Shown piece after piece: positions 1-63,273 of a stretch of 63,273 bases of DNA. Every line of letters begins with the position of its first letter. The stretch's first letter is position 1. The DNA is from Granulicella sp. (GTDB taxonomy: Bacteria > Acidobacteriota > Terriglobia > Terriglobales > Acidobacteriaceae). The notes beneath the pieces are model-generated. The model searched no databases and was not told the origin of the DNA. It saw only the letters and a list, made by a program, of their open reading frames with translations. The position numbers were made by a program, and so were the translations under genes. Location of the stretch: contig DAHWNL010000066.1 in assembly GCA_027339965.1 (NCBI GenBank), positions 1 to 63,273 on the forward strand, read 5' to 3'.

Positions 1-464
1 GCCCGTTGTGGTTGAGCACGGCTGGAGAAAGAGCTGCGAGACTGCAGACCGGGGCGCGCTGCCGAGGCGCTGCGTGCTGCGGTCCTGGCGCGATACCCGC
101 TGGACGGGGAGAAGTTGCCCCGTTGCCCCCCGGAGCGGCCGTAGCTGGACTGGGCGGGAGATGAACCGCTTTGCCTGGAGGCGAAGCGCGACGAGGAGGC
201 GTTGAAGGGCTGCCCGGCCATGTTGCGTCCCTGGCCACGCTGTTGCTGACCGGCAGAGCCGCTGCGGTCGCTATCTACAACTGTAGTACTAGCAGGACAT
301 TGGAACCCGGCTTTCGCTAATGCCGAACTCATCTGCCATGTGAGTCTCGTTGGCGACGGCATTTCTGGAAGCCCGGAAGCTGCATCTCGTAAGACTGAAA
401 GAACGAAAGTGAGGCGCAAGCGAGTGGAGTAGCATGATCTTGCAGGCAGCTACGCCACTCCCCC

Positions 465-1943
465 ATGCTGCGCACAGCCAACATCATCGGCTCCGGTCCC
501 AACGGTCTAGCGGCAGCCGTCACGCTGGCGCAGCGAGGCGTCGCCGTCACTGTCTACGAGCGCAACGCCACGCTTGGTGGCGCCTGCGCGAACGCTGAAG
601 TCACCCTGCCCGGCTTTCATCACGATCTGGGCGCCTCCGTCTTTCCCCTGGGCGTCAGCAGCCCGTTCTACCGCAGCCTGCCGCTCGCCGACCATGGCCT
701 GCGCTGGATCCACCCTCCCGCTCCGCTGGCCCATCCCTTCGACGACGGCTCCGCCCTGACGCTGGAGCCGACGCTGGAGGCCACCGTCGCGCAGCTCATC
801 CCCCACGACGGCCGTGCCTGGCGCAAGCTGCTCTCCTCACCCGTGCGCAACTGGGCGCGGCTGATCGAAGACGTTACCCAGCCGCTGCTCCGGGTTCCCA
901 GCCATCCCCTGGCGATAGCGGCCTTCGGAGCTCCCGCGCTGTTGCCCGCTCAGCTCCTGGCCAGCGCCTTCTTTACGGACCAACGTACCCGCGCGCTGTT
1001 CGCGGGTGTGGCCGCGCACTCCGTGCTTCCGCTCACCAGTCTGGCCGGCTCCGCTGCGGGGCTTCTGCTGGCCGCCGCCGCCCACGCCGTGGGTTGGCCG
1101 ATTGCCGGCAGCACCGTACCCGGGATCTATGGCGCGCAGGCCGTCAGCCACGCCATGGCCGGCCTGCTCCAAAACCTCGGAGGCCGTCTTGTGCTCGGCA
1201 CGGAGGTCAGCCGGCTTCGCGACCTGCCACCAGCCGACGCCATCCTGTTGGACACCAGCGTCGAGGCTCTGCTGCGCCTCGCCGGCCTGGATCTGTCTGC
1301 CAACTACCGGAAGCGCCTGCAAAGCTTTCGGCGCGGGCCGGGGATCTTCAAGCTCGACTACGCTCTGAGCCAGCCGATCCCCTGGCGCTCCCCGGCCTGC
1401 GCCCGGGCCGCTACGGTCCACCTGGGCGGCTCGCTGGCGGAGATCGCCCACTCCGAGCAGGAGGCCTTTTACGGCCAGCCAGACCAGCCTTGCAATGCCC
1501 AACCCTTCGTTTTGCTGGTGCAGCCCAGTCTCTTTGACCCCGCTCGCGCCCCCGCCGGCCAGCACACCGCATGGGCCTACTGCCACGTCCCCACCGGCTC
1601 CAACCTGGACCGGACCCAGGCGATCGAAGACCAGATCTCGCGTTATGCTCCTGGATTTCGGCAGTGTGTCCTGGCCCGGCGCGCCGGCAACGCCAAGGCC
1701 CTGTCCAGTTGGAATCCCAACCTGGTGGGCGGCGATATCAGCGGAGGCGCCATGACGATCGGACAGCTTCTGTTTCGCCCCACCGTCAGCTTCTACCGGA
1801 CCAGCCACCGCAGAATCTATCTTTGCAGTTCATCCACCCCGCCCGGCGGCGGAGTCCATGGCCTGTGTGGCCACCAGGCGGCTCTCGCCGCGTGGCAGGA
1901 CCATGGCTCGGGGCAACGCCACCACCGTTGGCCAATGGGATGA
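465..1943 (+). CDS. FAD-dependent oxidoreductase, phytoene dehydrogenase-like family
   Basis: N-terminal GSGPNGLAAA dinucleotide-binding motif; HPFDDG; C-terminal LCSSSTPPGGGVHGLCG typical of the family. Confidence 0.88.
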   Translation: MLRTANIIGSGPNGLAAAVTLAQRGVAVTVYERNATLGGACANAEVTLPGFHHDLGASVFPLGVSSPFYRSLPLADHGLRWIHPPAPLAHPFDDGSALTLEPTLEATVAQLIPHDGRAWRKLLSSPVRNWARLIEDVTQPLLRVPSHPLAIAAFGAPALLPAQLLASAFFTDQRTRALFAGVAAHSVLPLTSLAGSAAGLLLAAAAHAVGWPIAGSTVPGIYGAQAVSHAMAGLLQNLGGRLVLGTEVSRLRDLPPADAILLDTSVEALLRLAGLDLSANYRKRLQSFRRGPGIFKLDYALSQPIPWRSPACARAATVHLGGSLAEIAHSEQEAFYGQPDQPCNAQPFVLLVQPSLFDPARAPAGQHTAWAYCHVPTGSNLDRTQAIEDQISRYAPGFRQCVLARRAGNAKALSSWNPNLVGGDISGGAMTIGQLLFRPTVSFYRTSHRRIYLCSSSTPPGGGVHGLCGHQAALAAWQDHGSGQRHHRWPMG

Positions 1944-2067
1944 AACCACGCCGTCCGCGAGAGCACCGCCGGCGTGACCATCACAGTTGGAATCGCAGAG
2001 GTAGCCGCAGGCGCTGGCGGCACGCTCGAGCACTGAGAACAGTGGGAAAACTCAGGACAAGAAGGGC

Positions 2068-2661
2068 CTATGCACTCGGCGCTTCCAGGGTGGGTTTGGG
2101 CTTGGACGCCGCCGGCGCTGATTCCGTCTTTCTGGCCGGGGCCAGAATCGCATGCAGGGTGGTGCCCTCCATGCGCGGCATGAACTCCACCATGCCCGCC
2201 TCGCCGATATCCATGATCAGGCGATTGATGATCTTGTATCCCAGATCGCGATGCGCCATTTGGCGCCCCTTGAAGCGCAGACTCGCCTTCACCTTGTCAC
2301 CGTCGCCGAGAAACCGGATCGCCTGGTTCTTCTTGGTCTGGTAGTCGTGCTCGTCCACGGTCACGGAGAACTTGACTTCCTTGAGCGTAATCACCTTCTG
2401 CTTCTTGCGTGCGGCTCGTTCGCTCTTGTCCTTCTCATAGAGATACTTGCCATAGTCCTGAATCTTGCACACCGGTGGAACGGCATTGGGCGAGATCTCC
2501 ACCAGATCGAGGCTGCGCTCTCGGGCCATCTTCAGAGCCTCAAACGGCGGCATCACGCCCAGTTGTTCTCCGTTCTCGTCGATCACGCGGACTTCGCGCG
2601 CGCGGATACGCTCATTGGTGCGGACAAAGGACTTTGCGGAACGCTTATCAAATGGTGGAAT
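2068..2661 (-). CDS. infC: Translation initiation factor IF-3 (AUU start)
   Basis: NERIRAREVRVI, LDLVEISPNAVPPVCKIQDYGKY and KVKASLRFKGRQ motifs; in-frame ATT at 2661 with GGAGG 6 nt upstream. Confidence 0.95.
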   Translation of the reverse strand: MPPFDKRSAKSFVRTNERIRAREVRVIDENGEQLGVMPPFEALKMARERSLDLVEISPNAVPPVCKIQDYGKYLYEKDKSERAARKKQKVITLKEVKFSVTVDEHDYQTKKNQAIRFLGDGDKVKASLRFKGRQMAHRDLGYKIINRLIMDIGEAGMVEFMPRMEGTTLHAILAPARKTESAPAASKPKPTLEAPSA

Positions 2662-2755
2662 CTTGGGCCTCCACGGCGCGCAGACTCTGCGGCCATGTTC
2701 AGAGAAATAGTTTGAAATCCCGCTGCGATCCGGCGGAGATCCCCGGGCACTGGCG

Positions 2756-2764
2756 AGTATAGCA
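2756..2764 (-). promoter_or_regulatory. Putative extended -10 promoter element for infC
   Basis: Minus strand reads TG-C-TATACT about 95 nt upstream of the AUU. Confidence 0.4.
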
Positions 2765-3053
2765 CCGGTCCCAGAACAGCCCCTTGTGCCCGCAGGCACA
2801 GGGGAGGGGTCTTCCGCCCGACAAGGCCATGAAAGCTCGCAGAACCGATGATTTATATATAACAGATGCCGTCCCTGCGGCGGAGGCGAGCGCGAATTGC
2901 CGGGCGGCTGCCGCGAGCCCGTCCCGGCGGACGGCATCCTCTCCGCAGCTCCGCCTCAACGCCGGCTTCTGTCACTTGGAGTCTTCCCCACCAAGCTCCC
3001 GGCCTCCTCCGCTTGCAGGCAAGCAGAGTAAACTCAATCTACCGAAGCCCGCC

Positions 3054-4478
3054 ATGGCCACTCTGCACATCCTCGGGGCCCTGCTCGTCATTGCCGCCGG
3101 CTTCGGCTGGATCAGCTCGCGCTGGATCAAGGCGCCGATCACCCTGGGAAGTGTGCTGCTGGCTCTTCTCTCCTCCCTGCTGCTGCAGGCTGTCAGCACC
3201 CGTGCGCCCGGCCTGCACGTATGGGCCGTTCATCTGGTGCAGCAGATACGCTTTGATTCTCTGATTCTGCATGGGATGTTGCCCATGCTGCTGTTCGCCG
3301 GCGCCTTCCTCCTTGACCTGGAGTATCTGGTCAGGGAGCGCCTGCTGATCGCTCTGCTCTCGGCTCCGGGCACCCTGCTCTCCACCGGGGCCGTCGCCGC
3401 CCTGATGTGGCTGGTCCTCCATCGCCTTGGACTTCATCCGCAGTGGCTTGCCTGCTTCTTCTTTGGCGCACTCATCTCCCCCACGGACCCCATCGCCGTT
3501 CTGGAGATGCTTGGGCGAGTCAGCGCGCCGCGCTATCTTCAGGCGCAGTTCGCCGGCGAATCTCTCTTCAACGACGGCATCGGCACCGCAGTCTTTCTTA
3601 CCCTTTTGGCGGCCTCCCGGGGCGCCTTTCCTTCCGCAGGCGCTCTAGGCTGGAGCTTCCTCTGGCAGGTGGGCGGAGGCGTGTTGCTGGGCATCCTTGG
3701 CGCGTGGCTGACCTCTCATCTGATGCGCAAGACGCCCCCCTATCAGGTTGAGATCCTGCTCACCCTTGCGCTCGCGCTGGGCGGTTATGCCCTGGCCGAG
3801 GTCCTCCACCTCTCCGCGCCGATGGAGGCCGTCATCGCCGGCATCAGCCTGCGCAAGCTCGATCGCGCCCGAGTTCCGCAGCGGATCGTCATCCCCAACC
3901 AAAACGACGAGGGGATTCACCACGAAGACATCGATCGCTTCTGGGAGGTTACCGACGAGATCCAGAATGCTCTCCTCTTTGTCCTGCTGGGTCTGGAGGT
4001 TCTCTCCGTCCCGTTCGCCCGAGGCGACCTTGGGTTGGGAGCGCTGGCCATCCTGGTCGTGCTCATGGTCCGAGTGGTGGTGGTCGCCTCCATGCTCGGA
4101 ATGGCCCGGGCGTTGGATCGGCTCCGCGCCTGGGCTCCCATGCGGAGACAAGAAGCCGCCCAGCCCACCCATCGCAGTTTCGGAAGCTCGCTCGCAGCCC
4201 TGAGTTGGGGAGGCCTGCGCGGCGGCCTGGGCCTGGCCCTGGCCTTCGCGGTGCCCGCCATGACCGCCTACCGCTGGATCCTCCCCACCACCTATATCGT
4301 TGTTGTCTTTTCCATCGCCGTTCAAGGGTGGTCGATGAATCTGCTTCTGAACAGCCAACGCAACCGCCGGCTCCCGCCCCAGGGGAGTCCGGCTCGAGAC
4401 GAGAGGTCCGGCTCGCTCGGCGCTGGCTTGGAACCTGTAGCATCGGCGCCGAGCGCCCACCCGGGCGGAGACGTTTAG
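3054..4478 (+). CDS. Na+/H+ antiporter, CPA1/NhaP family
   Basis: FGALISPTDPIAVL, GESLFNDG and WGGLRGGL motifs; many hydrophobic segments; start taken at ATG 3054. Confidence 0.92.
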   Translation: MATLHILGALLVIAAGFGWISSRWIKAPITLGSVLLALLSSLLLQAVSTRAPGLHVWAVHLVQQIRFDSLILHGMLPMLLFAGAFLLDLEYLVRERLLIALLSAPGTLLSTGAVAALMWLVLHRLGLHPQWLACFFFGALISPTDPIAVLEMLGRVSAPRYLQAQFAGESLFNDGIGTAVFLTLLAASRGAFPSAGALGWSFLWQVGGGVLLGILGAWLTSHLMRKTPPYQVEILLTLALALGGYALAEVLHLSAPMEAVIAGISLRKLDRARVPQRIVIPNQNDEGIHHEDIDRFWEVTDEIQNALLFVLLGLEVLSVPFARGDLGLGALAILVVLMVRVVVVASMLGMARALDRLRAWAPMRRQEAAQPTHRSFGSSLAALSWGGLRGGLGLALAFAVPAMTAYRWILPTTYIVVVFSIAVQGWSMNLLLNSQRNRRLPPQGSPARDERSGSLGAGLEPVASAPSAHPGGDV

Positions 4479-4685
4479 GGATCTCTCCCAAGACCGGGAG
4501 GCAAGAGAAGGCTGTATGCTGTGGCGTATGCTGAAGGTAAGGCCTTCCTCTTCGCCACTTCCAAGGCTTGCAAACCTGCAAGCCGGCTCTGCCTGGTGAG
4601 CCGGGGGCTAGCATCATCCTGCAAGCGGTGAAGTCGCACTCGTTTCGACCTACATCCCAAGCGTGCAGGACCAGGAGAGATCCCC

Positions 4686-5222
4686 TTGGCAAACCACCGC
4701 ATACTCCTTGTCGATGATGAAGTCGCCGTCCTGTTGACCATGAAAACGATTTTGGAGATGGCTGGCTTTGAGGTGGAAACAGCCGCCAGCGCGCGCGAAG
4801 CCCGGTCCAAACTGAAGCTGCGCAAGTACCAGATGGTGATGACCGACATGCGCATGGAGAACGACGCCGCAGGCCGGGAGGTGATCCGAGCCGCGCGCGC
4901 GGCTTCCTACCATCCTGCCGTGGCCTTGCTGACCGCCTACCCGGATGACGAATGGGCCGACATCGGCGCCGACAAGATGCTCGTCAAACCGATGCAAACT
5001 GCGGCCTTCATCCAACAGGTGCAAGAGATATTGGAAGCCCACTCCACTCCGTTGCAACGGCCGGCCGGCATCTCCGTATCGGGCAACAAGCGGCCCACAA
5101 CCGCGGGCAAATCAAACGGCTCGGCCAAATGCGCCTCCGGCAAAGGCCCCGCCGGCCGGAAGCGCTCCGGCAGAAGGCCTCTTCCGCGCACGAAGTCGCC
5201 CGCCGGAGGTCGCAAGCATTGA
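4686..5222 (+). CDS. Single-domain response regulator (receiver) with basic C-terminal tail
   Basis: ILLVDDE, TDMRM (phospho-Asp), LLTAY, KP; TTG start after GGAGA. Confidence 0.88.
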   Translation: MANHRILLVDDEVAVLLTMKTILEMAGFEVETAASAREARSKLKLRKYQMVMTDMRMENDAAGREVIRAARAASYHPAVALLTAYPDDEWADIGADKMLVKPMQTAAFIQQVQEILEAHSTPLQRPAGISVSGNKRPTTAGKSNGSAKCASGKGPAGRKRSGRRPLPRTKSPAGGRKH

Positions 5223-5741
5223 GCTGCTCTCAGGGATTGAGGAACCACCCGCCGGCCCAAGGCCTGCCAGGGTTGGCCGGGAAGGTCTTGATGGCCGCCC
5301 TGGACATCTCGGAACGGCTGCAAGCGCTTTGCCGCCTGCTTCCACAGAGGCGGAGAGTGCGAGTCAGGCTGGCTTTGCGACCGAAGAATTCAGAATCGAC
5401 TGACCTCATTGCGATGTGTTTCAGATCGTTGCTCCATACTGCTAGCATCGAAGAAAGGGCGATGGCCTGGGCGAACCGCACGATTTGGGACCGTCCCAGC
5501 CCCACAGCCGCAAACCAATCTTGTCATCGGGCCGTACTCCTTGCTCCAGCTTTTTCTTGTTCTAGCTTTCTCCAGCCATCTCTGGCGGGAGGGTCCCTCT
5601 GAACTTAGCCGGGACCTCCCCCTGACAAACTTCCTTGGCGAACAGTACAATCGTTTGGGACAGGCGATGGTAGTAGTATTCAGATGACAGAGCTCTTTGA
5701 AGGGCCAGGGGGGTTGTCAAATCATCGGGAAGGGTTCACGG

Positions 5742-6566
5742 ATGAAACTTAGTGCGCGAATGACCGCAAGTGCAGCGCTGCTGCTTATTCTTGGAAGCAA
5801 CGTGGGATGTACGAAGCTCAAGGCCCGCGACCAGCTCGTCAGGGGCGTTCAGGCCTTCAAGGCAGGCAAGTATGAAGAGGCTGTCGACTACTTTCAAAGG
5901 TCAGTCGCGCTTGACCCGACCAGTGCAGAGAGCCGCCTCTACCTTGCCACGGCTTACAGCTATCAGGTGGTTCCAGACCTCACCACGCCAGAGAACATCG
6001 CTATGGCGCAGAAGGCCATCAATGGCTTTGACGCTGTGCTGGCCCAGAACCCCAACGACCTTGACGCGCTCCGCCAGGTGGCGTCGTTGGATCGCAACAT
6101 CCACCGTTACGATCAGGCCAAAGCCGATGAACTCAAGATTGTTCAAATTGATCCCCACGACGCCGAAGCCTACTACACGCTGGGTGTCATTGACTGGACG
6201 CAGGCCTACAAGAACGCTGTCAACATCTTGGCCACGGGCGGGCTTCAGGATGACGGCATGGGCAATGTGAAGAAGTCCAAGCAGATATGCCAGAAGTTGG
6301 CCGACGCCAACACGAATCTGGTCAATGACGCGATGAAGTATCTCCAGCAGGCAGTGAACATCAATCCCAACTACGATGATGCGATGTCCTACCTGAATCT
6401 CACCTATCGCCGCAAAGCTGACCTCGAGTGCGGCAACGACGATGCCCGCAAGGCTGATCTGGCTCAAGCGGACGCCTGGGTTCAGCGTGCCATGGGTGCG
6501 CGCAAGGCCAATGAGTTGGCCAAAGAAAAGATCGCCGAACACGGCGGGATCGTCACCCAGCAGTAG
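5742..6566 (+). CDS. Tetratricopeptide-repeat lipoprotein
   Basis: Signal peptide ending in lipobox-like NVGC; TPR helices (YEEAVDYFQRSVALDP, AEAYYTLG, AVNINPNYDDAMSYL). Confidence 0.85.
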   Translation: MKLSARMTASAALLLILGSNVGCTKLKARDQLVRGVQAFKAGKYEEAVDYFQRSVALDPTSAESRLYLATAYSYQVVPDLTTPENIAMAQKAINGFDAVLAQNPNDLDALRQVASLDRNIHRYDQAKADELKIVQIDPHDAEAYYTLGVIDWTQAYKNAVNILATGGLQDDGMGNVKKSKQICQKLADANTNLVNDAMKYLQQAVNINPNYDDAMSYLNLTYRRKADLECGNDDARKADLAQADAWVQRAMGARKANELAKEKIAEHGGIVTQQ

Positions 6567-6602
6567 CCCTTGCCCCCAACAAAGCCGAACTTCCTCCCAA
6601 CG

Positions 6603-6638
6603 CCCAGGGCCGCCCGATCAGACGGCCCTGGGTTTTTT
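6603..6638 (+). terminator. Rho-independent terminator after the TPR gene
   Basis: CCCAGGGCCG/CGGCCCTGGG 10-bp stem followed by T6. Confidence 0.8.
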
Positions 6639-7192
6639 CAGTTTGGCTGCCGAGGCTTCCTGCGCTCAGCAGCGTCCGCCCGCTGAGCGCCAGAGCCGAG
6701 CGAATGAAGACCCAGGGAGCGCCGGCACTCGTCTTGCAATAGCTCCTGCCCCAGCGAATTCGGTTCCGGTCCTGCTCTGCTCCAAAGCCACAACCATCGG
6801 GTTGATAAGACCATCGGGGAGCACCGGCGTGGACACTACCGCAAATCCCACCGCGGAGGCTCGCGCTCTCTGAGCTTTGGCAGGCCGCCGAGGTCATAGC
6901 CGGTGCGTCGGCCCTCCATCATCGGATGCCAAGGTCGCTGCGTCTCTGCATCGGCGTCTTGTGATGTCTCGGCCTTGATGTTCGACTTCTCCGACGGTCG
7001 AGGCACTGGGCAGAGCTACCTGCCGTGCTCGATGAAGACACCACAGCAAGCCCGGGTCGGGGCGGCATGCACACGGAGGTGCTCTAATCTAATAAGACCC
7101 TACGCAGAGCCGCCCCAGAGCGGGCAGAACAATCTGCCAGAACTCCAGGGCGAACTCCGGACCTTCCAGCTTGGCGACGAAGGCGAATGCGC

Positions 7193-7624
7193 CTAATTCC
7201 CGTTCTCTACGCCTGGGGTAATGATGGCGATGTTGGTCACGTCGGCCTGCTTGCCAAATCCCACGGCCTGGGCCACGGCGCCAAAGTCAAGTCCAGGATC
7301 ACCCTTGATGAACATCACCTTCTCTTGGCGGGTCTCGAAGATCTTGGTCAATTCGCTGGCCATCTGATCGGCGGGAAAGGCTTGATCGTTGATCTTGTAG
7401 GTCGGCACGGACCCGGTATTGAGCACTTGGACCACGATGACGCGCGAGTCCACCTGATTCGTATTTTTGTCCTTCGGCGGCTGGGGAACCACCGTGTCCA
7501 AGCCCTTTGGCGTGGTCGGCTGGATCACCATGAAGATGATCAGGAGGACCAGCAGAACGTCGATCAAGGGCGTGACGTTCATGTCCGATACTGCGCCGCC
7601 AGATGAAAGACCACCCATTGCCAT
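7193..7624 (-). CDS. exbD: Biopolymer transport protein ExbD/TolR
   Basis: MNVTPLIDVLLVLLIIFMV transmembrane motif. Confidence 0.92.
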   Translation of the reverse strand: MAMGGLSSGGAVSDMNVTPLIDVLLVLLIIFMVIQPTTPKGLDTVVPQPPKDKNTNQVDSRVIVVQVLNTGSVPTYKINDQAFPADQMASELTKIFETRQEKVMFIKGDPGLDFGAVAQAVGFGKQADVTNIAIITPGVENGN

Positions 7625-7724
7625 AGTGAAACTCCTTTGTAAACCTTGCTGATTCTCTTTCTTGGAAGGCTATGCTCCAGCTGACGGAAGACACAGCTTC
7701 TTACCCGGCAAATCCTGCTCCGAT

Positions 7725-8165
7725 TTAATCAAGAGCGGTTTTATCCGTCATCAAATTCAATGTGTTAACGCCTGCCGCCCGCAGAGCGTCGATCACATCC
7801 TCTACCTTTCCGAAGTTGGCCCGCTCATCGGCGCGCAGGTAGACGCTCTTGTCATCGCTTGGATTGGTCTTCAATGCCTCCAGGTTCTGAACCCGGCTGG
7901 TCACATCGGCGGTGGATCCCACCTTGTCAGAACGTACAAAGATCGAGCCATCGCGGGTGATGGAAACGGTGATGGCATCTTCCTTGTTGGCGGCGTCCAT
8001 GATCTCCGCGGCGCTCACCCGGGGCAGATTGACGGTAACCTTGTCACCCAGCATGGGGGTAATAACCATGAAGATAATCAACAGCACGAGCATCACGTCC
8101 ACCATTGGGGTCACGTTGATGTTCGAGTTGACCTTCTTACCTTCGTTCCGCTTCGCGAGTGCCAT
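7725..8165 (-). CDS. exbD: Biopolymer transport protein ExbD/TolR
   Basis: INVTPMVDVMLVLLIIFMVITP and VYLRAD motifs. Confidence 0.92.
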   Translation of the reverse strand: MALAKRNEGKKVNSNINVTPMVDVMLVLLIIFMVITPMLGDKVTVNLPRVSAAEIMDAANKEDAITVSITRDGSIFVRSDKVGSTADVTSRVQNLEALKTNPSDDKSVYLRADERANFGKVEDVIDALRAAGVNTLNLMTDKTALD

Positions 8166-8344
8166 AAAAGAAACTCCGTTCGGGTCTTGGCAGCCCTTCC
8201 GGCGCCTTGCCCTGATTGCTGTCTCTTGCGGAGGGTCTGCGCGCCCGGACGACGTTCGCTGCGGCGTCCGGGCTTCTGCAGCATGATTCCCGCAAGTTTT
8301 TGATCGGCTGCGTTTGAGCCCCTTGTCAGAGGCCCCTTTCCAGA

Positions 8345-9091
8345 TTAGCGGTGTGACTGCTTGATAAAGTAGTCCACCAGCTCCGACGAGCTGTTGTCCA
8401 TCTCCACATCAAACGACTCCACCTTGCCGGTGAAGTAGTTGAAGGTCATCACGGCAGGGATCGCTACAAGCAGACCGAAGGCAGTGGTCACCAGAGCTTC
8501 TGAGATGCCGCCGGCCACTGCCGCCAGTCCCTGGCTCTTGGTGGTCGCAATGGCTTTGAACGCGTTCAAGATACCGACCACCGTTCCAAACAAGCCGATG
8601 AACGGCGCCGTGGACCCAATGGTGGCCAGGCCACCCAGGCCCTTCTTCAGCTTGGCATGCACGATCGCCTCAGAGCGCTCCAAGGCGCGCTTGGAGCTCT
8701 CAATCTGCTCTTCGGAGATGGCCCCTCCAGAGCCGAAGGAGCGGAACTCCGTGAGACCCGCAGTCACCACCTCGGCCAGGTGCGACTTCTTGGAGCGATC
8801 CGCCACCTTGATGGCCTCATCCAGACGGCCTTCCTTGAGCGCGCCGGCTACCTTGGGAGCGAACTCGCGCGACTGCTTGCGCGCCGCCGAGAAGTAGAGA
8901 GCCCGATCGATCATCACCGCCAAAGACCAGATGGACATGATGAAGAGCAGGATAACGACGAGCTTGGCGGGGACACCCATTTGGGCCCAGAGGGCCGCGG
9001 GTCCAAAGCCAATCTCCTGCGGCGCGTCCTGAAAGTACATGGCCAGCGCGGCGTGGGTATGAGCGAAGTTTGCGAGATGAACGAGAATCAC
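8345..9091 (-). CDS. exbB: MotA/TolQ/ExbB proton channel protein
   Basis: LATIGSTAPFIGLFGTVVGI and GISEALVTTAFGLLVAIPA; GTG start at 9091 after AGGAGG. Confidence 0.93.
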   Translation of the reverse strand: MILVHLANFAHTHAALAMYFQDAPQEIGFGPAALWAQMGVPAKLVVILLFIMSIWSLAVMIDRALYFSAARKQSREFAPKVAGALKEGRLDEAIKVADRSKKSHLAEVVTAGLTEFRSFGSGGAISEEQIESSKRALERSEAIVHAKLKKGLGGLATIGSTAPFIGLFGTVVGILNAFKAIATTKSQGLAAVAGGISEALVTTAFGLLVAIPAVMTFNYFTGKVESFDVEMDNSSSELVDYFIKQSHR

Positions 9092-9387
9092 GAAGTCTTT
9101 CCTCCTGGTGGGTGGACGTATGAACTGCCACTTCTGGTGCTGCTTGAATCGCGGTTTCGGACAGGACCTTTCGACCCCATCTGGTGATGCTTGCCGGCCG
9201 GCACAGGTGGATTGACCTGGACTGGCCATGACACTTGGTTTTCAGCGGGCGCTTCCCCCCGCTGAGTAAACTTCCGCCGAGACCTCTACGATACCTCACC
9301 TTGAGCCTCGTGGAGCGCTGTTGACCCAGCAGTTAATAATCAAACGATGTCCGCTCGCCGGTTGGCCGGTCAAGGGGACGCTGGGCC

Positions 9388-10119
9388 CTAATCATCTCCA
9401 TTGAGCGAGAAGTTTACCGTGATGGTGGTGTCTACCTCAGTAGGTTCGCCGTTGAGAAGATACGGCCTGTATCTCCACTGCTTCACCGCCTGCAGGGCAT
9501 AGTTATTAAACATGGGATTCGTACTGCTGGCCACGGTTAGATTGATCACGTTTCCAGTCTTGGAGATCAGGGCATGCAACACCACAACTCCGCTCATGTG
9601 CGCGATCTTGGCGATAGGCGGATACTCCGGCTGAACAAATGCAATCCGGTTTCCGGCGATCACACCGCCCGAGATGCGCATCGGACCTGTCGGCTTGGGC
9701 GGCTCCACATGAATCGCCGGTCCATGGCCACCCATGATTCCGCCAAAGACCCCGCCGGGAACCCCTCCGGCCATGCCTTCCATGCCGGCCACGCCTGCGC
9801 TGGGCGGAGGCGCCGATTCCTTGATCATCTTAATATCCTTTGGAATCTTGGTGGGCGCATGCAGCCCATTGTCGATCTCCACCACCTTAGGAATCACCTT
9901 GGGAGCCGGTGGCGGCGGCGGTGGCGGCGGTGGCGGCGGCGGTGGCGGTGCACTGAGAGACGCCGTCAAGGAGCTGTGCGGCAAGGCTTCAGGGTACAAG
10001 AGCGGAATCAGAATCATGAGGCCCACAATCATCACATTGAAGGTGAACGTCGCAATCATCCAATATCTGGACTTTGACTTGAGCTTCCCGCCGGATTCCA
10101 TTAGAGCGTCTTCGAACAT
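9388..10119 (-). CDS. tonB: Energy transducer TonB
   Basis: N-terminal TM helix, poly-Pro tract, TonB_C domain (PEYPPIAK...AVKQWRYRPY...TTITVNF); start MFEDAL at 10119. Confidence 0.92.
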   Translation of the reverse strand: MFEDALMESGGKLKSKSRYWMIATFTFNVMIVGLMILIPLLYPEALPHSSLTASLSAPPPPPPPPPPPPPPAPKVIPKVVEIDNGLHAPTKIPKDIKMIKESAPPPSAGVAGMEGMAGGVPGGVFGGIMGGHGPAIHVEPPKPTGPMRISGGVIAGNRIAFVQPEYPPIAKIAHMSGVVVLHALISKTGNVINLTVASSTNPMFNNYALQAVKQWRYRPYLLNGEPTEVDTTITVNFSLNGDD

Positions 10120-10500
10120 TTGAGCAACCTCGTTCCCGCTGAGGGAGGAAGATCTACTGCCCTTTATAGACACCGCAGTAACGCAAATTGTTCCCGGATA
10201 CCGAATTCTTCTCTGCAACGGGAAACTATCTCACTCAACAGAGCGTCAAAGGCCGCCGCAAGGCTTCCGCAAGTCCAGACGCATTTTCCCGTGCCGAACC
10301 TCCGGCTCCTTCGGAGGCATCCTACCGCAAGCCGATCAACGCTGGGAAGTCTTCCCGAGATCGGGGCGATCTGCCGGCCTGACGATGGCCAGCTCGTGCC
10401 ACAGGCTCAGGAGCAGCAGAGATCCCAAAATCCCGCCGGAGCCCGGCAGAATTCGGACGCCAGACTCCCATTTTGACTCCATCCTCTCTTCACAGACGGG

Positions 10501-11475
10501 CTAACGTCGAACTCCCTTGGCCGCCGGGAGCGCCACGCGCTTGCCCACTGGCGCTCGCTTGGCGCGCCACTCCTGGTAGGCCACCAGCATCGGCGCCGCC
10601 ACCGCAATGGAGGAGTAGGTTCCAATGGTGATGCCAACCACCAGAGCGAAGGAGAACCCGCGCAGCACCTCGCCGCCGAAGACAAACAGACAGAGCACCG
10701 TCAGGAAGGTGAGCCCGGAGGACATCACCGTTCGGCTCAGGGTCTGGTTGATACTGCGATTGACCAGATCGGGCAGTTTGTCGCGCCGGCTCAAGGCCAG
10801 ATTCTCGCGGATGCGATCGAAGACGACGATGGTGTCGTTCATCGAGTAGCCCACCAGAGTCAGAAGCGCCGCCACCACAGTCAGGGTAATCTCCTGATTG
10901 GTCAGCGAAAAGAACCCGATGGTGATCAGCGTGTCGTGAAAGACAGCCACAACCGCCGCGACGCCATAGATTAGCTCGAAGCGGAACCATAGATAGATCA
11001 GCATGCCCAGCAGCGAGTAGAGGGTGGCCAACTCCGCCTCGTGGGTGAGTTGTTTGCCTGCCGTAGGCCCCACGATGTCTACCGCGACCACGCGGAAACC
11101 CGAGTCATGGTATCCGGCGCTCAAGGCTTGCTCCACCTCGCTCCGTCCCTGATCATGCGCTGTGTCCTGCGCAGAGGAGAGGGGCAGCGAGATGATCACC
11201 TTGTTGCCCACCATCTCGCCGCCCACATCGGAGATGCGCTCGATCGTCGGATCCTTGATCTGAGCCTGGGAGAGCGCCCTGCGGATCGCATCTTCATGCG
11301 GCGTGCTGTTGAACTGCACCGTAATATCGGTCCCACCCTTAAAGTCCACGCCCGTTGGAATGCCGTGCCAGAAGAAGATGCTGCACAGGCCGGCCACCGA
11401 GAAGATCAGGCTGAAACCAAGGAAGTACCACTTCTTTCCCAGCCAATCGATATTTGCGCTACGAAACAGTTCCAC
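10501..11475 (-). CDS. secF: Protein translocase subunit SecF
   Basis: GVDFKGGT and GYSMNDTIVVFDRIRE motifs. Confidence 0.96.
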   Translation of the reverse strand: MELFRSANIDWLGKKWYFLGFSLIFSVAGLCSIFFWHGIPTGVDFKGGTDITVQFNSTPHEDAIRRALSQAQIKDPTIERISDVGGEMVGNKVIISLPLSSAQDTAHDQGRSEVEQALSAGYHDSGFRVVAVDIVGPTAGKQLTHEAELATLYSLLGMLIYLWFRFELIYGVAAVVAVFHDTLITIGFFSLTNQEITLTVVAALLTLVGYSMNDTIVVFDRIRENLALSRRDKLPDLVNRSINQTLSRTVMSSGLTFLTVLCLFVFGGEVLRGFSFALVVGITIGTYSSIAVAAPMLVAYQEWRAKRAPVGKRVALPAAKGVRR

Positions 11476-11719
11476 GTCTCATTTCCTTCGCCCGCCCTGC
11501 AGGCTGCTGACGTCCTTGTCAGCCAAGAGTATCCGGCCCGCAACCTGCCGGGCCAACATCGAAACCAAACCTCTCTACGCTACCGGCTCCATCTTCAAAT
11601 CCGGCCAACTTTCTTCGCATCCGGCTTCCACTGCCAGGCTGCCGCATTCTTCTCCACACCGGCGGTTCCTTCTCGTCCTCTGTCCTCATCGGCGCTTTCC
11701 TCGGCCGCCCTTGCCCGGT

Positions 11720-13306
11720 CTAGATGGAAAGCTCCATGGTGCCGCGCGGCTTCTTCGTCAGCAGGAAATCGAAGATGGTGCGCGAAACAAAGACCGCCGT
11801 AAAGATGTTGGCCATCAGACCGATCGTCAAGGTAACGGCGAATCCCTTTACCGGACCGGAACCGAAGAGGAAAAGGATTGCCGCAGAAACGATCGTCGTG
11901 ACGTGAGTGTCAAAGATGGTGGTCCACGCATGGCCGAAGCCATCCTGCACCGCGGCTGCGGCCGTCTTGCCCAGCTTCAGCTCTTCGCGAACGCGTTCGA
12001 AGATCAGCACGTTGGAGTCCACCCCCATACCAATCGTCAGAATCACACCGGCGATGCCGGGCAGGGTGAGCGTGGCTCCAGAGAAGCCCATGAATCCCAA
12101 CAGAATCAGCAGGTTCAGAATCAGGGCCAGATTGGCGTTGACGCCCGCGCCCCTGTAGTAGATGAGCATGCAGATCATGACCACCAGAAGGCCCGAGATG
12201 GAAGCTACGACACCCTCATGGATGCTGGCCGCTCCCAGCGTCGGCCCCACGGTTCGGGTCTCCAAGTAGGAGATCGAGGCCGGCAGCGAGCCGGTGCGCA
12301 GCATCAGGCTTAGATCCTCCGCCTGCTGCTCGGTGAATCCGCCGGTGATGCGTCCCTGGTCTCGAATCGCGCTCTCAATGCCGGCGACCTCGCGCACCTG
12401 GTTATCCAGCACGATGGCCATCTGCCCCGTACCCTTGTTGGCGTCAGTGTACTTGTAAAACCGATCCCCGGCCTCCGTGGTCAGATCAAAGGTGATGTCC
12501 GGCCGCCCGTTCTCATCCGTGGAAGGCTGAGCATCGCGAAAGTCCGTGCCGGAGACGATGGCCAGGCGCTTCAGCAGATAGTACTGATCCGGCCCGCCTT
12601 CTCCGTTGTTGCCCGGCAAGAGTTCGTCCTCCGGTGGGATTCCGCCGGGATTCGCCTGCTGCGCCTCCGCCATGCTGCCATAGCTGCCTACCACCGCGTG
12701 AATCTCCAGCTTGGCCGTGGACTGAATGATGTTCTCCACGCGCCCCGGGTCGGAGACGCCCGGCAACTGGACCAGGATCTCGTTATCACCCAGGCCGTAC
12801 TTCTCGATCTGGGGCTCGCTGACGCCCAGGGTATTGACGCGCTGGCGAATCGTATCGATGGAGGTATCCAGCGCCCGCTCCTCAACGGCTGCGACCTCCG
12901 TGGGCCGCATGGTCATCTTGTATCCGCTGACACCGGTGGAGGTGACATCGTAACCGGCATACTCGGAGCCGGTAATGATGTCATGAATGGCGCTCTGCTG
13001 CGCCTCTGAGCCGCCCGAGATCGTAATGACCTCAGGGTGGTTCGGATCGAGCTTGGCCGCCGTGGCTCCCGTGGACGCCAGAGCCGTATTCAGAGCCTGC
13101 ACATCGCGGTCGGTCTCCGAGTTTACCGCCTCGATCACATGCACCTGCAACACCAGATGCGTTCCGCCCTTCAGGTCAAGACCCAGATTGATGCGCCGCT
13201 CCAGCGAGGCCTTCAATCCTCCATAGGGAACTCCGAAGATCCCATAGATGAAAATCACCAGGACCGCAATGATAGCGCCTGTTCTGCTGGCCAGATTCCT
13301 ACCCAT
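11720..13306 (-). CDS. secD: Protein translocase subunit SecD
   Basis: LGLDLKGG, TLTLPGIAGVILTIGMGVDSNVLIFERVRE and GPVKGFAVTL motifs. Confidence 0.96.
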   Translation of the reverse strand: MGRNLASRTGAIIAVLVIFIYGIFGVPYGGLKASLERRINLGLDLKGGTHLVLQVHVIEAVNSETDRDVQALNTALASTGATAAKLDPNHPEVITISGGSEAQQSAIHDIITGSEYAGYDVTSTGVSGYKMTMRPTEVAAVEERALDTSIDTIRQRVNTLGVSEPQIEKYGLGDNEILVQLPGVSDPGRVENIIQSTAKLEIHAVVGSYGSMAEAQQANPGGIPPEDELLPGNNGEGGPDQYYLLKRLAIVSGTDFRDAQPSTDENGRPDITFDLTTEAGDRFYKYTDANKGTGQMAIVLDNQVREVAGIESAIRDQGRITGGFTEQQAEDLSLMLRTGSLPASISYLETRTVGPTLGAASIHEGVVASISGLLVVMICMLIYYRGAGVNANLALILNLLILLGFMGFSGATLTLPGIAGVILTIGMGVDSNVLIFERVREELKLGKTAAAAVQDGFGHAWTTIFDTHVTTIVSAAILFLFGSGPVKGFAVTLTIGLMANIFTAVFVSRTIFDFLLTKKPRGTMELSI

Positions 13307-13423
13307 GGTCGCTTTGTTTCCTTAATCCCGGGGCTACTTTTGCTCTTCTCTTCCGGGTCTTGTAAATACTCCCAACTTCACTCTTTTGCCATAGCAAAGA
13401 CGATTGCGAAAGAGCCTCCCGCC

Positions 13424-13753
13424 TCAGGAGGTCTTGCCCGGATCCTCTTCCGTGGTGACGGCCGCAATCGAACTCTTGACAAACTCCAGTTTTACGCCGT
13501 CCGGCTGCGTCCGCAGGATCAGCACATCATCTTTTACGCTGAGAATCACACCCCGAATGCCGCCATTGGTGGTCACCCGATCACCCGGCTTAAGGGCCGC
13601 CAGCATCGCCGCCCAGGCTTTCTGCTTGCGCTGGTTGGGTGCGATGAGCAGAAAATACATGGCCACAAACATCAATAGCAGCAGCGGGATGCCGCCAAAC
13701 TGGCTCATGATCGATCCGCCACTCGCCACCATTGCCAAACCCGAAGCACTCAC
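13424..13753 (-). CDS. yajC: Preprotein translocase subunit YajC
   Basis: MYFLLIAPNQRKQK and LKPGDRVTTNGGIRG; directly upstream of secD. Confidence 0.93.
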   Translation of the reverse strand: MSASGLAMVASGGSIMSQFGGIPLLLLMFVAMYFLLIAPNQRKQKAWAAMLAALKPGDRVTTNGGIRGVILSVKDDVLILRTQPDGVKLEFVKSSIAAVTTEEDPGKTS

Positions 13754-14132
13754 GTCAACGTCCTAACCTGCGCGCCGGCGCATCCATCGTTTCGCCGGCC
13801 GCGGCTTCTTTGAAGCCTGAAGATGGGGGATTCTCGCTCGCCCGCAAGGCAAGCACCGGGTAAAGGGCAAGCACCGGAGACCCTCCGCAGCATGGGTAGC
13901 TCTCCCGGACACACGCCCGCAGACGCCCGTCAATCGCACCTGTGGATTAAGCATCGCGGAACGGGGGAGTGATGTCAAGGAATCGCAGGTGGGAGTCAAG
14001 GTGGGAATCGGACGCCGGCCCAGACCCGGCGACGTATTTCCCTTCGCCTCTGGCAGGAAACCCTGCGGCCATCCTGCGCCGCTGTGGCTCGACAAAAAGC
14101 TCCGCCGCGCTGCTCTGCGCTACCCTTTCCCC

Positions 14133-15629
14133 ATGCGACTCAAGCTCAGCGACGTACGCGCCGAACTGCCGCCGTTGCTTCATCTGGCCATTCCACTGAT
14201 CGCCGGCGAGCTTGGCTGGGTCTCCATGTCGCTGGTGGATACCGTCATGCTCGGGCACCTCCCCAACCCAGCCCTGGCCATGAGCGCGGCTGCTCTGGCT
14301 CAGGTCCCCTTCAACGTCGCCTGCTTCGGCCTCGGCGGCATTCTGCTCGGTCTGGACACGCTCATCTCCCAGGCCTTGGGCGCCCGGCGGCAGCATGAGG
14401 CCAACCGCTGGCTCTTCCACGGCATTCTGATGGCCGTCGCTCTCTCCGCCCTGCTCACCGTTCTGTTTGTCCTCACTCCGCTGCTGATGATGCGGCTGCC
14501 GGTCGACCGCGCCATCCTGGTCCAGGCTGCCCCGGCCCTGCAGGGCCTGAACTACGGAACGCTCCCCCTGCTCCTATACTTCACCCTGCGCCGCTATCTG
14601 CAGGCCCAGCACCATGGCCGCCCCATCGCCTTCGCTCTGGTCTCCGCCAATCTGGTGAACGCAGTCGGCGACTGGGCGCTGATCTTCGGCCATCAATTTC
14701 GCCTCGGCATCCTCACGCTGCGAATTCCGGCCTACGGCGTCACCGGCTCCTCCTGGGCGACCAGCTTCGCCCGTCTCTACCTGATGCTGGTTCTGCTGAT
14801 CGCGCTATGGAGCGGAGAACGTAAGCACCAGTATGGGCTTCGCGACAGCCTTCGGGGGCGCAATGCCGACGCCCAGGCGGCCACAGGTAGACTCGCTGGA
14901 CGCTCGGGAACCCCTGGAAGAGATAAGGACGGGCTGCGCGTCAACCGGAGAGCCAGCCTGGGGTGGTTCCAACTCTCGCACCTGCGCCAACTCTTCCTGC
15001 TGGGCGCGCCGGCCGGAGCCTCCATCCTCGCCGAGATTGGCATCTTTGCCCTGGTCACCTCGCTCATCGCCACCTTCGGCCCCCTGCCCCTGGCCGGTCA
15101 TGAGGTAGCGCTGCAGTGCGCCAGCACCACGTTCATGGTGCCCTTCGCCATCTCCGCGGCCACCTCCGTGCGCGTGGGCCACGCTATCGGACGCATGCGG
15201 ATCGGAGCCGCACGCGCGGGCAACGTGCTGGCCGCGGGCTGGAGCGGCATCGGCTCCGGGGCCCTGTTCATGCTCTGCGCCTCCGTGCTGCTGCTGACCT
15301 TCCCCAGCCGCATCGCCCACCTCTTCACTCCCAATCCGGAGGTCGTCTCCGCTGCTGTTCCTCTGCTACTCATCGCCGCCGGCTTCCAGTTCTTTGATGG
15401 CGTGCAGACCACCGCAACCGGTGCGCTGCGCGGCGTTGGCAATACCAGAACGCCGTTCCTGATTCAGCTCCTTGGTTACTGGGGCATCGGCATGCCGCTG
15501 GGCATCCTGCTGGGATTCCATGAGAAACTCGGCGCCGCCGGTCTGTGGTGGGGACTTCTGATCGCCCTCTCCTCCGCCGCCATCCTGCTCTGCCTGGTCT
15601 GGCGCCACAGCACACGCGCCCTCTCCTGA
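14133..15629 (+). CDS. MATE family efflux transporter
   Basis: VDTVMLGHL, LDTLISQALGA, ATSVRVG and FQFFDGVQ...GALRG motifs; start at ATG 14133. Confidence 0.92.
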   Translation: MRLKLSDVRAELPPLLHLAIPLIAGELGWVSMSLVDTVMLGHLPNPALAMSAAALAQVPFNVACFGLGGILLGLDTLISQALGARRQHEANRWLFHGILMAVALSALLTVLFVLTPLLMMRLPVDRAILVQAAPALQGLNYGTLPLLLYFTLRRYLQAQHHGRPIAFALVSANLVNAVGDWALIFGHQFRLGILTLRIPAYGVTGSSWATSFARLYLMLVLLIALWSGERKHQYGLRDSLRGRNADAQAATGRLAGRSGTPGRDKDGLRVNRRASLGWFQLSHLRQLFLLGAPAGASILAEIGIFALVTSLIATFGPLPLAGHEVALQCASTTFMVPFAISAATSVRVGHAIGRMRIGAARAGNVLAAGWSGIGSGALFMLCASVLLLTFPSRIAHLFTPNPEVVSAAVPLLLIAAGFQFFDGVQTTATGALRGVGNTRTPFLIQLLGYWGIGMPLGILLGFHEKLGAAGLWWGLLIALSSAAILLCLVWRHSTRALS

Positions 15630-16061
15630 AGCGCGATCGCGCACCCAAAATCTGCCAGCCGAGACAGCTTCACGCAAATCGTTGACGACCGCGGGATCGT
15701 GATGCGAGGCCCCTCCAGAGCAGGTGCGATAGAAATGCGGTCATCGGTTCCGGAACCAGGGTCGCGCTGCGCGCAGAGGCTTTCGCGTAGCCTGGACCAC
15801 GCTGGCGGAGCATTCAAGGTTCTTTCATGCGGGGCTGGGCCCTGAGCCAGACAAAGATGAGCAGAATGGCGAGGATGAAGACAAGCAAGCGCAGGGGAGC
15901 CAGAGCGCGGGTCTGAACGGACGAAGTGCTTGGCGTTGCGGATGGGGATGCGCCCGTCAAGCGGGGATGCGAGCCATGCGGCGGTGAAGTGCCCTCGGCG
16001 GAGGCCGAGGAAGCGCATGGGCGTCTCCAGAAGGACCCTGGCGATAAGAGAAGTCAGGCGC

Positions 16062-16193
16062 TAGAGCATTTTCAGTGTAAGTGTAAACAAACGCTTCGAC
16101 TTCTGTGAGCGTTTTCCCCAATGAAAACGGCACCGCACGCCCTCTCCGGTGTACCCATCAACACTGAAAACGCTCAACACTGAAAACGCTCTA
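16062..16193. repeat. Diverged copy of a 114-bp palindromic MITE-like element, with a 16-bp terminal duplication
   Basis: TAGAGCATTTTC...GAAAACGCTCTA termini; central GCGTTTTCCCCAATGAAAACG and ACCCATCAAC shared with the copies at 61614 and 62612. Confidence 0.8.
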
Positions 16194-16447
16194 AAACACG
16201 GTGGCGCTCCTCGCAGGAAGCATTCGGGTTCCGCAGCACCAGAGCACACGCGGACATTGGCGCGGCCAGCCCGAACGCAACCGCATGAATTTCCGTTGAA
16301 TGAAGGCATTGTCACCAAACCGTGAATGTTTTCATCCCGCCATCAACGGAATGTAACTTCTGCCCCTTAGCTTCGGAGTCGCGTGTCTCGATCGAGTCGA
16401 TCACAGACGGTCGTCACGCGCAGAATTCCAATTTGAGAGGACAGGGA

Positions 16448-19093
16448 ATGCGATATTTTCTGGAGCGGGTATTACTTTGCGTCTTTCTGCTGCTGATACA
16501 AGGCGGTCCCGCGCATGCGCAGGATGCAGCCACATTGCAGGGAACGGTGACGACAGTTTCCGGAGCGCCGCTGGGAGGCGTGAAGATTACGATTGTCAAC
16601 CTGGAATCGAAGGCGATTACGACGGTGACGAGCGAAAACAGCGGAGCATTTGAGGCTCCGAATCTGGTGGCGGGAAGTTACACGGTGACGGCCGGCCTGA
16701 GAGGGTTTGACGTGTTGACGAAGAATGGAATCGAGCTCGCCGCCGGGCAGAACCTGCCGGTGCATCTGGCGATGGTGATTTCATCAAATGCCGAGTCCGT
16801 GACGGTGACGGCCGATGCTTCCCCGGAGACTTCCGTGACGGAGGCTAAGATTTCCAACGCGGAGATGGAAGGCGTAGCCGGACCCTTCGGCAGCGCCGCG
16901 CAGGCCCTGACGGCCGCGCCCGGCATCTATGTGTACGGCTATGGCGGCGTCGCGCCGACGGCGCGCAGCGAGGTGGTGGTGCGCGGCATCAAGGCAGGGT
17001 GGTCGAGCGTGAACGGCGATGTGCTACGCAACGGAGTGACGTTTCTCTTCGACGGAATTCCGATGAACAACCTGATCTCCAACAATGGCCAATGGCAGAC
17101 CACGCAGATTCCGATCACGGATATGATTTCAAACATCGACGTGAGCTATGGACCGGGCGCACCCTCAAATCGCTGGTTTGACAGTATTGGCGGCACGGTG
17201 AACTATCTCCCGTTTCAGCCCAAGGGCACACCGGGGCCAGATCTGAAGGCCGGTGTGAGCATAGGGAGTTACAACACCTATATTGAACACTTTGTGGCGC
17301 GCAGCGGAAATTACAAGGGATGGTCTGGATTGCTGGCGTTCGGTTATGCGTCGAACGACACGTTCCGCACAGGAACAATCGGAATTCCAAAGTTCAATGC
17401 GCCTTCGTCGGGTTATGCCTCCCTGGTGAAGGTGGAGCATTTCTTCGATCGCGGGAGCCTGAGTTTCGGCTACTATCATGGGCGAAACACAGAGTTTCGC
17501 CCGAATTTCCTGCCTCTCGTTCCCATTACACCTGCGTCAAACAACAACTACGGCGACGCAGTGACGACCACGGGGCTCTACGGGCCGGATTCACAGCCGG
17601 GAACGGCAGTACCGGTCAATGCGCAGTACTATAGCCAGCAGACAAGCGGATTCTATTCCTCGCTGGCCGAGAATACCTGGTTCAAACAGATCAGGACTCA
17701 GAGCGACATCGTGTATTCCAAGCTGGAATTGGAGCTGTCGCCGCGAGTTACGATGCATAACTCGGAGTGGTTCAGGCACGGGTATCGCCTGCATAACCGA
17801 GTGGTGAACTTCTATGGGCCGAATTACACTGTGGGGCACGAATGGTATGACCCTGCCTCGAATGCGGTGGGTTCGCAATCTTCGGCGGATATCCAGGCTC
17901 CGCATAATCTGATCACGCTGGGCGGATACTGGATTCATCAGGAGTATCGCAATCCCGTGGCGCTCTTCAATCCGGGGCTGGGGACTTCCAAGACTGCGCC
18001 GGCGTTTTTCAACAGTGATCATCTTTATAACGACTACGGGTTCCTGTTTCTTCAGGATCGCATCGATCTGTTTCACGAGCGGCTGATCGTAACGCCCGGC
18101 TTGGCCGAGCAGCTTTTTCGTACGGAGTACTTCAACACCGGTCTGACGGATTTTCCGCTGGGGTCGCCGGGGAACGATCCGGAGCAGGCACCGAGCGCGA
18201 GCAAGAATTTCTCGCAGATTGCGCCGTCCATGGGTGCACAGTTCCGCCTGCTGAACTGGTTCACAATGCACGGCAACTATGCGGTGACGTATGAAAACCC
18301 AACGGACTCGGCTTTTGGCGCAAACCTGCCGACAAAGGGCGTGAATATCAGCTTGCTCAAAGCGGTGAAGAGCGATAACCGCGAGTTCGGATTTCTGGTA
18401 ACCAAGTGTCCATTCGTCTTTTTGGGAACCTGTTCTCTGGATGCGACGTACTTTCACGACAAGCTCAGCCATGTGAACGTCGTGACGCAGGTGGCGCAGC
18501 AGAGCACACCGTCCACGATCGCGCTGGCGTCGAGCGTGTACAACGGCGTTTCATTCAACTTTGACGAGTCACCGGGCCGGCATCTGCAGGTGCATGGCAA
18601 TGGCATTATTCAGCACGATTACTTTCTCTCGTATATTCCCAGCGGCTCGACCGTGAACTACGGAAGCTACCCAATCTCAAACTCTCCGCGCTACAGCTCC
18701 AACCTGGGACTGACATCGGCGTGGGAGTCTGGCGGCAAGATGATGGAGCTTACGCCCGGGCTGTGGTGGCAGTATGTTGGGCAGCGGTATCTGTTCAGCA
18801 ACCTGATTGCCGCGCCGACGGAGCAGTCTGTACCGGGGTATGGGGTGGTCAACTTCAATATGGACGGAAGGGTGGGCAGCGTGGGACAGATCTTCCACAT
18901 GAGGAGCGGACGCGGGATTCCGCTGCGGTTTTCGCTGGGTGTGGAGAACCTGCTGAATCGAAAGTACAATCCGACGGCGTACATCACGAGCGGCGGATAC
19001 TTTGGCACAAGCTTTGGCGGGTATACGCTGGTGGACCCGGGCGCACCGCGCGAGTACATCGTCTCAATCAATATCGGTGGGAAGAAAGGGTGA
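16448..19093 (+). CDS. TonB-dependent receptor with N-terminal carboxypeptidase-regulatory-like domain
   Basis: Signal peptide; LQGTV...GAPLGGV...GSYTVTA domain; ESVTVTA TonB-box-like segment; plug (DGIPMN); C-terminal GVENLLNRKY...GAPREYIVSINI. Confidence 0.9.
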   Translation: MRYFLERVLLCVFLLLIQGGPAHAQDAATLQGTVTTVSGAPLGGVKITIVNLESKAITTVTSENSGAFEAPNLVAGSYTVTAGLRGFDVLTKNGIELAAGQNLPVHLAMVISSNAESVTVTADASPETSVTEAKISNAEMEGVAGPFGSAAQALTAAPGIYVYGYGGVAPTARSEVVVRGIKAGWSSVNGDVLRNGVTFLFDGIPMNNLISNNGQWQTTQIPITDMISNIDVSYGPGAPSNRWFDSIGGTVNYLPFQPKGTPGPDLKAGVSIGSYNTYIEHFVARSGNYKGWSGLLAFGYASNDTFRTGTIGIPKFNAPSSGYASLVKVEHFFDRGSLSFGYYHGRNTEFRPNFLPLVPITPASNNNYGDAVTTTGLYGPDSQPGTAVPVNAQYYSQQTSGFYSSLAENTWFKQIRTQSDIVYSKLELELSPRVTMHNSEWFRHGYRLHNRVVNFYGPNYTVGHEWYDPASNAVGSQSSADIQAPHNLITLGGYWIHQEYRNPVALFNPGLGTSKTAPAFFNSDHLYNDYGFLFLQDRIDLFHERLIVTPGLAEQLFRTEYFNTGLTDFPLGSPGNDPEQAPSASKNFSQIAPSMGAQFRLLNWFTMHGNYAVTYENPTDSAFGANLPTKGVNISLLKAVKSDNREFGFLVTKCPFVFLGTCSLDATYFHDKLSHVNVVTQVAQQSTPSTIALASSVYNGVSFNFDESPGRHLQVHGNGIIQHDYFLSYIPSGSTVNYGSYPISNSPRYSSNLGLTSAWESGGKMMELTPGLWWQYVGQRYLFSNLIAAPTEQSVPGYGVVNFNMDGRVGSVGQIFHMRSGRGIPLRFSLGVENLLNRKYNPTAYITSGGYFGTSFGGYTLVDPGAPREYIVSINIGGKKG

Positions 19094-19115
19094 AAGAAAA
19101 GGCTGGACGATGGGC

Positions 19116-19151
19116 CGGGGATGAAGCCCGCTGGCTTCATCCCCGTTTTTT
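19116..19151 (+). terminator. Rho-independent terminator after the TonB-dependent receptor gene
   Basis: CGGGGATGAAGCC/GGCTTCATCCCCG 13-bp stem followed by a T-run. Confidence 0.85.
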
Positions 19152-19366
19152 CTGCCCTGTGCCGTCCCAATCCCAATGGTGGGCTATAAGTTTCTTTCTA
19201 GGCGTATGCTGCTACCGCGGCCTTGACAGCACCTCGGCGAAGATTGAATCGGGCCAGTTGAGAGCAAACGGCAGCGTCTATCGTCACGCCGGCAAGCACA
19301 GCGGTGCTCGTCCCAGAAGTCTCCGATGCTCGCGGGCCGGCAACTCAGAAGAGGAGAAAGTTCACC

Positions 19367-20386
19367 ATGACAGTTCTAGCTACAAGGTATGAATCGATGG
19401 AAACGGACAAGTTCCTACAACTGCACTTGGCGTTCGCCCCGTCACGCATCCTGATGGCGGCGCTGCAGCTCAGAGTGTTCTCCCACATTGCCGCCGGGAA
19501 CAACTCCGCAGCGGCCATCGCTCGCTCCGCCGGAGCCTCGGAGCGAGGCATGCGCATGTTGCTGGATGCGCTCGTGCCACTCGATCTGCTCGGCAAAGCA
19601 CACGGAGTCTATTCTCTTCCGCCCGCTTCCCAGCAGTATCTGGTTCACGAGAGTCCGGATTACCTGGGCTACATGATGGAAAACGAGGCGCTGTGGGCTG
19701 CCTGGAGCGATCTAACCGAATGTGTCCGTACCGGCAGGCCCTCAGCGGCGGTCAACCGGCGGGAGACAGCCGAGGAGTTCTTTCCCGTCCTGGTGCAGGG
19801 CCTGCACATCACTCATCGCGAGCCGGCGCGCCGCCTGGCGCGGGCACTTGAGTCAGGCGACTCCGGCCGCAGCCTCCAAGTGCTCGATGTGGCCTGCGGC
19901 TCCGGCGTTTGGGGTATCGCCATGGCGGAAGCCAACCCCCACGCTCACGTCACAGCGCTGGACTTCCCCAAGGTGCTGGATCTGACGCGGAAGTTCACGC
20001 TTCAGCACGGCGTGGAGAGCCAGTTTGATTTTCTCTCCGGCGACCTGAAGGAGACGGATCTGGGAGAGAGTCGATTTGATCTGGCGCTGCTCGGCAACAT
20101 CGTTCACTCGGAGGGCGAGCGCTCCTCGCGCCACCTCTTCACCCGGCTGCATCGGGCGCTGCGTCCCGGCGGCCGCGTCGCCATCCTGGACATGGTCCCC
20201 AACGATGACCGCACCGGACCCATGTTTCCGCTGATGTTCGCCCTGAATATGCTGGTCAACACCGACGAAGGAGACACCTATACCCTGGCCGAGTACTCCC
20301 AGTGGTTGCGCGAAGCCGGTTTTGCCCGAAGCGAACCTGTAGATCTCGGCCTGCACTCGCCGGTCATTGTCGCCAACAGGGAGTAA
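19367..20386 (+). CDS. SAM-dependent O-methyltransferase with N-terminal dimerisation domain
   Basis: VLDVACGSG motif I; N-terminal winged-helix segment; GNIVH. Confidence 0.88.
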   Translation: MTVLATRYESMETDKFLQLHLAFAPSRILMAALQLRVFSHIAAGNNSAAAIARSAGASERGMRMLLDALVPLDLLGKAHGVYSLPPASQQYLVHESPDYLGYMMENEALWAAWSDLTECVRTGRPSAAVNRRETAEEFFPVLVQGLHITHREPARRLARALESGDSGRSLQVLDVACGSGVWGIAMAEANPHAHVTALDFPKVLDLTRKFTLQHGVESQFDFLSGDLKETDLGESRFDLALLGNIVHSEGERSSRHLFTRLHRALRPGGRVAILDMVPNDDRTGPMFPLMFALNMLVNTDEGDTYTLAEYSQWLREAGFARSEPVDLGLHSPVIVANRE

Positions 20387-20606
20387 CGGCCACCTCAGCA
20401 GCCACCTGCGGAGAAGCTTGTCGAAACCCTGGATAAAAGGGCGTTAAGGTGCCTGCCGGCCAGTGCGGACGGCAGGCGTCTCCGGCTCGAACAGGAGCGC
20501 GCCGTTCGCGGTACAGACCGCAGCGCCCTTGCGGGGCGAACGCCGCGGTCATGGCGAATCTTTGCGCTTCCCTGCCCGGCCGGTCTACCAACGGCAGGCT
20601 GGGGAT

Positions 20607-20978
20607 TTACCTGGCGAAGATCCCGGCCAGGGACTCTCGCACACTCCAGGCTGTAAGTAGCCAGAGGACAACTACCACGGTCGCCAGCGGGAGACCGCTG
20701 GGAGCCATGAAGGAGTGAAAGAGCACGATGTTGACGATCACCGGCCCCAGCAGTACCAGCGCCAGGGCGACGTAGCGCCCCACCAGCAGAAGAATCCCGC
20801 CCAGCAACTGCAAAAGGAAGATCACCACCAGCATGTGGGAGACAAACAACGCGCCCATGAACTGCCCCGCTACACCGGACGGCGGAGGCATGGGAATGAA
20901 GTGCAGGAACCCATTGGCTCCAAAGACCAGAAAGATCAAGCCCAAGAGATACCGCGCAATCAAAGAGGCAACTTTCAT
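20607..20978 (-). CDS. DoxX-family membrane protein
   Basis: IARYLLGLIFLVFGANGF; four hydrophobic segments; VNIVLFH. Confidence 0.8.
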   Translation of the reverse strand: MKVASLIARYLLGLIFLVFGANGFLHFIPMPPPSGVAGQFMGALFVSHMLVVIFLLQLLGGILLLVGRYVALALVLLGPVIVNIVLFHSFMAPSGLPLATVVVVLWLLTAWSVRESLAGIFAR

Positions 20979-21086
20979 ACTTCATCTCCTTATCAACAGC
21001 TCAACAGCAAATTTCCTCGGCCCGCTTCCGTCAGGAAGTTTGCCCCTTCCGGACCACTCCTGTCCATAGCCCTGTTCGTCACAGGT

Positions 21087-21716
21087 TCAAGCCCGAGCCT
21101 CAGCCAAAGCAGCAACGGCCTTGTCGTGGGGCAGGAGAAACTCTCTCCGGTCCGCTCCGTAGTTCAGAGCCGAAGCGCCGCCGGCAGTATGGAAGGCCAC
21201 ATCCGTTATGCCGATGAACCCAAACAACGTCTTCAGATAAGGCTCGATAAAGTTCAGAAACTCCAACCCTGATCCGGGACCATACTTGCCGCCCGTGGCC
21301 ACCAGAAGCGTTGCCTTCTTGCCTTCCAGCAGCCCCTTCGGCGACCCGTCCACATAGGCGAAGGTCTTGCCCACCCGCACCACCTGGTCGATCCAGAGCT
21401 TGAGAACGCTGGGAATATTGAAGTTGTGCATCGAGACCCCGATGGCCAGCTCATCCGCCGCGTCCATCTCCGCAAGCAGCTCATCGGACTTGGCCAGCAG
21501 CTCCCTCTGCTCCGGGGTGCGCGCCTCCTCCGGCGTGTAGGCCGCCGCGACCCAATCGGCGGTGATCGCCGTCAAACCGCTCCGGGTCAGGTCGCGGGTG
21601 ATTACCCTCCCCTCAGGGTGGGACGTCTTCCAGTTCTCCACATAGGTGCGGGACAAATGGCGCGAGACCGAAGAGGCCCCCATCGGACTCGAATCGATGT
21701 GTAGCAATGTAGCCAT
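21087..21716 (-). CDS. azoR: FMN-dependent NADH-azoreductase
   Basis: LLHIDSSP...SVSRHL and MHNFNIPSVLKLWIDQVVRVGKTF motifs. Confidence 0.93.
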   Translation of the reverse strand: MATLLHIDSSPMGASSVSRHLSRTYVENWKTSHPEGRVITRDLTRSGLTAITADWVAAAYTPEEARTPEQRELLAKSDELLAEMDAADELAIGVSMHNFNIPSVLKLWIDQVVRVGKTFAYVDGSPKGLLEGKKATLLVATGGKYGPGSGLEFLNFIEPYLKTLFGFIGITDVAFHTAGGASALNYGADRREFLLPHDKAVAALAEARA

Positions 21717-21749
21717 GGTGAATCTCCTTTACAACAGTTGATGTCTAAA

Positions 21750-21805
21750 CAACGGATGTCGATTCAACGAATACCCGACATTTGTCGCTTAGTCAACAGA
21801 TAGTG
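21750..21805. promoter_or_regulatory. Putative TetR operator sites between divergent azoR and tetR
   Basis: Palindrome CGACA-TT-TGTCG (21776-21787) and related CAACGGATGTCG (21750-21761) in an AT-rich intergenic region. Confidence 0.5.
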
Positions 21806-21809
21806 TTAA

Positions 21810-22481
21810 ATGGGATTGAGGAACCTGCCGACCATGGCGTTGCCGTCAGCCATCTCCGAAGGTTTCCTGTCTCCATCCGAGCCCCGCGTGGCCTCGCCGG
21901 AGGGAAGTGAGAGCCAGGACCCCCGGGTGCGCCGGACGCGCCAGATCCTCCAGCAGACCCTCGCCGAGCTTCTCCGCACCCGCGAGTTTGAGACCCTCTC
22001 CGTGCAGGAGATCACCGACGCCGCCGGGGTAAACCGCGCCACCTTCTACGCTCACTATCCAGATAAATTCGCTCTGCTTGAGTGCATGGTTGCGGGCCGC
22101 TTTCACGCTCTGCTGCAAGGCCGCGGGGTGGTCTTTGATGGCTCCTGCAGCATGGCGCTGCAGGGGATTGTTCTGGGAGTCTGCGACTTCCTGACCCAGT
22201 CGCTGCGCCAGGGCGCCGGCGCCCAGTGCCCCAAGGCCAACCCATTGCCCCCGCACATGGAGTCAGCCATCATCGCCGTCGTCCGGGGCATGCTGCTGGA
22301 CGGCATTCGGAAGCACCCTCCCGAGGGCGCGCACTCCCCTGAACTCCTGTCCTCGACGGCGAGCTGGGCGATCTATGGTGCGGCCCGCGAGTGGCTCCAG
22401 ACTCCGAACCATCTCTCCTCGGAAGAGTTCGCCCCGGCCATTCAGCGGCTGGTAGCCCCTATTCTGCATCCAGAGAGCTAA
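21810..22481 (+). CDS. TetR/AcrR family transcriptional regulator
   Basis: DPRVRRTR...LSVQEITDAAGVNRATFYAHYPDK helix-turn-helix. Confidence 0.92.
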   Translation: MGLRNLPTMALPSAISEGFLSPSEPRVASPEGSESQDPRVRRTRQILQQTLAELLRTREFETLSVQEITDAAGVNRATFYAHYPDKFALLECMVAGRFHALLQGRGVVFDGSCSMALQGIVLGVCDFLTQSLRQGAGAQCPKANPLPPHMESAIIAVVRGMLLDGIRKHPPEGAHSPELLSSTASWAIYGAAREWLQTPNHLSSEEFAPAIQRLVAPILHPES

Positions 22482-22582
22482 GCATCTGGCCGTGCCGCTC
22501 TCGGGAGAAGCGACGCGCCGTCCGGCTGGAGCCAGACATTCTCCCCATGAGCGCCTGATTCGCAGCTCGGCAGGAGAGGCTT

Positions 22583-24559
22583 TCACCCTGGCTGATGGTT
22601 TTCCTGCAAATACTCCACATAACCCAGCAAAGCTCCCCAGTGATAGAAGCGGTCGCTGTTCCTGACGTCGTCGCCCTCGCCCAGAATGGCGTTGTAGTTT
22701 TCGTGCACGTGGCGATGCTGACTCCACTCGCGCAGAAACAAGGCATAGGACTTGGACGCCAGCGCGGCTTGTGCATTGGGAAGGTTGTAGTTGCACAGGC
22801 CAAGGTACACCAGGTAGTTCATCGGTCCCCATATTCTTCCCCGCCAGTAGTTCTGGTCGCCAAAGGCAGGATCGTCTCTGGCGATTGAGGGCAACACCCA
22901 CTCTCCCCAGAACTCCGCCGGGTTCATCAGGTGCCGGTCCACCATCTGGCGCGCCTGTTCCGGGGTCGCAGCATGCGCCAGAAGCGGATAGAAGTTCGTC
23001 GGGGAGAGCCGGTGGCTGAACTTGCCGGTGTGCAGATCCTTGTTCAGAAAGATGCCTGCTTGTGGAACCCACAGTGCTTGCAAGCTGGCGCGGTACTGGG
23101 AGCTGCGCGCGCGCAGCTCGGCGGCTGCGGAGCTTTGATGCAGCAGATCCGCCATCCTGGCCAAAGCATCGCAGTCGGCGATATAGAGACTCATCAGGCC
23201 TACGTCCGCAAACTCCAGGACATGCTTGTCGGGGTCGTACACGGCATGGTCGTACATGGGACTGTTGTCCAGGCCTGACTCAAGGATTGCGCCGGCGCGA
23301 GTGCCCCGAAAGGCTCTCTCCAGACTGCCCGGCGGATTGTCGCCATCACTGCCCCAGGCCAGATATCCATCGATAGCCCGATGCTGCGACCACCACCGGT
23401 TCCACCGCAGCAGGAAGGGAAAGGCATCCTGGAGCAGCCATCGATCATGGTACTTCTCATACAGGCCAAGGACGGTGATGGAACCTACCGGCGGCTCGGA
23501 GCGATCAAAGCTCTTCCAGTTCCCGGCCCGCGCGTAGTTTGGTACGAACCCTTCCGATGTTCTGCTGCGCAGCGTCTCGATCGCGTCCGCATAAGCCAGG
23601 TCACGGTCTCCCACGGAGGCCATGGTGGCGGCAAAGAATGTATCCCAGTCGAAGAGCACGTATCCGCCCCATTGCACACTCCAGATACGGCTCACCGGGG
23701 ATACCACTCTTGCTTGCTCCGGCTCAAAAATCGTATCCCAGCCGAGTGTTGTCTCAATGGCGTCCACGATCGGCCGGGCGTTCGAATTTGTCCCCAGAGA
23801 GGCTTCGAACGCCGCATGTTCACGAGCGAGGATTGCCCTGACCTCCTTGAGGCTGCGGCGATGTCCTGTACTGATGGCCACCGGCGCGGTGAGGTCTGCC
23901 GCGTAGTAAGGGCCGCCCACGTCCGGCTGCGGAAGTTCCTTGGGGCCTGCCTTCTTGCACGTGCAAAAGACGCGGATGATTCCTGAAGGCGTCTGTGCTT
24001 CGATCGTGCCGTTGCGCCAGCCAACCAGGCCGGGACGGTTCCAAAGCATGTCCACGGAGAAGAAGGCGGTGAGCGCAAGACCCTGAGCTGAGTTCGGCAG
24101 CGGCGTGACCAGCATGACCAGATCAGCGCCCTCGTGGGCGGTCTGCACGCGCCACGCGTCCGACTTCCATGACACCTGGAGATCGGTGTAACTGCCGTTC
24201 CAGGCATGCGGGCCGGGCCGCACCTGCTCTGCTCCCGGCGCCAGCCGGCCGATCAGCGTCTCGCGCAGAAAGGCGTTGCCGGACGAGGTTGTGTTGTGCT
24301 CGATACCCAGATGAATTGCCACCCCGGCAGGCAGAAGCACCTGCGTGGTCACGCTATGGGTATCCCAGGTGTTCCACCCGCGAGCCAGCCGGTGTTGCAC
24401 AGCCTTGTATTGAGGCGAAAGGGCAGGCAGGGCGGCAGCCGCCGTGACGCTGGGGAGCGATTGCGCGCCGGCGAAGACCGGAGCAAGCCAATAAGCCATC
24501 AGACCGGCCATCAGACAGAAGCGGAACCTTGCCAAGCTCAACCAGCCGTCAACTCCCAT
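22583..24559 (-). CDS. Secreted glycoside hydrolase, GH63/MGH1-like (alpha/alpha)6 barrel
   Basis: FDWDTFF, ESGLDNSPMY, YWRGRIWGPMNY and ENY motifs; N-terminal signal peptide. Confidence 0.85.
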   Translation of the reverse strand: MGVDGWLSLARFRFCLMAGLMAYWLAPVFAGAQSLPSVTAAAALPALSPQYKAVQHRLARGWNTWDTHSVTTQVLLPAGVAIHLGIEHNTTSSGNAFLRETLIGRLAPGAEQVRPGPHAWNGSYTDLQVSWKSDAWRVQTAHEGADLVMLVTPLPNSAQGLALTAFFSVDMLWNRPGLVGWRNGTIEAQTPSGIIRVFCTCKKAGPKELPQPDVGGPYYAADLTAPVAISTGHRRSLKEVRAILAREHAAFEASLGTNSNARPIVDAIETTLGWDTIFEPEQARVVSPVSRIWSVQWGGYVLFDWDTFFAATMASVGDRDLAYADAIETLRSRTSEGFVPNYARAGNWKSFDRSEPPVGSITVLGLYEKYHDRWLLQDAFPFLLRWNRWWSQHRAIDGYLAWGSDGDNPPGSLERAFRGTRAGAILESGLDNSPMYDHAVYDPDKHVLEFADVGLMSLYIADCDALARMADLLHQSSAAAELRARSSQYRASLQALWVPQAGIFLNKDLHTGKFSHRLSPTNFYPLLAHAATPEQARQMVDRHLMNPAEFWGEWVLPSIARDDPAFGDQNYWRGRIWGPMNYLVYLGLCNYNLPNAQAALASKSYALFLREWSQHRHVHENYNAILGEGDDVRNSDRFYHWGALLGYVEYLQENHQPG

Positions 24560-24611
24560 AAGTCACCTCTCGATCCAGACCCATTTTGCAGCGCCTGATC
24601 CCCTGCACCAC

Positions 24612-24643
24612 GTAGCGCTCAGGCCGGGTAGCGCTCAGGCCGG
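24612..24643. repeat. Exact 16-bp tandem duplication
   Basis: GTAGCGCTCAGGCCGG x2. Confidence 0.9.
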
Positions 24644-24970
24644 CTGCAAACTGCCGGTCCCACGCGAGTCAGTTTTGTGCGCTGGATTGTCACCGTGCAG
24701 CTATGGAATTCAATCCTCTCCCAACCCCTCGCCGCTGGTCGCGCCGTTTTCATGGAACAGGGAAATTCCGTCGTCTGGTCCAGCATAGACCTATACCATC
24801 TTGACCGCTCGCCGCTGCGATGCGCTCAGAGGGGAGGATCCAATGGCGAGGACCGAGCCTGCCCGAACCAAAGGCGGGATGATTGAAGAGGGCCAAAGCC
24901 CTTGTCGATGCTGGTCCAGCCCGTAGCAGCCTTCCTTTGTCGGCGAGGCAACTCCGGCGCTACGCGCCGC

Positions 24971-25105
24971 AGCCAGGTGGCTGTTTCCTCTGCTATCGGT
25001 CAGGTGCTTCCCATGGTGGTCTGCCTGTGCGGTGTCCTCGTCTGGAAGGAGTTCCAAGCCGCCAAGCTCAAAGTCAAAGGATCTTTCACCGCGATCATGG
25101 CCTGC
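24971..25105 (+). pseudogene. Remnant of a GRP/DMT-family sugar transporter (C-terminal fragment)
   Basis: QVAVSSAIGQVLPMVVCLCGVLVWKEFQAA resembles the AISYAIGQxxPMVAALWGVxxWKEF C-terminal motif of glucose/ribose porter-like proteins; ribokinase is nearby. Confidence 0.6.
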
Positions 25106-25219
25106 CGACGCCGATCGCCCGTGCGTATGCTGGATAAGACTCTGACGGGTTTGACGGCCAGGGTTCAGCGTCTGGAGAGGTGCTCGCCCGCAGCAGGTCC
25201 GGTACGGAGAGGAGAGACA

Positions 25220-25525
25220 GTGATTCTTGAAGTGGGAATTTTGACTGTGCGGCCTGGTGAGGAGGCGGCCTTTGAGGCCGCCTTGAAGGCGGCTCAGCCG
25301 CTGATCGCAGCCACACCGGGCTTTGGGTCCATCGCTGTCTGCCGTTGCGTGGAGGCGCCCAACCAATATCTATTGCAAGTACGGTGGAGAAGCCTGGAGG
25401 ATCACACCATCGGCTTCCGTCAATCGGACCGCTTCCAGCGTTGGCGCGAGCTGCTGCATCACTTTTACGACCCGCCCCCATTGATCCAGCACTACGGCGA
25501 GTCTGTGCTCGACGTGAAAGCATAG
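25220..25525 (+). CDS. Antibiotic biosynthesis monooxygenase (ABM) family protein
   Basis: GTG after GAGGAG; ILEVGILTVRPG, WRSLEDHTIGFRQS and LLHHFYDP motifs. Confidence 0.88.
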   Translation: MILEVGILTVRPGEEAAFEAALKAAQPLIAATPGFGSIAVCRCVEAPNQYLLQVRWRSLEDHTIGFRQSDRFQRWRELLHHFYDPPPLIQHYGESVLDVKA

Positions 25526-25645
25526 GATCGGCACCCGGCGGGAGGGTCCCCCGGAAGGGAAAAGGCAGCGGCAACCGAGCCCGGCGCTGAGCATCGATCC
25601 CTGTTTTCGATCGCTCGCCGGGAGAAGGGAACAGAGCGCCAATCT

Positions 25646-26587
25646 ATGGGAAAGAAGATCGTCGTGCTGGGCAGTTATGTGGCCGATGTGGCCTTTCGCG
25701 CCTCGCGGCTACCGGTCTGGGGAGAGACGCTGCTGGGCAGTGGCTTTGCCCTAGGGCCCGGAGGCAAGGGCTCCAACCAGGCCGTGGCCGCCGCACGCGC
25801 GGGAGCCGCGGTGCAGATGCTCTCGCGGCTGGGTGACGATGCCTTTGGACGTATGGCTCGGGAGATCTGGGCGGCAGCCGGGGTGGATGCTGCTTGCGTT
25901 TCGACCGCAGAGACGCCAACCGGGGCCGCGGCGATCTTGATCGATGAGGCCCGCGGAGAAAACGCGATTATCGTAGTACCAGGGGCCTGTTTCACGCTCT
26001 CAGCGCAGGATGTGGAGGCCGCCGGAGAGGTAATCCGCCGGGCCGGGGTGCTGCTGACCCAACTCGAGCTTCCCCTGCCGACCGTGGAGCGCGGGCTGCG
26101 CCTGGCGCGAGAGGCCGGCGTGCGAACCATCCTCAATCCAGCACCTGCGCAGCCTCTTAGCGACGATCTCCTGGGCCTGGTCGATGTGCTGATTCCCAAC
26201 GAGGGCGAGGCGGCGAAGATGACGGGCTTTCCGGTACAGAACCGGATGCAGGCCGAAGCGGCCGCTCTGGCCCTGCAACAGCGTGGAGCCCGCTGCGTCA
26301 TCGTAACTCTGGGCGCCCAGGGGGCTCTGGTCTGCGACGGTCGCGCGCAGCCGGTGCTGGTGGATGCGTTCCACGCTGGAGCCGTGGTGGAGACCACGGG
26401 GGCCGGTGACGCTTTCTGTGGAGGCTTCGCCGCGGCGCTCAGCGAAGGAGCCTCCGTGCTGGAAGCAGCACGGTTCGGCTGCGCGACGGCGGGGATCTCC
26501 GTTACCCGCGCGGGCACGGCCCCATCCATGCCGGCACGCGCGGAGATTGAGGCCCTGCTGCACCCGTCCGTAGCGCCGCAGGCCTGA
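25646..26587 (+). CDS. rbsK: Ribokinase
   Basis: GPGGKGSNQAVAAARAG, GENAIIVVPGA, LNPAPA and TTGAGDAF PfkB signatures. Confidence 0.92.
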   Translation: MGKKIVVLGSYVADVAFRASRLPVWGETLLGSGFALGPGGKGSNQAVAAARAGAAVQMLSRLGDDAFGRMAREIWAAAGVDAACVSTAETPTGAAAILIDEARGENAIIVVPGACFTLSAQDVEAAGEVIRRAGVLLTQLELPLPTVERGLRLAREAGVRTILNPAPAQPLSDDLLGLVDVLIPNEGEAAKMTGFPVQNRMQAEAAALALQQRGARCVIVTLGAQGALVCDGRAQPVLVDAFHAGAVVETTGAGDAFCGGFAAALSEGASVLEAARFGCATAGISVTRAGTAPSMPARAEIEALLHPSVAPQA

Positions 26588-27002
26588 AGATCAGCGTGGC
26601 CTGCTCTGGACACGGTCGAGGGCTTGCTCCGAGGGGTCCCCCGGCCTGCACGCGAACCGTGTTCTGCCTCCTCATCTGCGGCGTCCGAAGGCTGTACGGG
26701 AAAGCAAGCCCCCACCCCTGGCGCTCTCACGTCAGCGGTCGGATGCCGCTCCGGCCACCTTGAATTCGCTTGCTCTTGACGATGCTTCGGGGGCGAACGT
26801 AAGCTTTGGCGAAGATCCGCCTTGGGCATGGACTGGGCAGTTTGTGACCACAGCGGGGCAAGACGGTCTGACGGAAGCGGCATGGAGCCGGCCGGGTTGA
26901 TGGAGCTTCGAAGAGTTGGGTGCCGGCCCCCCCAGGAGTGTGGAGAGAGCTTGCCGGGACTTGACCTTCCTCCTGCCGAGAGGCTCCAAGGAGAGATGTG
27001 CG

Positions 27003-29072
27003 ATGAAGAGAGTGGGAGCGGGAAGTTTGCTCTTTTTCATGCTGGTTTGCGGCTGCCGGATGGCCCTGGCCCAGTCCGAACCCTCGCCTCTCGGTCGGGA
27101 CGATGCGCGGGCGCGGGCCATCGTCGCGAAGATGACGCTGGATGAGAAGATCGCGGAGCTACACGGGATCCATACCGCCGAACACTACCGTTACGTGCCC
27201 GGAGTTCCGCGGCTGGGAATTCCAGCTTTTCCAATGACGAACGGACCGGCGGGCGTGGGACCGGGAGGCGCGAGCCCACAGCTCCGCGCGACCGCGCTGC
27301 CCGCTCCCATTGCGCTGGCAGCTTCCTGGGATCCGGCCTTGGCGCTGCGATATGGAAAGATTGCCGGCGAGGAGACCAGGGACCTACAGTCCGACCTGCT
27401 GGAGGCCCCGGATATCAACATCATTCGGGTGCCGCAGAACGGACGCACCTTCGAGAGCTACAGCGAGGATCCCTACCTGGACGGGCAGATGGCCGCGGCG
27501 ACCATCCAGGGCATCCAGAGCGCAGGCGTTCTGGCGAATGTGAAGCACTACATCGCCAACAACCAGGAGGACAACCGGTTTCGAATCGACGAAGTGATCG
27601 ACGAACGCACGCTTCGCGAGATCTACATGCCGGGCTTTCGCGCCGCGGTCGAACAAGGCCACGCTGCCTCCGTGATGTGCGCTTATCCGAAGATCAACGG
27701 CGCGTTCAACTGTGAGAATGAGCCGCTGCTCTCCGTGCTGGAGAGGGAGTGGAAATTTCACGGCTTCGTGCTCTCGGATTGGGGCGCAGTGCATAGCACC
27801 GTCCCGAGCGCTCTGAATGGACTGGACCTGGAGATGCCGACCGGCGCTTACTTCGGCGACGCCCTGAAGACAGCCATCCAGCAGGGACAGGTGCCCATGG
27901 CAAGGATTGACGCGATGCTGGTGCGGCGATTTGCGACCATGATGCGCTTCGGGCTCTTCGACTCAAAACCGAAGCCGCTGCGGCCGATTCCGGTGCTGGA
28001 AGACGGTAAAGCCTCCCGCGAGATAGCAGAACAAGGCATGGTGCTGTTGAAGAATGAGAACCAGGTTCTGCCGATCGACACCGCCAAACTGCGCTCGATC
28101 GCTCTGATTGGCCCCGATGCGCTGCGAGCGAAGACGGGCGGCGGGGGCAGTTCCCATGTGATCCCGCTTTACAGCATCGCGCCGGTGGATGGCATTGAGG
28201 CGCATATGCCGCTGCAGAAACGCGTGGACCTGCTGGATGGCTCTGACGTGGACGCCGCCGTGGCGGCGGCCAGGCGCGACGATCTGGCGATCGTGATGGT
28301 GGGCGACAGCGAGAGTGAGGGACGCGATCATACGATCGAGCTGCCGGCGGCGGCGAATGCACTTATCTCCGCGGTTGCGGCCGCCAATCCGAAGACCGTT
28401 GTGGTGGTGAAGAGCGGCTCGGCGCTGCTGATGCCATGGATCCGCTCGGTGGCGGCGGTGCTGGAGGCGTGGTATCCGGGCGAAGAGGACGGCAACGCGG
28501 TGGCCGATGTTCTCTTTGGCGTAGTGAATCCTTCGGGGAAACTTCCCATGACCTTCCCAGCCAGCATCAACCAGACATTCGCGCGGAATCCAGATTGGTA
28601 TCCAGGAAACGGCACAGAGGTCCACTACGGCGAGAAGCTGAACGTGGGCTACCGATGGTACCAATCCCGGCAACTGACGCCACTTTTCCCGTTTGGATTC
28701 GGCCTTTCCTACACCACGTTCTCTCTTGCGAAGATGAAGGCGACAGCCATCGCCGGCACCCCGCATGCGGTTGAAGTGGAGTTGACGGTGACCAACACGG
28801 GCGAGCGGGCGGGAGCGGAGGTGGCCCAGGTCTACGTCGGCTTTCCAAACATTCCGGAGGGCGACGAACCGCCGCTGCGCCTGGCGGCGTTTCGCAAGAT
28901 GATGCTCAAGCCGGGAGAGTCGAAACAGATTGCGCTTACGCTCGACGCGCAGTCCTTCTCCTTCTGGTCCGTGGCTGACCATGCTTGGCGAATTCAGCCG
29001 GGTCGATACAAGATCCAGGCCGGAGACTCTTCTGCCGATCTGCCGTTGCAAACCAGCATCACGCTGCGTTGA
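27003..29072 (+). CDS. Secreted beta-glucosidase, GH3 with Fn3-like C-terminal domain
   Basis: MTLDEK, GRTFESYSEDP, KHY, VLSDW nucleophile, FPFGFGLSYTTF and GAEVAQVY motifs. Confidence 0.93.
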   Translation: MKRVGAGSLLFFMLVCGCRMALAQSEPSPLGRDDARARAIVAKMTLDEKIAELHGIHTAEHYRYVPGVPRLGIPAFPMTNGPAGVGPGGASPQLRATALPAPIALAASWDPALALRYGKIAGEETRDLQSDLLEAPDINIIRVPQNGRTFESYSEDPYLDGQMAAATIQGIQSAGVLANVKHYIANNQEDNRFRIDEVIDERTLREIYMPGFRAAVEQGHAASVMCAYPKINGAFNCENEPLLSVLEREWKFHGFVLSDWGAVHSTVPSALNGLDLEMPTGAYFGDALKTAIQQGQVPMARIDAMLVRRFATMMRFGLFDSKPKPLRPIPVLEDGKASREIAEQGMVLLKNENQVLPIDTAKLRSIALIGPDALRAKTGGGGSSHVIPLYSIAPVDGIEAHMPLQKRVDLLDGSDVDAAVAAARRDDLAIVMVGDSESEGRDHTIELPAAANALISAVAAANPKTVVVVKSGSALLMPWIRSVAAVLEAWYPGEEDGNAVADVLFGVVNPSGKLPMTFPASINQTFARNPDWYPGNGTEVHYGEKLNVGYRWYQSRQLTPLFPFGFGLSYTTFSLAKMKATAIAGTPHAVEVELTVTNTGERAGAEVAQVYVGFPNIPEGDEPPLRLAAFRKMMLKPGESKQIALTLDAQSFSFWSVADHAWRIQPGRYKIQAGDSSADLPLQTSITLR

Positions 29073-29285
29073 GCGCGCACGCCGTGCCGGCTGCGCGGCT
29101 GGGCAAAAGATGCATCCACGGCTCCACGGACTTTCTGGCGGTCCATCGCGTCTTGAACGCTTCCGTAAGGATAAGCCGCCAGAATCGTGATCTCTCGTGC
29201 GCTTTCATGGGGGGAAAGCGCCTGCTTAACCCCTGGCGCGGCTCGTCACCCAGCCTCTCGCCAGGCTCCACATCGGAATTCAGGT

Positions 29286-30782
29286 TCATCCCAACCCATA
29301 CGCTCCACTTTCACCCGCAAACGAGATTTCTTTCCTGAACCTCTGAGGTTGTGGGACGATCGGCTTCTCGCCAGCCAGCAATCGTTTGAAATTCTCCACT
29401 TGCGGGTCCTGCGTTGTCTCCATGTGGCCCATCAGCAGCCGTTTCATCCTCTGGATTCGATTCTGCTGAGTCTTGGCGTCAATCAGATTGACGCGTTGTC
29501 CGGGATCTTCCTGCAGATCGTAGAAGGCCAGGGGATAACCATAAACGTACTGGTGCACCCGCGCTGCGATACGGGGGTTTGACTCGGCGGCGCGCACCAT
29601 CGCAGCGAAGGTCAGTCCCTCCATGGACTCGACGCGAAAGCGCAGTTGGCCATCTGACCATGGACAAAAGACCAGAGAGTAGCGGTCATCCTGAATGGCG
29701 CGCGCGGGAAACTCTTCGCCGCCGAAGACGGAGTTGATGTTGGTGACTAAGAACTCCCGTCCTTCTTGTTTCTGACCATGGATGATGGGCATCCAGGATC
29801 GTCCGTCAACGCCCTCCGGCGCAGGAACGCCCATGAGATCAAGCAGAGTGGGTAATACGTCGATGTTGCAGGTGCGATCATGGAAGGTGAGCGCCTTACG
29901 CATCCCCGGCCACGAAAGAAGGGCCGGCGTTCGGCTTCCACTGTCATAGACCGTTGCCTTTGAGAACGGGAACGGCATCCCGTGATCAGCGGAAAAGTAC
30001 ACAATTGTGTTGTCCAACTCGTGCGCGGCGGCCAGAGCATCGAGCACCTTGCCCACGCTGATGTCCAGGCGCTGGACACTGTTGGCGTACTGAGCCAGCT
30101 CCTTGCGGATGTCAGGGAGGTCTTCAAGGAAGGGCGGGATCTCCACTTCTTCCGGCTGCACCTCTTTGGCAACCTTGTATTCGCCCTCCTCATGGTGATC
30201 GATTCCCGCTGCCTCGGGACTGCCGTAGAAGGGCCGGTGAGGATCATTGATATTGCAGTTCACAAAAAAAGGACGCTTCAAGGATTGCGCTTCTGCGATC
30301 GCGTCCCGTACCGCATCTCCATACACGTAAGGATTGCGATCAATGCCGTGCCATACGCGGTCCCAGGGGAAGCAACTGGGAGGTTGCATGTGTTTGATTT
30401 TGTGAATCCCGGCCGTGTAATAACCTTGCTCCTTGAGCACGGTGGTGAGGGTTGGGACGCCTGGATACACGGGAGTAAACCCCAACCCTCCGCTGTGCTG
30501 CGGAAGCCTTCCGGTCATCATCGCCTCACGCGACGGCTGACAGATTGCCACGGACGTGCGGTTGTTGACGAATCGATGGGAGCGGGCCGCAAGCGCATCC
30601 AGGCGCGGTGTGAGGTGGGGGAGTCCTCCCATGAATCCGGGCATGGAGTAGTTCATGTCATCGACAGTGATGAACAATAGATTAAGCGGCTGGCGAGATT
30701 TCACGAATGCAGGCAGCATCTGCGCTGTGGAGGCGGCGACTGCGGCCGCTCCTGTCGTCTTCAAAAAATCTCTTCTTCGCAT
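29286..30782 (-). CDS. Tat-exported sulfatase (formylglycine-dependent family)
   Basis: MRRRDFLK Tat motif; NLLFITVDD; CQPSR signature; DPHRP; ADHG. Confidence 0.92.
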   Translation of the reverse strand: MRRRDFLKTTGAAAVAASTAQMLPAFVKSRQPLNLLFITVDDMNYSMPGFMGGLPHLTPRLDALAARSHRFVNNRTSVAICQPSREAMMTGRLPQHSGGLGFTPVYPGVPTLTTVLKEQGYYTAGIHKIKHMQPPSCFPWDRVWHGIDRNPYVYGDAVRDAIAEAQSLKRPFFVNCNINDPHRPFYGSPEAAGIDHHEEGEYKVAKEVQPEEVEIPPFLEDLPDIRKELAQYANSVQRLDISVGKVLDALAAAHELDNTIVYFSADHGMPFPFSKATVYDSGSRTPALLSWPGMRKALTFHDRTCNIDVLPTLLDLMGVPAPEGVDGRSWMPIIHGQKQEGREFLVTNINSVFGGEEFPARAIQDDRYSLVFCPWSDGQLRFRVESMEGLTFAAMVRAAESNPRIAARVHQYVYGYPLAFYDLQEDPGQRVNLIDAKTQQNRIQRMKRLLMGHMETTQDPQVENFKRLLAGEKPIVPQPQRFRKEISFAGESGAYGLG

Positions 30783-30794
30783 CTTGATCTATCC

Positions 30795-30838
30795 TCTGGT
30801 ACGAATCCTAGCACTTCTGGTACGAATCCTAGCACTTC
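30795..30838. repeat. Exact 21-bp tandem duplication upstream of the sulfatase start
   Basis: TCTGGTACGAATCCTAGCACT x2. Confidence 0.9.
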
Positions 30839-31134
30839 GGATCTGAGGCGCATCTCGCCCCTCGTTGCAAGTTGAGCGACGGTTCAACCCGGTTCTGAAA
30901 GAGCCAGGCTGTAGAACCTTTTCGAGTCGGACCGCTGTGCAGGAACCTTACCGTTCCCTGCACAAACAAGGAAAAGCCGGTGAAACAGGATGGCCTGGAT
31001 TCTGCTCAGACGGGGCCGTTGCCTTTGCACGGGAAATGGTTGAAACGCGGCCCTTGGCGCAGGAGGGAGACCACCCACTGCCACCGCTCTCTGGCTGGCC
31101 GGAACAGGGCGTCTCGATCCACACGGCGCGATGG

Positions 31135-32940
31135 TCAGGCGATCAGGCGCGGGGCGTCCGTCTCCGGATCCGGACGTTGCGCGCTCGGCTTGGGTTGATT
31201 AGCCATATCGCTTCCAGATGGGGACTCCTCCGCGGCTACCCTTCTCGGGAACACAACGCGGAAGATCGTCCCCTGCGGTGGAAGGCTGCGAGTGCGGTAC
31301 CGGATGGAGCCTCCGTGCTCTTCGATGAAGCCGCGGGTCACCCATAGCCCAAGGCCGGTACCAGTCGAACGCTTGGTGGTGAAGAACGGAGTGAAGATGC
31401 GCTGGCGAGCAGAAACAGGAATGCCCGTGCCTCCGTCAGCGATCAGCACGGAGACCTTCCCCTGGCTGCGAAGATGCCGCCCGCGGATGTGGATGCGGCC
31501 AGACTGGAGCGCAGCGCTGGAAGGGAAGGCTTCGATGGCATTGACGATGAGATTGGAGAACACCTGGCGGATCTCTCCGCGAAGACCATGAATTTGCAGG
31601 CGTGGCTCCAGATCCACGGTACAGACGATCTTCCGGGACTCCATCTTGCGGGCGAAGAGTTCAACAACACTCAGCAGGAGTTCATTCAGGTCAATCGCAA
31701 TGGGCTGGATCGTTTCGCGGTAGAAACCCAACGTCTGTTGAGCGATCTGGGCGACTCGGGCGATCTCGGCGTCGGCGGCCTCCAACAGGCTCCGGACCGA
31801 GGCAGGCACGCCGGAGCCGGTCCGCGACAGGTAGATCAGATTGGTGACGGCCTCCAGCGGATTGTTGATCTCGTGCGCGACGCTGGCGGCCAGGCGGCCA
31901 GTCGCCGCCAGCCTCTCGCTCTGGCGCAGAGCGGTCTCCTGCGTCTTGCGCTCGGTGATGTCCTGAACCGTACCCATCAACCCGGTCATTCTTGAACTCT
32001 GCGGAGCAAAGCAGGCAGCGCCGCTGGCAGCAACCCAGGTCTGAATACCGTCGGGCGAGTCGATACGAAATTCGGCGCGGTATAGCCCTCCGGACTCCAG
32101 CAAGCCCTGCAAACCCGCTGCGGTGGGGGCTTGGTCGACGATGGAAACCACGTGTTTGCGCAGGGCCGTCCGGCGGATCGGCGTCTGAGACGGGGCGCGC
32201 AGCAGGAACGCGGCGCGCTCATCCAGAACCAGACGGTCCGTGGCGCGGTCCCAGGTCCAGGTGCCGAACTGGGCAGCGTCCAGGACGTGGCGCAGGCGGT
32301 CCGAGGTTTGGCGCTGCAAAGCGCGCGCGGACTCGGCCTTGGAGATCTCTTGTTCAAGTCTCTGCGCCAGAGACACGTTCTCCATGGCGACGCCGGCCTG
32401 CGCGGCGATGGTGGCCAGCAGATCTTCGCTGGCGGCTGGGAAGGCATCCGGTTCATGATGGCCGTAGAGCAGCCAGCCAAGAGTGCTTCCGCGCCGGTCC
32501 TTGACCGGAACGCCGAGGTAGCTGCGAACTCCCGGATGGCCCGAAGGAATCCCCGCGAAAGGCAGATTCTGGCCATACAGAGGATCCCGGGTGATGTCGC
32601 TGGAGCGGACAATCTTCTCGCCCAGCCAGCCGATACGGAAGCTCCCGTTAGACCGGGGATGCAAAAGGCAGCGGAAGATCTCGATATCCGGACCGGTCAC
32701 CTTGTAGAGACGGTAAGGCTGGCTTGCATCTCCGGCCCAGCTCCGGCTCTCCGCCGGAGTGTAGAAAAAGGCTCCGAACCGCGCTCCGCAGAGCAGCAGA
32801 CCGGCGTCAAGCGCAGTTTGGGCGATGGCATCCAGGGAGCACTCCGAGGCGAGCAGTTTGCCCGTCTCGATGAGTAGACGGAGTTGCTCCTCGGTCCGCT
32901 GGCCACCAGGTGGAGACTGTGTGACGTCGAATCCCATCAC
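31135..32940 (-). CDS. GAF/PAS sensor histidine kinase
   Basis: GAF (RSYLGVPV), PAS/PAC (GTVQDITERK), H-box AHEINNPL, N box NLIVNAIEA, G boxes DGGTGI and GTGLGL. Confidence 0.93.
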   Translation of the reverse strand: MMGFDVTQSPPGGQRTEEQLRLLIETGKLLASECSLDAIAQTALDAGLLLCGARFGAFFYTPAESRSWAGDASQPYRLYKVTGPDIEIFRCLLHPRSNGSFRIGWLGEKIVRSSDITRDPLYGQNLPFAGIPSGHPGVRSYLGVPVKDRRGSTLGWLLYGHHEPDAFPAASEDLLATIAAQAGVAMENVSLAQRLEQEISKAESARALQRQTSDRLRHVLDAAQFGTWTWDRATDRLVLDERAAFLLRAPSQTPIRRTALRKHVVSIVDQAPTAAGLQGLLESGGLYRAEFRIDSPDGIQTWVAASGAACFAPQSSRMTGLMGTVQDITERKTQETALRQSERLAATGRLAASVAHEINNPLEAVTNLIYLSRTGSGVPASVRSLLEAADAEIARVAQIAQQTLGFYRETIQPIAIDLNELLLSVVELFARKMESRKIVCTVDLEPRLQIHGLRGEIRQVFSNLIVNAIEAFPSSAALQSGRIHIRGRHLRSQGKVSVLIADGGTGIPVSARQRIFTPFFTTKRSTGTGLGLWVTRGFIEEHGGSIRYRTRSLPPQGTIFRVVFPRRVAAEESPSGSDMANQPKPSAQRPDPETDAPRLIA

Positions 32941-33032
32941 CTCATTACGATGCAGGGTTGGGCATCTGGGGAGGTCTGGCGGGGGAGGCTTGCCAGCCGG
33001 GTGGGGGCAGGCTCTCGGCGCATGCGAAAGCT

Positions 33033-33743
33033 CTAATTGCCAAAGTGCCAGTTGACCCCGGCACTCACCTGGATGTTCTTCTGCTGCTTGCTGCCGCCGT
33101 TGGGAAGGTCGGTGACGAAGTAGTGGCTCATCAGGCGCAGCTCGAAGCGATGATAGATGTTGTAGTTGATGCCGCCGCCGAACGCGTAGGTGTAGCCAAA
33201 GGCTGAGCTCGCCAATGTGTTGCCGGAGGGATACTCGCCGTCCGTGGCGTCTGTAAGCCCCACCAGAGCCTCGGCGAAGATGCCGCCACGGCGGCTCCAG
33301 AGGGTGGGCGAGATGTGGCCGAGGTTGAAGGTATATCGTCCGCCGCCCAGAAAGCTTGCCTGGTGGATATCAATCTGAGTGCGCAGGTTGGTAACGGCCA
33401 GGCCGTTCAAGGAGACGACCGGACCGAAACCGTGGAAGGCCGTATAGGCCAGATCCACGGTGGCTCCGCGTAGATAGAAGTAATCTGACGGCGAGGATCC
33501 CACGAACTTGGATCGTTGCTGGGTATAAGTCATGCCCAGATCCATGGGTGCCTGAGCACGGACGAGCGCCGGGGTTACCGCCATCGGCAAGACAAGCAAC
33601 GCAAACGCGGCTGTCCGCAGGCCCATACGGCACCAGGCTCCGCTCAGCCAATCCAATACACAGCGGAAGATGCCGGCCAGTCCGTGACCGGGGAGCATCA
33701 TCCTGGATCGTGGTGTATGGGTCTGGCGCATGCCGAGAGTCAC
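33033..33743 (-). CDS. Small outer-membrane beta-barrel protein (start uncertain)
   Basis: Signal peptide ending VRA-Q; about eight amphipathic strands (FLGGGRYTF, FGGGINYNI, IQVSAGVNWHF); starts 6 nt after the Ig-repeat gene. Confidence 0.78.
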   Translation of the reverse strand: MTLGMRQTHTPRSRMMLPGHGLAGIFRCVLDWLSGAWCRMGLRTAAFALLVLPMAVTPALVRAQAPMDLGMTYTQQRSKFVGSSPSDYFYLRGATVDLAYTAFHGFGPVVSLNGLAVTNLRTQIDIHQASFLGGGRYTFNLGHISPTLWSRRGGIFAEALVGLTDATDGEYPSGNTLASSAFGYTYAFGGGINYNIYHRFELRLMSHYFVTDLPNGGSKQQKNIQVSAGVNWHFGN

Positions 33744-33749
33744 TCCTGA

Positions 33750-36700
33750 TTACTGGACGGTGAGCTTGAGATAGGTGGATCGGACTAGATTGCCGGAAGT
33801 AGCGGTCACGGTGAGGTTGTAAGTCTGCGGGGTCTGGCCGTAGTAACCGCTGGAGGGCGACGAGATGCAACCAGAGAGGCCGGCTGTGATCGCCAGCAGG
33901 AAACAGATGGAACCGAAGATTGAGGTGAATCGGCTTCGGCGCCGGAACCATCCCAAGGGAAGCGCGACCACGGCCAGGGTTGCGGGGAGATAGCCCAGCG
34001 GAGAGTGGGAGCGTGTGGAGGAACGGCCCTTGGCCGGACGCCGCAGATGTGAGGTCTGGAGCAGATTGGCGGCCGTCACCGCAAAGGTCACCGAGGTCGC
34101 GCCTGAGCCTGCGGCGACGGAGGTGGGTGTGAGCGTCCCGGTGACGGTGCTGGGCAACCCGGAGAAGCTCAGCGAGATGGGACCGGGCAGCGTGCTGGTG
34201 ATGATGGGGGTGACAACCAGCGGATAGCTCGTCGTTCCGCCGGCGATGGTCGAGCCGCTGCTCGATCCTCCCGAGGCGACGGTGATGGAGAAGTCCGCTA
34301 CGGTTTGCGCGTAAATGGGTGAAGTAACGCCCGCGTAGGTGGAACTGCCGGAGTAAACGGCAGTGAGGCTGTGCGTGCCCGCATAGACAAAACTTACCGA
34401 GATGGTTGCCGCACCGTTGACCACCGCCCCCGAGCCAATCGGTGTCGTCCCGTCAAAGAAGCTCACCGTACCCGTGGGCGCGGCTCCGGCAACCACCGGC
34501 GTCAGCACCGCGGTCAGAAGAGTGGGGTTGTCCAGAAACACCGGATTGATCGAGCTGGTGAGAGCGATGTTGACGCTGCCGAGCACTGTTTCCACCACGG
34601 TATTGGAGGTCGAGGTCTGGTCGTCACCGGAGTACACCGCAACCAGGTTGTAGATCCCCGGTTGCGGAAAGCTAGTCACCAGCGTCGCCACGCCGCCGTT
34701 GAGGGTGGCCGTGCCGATGGTCGTTCCGTTGCTCTGGAAGGCGATGGTTCCCGTAGCTGTTCCAGAGGCGGCTGAGACGACAGCCGTGAGCATCGTGCTG
34801 CCATTGACGGCGACAGGATTCACCGAGCTGGTGAGCCTTACGGAGGTGGTAAAGCCCACCACCTGGGTCAGGGAGGCGCTGCCGCCCTGGGTGTTCGTGG
34901 TGCTGACGTACACCGCTTGAATGGGATAAGATCCGGCCGCCGGAAAACTGTCGCTGATGCTGGCCACGCCCACCGTGCCCGAGCGATCCGTGACCGTGGC
35001 GCTTCCGATCAGCACCCCCGCACTATAAAACGACACCGTGCCGCCGGGTGGGGTAGGACCCGTGGTCGTGATGGTCAGGGTAAAGATGGTGGATTGATTG
35101 ATGGCCGATGGGTTGACGCTGCTGGTCAGGCTGAACGTGGCAGGTTCCACGACGAAGATGTCGTTGCTGGTCACGGTGGTCGCCACACCGCTGGGAATGT
35201 AGGGAGAGGACAGCGTAGCGCTGGCCGTATACGTGCCGTAGGCGTTCAGTTGCAAACCGGACGTGGCTGGAATTGTGAGCACGCCGTTGTCCGACGCCGG
35301 GATGGTAAAGGTAGCGCCCCCCAGAAAGACGCCGTTGCTGCCGGCGCTGGAGCTAAAGGTGACACTCCCGCTAAAGTCGGTGGCGACACTGCCATTGGAC
35401 TGATAGGCCGTGAGGATCAGCTCCACGGAGTTGCCCTTATCGATGGTCGAGGGCGTGGCGACCAGGGTGAAGTAGGCCACGTTGGAGAGGCCGATGCCGA
35501 AGAGCGAGGCGCTGCCCGTGGTACCCGTTGCGCTGCCCGAAGCGCTGGTGGTGAGCACAAGGTTGGCTGTGTTCGGCCCCACCACTGTGGGCTGGAAGTC
35601 CAGCGCCACATTGCAGACCTGGCCGATGGCAAAGGTTGCCCCGCTGCCGGTTGGACAGGTGCTGCCGTTGTTGGCCAGAAGGAAGGCGGCCGAGTTGGTG
35701 CCGCTGAAGCTGGGGTCGGGGCTGACGCTGAGGGAACTGGTCGCGTTGCCGGTCTCCTGAACGGCCAGCAGCTCGGGATCATCACTGCTGTCCAGATCGC
35801 CGACAATGGTGGGAGTAGGGAAATCGACCGTCGCAGTGGAGCGCTCGATGGTGATCAGGCCAAGGTCGGTGTCGCTGAGGATCAGGTCTCCGTTGCCCTG
35901 AATCAGGATGCCCGCGGGAGCCTCCAAGGTGTACGGCGTCTGAGTATTGGTGGAAGTGCTGGTGTAAGCGTTGAGCACAAACTGGTCGCCGCTCACGGTG
36001 GACTCTACGATGCGGCTGTTGCCCGTATCGGCAATGTAGACCGTGCCCGCTGCATCCACGGCTACGCCTGTGGGGGCTTTCAGGGGCAGAGAGGTCAGGC
36101 TCAGAACAGTGGTCGCAAGACTGGTGATGGGGAACTGGACCACGCGGCTGTTGCCCGTGTCCGCCACGTACAGGTTGTTGTTCGCGTCGATGGCCAGGCC
36201 GGTTGGTCCGGAGAGACTGGCGCCAGACCCCGTGAGCTTGAGCGCCATAGCCAGATTCCCTCCCAACACGTCCTGATAGATGGTGTTGGTCTTGCTATCG
36301 GCGATATAAAGGTCGCCGGAGTTATCAATGGCCAGGCCGGCGGGCTGGGTAAGGGTAATGCCGTCAGGAAGCGTGAGAGCGGTAGGAGTGGAGCTGCCGT
36401 AGAGGATCTCATAGACAGAGGTTCCCGAGGAAACAAACAGGTTGCCGGCTCCATCCATCACCAGCCCTGAACTGGCCGAGAGATTCAGAGGCGCGCCAGA
36501 GGTCACGACCGAGAAGGCTCCCGTGCTGGACTCCTCCAGAATGCGGTTATCCGATACATCCGTGAAGAAGATATCCCCCGCTCCATCCTGTACCGCCGCG
36601 CCGGAGGTGAATGCGTTGGGGGTGAGAGCCGGGGAGCCGCTGACGGTAACCGCCGTGGCTGGCGAGAACACCAGCTGCGGACCCACTCCGACGCCGGAGA

Positions 36701-37124
36701 GATAGATCGTATTCACGATGGCGCCGGCGGTATCGGTGATCAGCAGCGCCCCCAGGCGGAGGCCGATCTGCGTGGGCGTAAAGGCCAGCTTCACCTCACA
36801 GGTGTCCGGGTAGGTGACCGTGATATTGGTACAGTTGGTGGTGAGGACCGAAAAATCTTCCTTGGGTGAGCCGTAGGTCACCGCTGTAACACTCTGGATC
36901 GCAACCCCGCTCGATCCAGGGCTGCCGGTGAAGTCCTGGGTATAGATTCCCGTAGCGCCAACATTGACGCTGCTGAAGTTGATTGCCGTACTCGGTGACA
37001 GCCCCTGCCCCGGGGCGGATGAGATGCACAACCCCAGGAGGAGAAACACAACCCAGGAACGAGCTACCGCGAGCGTGATTCCGTGCCTGCTCAGGAGATT
37101 GCCGCGGAGCGAGACAGTCATCAT
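33750..37124 (-). CDS. Large surface protein: NHL-repeat beta-propeller plus bacterial Ig-like repeats, with C-terminal TM/lipobox region
   Basis: NHL repeats (PxGLAxDxxGxLYIADTGNSRV), Ig-like repeats (LTSSVNP...GTVSF...AVYSG), Thr/Ser-rich; GGAGG before ATG. Confidence 0.88.
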   Translation of the reverse strand: MMTVSLRGNLLSRHGITLAVARSWVVFLLLGLCISSAPGQGLSPSTAINFSSVNVGATGIYTQDFTGSPGSSGVAIQSVTAVTYGSPKEDFSVLTTNCTNITVTYPDTCEVKLAFTPTQIGLRLGALLITDTAGAIVNTIYLSGVGVGPQLVFSPATAVTVSGSPALTPNAFTSGAAVQDGAGDIFFTDVSDNRILEESSTGAFSVVTSGAPLNLSASSGLVMDGAGNLFVSSGTSVYEILYGSSTPTALTLPDGITLTQPAGLAIDNSGDLYIADSKTNTIYQDVLGGNLAMALKLTGSGASLSGPTGLAIDANNNLYVADTGNSRVVQFPITSLATTVLSLTSLPLKAPTGVAVDAAGTVYIADTGNSRIVESTVSGDQFVLNAYTSTSTNTQTPYTLEAPAGILIQGNGDLILSDTDLGLITIERSTATVDFPTPTIVGDLDSSDDPELLAVQETGNATSSLSVSPDPSFSGTNSAAFLLANNGSTCPTGSGATFAIGQVCNVALDFQPTVVGPNTANLVLTTSASGSATGTTGSASLFGIGLSNVAYFTLVATPSTIDKGNSVELILTAYQSNGSVATDFSGSVTFSSSAGSNGVFLGGATFTIPASDNGVLTIPATSGLQLNAYGTYTASATLSSPYIPSGVATTVTSNDIFVVEPATFSLTSSVNPSAINQSTIFTLTITTTGPTPPGGTVSFYSAGVLIGSATVTDRSGTVGVASISDSFPAAGSYPIQAVYVSTTNTQGGSASLTQVVGFTTSVRLTSSVNPVAVNGSTMLTAVVSAASGTATGTIAFQSNGTTIGTATLNGGVATLVTSFPQPGIYNLVAVYSGDDQTSTSNTVVETVLGSVNIALTSSINPVFLDNPTLLTAVLTPVVAGAAPTGTVSFFDGTTPIGSGAVVNGAATISVSFVYAGTHSLTAVYSGSSTYAGVTSPIYAQTVADFSITVASGGSSSGSTIAGGTTSYPLVVTPIITSTLPGPISLSFSGLPSTVTGTLTPTSVAAGSGATSVTFAVTAANLLQTSHLRRPAKGRSSTRSHSPLGYLPATLAVVALPLGWFRRRSRFTSIFGSICFLLAITAGLSGCISSPSSGYYGQTPQTYNLTVTATSGNLVRSTYLKLTVQ

Positions 37125-37795
37125 TCCTCCAACAAGGGCCGGTAATTCACAGGACAAGCTTGGTCCCCGAGGTCGATCTGCTTTGGCCGCCCTGACGAAA
37201 GGGGCGATGGCAAACCTTGGCCCCGCTCGGCGGAGGATTCCCCGCCAGGAATCCCGTCAGCAGTTCAGTCCATCGATCCGTTTTCAGATGAAAACAGACA
37301 CATAAAACGAGTAGTGACGCGCCAAGAATACCATCTCTCCCGTTGAATTCACTAAATAATTCAAATCATCTCTGGGTGCTTAAAAGAGGATTCTTACGAA
37401 AGGTCCAAAACGTAGCACCGCAATCACCTTGCATGAGAAAGCTCTGGACGGGAAAGAACCAAAGCGGATACGTCCCGGGAGCCGGCGGCGCAGTTGGGAG
37501 AAGAGAAGAACTGCCGGCGGGGCAGGCTCGGTGGGATCGTTCAGCTAGCCTCCCCTTCTCCGCCCGCACCGTCTCGGGGGGTGGCGTAGAAGGGCACCCC
37601 GGCTGGAGTGGTTTTGGCCTGGGGAGGTGCATTGCAGGCCGTCAGGCGGCTGTGAGACCAAAGCGCCTCAAGCGCCGGACTGGATCGGCTCTGCGGCTGT
37701 GGCCGATCCAGCCCCGGCTGACGTCGGGAGCATCTTCGCGGGGGAAGAAGCCGCCGGGCTCTTCAAGCCGGAGTCGCGCCCACAAGAGGTAGTCT

Positions 37796-39712
37796 TTACT
37801 GGCCGGAGACCGGGGCGATGATGGCGTCGAGACGGTCTGGCGCGTTGTCGACGCGTTCCAGTTGCGGATAGCGTTCGCCGCCGTGGTAGTTGATGGAGAT
37901 CACCTTGAAGACACCGGTGTTTTCAACGATCAGGTTGATGGCCGGACCATTGCCCTTGGCATTGTCGATGGCGGCGCGGAGCAGGCCAGGGGTGAAGGCT
38001 CGATCGTTTACGGCGATGATCTGGAAGCCGGGAGCGAGACCTGCGTGGTACCCGACGCCGCCGACGATGACGTCGCCCACCGTGCCGTTGGCGCTCACCG
38101 TGAAGCCGAGCGAGTAGGTTGCGTCCAGGCCATCGCTCTCATTCAGTTGCGACCAGTAGTTGGGCTTGTCGGTGTAGACCAACTGGTAGCCGGAGAGGGC
38201 GTCGATGCCCGCCATCTCCGGCGCATGAAGCTGGTTGGAGTCCAGCCGGGTGCGCAGGAAGGTTGCCCAGTCGTTGGGCACAACGGCGTTCAGACCGCTG
38301 ACGATGTCCGCAAAGGTATACGGCACAACTTCAGGCGGGGTGTTACCGCCCAGACCCTCAAAGGCCGCCAGAAAGTTGTTCAGGCTTTTTTTGCCTTTGG
38401 TCTTGGCGCGGATGGTTTCGTCAACCTCCAGCCAAAGCAGGTCGCCTTCATTGTAGTAGTCCACGTTGCGGCGCCAGTTGTCATAGGCGCCTCCAGCGTT
38501 GTAGAGGATCTGCGCGGCAGTCGCGGTATCCTGCAAATCGCGCCAGGTTCGCCCCGGGCGGGCATCGTCCAGGTCGGCTGCAATCGTGGCGAGCCGGTCG
38601 CGGAAGACCTCCGGACTCCAGATGCCGCAACGGGCGGCGAGAACATCACCCAGGTAGTTGGTCAGTCCTTCATAGACCCATAGGAGGTCCCCTTTCATCG
38701 GTTCCTGGTAGTTGTCGGTGGCCAGACCGGCGGGCCGGCGATACTTTCCGTTCCAGGAGTGAGTAAACTCGTGCGGCAGCAGATCCCCCGCCTCAGCGAA
38801 CATACCCTCATCGATGAAGGTCTTCTCCGGGACGCGGTCGTCGGAGGATTGATGATGCTCGAGGCCGAAGTGCGCAACCTGATCTGAAAGCGTCACCAGG
38901 AAGTGATAAGAGTTGTAATGGCGGGAGTTGTACAGAACTCCCGTCTCGCGCACCAGCTTGGAAAACTGGTCGATGTGTTGCTGAGAGAGAGCCAGATCCT
39001 CTGGACCATCACCGGCCAGGTCAAGGTAGTGCCGGGGGGTAACGTCCGGGGCTAGATCGATCTCCCGGAAGTAGCGGCCTGAGAGGACGGGCGAGTCGAT
39101 GAGCTGATACAAGGAGACCGTCTTGAAGACCACATAGGAGGAGCCTTTCGTAGCGTCTCCGGTGGGCTCCAGCGCCGTTCCGAAGCGCCAGCCCGGGGGG
39201 AGGGTGATGGACGGCGACACCAGGATGTCATCCACCTTGGTGTGGGCGATGTCTCCGTTGAGCGGATAGACCAGAACGGTGTTCCAGCTCAATAAAGCGA
39301 GATTGGCGCTGGTAGAGCCGCCCTCCGTGAAGTTGCCGGCTCCGGTTGCCAGGAAGTCCATCTTGACATCGAGCTGGGAGACTCCAGCCGGAACCGTGAT
39401 GCGATAACTGTACATATCCACCGGATCCCGCTCCCACTTCACGCTCTGGCCGCCCGGGGTAGTAATGGAGAATCCGGCCTGGTTGATGAGGGGACCCGTA
39501 GGGCCGTGCTCGCCGGGAATCCACTCCGGATAGACAAGGGTCATCGGGATGGGTTGAGAGCTGGAAGCAACTGGAATGGTCTCCGTGGCGTGCAGGATCT
39601 TTCGGGGGGCATCCGTGAGATCAACCGCGAGGGTGATGGGGCTGGACTGCGCAGCGGCGGCCATCGCGGAGGCGCTCAGTATGGCAAGGCAGATGCGGCG
39701 AAGGATCGACAT
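37796..39712 (-). CDS. M61 family metallopeptidase with C-terminal PDZ domain
   Basis: PEWIPGEH, GLEH, HEFTHSWNGK zinc motif, LWVYEGLT; PDZ-like C-terminus. Confidence 0.93.
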   Translation of the reverse strand: MSILRRICLAILSASAMAAAAQSSPITLAVDLTDAPRKILHATETIPVASSSQPIPMTLVYPEWIPGEHGPTGPLINQAGFSITTPGGQSVKWERDPVDMYSYRITVPAGVSQLDVKMDFLATGAGNFTEGGSTSANLALLSWNTVLVYPLNGDIAHTKVDDILVSPSITLPPGWRFGTALEPTGDATKGSSYVVFKTVSLYQLIDSPVLSGRYFREIDLAPDVTPRHYLDLAGDGPEDLALSQQHIDQFSKLVRETGVLYNSRHYNSYHFLVTLSDQVAHFGLEHHQSSDDRVPEKTFIDEGMFAEAGDLLPHEFTHSWNGKYRRPAGLATDNYQEPMKGDLLWVYEGLTNYLGDVLAARCGIWSPEVFRDRLATIAADLDDARPGRTWRDLQDTATAAQILYNAGGAYDNWRRNVDYYNEGDLLWLEVDETIRAKTKGKKSLNNFLAAFEGLGGNTPPEVVPYTFADIVSGLNAVVPNDWATFLRTRLDSNQLHAPEMAGIDALSGYQLVYTDKPNYWSQLNESDGLDATYSLGFTVSANGTVGDVIVGGVGYHAGLAPGFQIIAVNDRAFTPGLLRAAIDNAKGNGPAINLIVENTGVFKVISINYHGGERYPQLERVDNAPDRLDAIIAPVSGQ

Positions 39713-39898
39713 GGCTCATTGACTCCTGGTAGGGAGACTAACATCCGCGGCTTCCTGAGAGACGGCTGCCCCCAGAAGACCAGATACGCGAAACATACTG
39801 CGCCCGACGGCAAGCCCCGGTGCTTCGCGCGCGTTCGGCTTCCGTTGATTAAGATCTAACGTGATGGCTGCATCTCATTCCATGGATGATGTCTTGCA

Positions 39899-40540
39899 TC
39901 AGACGCGGCCGGCGCGTTTCTGCGCGATCACCAGACCCCGCGGCGTGGGCAACAAAATGACCGAGATCAATCCTGCTGCCTCCATCTTCAGCGCCGCCTC
40001 ACGGACGACTTTGAGGTGGGAGCTGGCATCGTGCATCAGGATGATCCCGTGCGGCTTGATCTGGGGCAGAAATCGCCGGATCTCCTGCTCGCGAATCGGC
40101 ATATCGCTATCGCTGAAGAAGATGTCGATCATTCCATCGACCTGCATCTCTAGACTCGATTCATTGCGCAGCTCAATCCAGGCCTCAAGGCCAGAGGCGG
40201 AGATCGTCTCTTTCGCCTTGCCAAACACGACTGGATCGTACTCGCAGCTCACGATCTTGCCGAAACCGTTTTGCTTCAACCCTTCGGCAAGCCAGAGGGT
40301 GCTGACGCCCAGAAAGGATCCCGTCTCAACCACTCGATCCGGTTTCACGGTGGTGACCAGCGTGCGCAAAAACTCCAGCACTTCGGCTTCGGCGGTCATG
40401 GAGTCGTACATGCTCCACCGCTCCGGGTGCGGACATTCCGGCGTCGCTCGATGATACTCCGTGAGCAGCGCTCCCTTGGCTCGCTCGGCCTGACGCATCA
40501 CCTTGTGCTCTTGCTTCAGCTTCTTACCAAACAGCGCCAT
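39899..40540 (-). CDS. Class I SAM-dependent (O-)methyltransferase
   Basis: VVETGSFLGVSTLWLA motif I; DIFFSD. Confidence 0.85.
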   Translation of the reverse strand: MALFGKKLKQEHKVMRQAERAKGALLTEYHRATPECPHPERWSMYDSMTAEAEVLEFLRTLVTTVKPDRVVETGSFLGVSTLWLAEGLKQNGFGKIVSCEYDPVVFGKAKETISASGLEAWIELRNESSLEMQVDGMIDIFFSDSDMPIREQEIRRFLPQIKPHGIILMHDASSHLKVVREAALKMEAAGLISVILLPTPRGLVIAQKRAGRV

Positions 40541-40865
40541 GCGCCTGACGGTTCTCCCCGTGGTCTCCCCATTCTAGTCCGCTGCGATTCGTAGATGGAA
40601 GGGTGCCGGCCGCGGCAGCCCGAGAAGATCAGCCAAGACGCCGTGCGAGGAAGGTCGTACCTGGCGGCGATCATTCTTTTGTGCCGCTGCAACCCGCACA
40701 AAACAACATTCAGAGGTCGGTCTGGGTCTGTGGCCCAAGGGGTCAGGGAAGGGGCGGTCTTTTGAGTGGAGATGCCCCGCGGATCCTTCGGGCACATTGC
40801 TTGCGGCAAGAGAGCTTGCGCAGCGATGTCGCAGATGATTGCCCTCAATCTCACGGGACGAAGTT

Positions 40866-41201
40866 CTACCACATGCCCCAGGAACGGCTCATATAATCGC
40901 TCATGGTCATGGTCACCATCACCAGGAACATGAAGACTCCTGCGCCGATGGTCAGCTTGATGAGGCGTGACTGGAAGGCCGCGTGCATGAAAAATAGCGC
41001 TCCGATGGTCGCCTGGGTGCAAGCGATTCCTACGGCGACCACCGCATTGGCCCATTTGAGATCCACAAACGCCGCCGCGCAGGTCAGCCCCGTCAAGGCC
41101 AGCATGATGATATAGACAAAAAAGTACTGGAGCGGAGTCACGATGCGATGCTGGGCGTGCTCTGGATTGTCGAGGTGGGCGTGAGTGGCTTGATCAGTCA
41201 T
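40866..41201 (-). CDS. Cytochrome c oxidase subunit IV
   Basis: Three TM helices, FFMH motif; last gene of the oxidase operon; ATG 41201 after AAGGA. Confidence 0.88.
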   Translation of the reverse strand: MTDQATHAHLDNPEHAQHRIVTPLQYFFVYIIMLALTGLTCAAAFVDLKWANAVVAVGIACTQATIGALFFMHAAFQSRLIKLTIGAGVFMFLVMVTMTMSDYMSRSWGMW

Positions 41202-41287
41202 CGTATTTCCTTGGAGTTCCCTGGCCCTGCAGGGCAGCAGGCCGAACCGGGAAGTAGCAGTTCGGTCCGTCTGCCGGACCAGGCGTT

Positions 41288-42046
41288 TCAGTGCATGGGA
41301 TGACGGTTGATGAGATAGAGCAAAGGGTAAAGAAACAGCCAAACGACATCAATGAAGTGCCAGTACAGAGCGAAGTTCTCCACCGGCGCCACATAACCGG
41401 CGCTGAAGTCGCCGCGCCTGGCCCTGGAAATGAGCCAGCAGAGAATGCCGAGACCGATGATCATGTGCAGGGCGTGCATGCCGGTCATGGCAAAGTACAG
41501 GAAGAAGAAGACCTGGGTCTTTTGGGCCATGTCCGGAGGCAGAGGAGCCTCCTTGATCCCGTAGCCGGCGGGGTTGGTGAACATGGAGATATTGAAGTTG
41601 TTGCCGGGGATATGATGCAGCTCATACTTCTCGTGATACTCGCCGTACTTGAGACTCAGGAAGAGGACGCCCAGCAGCGTGGTCGTCACCAGCATGGCCA
41701 CCAGCAGCGAGCGTCTGCGCACCTCGGCCGCCCACACGCCGACGGCCATGCAGAAGCCGGAGGTGATCAGCACCATTGTGTTGATCGTGCCGATTCGGAC
41801 GCTCAACTGGTTGGAGGCTACCACGAAGGCAGGGTAGTACCAGTTGCGGTACAGAAGGTATGCCAGGAACATGCCGCCAAAGAACATGATTTCGGTCAGC
41901 AGAAACAGCCACATTCCGAAGCTGCCTGCCTCCCGCTGCTGCTCGACAGTCTCGAAGTGGTGGCGATGCTGAGGCAGAGAGACGTGGCCGTGCTCCTGTC
42001 CGGCATGGAGATCGGCTGGATCGGTTGTCGCCAGTGCGCTATCCAA
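41288..42046 (-). CDS. ctaE: Cytochrome c oxidase subunit III
   Basis: [21 protein letters not shown] and [10 protein letters not shown] motifs. Confidence 0.93.
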
Positions 42047-43715
42047 CGGTGGTCACCTCTTTCTTCGTCTTGTTCGCAAGCCACTCGTAGTCATAGACCT
42101 CATGGTCCATGATGGGTATCTCGGTAAAGTTTTCCGTAGGTGGCGGGGAGGCGATCTGCCACTCCAGCCCCGTGGCCTGCCATGGATTGCTGCCGGCAAT
42201 CGCTCCGTACTTCAACGACCAGGCCAGATAGAGCAAAGGCAGCATGTAGCCGAAGCCCAGGACGGTGGCGCCGGCCGTGGAGAGCACGTTCAGGACCTGA
42301 AACTCCGGCGGATAGGCGGCATAGCGGCGGGGCAGACCCAGGTAGCCCAAAACGAACTGGGGAAGGAAGGTCAAATTGAATCCGATGAACGTGGTTACGG
42401 CGGCCAGCTTGGAGATGGTCTCGGGATACATTCGTCCGGTCATCTTGGGCCACCAGAAGTGAATTCCCGCCAGGAAGGCCATCAACCCGCCGCCCACCAT
42501 GACAAAGTGGAAGTGGGCCACCACGAAGTAGGTTTCGGTCAGGTGAATATCCATGCCCAGCGAACCAAGGAAGACGCCGGTGAGGCCGCCGATGGTGAAC
42601 AGCCCCATGAAGCCGAAGCAGTAAAGCATGGGGGTCTCAAAGGTGATCGACCCCTTCTGCAAGGTAAACGCCCAGTTGAAGATCTTGATGGCGGAGGGCA
42701 CCGCAACCAGCATGGTGAGCAGGGAGAAGACCAGCGCCGAGTAGCTGGACACGCCCATGATGAACATGTGGTGCTCCCAGACGAAGAAGCCGAACAGCGC
42801 AATGGCAACGGAGCTGAATGCCACCGCCGTATATCCGAAGATCCGTTTGCGGCTGAAGGTGGAGATAACCTCAGAGACCACGCCCATGCCGGGCAGGATC
42901 ATGATGTAGACGGCAGGATGGGAGTAAAACCAGAAGAGATGCTGGAAGAGCAGCGGGTCGCCGCCTTTGGCCGGATCAAAGATGCCGATGCCGAAGAGCC
43001 GCTCCAAAGCCACCAGCACGAGGGTGGTCGCCAGCACCGGGGTTCCCAGCACCATGAGCAGGGAGGCTGCATAGTGCGACCAGAGAAACAGCGGCATGCG
43101 GAACCAGGTCATGCCCGGGCAGCGCATGCGATGGATGGTGACGATAAAGTTGATACCGGTAAGGATGGAACTGAATCCGGTGATGAAGATGGCCATCGCC
43201 GCGGTAATCACGTGCGTATTCAGGTAGTGCGTCGAGAGCGGCGTGGTGAAGGTCCAGCCGGTGTCCACTCCGCCCAGTACCAACGCGGCCAGGGTGAGCG
43301 TTCCGCCCGCCATATAGACATACCAGCTCAGCAGATTGAGCTTGGGGAACGCCAGGTCCTTAGCCCCAATCATCAGCGGAATCAGGAAGTTCCCCAGTAC
43401 GCCCGGAATGGAGGGCACAAGGAAGAGGAAGATCATGATGAGGCCGTGCATGGTGAAGAACTTGTTGTAGGTATCCGCCGCCACCAGGTCAGGCTGGGGC
43501 GTGAGCAGCTCCAGCCGGATTAAGCCCGCAAAGGCTCCTCCGATGAAGAAGAAGAAGGTGACCGAGAACAGGTAGAGGAGGGCGATCCTCTTGTGGTCTT
43601 CGGTGAGCAGCCAACTCAGCAGACCGTACTCGTTGTTAATGTAGTGGCGCTTGGGTAACCGCGCCGTGCTTTGGTCCGGTAAGGAGACGATGGTATTTCC
43701 AATCGCTGTACTCAT
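42039..43715 (-). CDS. ctaD: Cytochrome c oxidase subunit I (A2 type)
   Basis: [19 protein letters not shown] (A2-type YS motif), VWEHH and VAHFH metal ligands. Confidence 0.96.
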
Positions 43716-43719
43716 GGTT

Positions 43720-44769
43720 TCACCTTTCCCCTGCTGCCTGTGGTGGCGTTGTGGGAGCAGATTCTCCGGATGCAGCCGTCACCAGCGTCTGCTGCACGCG
43801 GTAGTCGGACTGCATGTTCTTGATAAACTCCACCAGGTCGATCAGTCCGTCCTCGCTGAGCTGGCCCTGGTAGGTGGGCATGATGGGAGCATATCCGGCC
43901 GTGACATGCGCGGACGGATTCAGGATAGCGTCACGCAGATAGGCGTCGTCCACCAGAATCTGACGGCCGTCAGTAAGCGTGAGCTTGGAGCCGTAGACGC
44001 CCGCCAGATCCGGCCCTCTGGCCGCCGCCGTTCCGTTGTGGCAGGAGTTGCAGCCCATGCTGGCGAACAGGCGCTCTCCGTTCTGAGCCAGGCTTTGGCC
44101 TGAGGTGGACTGCTCCAGCCAGGTCTTGTAGTCCCCAGGCGTCATCACCGTAATCCAGCCCACCATGCCGGAGTGCTGGGTGCCGCAGTACTGGCTGCAG
44201 AAGAGGCGATAGTTGCCCGCCTTGGTGGCCTCAAACCACACGGTGGAGTAACGCCCCGGAATCACCTCTCGCTTGATGCGAAAGTCGGGCACAGAGAAGC
44301 TATGAAAGACATCCTGGGAGATCATGGTCAACTGCACGGGCCGGCCCATCGGCACGTGCAGAGCGTCGATCTCATGCTGCCCTCCGGGGTGCTCGGCCTT
44401 CCACATCCACTGTTTGCCCACGATGTAGATGTTCATGGCGTTGGTGGGGGGGTTATAGATGCGGAAGTAGAGCAGCGCACCCCAGACGTAGACCACGAGG
44501 AAGATCGCCAGCGGGATGATGGTCCAGGTGGTCTCCAGCAGCGTGGAGCCCTCGATCTGGGTCGCCACGGGACTCCTCTGCCGGCTGTAGCGGGCGGAGA
44601 AGAACACCACCAGAACAGCAACCAACGTGGTTCCGAAGATGGTCATCAGGACCAGGAAAAAGTACAGCGCGTCCGTGTACGGCGCGATCGTGCTCGCCTC
44701 CGCCGGGAACAGCGAGGCGTTGTGGAGCCAGTTGACCAAAAATTGCCAGAGTACCGGACTGAGTCCCAT
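43720..44769 (-). CDS. ctaC: Cytochrome c oxidase subunit II with fused cytochrome c (caa3)
   Basis: DVFHS plus [12 protein letters not shown]uA motif; C-terminal CNSCH heme-c motif. Confidence 0.95.
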
Positions 44770-44772
44770 CGT

Positions 44773-45753
44773 TTAGCCCTTATCCATCCCGCCCGGCCGT
44801 TCCGCGCCGGGCTGAAGGTCTTGTTGATGCGCAAGCTGGATGTCGCGCCGGAACATGATGAAGAGGAAGCCGCCCAGGGAGGCGACGGTCGCAATTCCGC
44901 CGATTTGCACGGCGCGCACCACCATCAGAGAACGTTTGTCGATCTCTGGATTGTAGCGGTAGCAGTAGGTGAGAATGTTCGGTACGCCGATGCCGACCTT
45001 GCCGCGGGAGGCGTCCTGCAAGCTGTCCACCAGAGCCTGAGGTGGAAACTCGACGCCCAGGAAGTACTGCGCGACTCGTCCCTGGGGGGTTACAACCTCA
45101 ATGGCGCTGGCATGCGCGTATTGGTTGGGCTTGCCATCCGGTCCGGGGACGCGAACATAGCCGAAGCCGATCGCGTGCGTGACGGCCTCCACGGCGGATG
45201 GGGAGCCCGTAAGATAATGCCATCCGTCTGCGGTGTCAGGGCGGCCATAACGGCGGAGATAGAGCGCCTTCTTCGCTGCCGCCATCTGTGGGGTCTCGCT
45301 CGGATCAAAACTGATCACGATGACCTGAAAGTCTCTTCCGGGGGTCAGATGGACCATCTCCAGGGCGCTGGTGAGCCCGTCCATCTCCTCCGGGCAGAGC
45401 ATAGGACAGTTGTAGTAGACCGTGGTAAGAATGGCCGGCAGCTTGCCGTTGAAGTACTGTCCCAGTAACACCGGCTGACCGTGGTCATCCACAAAGCGGG
45501 CATGGAGAGGCAGTTGAGCGTTCAGGCGCTGGGTGATCTGTACGCTACGCAGCACGATGGGCAGTTGTTCATTCTGGTCCGGCGCCTTCGTAGCCGTGGG
45601 ATTCTGAGCGCGGGTGGGCGGGGTGAAGCCGAGCAGACCAAAGCCGAGTGTGGTGGCAAACAGGAGACGCCGGCCGTTCCAGGACAGGCCGGAGCCGCGA
45701 TCGGTACCTGCCGTGGCTGGCTGCGCGCTGCGAGTTGTGCCTGCTGCTCTCAC
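44773..45753 (-). CDS. SCO1/SenC family copper chaperone
   Basis: YYNCPMLC CxxxC motif and conserved His (YAHAS). Confidence 0.92.
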   Translation of the reverse strand: MRAAGTTRSAQPATAGTDRGSGLSWNGRRLLFATTLGFGLLGFTPPTRAQNPTATKAPDQNEQLPIVLRSVQITQRLNAQLPLHARFVDDHGQPVLLGQYFNGKLPAILTTVYYNCPMLCPEEMDGLTSALEMVHLTPGRDFQVIVISFDPSETPQMAAAKKALYLRRYGRPDTADGWHYLTGSPSAVEAVTHAIGFGYVRVPGPDGKPNQYAHASAIEVVTPQGRVAQYFLGVEFPPQALVDSLQDASRGKVGIGVPNILTYCYRYNPEIDKRSLMVVRAVQIGGIATVASLGGFLFIMFRRDIQLAHQQDLQPGAERPGGMDKG

Positions 45754-45834
45754 TCTTCCAACTTCTCCGGCTGGAGGAATCTCGGGTCCGCCTCTTCCCG
45801 CCGGGGCCTGGCATCCCCGGAAAGACGGCTTCTT

Positions 45835-46566
45835 TTACGGCTGGTCGGCCTTGGCCTCTTCGTTCTGCATGGCGGAGCGGTACTCGTTCTGCTGCTCCCG
45901 AGCCAGGATCGCCTGCTGCTCAAACCCCGTGCGGGCAAACCCATTGGTCAGGGGAGCGGTCACCACTGGCCGGGCCTCGCCGGCCATCAGGGTCTGGGGC
46001 TGCGCGGATGCGGGCGCCTGCGGCAAACCGCGCTGGATGATCAACTCCATGGCCCGCTGGATGGGAATGCGAACGGTCCCCTGCGGGAGATCGGAGGAGG
46101 TGCTGTAGTAGTTCAGCAGCAGATCCTCGCGGGCATGCATATCGGCTACCGCCTGGTTGCCGTCGTCGGTGAGCAGCCGCGGGGTGGCAAACGCCTTGGT
46201 CATCTCGGCCAACTGGCGTTGCTCCAGGGTGGGGCTGGGGGTCAGGTCCTGCAGCTTGCCACCGTGCGGCGTTGCCCCCAGGGTGAAGGTGGTGTGCCAT
46301 TTATCCGCCGGGCCGTCGTGCTTGATCAGAGCGTAGTTGATCACCTTGCCGAGCGCAAAACAAAAGAAGAAGAAGATGGTGATAAACCCCGAGAGGCCGG
46401 CGAGGAAGGTCACCACGCCGCCGACGCTGATGTCCTCCGTCTCGTAACCCGGACCCTCAACCCCGCGCAGGTGGGAATCTTCGCCGCCGGCTCTGATCTC
46501 GCCGCCGGGGCGGTGGGTTCCGCCCGCCGGGGCGCCGGGCGAACTGTTGTGTCCCTCAGTGTGCAT
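45835..46566 (-). CDS. Single-TM protein at the ActG position of the ACIII operon
   Basis: GYETEDI + TM helix; PRL; VRIPIQRAMELI motif; overlaps the actF stop. Confidence 0.7.
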   Translation of the reverse strand: MHTEGHNSSPGAPAGGTHRPGGEIRAGGEDSHLRGVEGPGYETEDISVGGVVTFLAGLSGFITIFFFFCFALGKVINYALIKHDGPADKWHTTFTLGATPHGGKLQDLTPSPTLEQRQLAEMTKAFATPRLLTDDGNQAVADMHAREDLLLNYYSTSSDLPQGTVRIPIQRAMELIIQRGLPQAPASAQPQTLMAGEARPVVTAPLTNGFARTGFEQQAILAREQQNEYRSAMQNEEAKADQP

Positions 46567-47896
46567 GTTCAGGCTCCAGTAACTCTTCCGTGTGCGGATC
46601 GTTGACGTTGATCAAAGGCCGCTTGGTAAGCTCGTTCAGGTAAAAGAACATCCAGAAGGCAACCACCGCGATGGGGACGGTCACATAGGCCAGAATGCCG
46701 ATGTTGCCGCTCAGATGCAGGTTGCCGGCTGCGTCGGAGAAGTTCGGCTCGATCAGCCAGAACATGTCGATCAGGCGCGCCAGCAGCATGAAGACGCAGA
46801 CCCAGATCATCTTAGCTTTGGACCGTTTGATATCTCGTGAGAGCAGGATGCAGAACGGAATCACCCAGTGACAGATGACATCCAGAGAGCAGATGACCCA
46901 CCAGCCTCCACGAATGCGATGTAAATACCAGGGAATCTCGTCCGGCACATTGCCGGACCAGATGATGAGGAACTCGGCGAAGCAGAGATAGATATTCAGC
47001 ATCACGAAGGCGAAGGCCAGCTTGCCGAGGTCATGCTGTTCGGTGGTGCGAAACATGGTCTTGATGGGCTCATAGCGCGAGAGCAGGATCAGCGTCAGGA
47101 TGCCCAGCGCCAGCACGGCGTAACCCTGCGCCACCAGGAACTGCAACCCATAGACCGTGGAGTACCAGGTGACGTCCAGCGACTTGACGAAGACAATCAC
47201 AAAGTCGGTCATCAGCACCACATACAACAGGATCATGGGGCCGGAGAGATTCTCGAACTTCACCCGCCAGCGGTCGAAGCTTGCCTGCGTGCCGGCCTCC
47301 GGATCGTTGTCCCGCTGCAGGCTCCAGCGGTTCAGCAGGGTGATCACCAGCGCCATGATGCCGAGCACGATGGCGGCCTGGATCCAGGCAGAGGAGGGGT
47401 TGAGCATGGTCTGCTTGGAGGTGGCCGTCAACTGCTGTTCCTGGGTCATCAAGCCGTGCTGGTAAGCCCACAGCTTGGAGATGGCGTCCGGGAAGGCGGC
47501 CCACTGATAAAGGTGCTTCATCAGCAGGAGGATGGGCACCAGCATCAGAATCAGAACCCAGATGGTCCGGGTCATCGCCTCCAGTGGCCGGCGCAGAATC
47601 TGTCCCCACTTGCCGCCCGAGACATACTGCACCATCAGAAACGCCAGAGCCCCGCCTACAAAGTTGAAGCAGGTCATGTAGCCCATCAAATAAGCGCGCA
47701 GCAGATGCTCTTTGCCCAGCGGAACAAACAGGAAGACCAGCGAGAACAGGCCGAAGACCACTGCTACCGCCGCCGCGCGCGCGCGCCAGGTGGAGACCAC
47801 CTGCGGAGCCGTCAGGACGCTGGGCAGCACCCGCGTTGGGTGGAGCGAATGCCCCAGGGTGAGATCCGCTCCGTGATGTTCGTTTGCCATTTCCAT
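46556..47896 (-). CDS. actF: Alternative complex III membrane subunit ActF
   Basis: GGKWG...RRPLEA, WYST, HDLGKL and FLIIWSGN motifs. Confidence 0.88.
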   Translation of the reverse strand: MEMANEHHGADLTLGHSLHPTRVLPSVLTAPQVVSTWRARAAAVAVVFGLFSLVFLFVPLGKEHLLRAYLMGYMTCFNFVGGALAFLMVQYVSGGKWGQILRRPLEAMTRTIWVLILMLVPILLLMKHLYQWAAFPDAISKLWAYQHGLMTQEQQLTATSKQTMLNPSSAWIQAAIVLGIMALVITLLNRWSLQRDNDPEAGTQASFDRWRVKFENLSGPMILLYVVLMTDFVIVFVKSLDVTWYSTVYGLQFLVAQGYAVLALGILTLILLSRYEPIKTMFRTTEQHDLGKLAFAFVMLNIYLCFAEFLIIWSGNVPDEIPWYLHRIRGGWWVICSLDVICHWVIPFCILLSRDIKRSKAKMIWVCVFMLLARLIDMFWLIEPNFSDAAGNLHLSGNIGILAYVTVPIAVVAFWMFFYLNELTKRPLINVNDPHTEELLEPEHAH

Positions 47897-47957
47897 GCTT
47901 CTGTCGCCTTCAGTGCTTTAGTCTCAAATCCCGTTCATGAATCGTTGCGCTTCCATC

Positions 47958-48005
47958 CCTGCATCAAGTCCTGCACAAAGTCCGGCATCAAGCCCTGGAT
48001 CAAGG
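47958..48005. repeat. Four imperfect 12-bp tandem units spanning the actE stop codon
   Basis: CCTGCATCAAGT, CCTGCACAAAGT, CCGGCATCAAGC, CCTGGATCAAGG. Confidence 0.75.
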
Positions 48006-48842
48006 CTGCTTGCCAAAGGGTGTGCCGTTGGAGACCGGAGCGATTGGCTCGCCGCCCGAATCCCGCTGCCCGGAGCTCTGCGTTGCCTTTTGCCCATAAT
48101 GGGCTGCCGCCCCGGCCGGGGGCGTCCCCATCGGCACGCCGGGTATGCCGTTGTCGGCGCCGTTGGGCGTTCCATAGACGGCTGTGGAGGGCAGGGTCCA
48201 GGGATCGGCGAAGCTGACCGGCATGCCCAGGTCACGGGCGATCTCATGCAGGTCTACCACCTGAACACCGGCTGGAACGTCATTGCGCGTCGCGTTCTGG
48301 CTTAACTGCAGAGCGCGAATGTAGGCCGCCACCGCCCAACGGTCGGAAGGCGTCAACTGTGCTGCGTAGTCCGGCATGGCGCCGTAGCCGTTGGTCATCA
48401 CCGTGAAGAAGTGGCCCAGCGGCGCGTTGCGCAGGCGCTCGGTGTGGAAGTTGCCGGCTGGCCGGTAGCCGCGCTGCACAATCATCCCTTCGCCGTTGCC
48501 TACCCGGGAGTGACACGGAGTGCAGTAGATGTTGTAGCGCTCCTGGCCCCGCTCCAGGGTTGCCGCGTTGAGCGGAATGGGCAGCCCGTCTCCCTCCTTG
48601 CCATTCTCGATGCCGGTGTAGAAGTAGGCGTTCTCATCCATCTGGTCGCGCGCCACGGTGTGCTCCACCTGCGGGCGGACGCTGCGGCCCGAGGGGTAGA
48701 AGGTGGTTCCCCGCTGAGGGAAGAACTTGGGCTGGTTCTGCATGTCCTGGCGGCAGCCGGAGAAGAGCAAAAGCAGGCAGACCGACCCCAACAGGGAGGC
48801 TGTTCCGGCGCGGAGCCTCATCCGATCGCTTGCATCTGGCAT
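48000..48842 (-). CDS. actE: ACIII monoheme cytochrome c lipoprotein ActE
   Basis: FSGC lipobox followed by RQDMQNQPK; RGQERYNIYCTPCH; GYGAMP. Confidence 0.9.
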   Translation of the reverse strand: MPDASDRMRLRAGTASLLGSVCLLLLFSGCRQDMQNQPKFFPQRGTTFYPSGRSVRPQVEHTVARDQMDENAYFYTGIENGKEGDGLPIPLNAATLERGQERYNIYCTPCHSRVGNGEGMIVQRGYRPAGNFHTERLRNAPLGHFFTVMTNGYGAMPDYAAQLTPSDRWAVAAYIRALQLSQNATRNDVPAGVQVVDLHEIARDLGMPVSFADPWTLPSTAVYGTPNGADNGIPGVPMGTPPAGAAAHYGQKATQSSGQRDSGGEPIAPVSNGTPFGKQP

Positions 48843-48853
48843 CGTGTATCTCA

Positions 48854-49396
48854 CTAGTGCTGGACCTCCACGACCGAAACCGGAGAGCATCTCTCCAACA
48901 GCTTCCGGGTCTCGATCCGATCGAACCTCGGATCGTTGGCTTCCAGGCAAAGAAAGAACTTGTCCGTGGAGGCGCCATCGGCGAAGTTGGGCGCATTGAA
49001 CAGCGGATGGTAAAGCTGCGGCAGCCCGTTCAGCGCGAGCATGCCAAAGCAGGTGGAGAGGCCGGCAAACAGGATCGTCCACTCATAGGCGGGAACCACA
49101 AAGGCCGGCCAACTGAACAGGGGCATGGCGCGCAGGTTCAGCGGATATCCCCAGACGTTGATCCAGATCTCCAGCAGGGCCCCGGTGGTCAGGCCCATCA
49201 AGCCGCCCAGCAAGCAGATCAGAGGCACTCTGGTCTTGTGGAAGTGCAGCGCCTCCGCTGCCTCTTCCACAGGGTACCGGGTGTAACTCTCCATCCGGCG
49301 ATACCCGGCGCCATAGGCCAGCTTGGTGGCCTGCACCAGTTCGCCGGGAGTATTGAACTCGGCCAGCAGACCGTAGACTCCTTCACGCGGCGGCAT
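48854..49396 (-). CDS. actD: ACIII subunit ActD (DUF3341)
   Basis: YGLLAEF, SWPAFVVPAYE, LPQLYHPLF and DKFFL motifs. Confidence 0.9.
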   Translation of the reverse strand: MPPREGVYGLLAEFNTPGELVQATKLAYGAGYRRMESYTRYPVEEAAEALHFHKTRVPLICLLGGLMGLTTGALLEIWINVWGYPLNLRAMPLFSWPAFVVPAYEWTILFAGLSTCFGMLALNGLPQLYHPLFNAPNFADGASTDKFFLCLEANDPRFDRIETRKLLERCSPVSVVEVQH

Positions 49397-50835
49397 CAGA
49401 TCGCCTCCTGAACAACGGCTTTGGCATCTTCTCCACCTTTACCGATCTTGGCTTGGGGAAGCATGGTTCGCAGCTCCGACATGGGAATCATGGGGGCGAA
49501 GCGCGCAAACAGAAGGAAGAGCGTGCTGAACAGACCCCAGGTTCCGATGAAGAGCATGTAATCCCACTTGGTGGCCCGGTAGGTGCCCCAACTGGACGGC
49601 AGGTAATCCCGGTACAGGCTGGTGACGACAATGACGAAGCGCTCAAACCACATGCCGATGTTCACCACAAAGGACAGGAAGAACAGATAGGCCGCATTGA
49701 CCCGCAGCTTGCGGCTCCATAGGGTCGTCAGCGGAATCGCGAGGTTGGTCAGGATCAGCACCCAGTAGGCCCACCCCATGGGACCAAACATGCGGTTCCA
49801 CATCATGAAGTACTCCCAATGGCTGGCCGAGTACCAGCTCATGAAGACCTCCATGCCGTAGCCGTAGCCCACAATGGAGCCGGTGGCCAACATCACCTTG
49901 GCCATGTTGTCCAGGTGGCGCAGGGTGACCAGATCCTCCAGGTGATAAAACTTGCGGATCGGAATCGCCAGCGTCAGCACCATCGCAAAGCCGGAGTAGA
50001 CCGCGCCGGCGACGAAGTAAGGCGGAAAGATGGTGGTGTGCCAGCCTGCCATGGCCGCCACAGCAAAGTCAAAGCTGATGGTGGTGTGTACGGAGAGCAC
50101 CAGAGGGGTGCTCAACCCGGCTAGCAGCAGCGAAGCCGACTCATACCGAATCCAGTGGCGCGTGGACCCTCGCCAGCCCACCGCCAGCATGCCGTAGACG
50201 TACTTGGCCAGGGGACTTTTGGCCCGGTCGCGCAGTGTCCCAAAGTCCGGGATCATCCCCATGTACCAGAAGACGATGGAGATGGTGGCGTAGGTGGAGA
50301 CCGCGAAGACGTCCCAGGCCAGCGGGCTGCGGAACTGTGGCCAGACGTTCATTGAGTTGGGATAGGGCAGCAGCCAGTAACCCAGCCAGGGACGCCCGAC
50401 GTGAAGCAGCGGAAACATCGCCGCGCAGCAGACCGCGAAGATGGTCATCGCCTCCGCAAACCGATTGATGGAGTTGCGCCAGGTCTGCTTGAAGAGCAGC
50501 AGGATGGCTGAGATCAGCGTTCCCGCGTGGCCGATACCGATCCACCAGACGAAGTTGATGATGGCGAAGCCCCAGGCGCCGGGGATGGTGATGCCCCAGA
50601 TGCCTACGCCCTTCAGCACCAGCCAGGTGACGGCGACCACCACGCCCATGGCTACAGTCGCCGAAAGAAAAAGCCCTCCCAGCCAGGACAGCGGCGTGTT
50701 GTCGGTGAGGACGATGCCGGCGACCTTCTGGGTGACGCTCTTGAACGTGTGCCCGGGAGCGATGACCGCGTACTCGCCGGTACGCGGGTCAATCATGGGA
50801 TCGTCGATCTCCGGAATGGGTCCTTGGGTGGCCAT
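49396..50835 (-). CDS. actC: ACIII NrfD/PsrC-like membrane subunit ActC
   Basis: WGFAIINFVWWIGIGHAGTLISAIL, RSPLAWDVFAVSTY and WHTTIFPPYFVAGA motifs. Confidence 0.95.
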   Translation of the reverse strand: MATQGPIPEIDDPMIDPRTGEYAVIAPGHTFKSVTQKVAGIVLTDNTPLSWLGGLFLSATVAMGVVVAVTWLVLKGVGIWGITIPGAWGFAIINFVWWIGIGHAGTLISAILLLFKQTWRNSINRFAEAMTIFAVCCAAMFPLLHVGRPWLGYWLLPYPNSMNVWPQFRSPLAWDVFAVSTYATISIVFWYMGMIPDFGTLRDRAKSPLAKYVYGMLAVGWRGSTRHWIRYESASLLLAGLSTPLVLSVHTTISFDFAVAAMAGWHTTIFPPYFVAGAVYSGFAMVLTLAIPIRKFYHLEDLVTLRHLDNMAKVMLATGSIVGYGYGMEVFMSWYSASHWEYFMMWNRMFGPMGWAYWVLILTNLAIPLTTLWSRKLRVNAAYLFFLSFVVNIGMWFERFVIVVTSLYRDYLPSSWGTYRATKWDYMLFIGTWGLFSTLFLLFARFAPMIPMSELRTMLPQAKIGKGGEDAKAVVQEAI

Positions 50836-50837
50836 GG

Positions 50838-53800
50838 TTATGCAAGCTCCGGGTTGGGGTTGATGACGCCTGCGGTGTAGGTGGTGCGAGGACGGTAGTT
50901 CAGATCCGCCAGCACCTGGTAGTCGCGTTCCGTGGCCTTGCGCTGGACCACCTTGGAAGTGGGATCGTTCAGGTTGCCGAAGACCAGCGCGTCGGTGGGG
51001 CAAGCCTGCTGGCAGGCGGTGAGAATCTCTCCGTCACGGATGGCGCGGTTGTTCTTATCGGCCTCAATCTTGACCGCCTCGATGCGCTGCACGCAGTAGT
51101 TGCATTTTTCCATGATGCCGCGGGACCGAACGGTGACGTCCGGATTGCGCATGAACTTGAGGCTCTCCGTGTCATAGTCCGAGTACAGCAGGAAGTTGAA
51201 CCGGCGCACCTTGTAAGGACAGTTGTTGGAACAGTAGCGGGTGCCGACGCAGCGGTTGTAGACCATCATGTTGAGGCCTTCGGGGGTGTGGATGGTGGCC
51301 CCCACCGGACAGACCTGTTCACAGCCGGCGCTCTCGCACTGCTGGCAGTACATCGGCTGGAAGTACGCCGCGGGAGCATGCAGATCGCCTTCGAAGTAGG
51401 TATCGATGCGGATCCATTGCATGATGCGCCCGATCTTTACCTGCTCGCGTCCCACCACCGCAATGTTGTTCTCCGCGTAACAGCTCATGATGCATGCGTT
51501 GCAGCCCACACAGGAGTTGAGGTCCACGGCCATCGCCCACTTGTTCTGCAGCACCTTGGCATTCAAGCCGACCACCTCGATGTGGTCGTAGCGCCAGTTG
51601 TCGGGCCAGAAACTTTCGTCGTGGGGAACGGCTTCTCCCTGAGGGTTATAGCCGACTTTGTCCACCAGGGTAAGATCGGAGTCCTTGGTGCCCAGGTGGG
51701 CGTAGTCCGGGTTTTTGAGCGCCTCCTCGTAGGTGGCGTAGCGGATGATGGAGCGTTCCAGAGCCTCATGGCCGGCCAGCGAGTACGTACCCTCGGTGTC
51801 CAGTTCGGTGCGCTCCAGGTCGCGCTGCGCGTAGCGGCCGCGATGCTCGATGTTGTGCACCTTGGTGACGCACAGGTCATACATGCCCTTGGATCGCTCC
51901 ACGCTCAGGCCGGAGGCGTACAGCGGCTGATCCACGGTGCGCAGGAGATAGGCGTTGAAGCCGACGCCGGCGCCCACGCGGCCGCACTCCGCGCGCCGCC
52001 CCAGCCCCAGATGCACCGTGACTGCATCGTCAGGATGGCCGGGCGACATCAGCACCGGGGTGATGATGCTGCGTCCGCCGACGCTCAACTGGATAGCCTC
52101 GTTCTCCTCGATGCCCAACCGGGTCATCATATCCAGGTTCATGAGAGCGGCGTTGTCCCAACTGAGGCTGGTTACCTGCTTGGGCAGTTCCTGCAGCCAG
52201 CCATTGTTGCCATACCTTCCGTCGTAGAGCGAGGGATCGGGGCGGAAGCTGATCTCGATGGCCGCGTCAGTGGAGGCTGCTGCCTTGGGTGCGATGGGAA
52301 CCGCCTTGGGGGCTCCCAGGGTCTTGGGTGAAAAAGCGGTGTCCGCCACCCATCCATCGTGCAGCGCCTTGCGCCAGGCCATCTCGAAGGGCGTGTCCTG
52401 GGCGGCCAATCCCAGCGCCACCTTTGCCTCCTGGGCGGCGTTTCGGGCCTGTTGGCTGACGCCGGGCTGGGCAGCCGCCGTAGCGGCAGCCGCGGCAGCC
52501 GCGGCAGCCGCGCGAGCTTGACTTGCCTCCGCTTCTCCCCCCTGACCGGCGGTCTTTCCCGCAGGCACGTTGAGATAGGTCCTGGCGTAAGCCCGCACCG
52601 CTTCATAGGCGCTCACGCCAGGGTCGAGCAGCGTCTGCAGGATATCGTGGGAGCTCTTGCCTCCGTAGAGAGGCTCGATCATCGGCTGCACAATGGAGAC
52701 GGTGCCGTCGTAGGCCCGGGCGTCGGTCCAGCTCTCCAAATAATGCGCCTGGTTGATGTGCCAGTCGCAGTAGTAACCGGTCTCATCCAGATGCATTCCC
52801 AAGTGGACCGTGTGCGAAACCCGGTTGAGCGCGTCCTGAAAGTTCAGGTCAGCCGGAGCGTTGTAGAGCGGATTGACGCCCAGCATCACCAGCCACTGCA
52901 CCTTGCCGGCATTCATGTCCGCGACCAGCGCCTTGAGGTCCGCCGACTGCTCGCTGGGCAGCGGGGCCACCGTCTGGGTGTAGACCACGGTCTTGCCCAC
53001 CGCGCCCTGCGCCGCATTCACCGCCAGCGCGGCGGCGTGGCAGGCCGGAGAACTGTTGGGGCCGGCCAGCACCGCGAAGCGGCCTCCGCTGCGGCGAATG
53101 TCAGCCAACAGGACGGAGAGAAAGCGCTGAGCTTCCGGGCTGAGGCCGGCGCCGGCGCCGGATGGGTTAGCGCCAACGCCGACGGCCAGCGCCGCAGCGA
53201 AGGCGTCAATGTCGCTGGGCTTGAGCGCCAGGCGATGGTCGGCCTTGAAGCCTGTCACGGTGGGCATGGTCTCCACCGCATACATCCGGTTCATGGTCTT
53301 GTCTTTCTGGAAGCGGCGCCGCTCGGCCCAGGCGGCGGACAGGGGAAGGAATCCCGGGAAACCGATGCCGCCCAGAAAATCGGCATCCAGAGCCACAACG
53401 ATGTCAGCGTCCTGCAAACGGTACTGCGTATCGTAGTAATCGCCGAAGGCAGCCTTGGAGGCGGCGCGGGCCGCGTCCTGGTTCACCGGCTCATACTGCA
53501 CCAGCCGCATCTGAGGATAGCGCGCCTGCACCCGCTTCCACTGGTCGGCCAGCGTAGGCGAGGTGATGGTCTCCGAGAGCAGAACCACTCCCTGACCGTT
53601 GCCGGTGGCAGCCACAGAGCCGGCAAACTCCTGCTGGAAGCGGGAAAACTCCGCCACCTCGCCGCGGTAGCGGGGAGATTGCGAACGGTCCGGATCGTAG
53701 AGGCCCAGCAGCGTCGCCTGGGTAAAGGCGTCCGACCGCCCCTTGGAGATGGGATGCTCCGGGTTGCCGTCCACCTTGATGGGACGAAAGGCATCCGATT

Positions 53801-54392
53801 TGACCAGCACGGGAACTGCGCCGGTAGGGAACGGATGGGCGGTAGCGAAGTACATGGGCTTGCCCAGCACCAGATCCTCAGGCTGCTTCACGTAAGGAAA
53901 GATCAGTTCATCGGGCTGCTTGGTGCAACCGGCCAGGCCGGCCAAAGCCAGGCTGGCGCCCATGACCTTGAGAAAGCCGCGCCGGCTGAGGGGGTCGACC
54001 CACTCGTTAGCCGAGGCTTGCCGCGGGAACTCCTCTTGCATGAGTTCTTGAAAGGCCGGGGTCTCGGCCAGCTCGTCCAGGCTCTTCCAGAAGCGTTTGC
54101 CGCTCTTGCCCTGGAGCCGGGCGCGAACCTCCGCCAACGTCAACTTGGGGGCCGCCGGAGAGCTGAGAGTTGACTGGGGGGCGGTTGAGCCGCCCACCCC
54201 GGCCGGGATGATCTGCGTCACCACCTGGGCGGCCGGCTGCGCCTGCAGGGAAACCGGCGAACCTGAGAGCTGCGCCGTGGCCGGCATGCCGGCAACGTTT
54301 ACGGAGGCATCCTGCGACAAGCCAGGAGCAGCGCCATCAACAGGGTTTTTGGCGGCCATGGAGGTACGGTTTGCGGCGGAGTTGTTCTTCAT
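50838..54392 (-). CDS. actB: ACIII subunit ActB (molybdopterin-oxidoreductase-like domain fused to Fe-S domain)
   Basis: FWKSLDEL...EFP...SRRGFLK internal Tat signal and LAGC; Fe-S motifs [15 protein letters not shown]...[33 protein letters not shown] overlap with actA. Confidence 0.93.
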
Positions 54393-55270
54393 CGGTGGCA
54401 CGTCTCGCAGCTGGACAGCTCGTTGGCGGTACGGATGTGATACTGCTTGGTGAGGTAGAGGCCCAGCTCTTCCTGGCTGGTGAACTTCACATAGTTTGCT
54501 GGAATCATGGAGGGAGCCACGGCGGAGACGGTCTGGGATCGGTCCAGCCCCAGCGGGTTGCTCTGGATCAAGCCGTTCTGTGCATTGCGCAGGCTGGTCA
54601 ACTGCAGACCCGCCGCGGCCGGATCCGTCGTCACGCAGGCTACCTGCTGGGCTGTCGGTCCCACTACGTTGGTGGTCGTGCACCACACCGGCCTTTGGCT
54701 AGAGGGCTCTTGCCAGGCCATGTTGTAGATTTCGGCGGTGGGCCGCAGATTCTTGGCCGGGTCGCGGTGGCAGTTCAGGCACCACTCCATCTGCAGGGAG
54801 TTCTGCTCGTACATCAACGGCATCTCGTCCACCCGGCCATGACAGCTCGCGCACCCAATGCCCTTGTTCACGTGAATCTCGTGGTTGAAGTAAACGAAAT
54901 CGGGAAGATCATGCACCCTGATCCAGTGGATAGAGGCCCCGGTCGCCCAACTCTGGCGGACTGGCTCGAGCAGTTGCGCGTCCGTCCAGATCTGCGAGTG
55001 GCAGTTCATGCACGTCTTGGTGGGGGGTATGCCGGCGTACATGCTCTTTTCCACCGAGGTGTGACAGTACTGGCACTGCAGGCCCAGACCCTGAACGTGG
55101 TGAAAATGGCTGAAGGGTACGGGCTGGTCGGGGCGCTGTCCCTGACGGGTCACCCACGGCGACCGTTGCAGGCTGTTCAGCGTCACCCCCAGGACGATGA
55201 CGATCAGGCCCGATAACACCAGGCTTGCGCGAGCCAGGGCGTTCGAGCTGCGGTCAAATACTTGCGCCAT
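54389..55270 (-). CDS. actA: ACIII pentaheme cytochrome c ActA
   Basis: N-terminal TM; QPVPFSH; five CxxCH motifs (CQYCH, CMNCH, CASCH, CLNCH, CETCH). Confidence 0.93.
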   Translation of the reverse strand: MAQVFDRSSNALARASLVLSGLIVIVLGVTLNSLQRSPWVTRQGQRPDQPVPFSHFHHVQGLGLQCQYCHTSVEKSMYAGIPPTKTCMNCHSQIWTDAQLLEPVRQSWATGASIHWIRVHDLPDFVYFNHEIHVNKGIGCASCHGRVDEMPLMYEQNSLQMEWCLNCHRDPAKNLRPTAEIYNMAWQEPSSQRPVWCTTTNVVGPTAQQVACVTTDPAAAGLQLTSLRNAQNGLIQSNPLGLDRSQTVSAVAPSMIPANYVKFTSQEELGLYLTKQYHIRTANELSSCETCHR

Positions 55271-55606
55271 GAATCCGTTCCTGCTTCCTCTGGGTGAGAC
55301 AAACTACGCTATGGAGTGACTGCCAGAGCCGGTTGGCGCGCAGAACAAGCGCAAAACCGATCCGACCCGCCTAAATAGACGCCAAAATCAGCAAACTTCT
55401 GTAACCATCGAAAAACTCTGGCCAATCAAACCGCAGCAAAGGTCCGAAGAAACCCGAAGCAAAACAAACGAGGACGCCGATCCAAAAACGTCTGAGATAT
55501 CACCCGGTGGGGAGTTCCGCGAACTTCGCTCCCCTCAAAATCAATCTTTATTTAACTCAGCCGCCATTTAGAACGCAGCCGAAAGCTGCAAGTTTTTCCG
55601 CAACCG

Positions 55607-55649
55607 AGTATAACAAGCGAAGAAAAAAAATGTGACGGCGATCACTTTT
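55607..55649 (-). promoter_or_regulatory. Putative act/cox promoter: extended -10 plus Crp/Fnr-like palindrome
   Basis: Minus-strand TG-T-TATACT at 55607-55615; AAATGTGA-N6-TCACTTTT at 55628-55649. Confidence 0.55.
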
Positions 55650-56103
55650 CTACCGGAAAAAACTTCCGAATTGGCCGCTAATCGCTCGCAATTTGATAAC
55701 CGGCTAATTCCTCGAGCTTTTCACCTCTCCCCCGCTCTTCGCGGATGCCACTCAGGAACCCCGCAAGGTTCAACTCGCCCTCTGCGCCGCTCGCTTCCCG
55801 GTGGAAACTCTGTGGAAAATAGGGCGGTCGCCAGGAGGGTTTCAACCTGCGCGAGCGGCCGGATGAGGCAGGCTCGGGCCAGGTTGGTTGCCATGAGAGC
55901 ATCGCCCGACCCCTCTACACGCTCGTTTGCGCACACTTGTCTGCGGAAGGAGCCCGGCTACGTCCGCAGGGCACGGCGAGGCCGGATGGGGGCTTGTGCG
56001 CCGACAGGCGGCAGAGGTTATCCAAGGGCCGGGGCGGCGGCTGGCTTGAGGCTGAGGCAGCTACGCGCCAGGGGGCTGAGGCGGCCGGTGGGGCGCGGCG
56101 GCT

Positions 56104-56877
56104 ATGATGCTGCACATGCCCAGCCGTTCCGCTGATACCCGCAAACTGCCCTATGACCCGGCTGTCGCCGCCACCGCGCTGTGCGCCGCCGATGCAAAAC
56201 TGGCGCGCCTGATTGAGCGCGCCGGCGCCTGTACGCTGCGCCTGCCGTCGCGGCAGTCGCCGTTTGAGGCGCTGGCGGAGTCCATCATCTACCAGCAGCT
56301 CCACGGCAAGGCCGCAGCCACGATTCATGCGCGCCTGCTGGCCAGTTTCGCGGGCGTGTGCGAGGCCGGCGCTGCTCATCCCTCGCCGGAGCAGCTTCTG
56401 GAGTGCCCCACGGAACAGCTCCGCGCTGCCGGCCTCTCCAACAACAAGATACTGGCGGTGCGCGACCTGGCCGCAAAGACGCTCGACGGCACGGTTCCTT
56501 CGCTGACGCAGATTCGCCGCATGTCTGACGAGGCGATCGTGGAGCACCTGACCCAGGTGCGCGGCATTGGCCGCTGGACCGTTGAGATGCTGCTGATCTT
56601 CCGGCTGGGCAGGCCGGACGTCTTCCCGGTGAGCGACTACGGCGTGCGCAAGGGGTTTGCGCTGACCTTCCAGGGGCTGAAGCCCACGGTGAAGGTGACG
56701 CCGGAGCTCCTGCCGAAGCCGGAAGAGATGGAGCGGCGGGCGAGACGGTGGGCTCCCTGGCGGTCTGTGGCGAGTTGGTACCTGTGGCGGGCGTGCGACC
56801 TGGCCAACCCCAGGGTGTCTCTGATCGAGTCTCAGGATCTTCGCCAAAAGGGCCGACCCCCGCAGCATTCCGTGTAA
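56104..56877 (+). CDS. alkA: DNA-3-methyladenine glycosylase II (AlkA/HhH-GPD family)
   Basis: FEALAESIIYQQL, LRAAGLS and VRGIGRWTVEMLLIF..GRPDVFPVSDYG; may start at ATG 56116. Confidence 0.9.
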   Translation: MMLHMPSRSADTRKLPYDPAVAATALCAADAKLARLIERAGACTLRLPSRQSPFEALAESIIYQQLHGKAAATIHARLLASFAGVCEAGAAHPSPEQLLECPTEQLRAAGLSNNKILAVRDLAAKTLDGTVPSLTQIRRMSDEAIVEHLTQVRGIGRWTVEMLLIFRLGRPDVFPVSDYGVRKGFALTFQGLKPTVKVTPELLPKPEEMERRARRWAPWRSVASWYLWRACDLANPRVSLIESQDLRQKGRPPQHSV

Positions 56878-56934
56878 GCCGATGAGCGAGCAACCCTCCT
56901 CGTATACTAATCCTGCTTTTGATCGGAGAACTCT

Positions 56935-57657
56935 GTGCAGGCTCACCGCGTCTTTGACCGCTTCCAACGCGTCATGCCCCGCCGCGTCAGCCGCGTTCTG
57001 CGCTCGCTAGGCACCGCCTTCCTCACGCCTTTTTATTTCGCGCGGACCACCGGACACTTCCGCAGCTCTCTTGTGGGCAAGGCGCTCAACGCAAGCGGCG
57101 CACCCATCCCGTGGTACACCTATCCTGCCATAGAGCTACTTCGCAACAAGTCGTTCCGCGGTCGGCGCGTCCTTGAATTCGGTGCCGGCCAGTCCACGCT
57201 GTGGTGGTCTCAGCGCGCCGAGCATGTAACCTCCTTCGAGGCCGATCCAGAGTGGTACAAGTACGTCTTGCCGCAACTGCCGCAGAACACGCTCCTGCAT
57301 CTGGTCGATGATCAACTGTCGGGCTTCGAACACCTTGTGCCGTCCAGTGAGCGGTTCGACGTCATCGTCATCGATGGGCTCGGCCGCTTGACCGCAGCCA
57401 CCAAGTCGCGGCACCTGCTGGCACCCGGAGGCGTGTTCTTGCTGGACAATTCTGAAGGATACTGGGGTCCGGAGGGCACCTATCCGATCGTGGACCTTTT
57501 TCGCGAGTGCGGATACGCGCGCGTTGATTTCTATGGTTTCTCCCCCGGGAACAGCCTCCAGCATTGCACCTCCTTGTTCTTCCGCGATAGCTGCTTCCTG
57601 TTTCAAGGCGAGGACCACCCCGTCTCTCTAGGGACATTGGAAAGGTATCAGGCCTGA
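56935..57657 (+). CDS. Class I SAM-dependent methyltransferase, probably acting on surface glycan
   Basis: PIPWYTYPAIE, VLEFGAGQSTLWW, FDVIVIDG and LDNS motifs. Confidence 0.8.
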   Translation: MQAHRVFDRFQRVMPRRVSRVLRSLGTAFLTPFYFARTTGHFRSSLVGKALNASGAPIPWYTYPAIELLRNKSFRGRRVLEFGAGQSTLWWSQRAEHVTSFEADPEWYKYVLPQLPQNTLLHLVDDQLSGFEHLVPSSERFDVIVIDGLGRLTAATKSRHLLAPGGVFLLDNSEGYWGPEGTYPIVDLFRECGYARVDFYGFSPGNSLQHCTSLFFRDSCFLFQGEDHPVSLGTLERYQA

Positions 57658-57674
57658 TCTGCGCGGGTTCTACA

Positions 57675-57706
57675 GGTGGCCTACCTTTCGCTCTTTGAGA
57701 TGTGGG
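57675..57706 (+). repeat. REP-like hairpin (degenerate)
   Basis: GGTGG followed by imperfect 11-bp stem CCTACCTTTCG/TGAGATGTGGG. Confidence 0.55.
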
Positions 57707-57730
57707 TTTGTAGGATGCAGGCTTCTCCGC

Positions 57731-57950
57731 GTCACCGTAGGGTTGGGGAGTCGCTACGGTAGCGACCGTCGCCGCTTCGTCACGATCTCTTTCTCTGCGA
57801 AGCGGCGGTACATGGATCGCAACCCGTGCGCGCGTGGCCTGGTCGCCCACCACAAGGACTGCGTGGGCTCAAGCTACCGGCAATGGGCGCTGGGTAAAGA
57901 CGGTCTGGTGAAAGGTCAGGGTGTTTTTGGGAGGCGGACGAAGAGGAGTA
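57731..57950 (+). pseudogene. Internally deleted REP-associated tyrosine transposase (RAYT/TnpA-REP, Y1 HUH) remnant
   Basis: In-frame GLGSRYGSDRRRFVTIS (like RAYT N-terminal GL.RY.GS...HFVTFS) joined to KRRYMDRNPCARGLV...SSYR (like YxHxNPVxRGLV...WSSY); HUH core absent. Confidence 0.65.
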
Positions 57951-58009
57951 GATGGTTCGCAGCGTGCGAGGAGATGGGCTGTGCGGGCTGGCTTCGGAAG
58001 CCGTGCCAT

Positions 58010-58045
58010 CCCAGGTGCCCAAATGCAAGGCACCTGGGGGCACCC
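58010..58045 (-). repeat. REP-like hairpin
   Basis: Perfect 10-bp stem CCCAGGTGCC/GGCACCTGGG with GGGTGCC 5' tail on the minus strand; faces the copy at 57675. Confidence 0.7.
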
Positions 58046-58086
58046 AATCCTTTGCGGCGGTTCAGTGGCCGGCTGAAGCTCGGCCC

Positions 58087-59625
58087 TTAAGTTCGTGCCT
58101 CAAGACGGTGGGTTGGCTGTGTGGACGAGGCTACGGAGATGCGGAACATGGCGTACAGGAAGAAGCAGCTCAGCAGCAGCAGGGTGAGTGGCAAGGGGCG
58201 ATGGAATACGAGCCAAGGCACGCCATGCAGGGCTGCACGGCCAGGGACGAGGCGTGTTCCGTGGCCAACGGCGAGATGCACAAACTGGTGCGACAGGGTG
58301 AGCGTGGCCAGCGCACTGAGCGCCAGCGCCGCGCTTCCCAGCCAACGGTAGCGGCTGGCTAACCAGGCCACGGCGGGAAAGATGAGCAGCAGCAGGCGAG
58401 TGTCATACTGGCGGTGATAGATGGGCAGGAAGCTGAGTGCCGCGGCTGCGGCCAGCGCCATGAGGTCAGCGGCGGAGATGGCGCCGCAGGTCTGGTTGCG
58501 ACGGGAAACGGAGGATCCCGAGCGGCGCAGCAGAAGGTAGAGCCAGGCAAGAAACAGCGGGAGGAAGGTGGCGTAGGCGGCCAGGTTGTAGAAACGGGGC
58601 GAGGAATGCCATAGAGCGAAGAGGGCTTGCAGACTGGCGATGCTGCCTACCTCATCGTTGGTTGGGCCGGGATTGCTGGCCTGGCCGGGCGAGGCGATCT
58701 CCACCAGGTTATGGCGCAGCTCCTGTGGCCAATGGGACGAGGCGGGATGGTGATAGGCCAGGAGCACTCCCGGGGCCATGAGAAGCAGCGTGACGGCGAG
58801 GGTGTAGAGCGCGAGACGGCGGCGGCTGACGGAGTGCGCGGCCGGTTCACCCGGCGAGGCGGGAGCCACGCGAGGGGATGGAGGAGCGCTGGAGCCGGGA
58901 GTGAAAGAGAGCAGAAAGAAGAGCCAGATGAGCGCTCCGACGTGTGGTTTGAGGGTGAGGCTGAGGGCAAAGGCCAGGACGCCAAGAGCGACAGACCGCC
59001 GGCGAAGGAAGCTCCACGCCGCGATGACCACCAGACTGATGGAGTACATCGCCGGCTGACCGAGCATGACGAGAATGGTGCTGGAGGCCACGAAGGCGGC
59101 CAGGATGGCCTGCGCCGCGAGCACCGGCCAGCCGGCCGGAGGGCTGGCAAGAGACGGGGCCGCAGGGCTGGGGCCTGAGTGGCTGGAGTCGGCGGGGCTG
59201 GGATCCCAAGTCCAGAGGGTGGAAGCACAAGGAGCAAGGGTGCAAAGGTCGGCGGTGCAGAGGGCCGCGATGCTGAACAGGAGCATGCCGAAGATGAGCC
59301 AGACCGCTTGCGCCAGACGGAAGGGGAGCAGCGCCAGCGGGATGGTGAGAAAGAGCGCCGAGGGCGGATAGTTGGCGTTGTAAGGCCGGAAAGGCCGAAG
59401 GTCTGTGGGGTCGCCCCCGTGCCGCAGGTAGGCCTGCTCAATCTGCGCGGAGTCGTAGGGATCGCAGCCCTGCATCAGGCAGAGGGTGCTGGCATAGACA
59501 GGCTTGAAGTCAAAGCTCTGCAGCGTGGTTTGCTCATCGTGATAGCCGCGCACCGCAAAGGAGAGGCAGCCGGCGAGAACCAGAAGGAAGCCATAGATGC
59601 GGCGGCGGTGCGGCTCGATCGTCAA
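58087..59625 (-). CDS. GT87/DUF2029-like polytopic membrane glycosyltransferase
   Basis: DFKPVY...G.DPY...YPP, LGQ, LKP and HRQYD motifs of GT-C enzymes. Confidence 0.82.
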   Translation of the reverse strand: MTIEPHRRRIYGFLLVLAGCLSFAVRGYHDEQTTLQSFDFKPVYASTLCLMQGCDPYDSAQIEQAYLRHGGDPTDLRPFRPYNANYPPSALFLTIPLALLPFRLAQAVWLIFGMLLFSIAALCTADLCTLAPCASTLWTWDPSPADSSHSGPSPAAPSLASPPAGWPVLAAQAILAAFVASSTILVMLGQPAMYSISLVVIAAWSFLRRRSVALGVLAFALSLTLKPHVGALIWLFFLLSFTPGSSAPPSPRVAPASPGEPAAHSVSRRRLALYTLAVTLLLMAPGVLLAYHHPASSHWPQELRHNLVEIASPGQASNPGPTNDEVGSIASLQALFALWHSSPRFYNLAAYATFLPLFLAWLYLLLRRSGSSVSRRNQTCGAISAADLMALAAAAALSFLPIYHRQYDTRLLLLIFPAVAWLASRYRWLGSAALALSALATLTLSHQFVHLAVGHGTRLVPGRAALHGVPWLVFHRPLPLTLLLLSCFFLYAMFRISVASSTQPTHRLEART

Positions 59626-59860
59626 CAGGAAGACCCTCCGCGCTGGGAATGGGGACGGTTGCGGTTTCCATCTTTACACAGTCGGTGGCGTTGCAAGGGG
59701 ATGAAATAACAGGCTACGGCTTTGCGGGCCCGGTTTCTGCGGCGGATTCGCCGGTTTGAGAAGGCCAGGCTGCGAGCAGATGTTGCAGCGAAAGGCTCCA
59801 TTATGGGCGCCACGAAGGACTCCGCGGGGAGCCCAGCCGCAAGGCCTGCCTGGGAAGCGG

Positions 59861-61438
59861 TCACCCGTCAGCCGGGAGCCCGTTCTGCGCCGGTTCGGTC
59901 TTTCCGTCCGCGTCTGTGGAGACCCGAAACATGGCATAGAGGAAGAAACAGCTCAGGAGCAGAAGGGTAAGCGGCAAGGGGCGGTCGAAGGTCAGCCATA
60001 GGGATCCGTGGAGGTTCATGCCACGCTGGGCGAGCGATTCTGCCGCTTGCGGAACAAGCCGGTTCAGAAGACGGACAAACGTGTGCCCGAGGTTGATGGT
60101 GGCCAACACGCTGAGCGCCAGCGCCACGGTCCCCAACCGACGGTAGCGGCTTGCCAGCGCGGCCGCGGCTGGAAAGATCAACAGCAGCAGCCGGGTGTCG
60201 TACTGCTGGTGGTAGATGGGTAGAAGGCTCAGCGTTGCCGCTGCGGCGAGCGCCATGAGGTCAGCGTCTGAGACGCCCCACGGCGGGGGGGCGAGGTGGG
60301 CACCCGGGCCTGGAGGCCGACGCGGAAGCAGATAGAGCCACGCCAGAAAGAGCGGCAGGAAGGTGGCGAGCGCCAGCAGGTTGTAAAAGCGGGGCGAATC
60401 GCGCCATAGAGCGAAGAGTGCCTGGAGGTTGGCGATGGCTGAGCCGTTGCGGGGGCCGGGGTGGTTCTCGCCTTGCGGCGCGGAGAGAACCTGGAGGCTC
60501 CGGTCGAGCTCCTGCGGCCAGTGGGCAGAGGCGGGATGGTGATGCGCCAGCAGCACCCCGGGGACGGAGAGGAGCAGCGTGGCAGCCATGGTATAGAGCG
60601 CAAGACGGCGGCGGCTGGCGGCGCGCGCGGCCGGTTGGCCCGGCGAGGCGGGAGCTGCGGGAGAGGATGGAGGGACGCTGGAGCTGGGCTTCGAAGAGAG
60701 CAGAAAGAAGAGCCAGACGAAGGCTCCGGTCTGCGGTTTTAGGGTGAGACTGATGGCGAAGGCGAGGACGCCAAGGGCGAGAGACCGTCGGCGAAGGAAG
60801 CTCCAGGCGGCGATAACCACCAGACTGATGGAGTAGAGGGACGGCTGGCCCAGCATCACCAGGAGCGTGCTGGAAACGACGAAGAGAGCAAGCAGCGCAT
60901 GGACCCAAAGAGCTCGCCTGCCGCGGCAAAGGTCCGCCATGCACAGGGCCGCGACGCTAAACAGAACGATCCCGAGGGTCAGCCAGATCGCGCGCGCCGC
61001 CGGATAGTGGAGCAGCGCCAGAGGCGTCACCAGAAAGAGCGACGAAGGCGGGTAGACGGTGTTGAACGGGCGGATAGGCAGGTGATCGAGCTGGTTTCCA
61101 TTGTGCCTGAGATACGCCGCCTCCGTCTGAGCCGCGTCGTAGGGATCGCAGCCGTCTATCAGGCAGCGCGCGCCCACGTATACCGTCTTGAAGTCGTAGG
61201 AGAGGGCGTAGCGAGTCTGTTGGTGATAACCGTATAGGGAAAAGATCAGGCATCCCAGGAGGACCAGGCAAAGCCCCTGGATGTGACGGCTTGTGAGCTT
61301 CCGCTCGGTTTCCTTGAGAGTCTGGCGGTCAAGGAGGTATGGCGCCTGATGCTCCGGCCGACGGCTGAGGGACTCTCGAAGGAAGATGCCCAGGGAGCGG
61401 ACGGAGATAGGGATGCGGGGTCTTCGGGCGGACTGCAA
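59861..61438 (-). CDS. GT87/DUF2029-like glycosyltransferase paralog (start uncertain)
   Basis: Same motifs (DFKTVY, GCDPY, YPPS, LGQ, LKP, HQQYD); in-frame TTG at 61438 after GGAGA. Confidence 0.8.
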   Translation of the reverse strand: MQSARRPRIPISVRSLGIFLRESLSRRPEHQAPYLLDRQTLKETERKLTSRHIQGLCLVLLGCLIFSLYGYHQQTRYALSYDFKTVYVGARCLIDGCDPYDAAQTEAAYLRHNGNQLDHLPIRPFNTVYPPSSLFLVTPLALLHYPAARAIWLTLGIVLFSVAALCMADLCRGRRALWVHALLALFVVSSTLLVMLGQPSLYSISLVVIAAWSFLRRRSLALGVLAFAISLTLKPQTGAFVWLFFLLSSKPSSSVPPSSPAAPASPGQPAARAASRRRLALYTMAATLLLSVPGVLLAHHHPASAHWPQELDRSLQVLSAPQGENHPGPRNGSAIANLQALFALWRDSPRFYNLLALATFLPLFLAWLYLLPRRPPGPGAHLAPPPWGVSDADLMALAAAATLSLLPIYHQQYDTRLLLLIFPAAAALASRYRRLGTVALALSVLATINLGHTFVRLLNRLVPQAAESLAQRGMNLHGSLWLTFDRPLPLTLLLLSCFFLYAMFRVSTDADGKTEPAQNGLPADG

Positions 61439-61613
61439 GGTGTCTCCGAGGATGGCGTTGGTTCGGCCTTTACGGCTCAGTGAGGGCGGAGCGCGTTGGC
61501 GCCAAGGCGCGCGAGTTAGGGTAGTATAGCGCCGGAGCGGATTGCGTCCTTGCGGGGCCATGCCGGGTGTGTGACAGAAAAATGGAAACGGCGGAGATCC
61601 AAAGAAGGGCGGC

Positions 61614-61728
61614 TAGAGCATTTTTCCCGTAGGTGTAGTCCAGCAGATTGAGATGGATGGGCGTTTTCCCCAATGAAAACGCCACTGCACAATCGCTTTT
61701 GGACACCCATCAACGGGGAAAATGCTCT
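61614..61728 (+). mobile_element. 114-bp palindromic MITE-like element, left copy
   Basis: AGAGCATTTTTCCCGT...ACGGGGAAAATGCTCT terminal inverted repeat; central GCGTTTTC/GAAAACGC hairpin. Confidence 0.8.
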
Positions 61729-61926
61729 GAGTCTGAGCGCATTGCTACTGCGGGCCATAGGACTCGCGTTCCGAAGACGCGATCACGCCGCAGGCCGGCG
61801 CCGAGGCTCAAGAGCAGAGGGAGTTTGCACCGGCCAGACGCGGATCGCCCAATGGGCGCTTCGGGGACGTAGCTGCGAGCTTTCCCGTGGGCCGCTCGGG
61901 GCTCCGCCGAGCGAGGGCTTCGCGAG

Positions 61927-61974
61927 TGTTGGAGTGTTTGACAACACCTGTTTTTGTTGGTATAAACTCCAACA
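61927..61974 (+). promoter_or_regulatory. Sigma70 promoter with two overlapping operators for the TA pair
   Basis: TTGACA (61938)-17 nt-TATAAA (61961); TGTTGG-N8-(A/C)CAACA palindromes at 61927-61946 and 61955-61974. Confidence 0.8.
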
Positions 61975-62261
61975 TGAATGCCGAACTGCTGTTCCGAAAA
62001 CGCCTGGGGTTGTCGGAAACAGTATTCGTCGAGATGGTGATTTGGCAGACGCCAAAACCCATGCACGGTAGCGCGCACAGGTTCAAGTACCGTCTGGCTC
62101 TGGTGGCGGGAGGCGTCTGTGTGCTTCGCTACGACAACGAGGCCGGCAAGGGCGACCACAAGCATATCGGGGAATGCGAGGCAGCCTATCACTTCTCCGG
62201 CCTGGACCGGCTGCAAGCTGATTTTTGGCAGGACGTTGAGAATTGGAGGGAAAAGCAATGA
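61974..62261 (+). CDS. DUF6516 / TumE-family toxin
   Basis: EMVIWQ.P.P..GSAH.FKYRL...VLRYDNEAGKGDHKH motif; 95 aa; ATGA overlap with the next gene. Confidence 0.8.
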   Translation: MNAELLFRKRLGLSETVFVEMVIWQTPKPMHGSAHRFKYRLALVAGGVCVLRYDNEAGKGDHKHIGECEAAYHFSGLDRLQADFWQDVENWREKQ

Positions 62262-62602
62262 GAACCGTAACCTTGGGGGTGTCCTCAGTCCATGACACGC
62301 AAAAGCAACTGGGCGCAGCCTTTCGTGGCGAGCATGGCGGCGAGTTCATCAGCTTTGCTACGGTGGAACTGCTGTGGAAGGTGCTCACAGCCAAGCGCTG
62401 GGAGATCTTGCAGGCAATAACCGGGCAGGGTGAAATGACCATCCGTGAGATTGCCCGCCGGATTGGCCGCGACGTGAAGGCCGTGCATGGCGACGTGCAA
62501 GCTCTGCTTTTGGCCGGCGTGCTGGATCGCGCCGAAAGCGGCCGCGTAGTCTTTCCCTACGATGCCGTCCGTGTCGATTTCACGTTGCGCAAGGCTGCCT
62601 GA
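62258..62602 (+). CDS. HTH-domain antitoxin / regulator (TumA-like)
   Basis: ISF.TVE...VLTAKRWEIL...TIREIARRIGRDVKAVHGDVQAL HTH; FPYD; translationally coupled to the DUF6516 gene. Confidence 0.78.
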   Translation: MRTVTLGVSSVHDTQKQLGAAFRGEHGGEFISFATVELLWKVLTAKRWEILQAITGQGEMTIREIARRIGRDVKAVHGDVQALLLAGVLDRAESGRVVFPYDAVRVDFTLRKAA

Positions 62603-62611
62603 TTCCGCTTC

Positions 62612-62727
62612 TAGAGCATTTTCCCCGCTGATGGGTATCCAAAAGCGATTGTGCAGTGGCGTTTTCATTGGGGAAAACGCCCATCCATCTCAATCTGCTG
62701 GACTACACCTACGGGAAAGATGCTCTA
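62612..62727 (-). mobile_element. 114-bp palindromic MITE-like element, right copy (inverted)
   Basis: Reverse complement of 61615-61728 with 3 mismatches; TA at both ends. Confidence 0.82.
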
Positions 62728-62803
62728 TGTCGCGCACCCCGGCCGTGGCGGGCTGACAGATTCCGCCTGGTGGGGCTTGCCTCTGGCTCCTGGGCACGAC
62801 TGG

Positions 62804-63273
62804 TCAGGGTGCGCAGGTGTGCCCTGCCGACGGCGGCTGGTGGCCTGCTGCGGAAGGTACAGTACGGCTCTCTCCGGTCGGCCCGCGTAGCTGGGTCTTT
62901 CTTTTTCCCTCAAGCGCCAGAAGAGCGGTGGCTCCGAGGTCCGTCCAGCAGAGGTAGTCCAGTGGAATCCGAAATCTGTGGGTGCTGATGATGAGGCAGA
63001 ACGGAAGGAGGACGGCGACGAGGACAGACGCTATGAGGAGCCGGGTGGGGCCTCTGCCAGCGGGCTTCCAGAGGACGGAGGCTACCACCCAGAGCGGGAT
63101 GCCGCATGCGGCCAGAACCTTTGCCATGCCCGCGAGGGTGTTGAGGGGGTGGAGGTGCAGGTCCGGGAGCATCATGTATCCGAACTTGAGAAGGAAGAGC
63201 TCCACCACCTGCCCGGGATGCTGGCGAATGAAGGTGAAGGCGGCCGCACGGTAGAAGGGATCGAGACGTGGAC
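62804..63273 (-). CDS. Partial (3' end) polytopic membrane protein, possibly an ArnT/GT39-like glycosyltransferase
   Basis: Frame open to the window edge; AFTFIRQHP..V.LFLLK followed by TM helices and RFRIP. Confidence 0.55.
   Translation of the reverse strand, partial: PRLDPFYRAAAFTFIRQHPGQVVELFLLKFGYMMLPDLHLHPLNTLAGMAKVLAACGIPLWVVASVLWKPAGRGPTRLLIASVLVAVLLPFCLIISTHRFRIPLDYLCWTDLGATALLALEGKRKTQLRGPTGESRTVPSAAGHQPPSAGHTCAP

Follow-up and report, generated by a model that had tools for sequence, protein, structure and literature searches.

GAIN/SEA/SEAL-type juxtamembrane domains hold a cut chain together by a strand inserted in the membrane-proximal domain; their cleavage is autocatalytic or occurs with no lipid added, and the inserted strand is joined to a membrane helix instead of a lipid. 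Classical lipoproteins of the Lgt/LspA/Lnt route combine a basic region, a hydrophobic helix, a lipobox Cys, and a flexible tether, with a published lipobox of [LV][ASTVI][GAS]C and an ordinary signal of 16–26 residues ahead of the tether (PMC8689077). MYXO-CTERM is a multi-copy C-terminal tag of exported proteins with an invariant Cys, for which lipidation and cleavage are predicted (PMC11980579). In Myxococcus, traA is followed by the overlapping partner gene traB, which has an OmpA domain (PMC3325183), and TraB has been likened to a barrel-plus-OmpA architecture (PMC11980579). In the Mfa fimbriae of P. gingivalis, a processed strand has been proposed to complete a β-sandwich (PMC4789730), as is suggested below for a bacterial exoprotein. 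The NCBIfam profile NF058595.1 (invert_tail) carries the one-line description of a lipo-invert putative C-terminal anchoring domain. In the literature searched, a collection consisting mainly of freely accessible main texts, no paper on this tail or its layout was found, and the term "lipo-invert" occurred in none of the papers. The main text of the myxosortase preprint (10.1101/2023.06.07.544157) contained no mention of Acidobacteria, lipoprotein, or invert.

The window, that is, the whole stretch analyzed here, comprises 63,273 nucleotides of DNA from Granulicella sp., and the nearest relatives of the locus described below carry the labels Acidobacteria, Acidobacteriaceae, or Granulicella. 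The longest ORF of the large gene runs from 33750 to 37157 on the minus strand, with a TTG start at 37157 from which the residue numbers of the large protein were counted. Since a GGAGG lies just 5′ of ATG 37124/37121 and the homologs start there, this ATG, rather than the TTG, is most likely the true start. The signal-peptide region was the top hydropathy peak of the large protein, the N-termini of the homologs agreed with it, and it carries no lipobox; the lipobox lies internally, near the C-terminus. The last 183 residues contain, in this order, Ig strands starting with D955 at 34295, a linker, a helix, RRRSR, a second helix, LSG-C, and a tail of 39 residues with Cys1097 (residue 1097 of 1135) counted in. 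This series had been claimed in the first-pass annotation, and all of it falls within the minus-strand ORF 33750–37157, with the claimed Cys codon and tail length both exact. A promoter and terminator scan gave no signal exceeding that of shuffled sequences. The features of the locus were as follows:

37008..37124, minus strand: N-terminal Sec-type signal peptide, with the cleavage site placed by eye
33750..37124, minus strand: exported NHL-propeller/Ig-repeat protein, ~1124 aa from the ATG, with a C-terminal invert_tail domain
35985..36602, minus strand: NHL/SGL-like β-propeller (best Pfam stretch, residues 186–391; PF01436, PF08450)
34296..34562, minus strand: last of three Big_3_5 Ig domains forming the stalk (PF16640)
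34071..34295, minus strand: N-terminal part (strands A–E) of the predicted split terminal Ig domain, residues 955–1029, AlphaFold2 pLDDT 94–98
33999..34070, minus strand: flexible basic/Pro-rich linker of low pLDDT, candidate place of a second cut
33945..33998, minus strand: membrane helix 1, putative stop-transfer segment
33930..33944, minus strand: basic cluster RRRSR, putatively cytoplasmic, n-region of the internal signal
33870..33929, minus strand: membrane helix 2 with the terminal lipobox residues LSG, internal lipoprotein-type signal
33867..33869, minus strand: codon of the conserved lipobox Cys1097
33840..33848, minus strand: GYY in the tether, a Gly-aromatic motif as usually seen in barrel-linked tails
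33753..33821, minus strand: terminal strands F and G predicted to complete the Ig domain (AlphaFold2, fold search, unsplit copies)
33033..33731, minus strand: stand-alone 8-stranded outer-membrane β-barrel of the OMP_b-brl type, tail-linked subfamily
31135..32940, minus strand: GAF histidine kinase, 3′ of the barrel gene

The terminal Ig domain was modeled with AlphaFold2 using a diverse alignment of 96 rows as the input. The model contained strands at 3–8, 15–18, 23–33, 42–47, 53–58, 69–77, 159–169, and 172–182 (model numbering), with pLDDT values of 94–98 over the first 80 residues, 53–84 in the insert, and 93–98 in the last blocks, which correspond to the tail. Together, the N-terminal half and the tail formed a predicted seven-strand Ig-like β-sandwich resembling the sialidase linker. 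In the fold search, approximately 95–100 model residues within the span 2–183 aligned to single Ig domains, such as residues 594–700 of Vpr (8jmw; Z 10.9, rmsd 2.6, 100 aligned) and residues 404–502 of the sialidase linker (1eut; Z 10.6, rmsd 2.7, 95 aligned).

A profile of the N-terminal half produced 220 matches, 211 of which were followed by a tail match, while 9 were not. Among these 211, 13 were internal, unsplit domains whose halves lay 0–3 residues apart (one of them, L030, from the unpublished genome G150), 194 were split C-terminal domains with a gap of 45–110 residues between the halves, and the remaining 4 N-half matches had skipped to a later domain. The hairpin is therefore inserted into the E–F loop of a repeat that is ordinary in all other respects. 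The signal from direct coupling analysis was noisy, with weak covariation, and in it 10 of the 40 top pairs joined both halves (about 6 expected by simple arithmetic) and D955–R1126 ranked second. The earlier idea that the tail represents the two terminal strands of the Ig fold was thus confirmed computationally by the predicted model, the fold search, and the unsplit copies, and the same modeling supports an upstream half that would be incomplete without the tail. Strand F is a core strand of the Ig fold.

The last 100 residues of the large protein passed NF058595.1 with 47.4 bits against a curated cut-off of 37, and the match covered profile positions 14–113 of 113 and ended at the last residue of the protein. 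By this profile match, the tail belongs to a putative anchoring family that is already catalogued, so the system is not undescribed, contrary to what the first pass had suggested. Seven proteins of the genome belong to invert_tail. In a survey of the phylum, which included the unpublished genomes G150 and G024, matches over the cut-off were obtained in 29 of 301 genomes, and all 23 other genomes of the same family matched. Our own tail profile had strong matches in every genome of the families f1 (17/17), f2 (16/16), f92 (16/16), and f3 (1/1), and weaker matches or none in other families of the class; these family counts, like those of the Lgt copies given below, include the unpublished genomes G466, G486, and G479. 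None of the conclusions rests on the unpublished genomes. Five near-complete relatives had 12–25 tail-model matches each, and the open frames of carriers reach 4000–7400 aa.

Conservation of the Cys and its lipobox, which the first pass had anticipated, was found in the homologs, more strictly for the Cys than for the lipobox. The Cys was kept in 100 of 102 sequences (101 homologs and the query) and was the sole invariant column of the 96-row alignment, in which the mean column identity was 19%. It was also present in all 183 distinct diverse tails, a count that is partly circular because the tails came from a Cys-containing model; seven held-out tails that were misaligned in one alignment, with the Cys visible, were included in this set and in the motif counts below. 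The residue preceding the Cys was G, A, or S in 102/102 tails of the first set, a rule that served as a filter in the 183-tail analysis. Among the 183 tails, 88 had a strict and 166 a relaxed lipobox, while 17 failed even the relaxed form. The basic cluster contained 2–10 basic residues in all 102 tails and was free of acidic residues in 94 of them, and both it and helix 1 were conserved in every tail of this set. The distance from the first basic residue to the Cys was 17–34 residues (median 25; 183 tails), which resembles an ordinary lipoprotein signal, and the LSG-C of the large protein conforms to the published lipobox (PMC8689077). Asp directly followed the Cys in only 1 of the 183 tails. 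The +2 retention rule for lipoproteins is enterobacterial.

Every open frame of the genome with a length of 250 aa or more was scanned over its last 90 residues for the basic-hydrophobic-lipobox pattern. Only 6 of 3542 frames passed, and since each of these belongs to the set of 7 NF058595 members, the C-terminal signal is not a product of chance. Genes for two proteins of the Lgt family, for LspA, Lnt, and LolA, and for two secretins are present in the genome.

A barrel gene does lie just downstream of the large gene, as annotated in the first pass, but the start 6 nt after the stop codon proposed there is a GTG. Because the homologs start at ATG 33731 and an identical Atlas sequence has 232 aa, this ATG, 18 nt past the stop, is most likely the start of the barrel. 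Eight long strands were predicted in its model, and the fold search placed it nearest to the Legionella porin III, NspA, OmpW, and OmpA barrels at Z values of ~16–17, including Z 16.7 for NspA 1p4t (rmsd 3.5, 151 aligned) and Z 15.9 for OmpW 2f1t (rmsd 3.0, 159 aligned). While PF13505 was found on many barrel homologs, the barrel itself had only a weak match to PF01389. The protein ends right after the barrel, with no C-terminal OmpA peptidoglycan-binding domain. The lumen of an eight-stranded barrel is probably too narrow for export of the large protein. Because of this NspA/OmpW/OmpA-type fold, the export role suggested in the first pass is scarcely credible.

The association between tails and barrels was counted in both directions. 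The next gene was a barrel for 28 of 183 tails, 12 of which had been chosen through their barrel, and 155 tails had no adjoining barrel. A next gene was called for 154 of the tails, and among these the barrel was by far the commonest neighbor, with 28 cases vs 8 for the next family. When only tails chosen regardless of barrels were counted, a barrel came next in 16 of 171 (~9%), and within the genome 1 of the 7 invert tails has an adjoining barrel. The barrel as a general partner of the tail was rejected on the basis of the 16/171 count. For the reverse count, profile A2 barrels were taken from 121 family genomes (including the unpublished genomes G321 and G302), with 42 examined and one contig-edge barrel (L106) omitted. 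All 15 stand-alone subfamily barrels with at least 95 bits, the locus itself counted, lay just downstream of a tail, compared with 0/3 OmpA-fused relatives and 0/23 weaker testable barrels, with a profile seeded with tail-adjacent barrels and a 95-bit mark set post hoc. The proposed adjacency consequently held when viewed from the subfamily barrels and failed for most tails: the association exists for one barrel subfamily and a minority tail subtype, which includes the large gene.

The tails of this subtype were mostly marked by a Gly-aromatic motif, defined as G[YF][YFLMAG] in the first 13 residues that follow the Cys. It was present in all 12 barrel-picked tails, and in the discovery set it occurred in 7 of 11 barrel-linked tails vs 3 of 79 others. 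In a prespecified test on 81 unseen tails, a subfamily barrel accompanied 2/2 motif tails vs 1/79 others, although one of the held-out positives is closely orthologous to a locus that had served as a seed. When any barrel was counted, the motif was found in 2 of 5 held-out tails with a barrel vs 0 of 76 without one.

To account for these observations, we propose an "inverted lipoprotein" anchor. The N-terminal signal would route the large protein via Sec, after which helix 1 would halt the transfer with RRRSR remaining in the cytoplasm, and helix 2 would re-export the 39-residue tail as an ordinary lipoprotein signal would. In the computed model, the tail folds back and supplies the F and G strands of the terminal Ig domain. 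The housekeeping Lgt would then lipidate Cys1097, and LspA would cleave before it, with the resulting lipopeptide held non-covalently in the β-sandwich. Locked in this way, it would leave the large protein lipid-anchored at its C-terminal end, with the propeller head pointing away from the membrane. A putative second cut before or in helix 1, a weaker element of the proposal, might release the protein from the inner membrane for delivery to the outer membrane or surface. In the minority subtype with the observed association, the co-encoded barrel could act as an outer-membrane docking partner, not as an export channel, and might read the aromatic motif next to the lipid.

We lean slightly toward the explanation as a whole, with Lgt/LspA processing and the lipopeptide locked in the fold. 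The second cut with outer-membrane delivery is possible but somewhat doubtful, and the broadest version is unlikely to hold in full: an uncharacterized anchoring route of an Acidobacteriota lineage, in which the Lgt/LspA-released lipopeptide completes the Ig fold and brings giant adhesins and enzymes, gripped at their C-terminus, to the outer membrane, while the Gly-aromatic subtype docks to its own 8-stranded barrel. After the LspA cut, the large fragment would remain held by the hairpin, which counts against the explanation.

The hairpin might instead simply be retained as an inner-membrane anchor, with or without lipidation and the LspA cut, holding a protein that is periplasmic or reaches outward with no outer-membrane release. 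The helix 1 and basic cluster seen in every tail are consistent with such retention, and so are the searches for a second cleavage: among the 183 tails, the linker showed only weak patterns (best 15–17/183 vs 3–7 in shuffles), and clustering of the next genes revealed no recurring protease besides one family of 8 large secreted proteins. However, the lipobox would then duplicate the role of the hairpin, and its being kept although the hairpin alone would anchor the protein argues for a further step. Carriers of up to several thousand residues would also fit poorly into the periplasm, and the commonest neighbor of the tails is an outer-membrane barrel, so that we consider mere retention rather improbable. 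Less probable again is a dedicated, MYXO-CTERM-like sorting enzyme that modifies or cuts at the Cys instead of Lgt/LspA. Such an enzyme has a precedent in Cys-bearing C-terminal tags with their own intramembrane protease (PMC11980579), and the genome contains a second, divergent Lgt-family gene. Nevertheless, the tail has a lipobox and is oriented as in an ordinary lipoprotein, whereas MYXO-CTERM is described as inverted and without a lipobox; moreover, family f92 has the tail in 16/16 genomes and a single Lgt in 15/16, while f90 has two Lgt copies in 11/18 and a tail-model match in 1/18. A dedicated second Lgt was rejected, as copy number did not track the tail in these two families. The Cys could also be unlipidated, with a structural or disulfide role in a plain two-helix anchor, which we regard as very improbable. 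Many members do have Cys in the Ig half, and the tails failing even the relaxed lipobox would be compatible with this reading, but the Ig-half Cys were paired in 115 and absent in 42 domains (157 of 176), and therefore leave the lipobox Cys no disulfide partner. A disulfide role was rejected on the basis of this pattern. The Ig half of the large protein itself has no Cys, yet Cys1097 is retained behind L-S-G.

For the barrel alone, the chances that it is a physical partner of the tail appear evenly balanced, and it is fairly conceivable, if somewhat less than evenly so, that the barrel is an inherited neighbor of one tail-gene lineage with no physical role. In a quick tree, 14 of 17 barrel-linked tails fell into one weakly supported group, and the only 3 independent pairs (2 the same way, 0 opposite, p 0.5) gave a non-significant test of low power. 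The pair was kept in 13/13 closest loci, one with a frameshifted upstream gene, and the GAF histidine kinase likewise followed the barrel in all 13; plain synteny is thus strong at this distance. By contrast, of the 21 loci examined at greater distance just one had a match to the kinase, whereas the pair persisted in different genera, even where barrel identity had fallen to ~20%, and with varying types of upstream repeats. The prespecified motif test also speaks against simple inheritance.

If the inverted lipoprotein anchor is confirmed, an internal signal can serve as substrate for the lipoprotein enzymes, and a lipid anchor can be placed at the C-terminal end of a protein via a non-covalent strand. 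This would explain the attachment of many large exoproteins in abundant soil acidobacteria, which, anchored in this manner, would escape N-terminal lipoprotein predictors. A portable C-terminal display tag would be a possible use, and the barrel-linked subtype represents a compact two-gene test system. The surprise is limited by the fact that the tail was already catalogued as a putative anchor; what is added here are the two-way tail–barrel counts and a candidate recognition motif for the barrel-linked variant.

The tail shares with NF058595 the C-terminal position on an exported protein and the presence of several copies per genome across the family, but that profile models ~113 positions with the upstream Ig half outside, and its one-line description mentions neither strand complementation nor a barrel-linked subtype or an aromatic motif. 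In comparison with classical lipoproteins, whose elements recur here in the same order, the signal of the large protein is internal and C-terminal, after ~1050 exported residues and another helix, and the lipidated piece would be just 39 aa, holding the rest non-covalently. MYXO-CTERM, which is likewise C-terminal and multi-copy with an invariant Cys, is described with the Cys before one helix, covalently on the client and cut by myxosortase, and with no lipobox (PMC11980579). The order in the large protein is helix, basic cluster, helix, Cys, and two strands, not the Cys, helix, and basic region of MYXO-CTERM, and the profile search that returned NF058595 gave no match to a MYXO-CTERM-type family. 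As opposed to TraA–TraB, the tail-linked barrels lack an OmpA domain, and none of the 3 OmpA-fused relatives follows a tail. The barrel is similar in fold to the NspA/OmpW/OmpA transmembrane barrels (PF13505) at a sequence identity of 9–16%, and differs from the known 8-stranded outer-membrane barrels as a distinct acidobacterial subfamily linked to invert tails. In the Mfa fimbriae, the strand passes between subunits and builds a polymer (PMC4789730), whereas here both parts would come from one chain. By analogy, the tail parallels both MYXO-CTERM/TraAB and the donor-strand systems, while departing from the defining layout of each.

The barrel, a stand-alone outer-membrane beta-barrel gene directly downstream of the invert-tail gene, lies within the following same-strand neighborhood of the window:

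37796-39712 (-), secreted glycyl aminopeptidase of family M61, upstream of the tail gene
31135-32940 (-), GAF histidine kinase, the gene after the barrel

The order of barrel and then GAF histidine kinase was found in all 13 loci closest to that of the window (60-83% identical). Among 21 barrel loci at a greater distance, only one gave a match to the kinase. A single contig carried the entire cluster twice (L209 and L210).

The second commonest downstream neighbor of the tails was a family whose members are large secreted proteins, which was found at eight loci (L044, L061, L090, L140, L171, L178, L195, and L200), at least some of which contained tandem tail genes.

Two further features were located in the window's own genome:

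C24:19167-20129 (-), L214, a divergent second member of the Lgt family
C12:60256-60603 (+), isolated invert tail remnant with lipobox and two strands

The second Lgt-family copy scored 65 bits, versus 120 bits for the other, and its occurrence did not follow that of the tail across the class. The remnant, which overlaps an apparent transposase fragment, is probably a truncated gene. The orthologs L209:4775-5826 and protein P0081 carried a frameshift within helix 2, before the Cys, representing either sequencing errors or broken copies.

In the tails at L138, L143, L149, and L169, the tether that follows the Cys is rich in Tyr and His, and no barrel adjoins them; these tails possibly constitute another subtype. 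Barrels closely related to the tail-linked ones, at L098, L102, and L250, did not adjoin tails and were fused to an OmpA peptidoglycan-binding domain.
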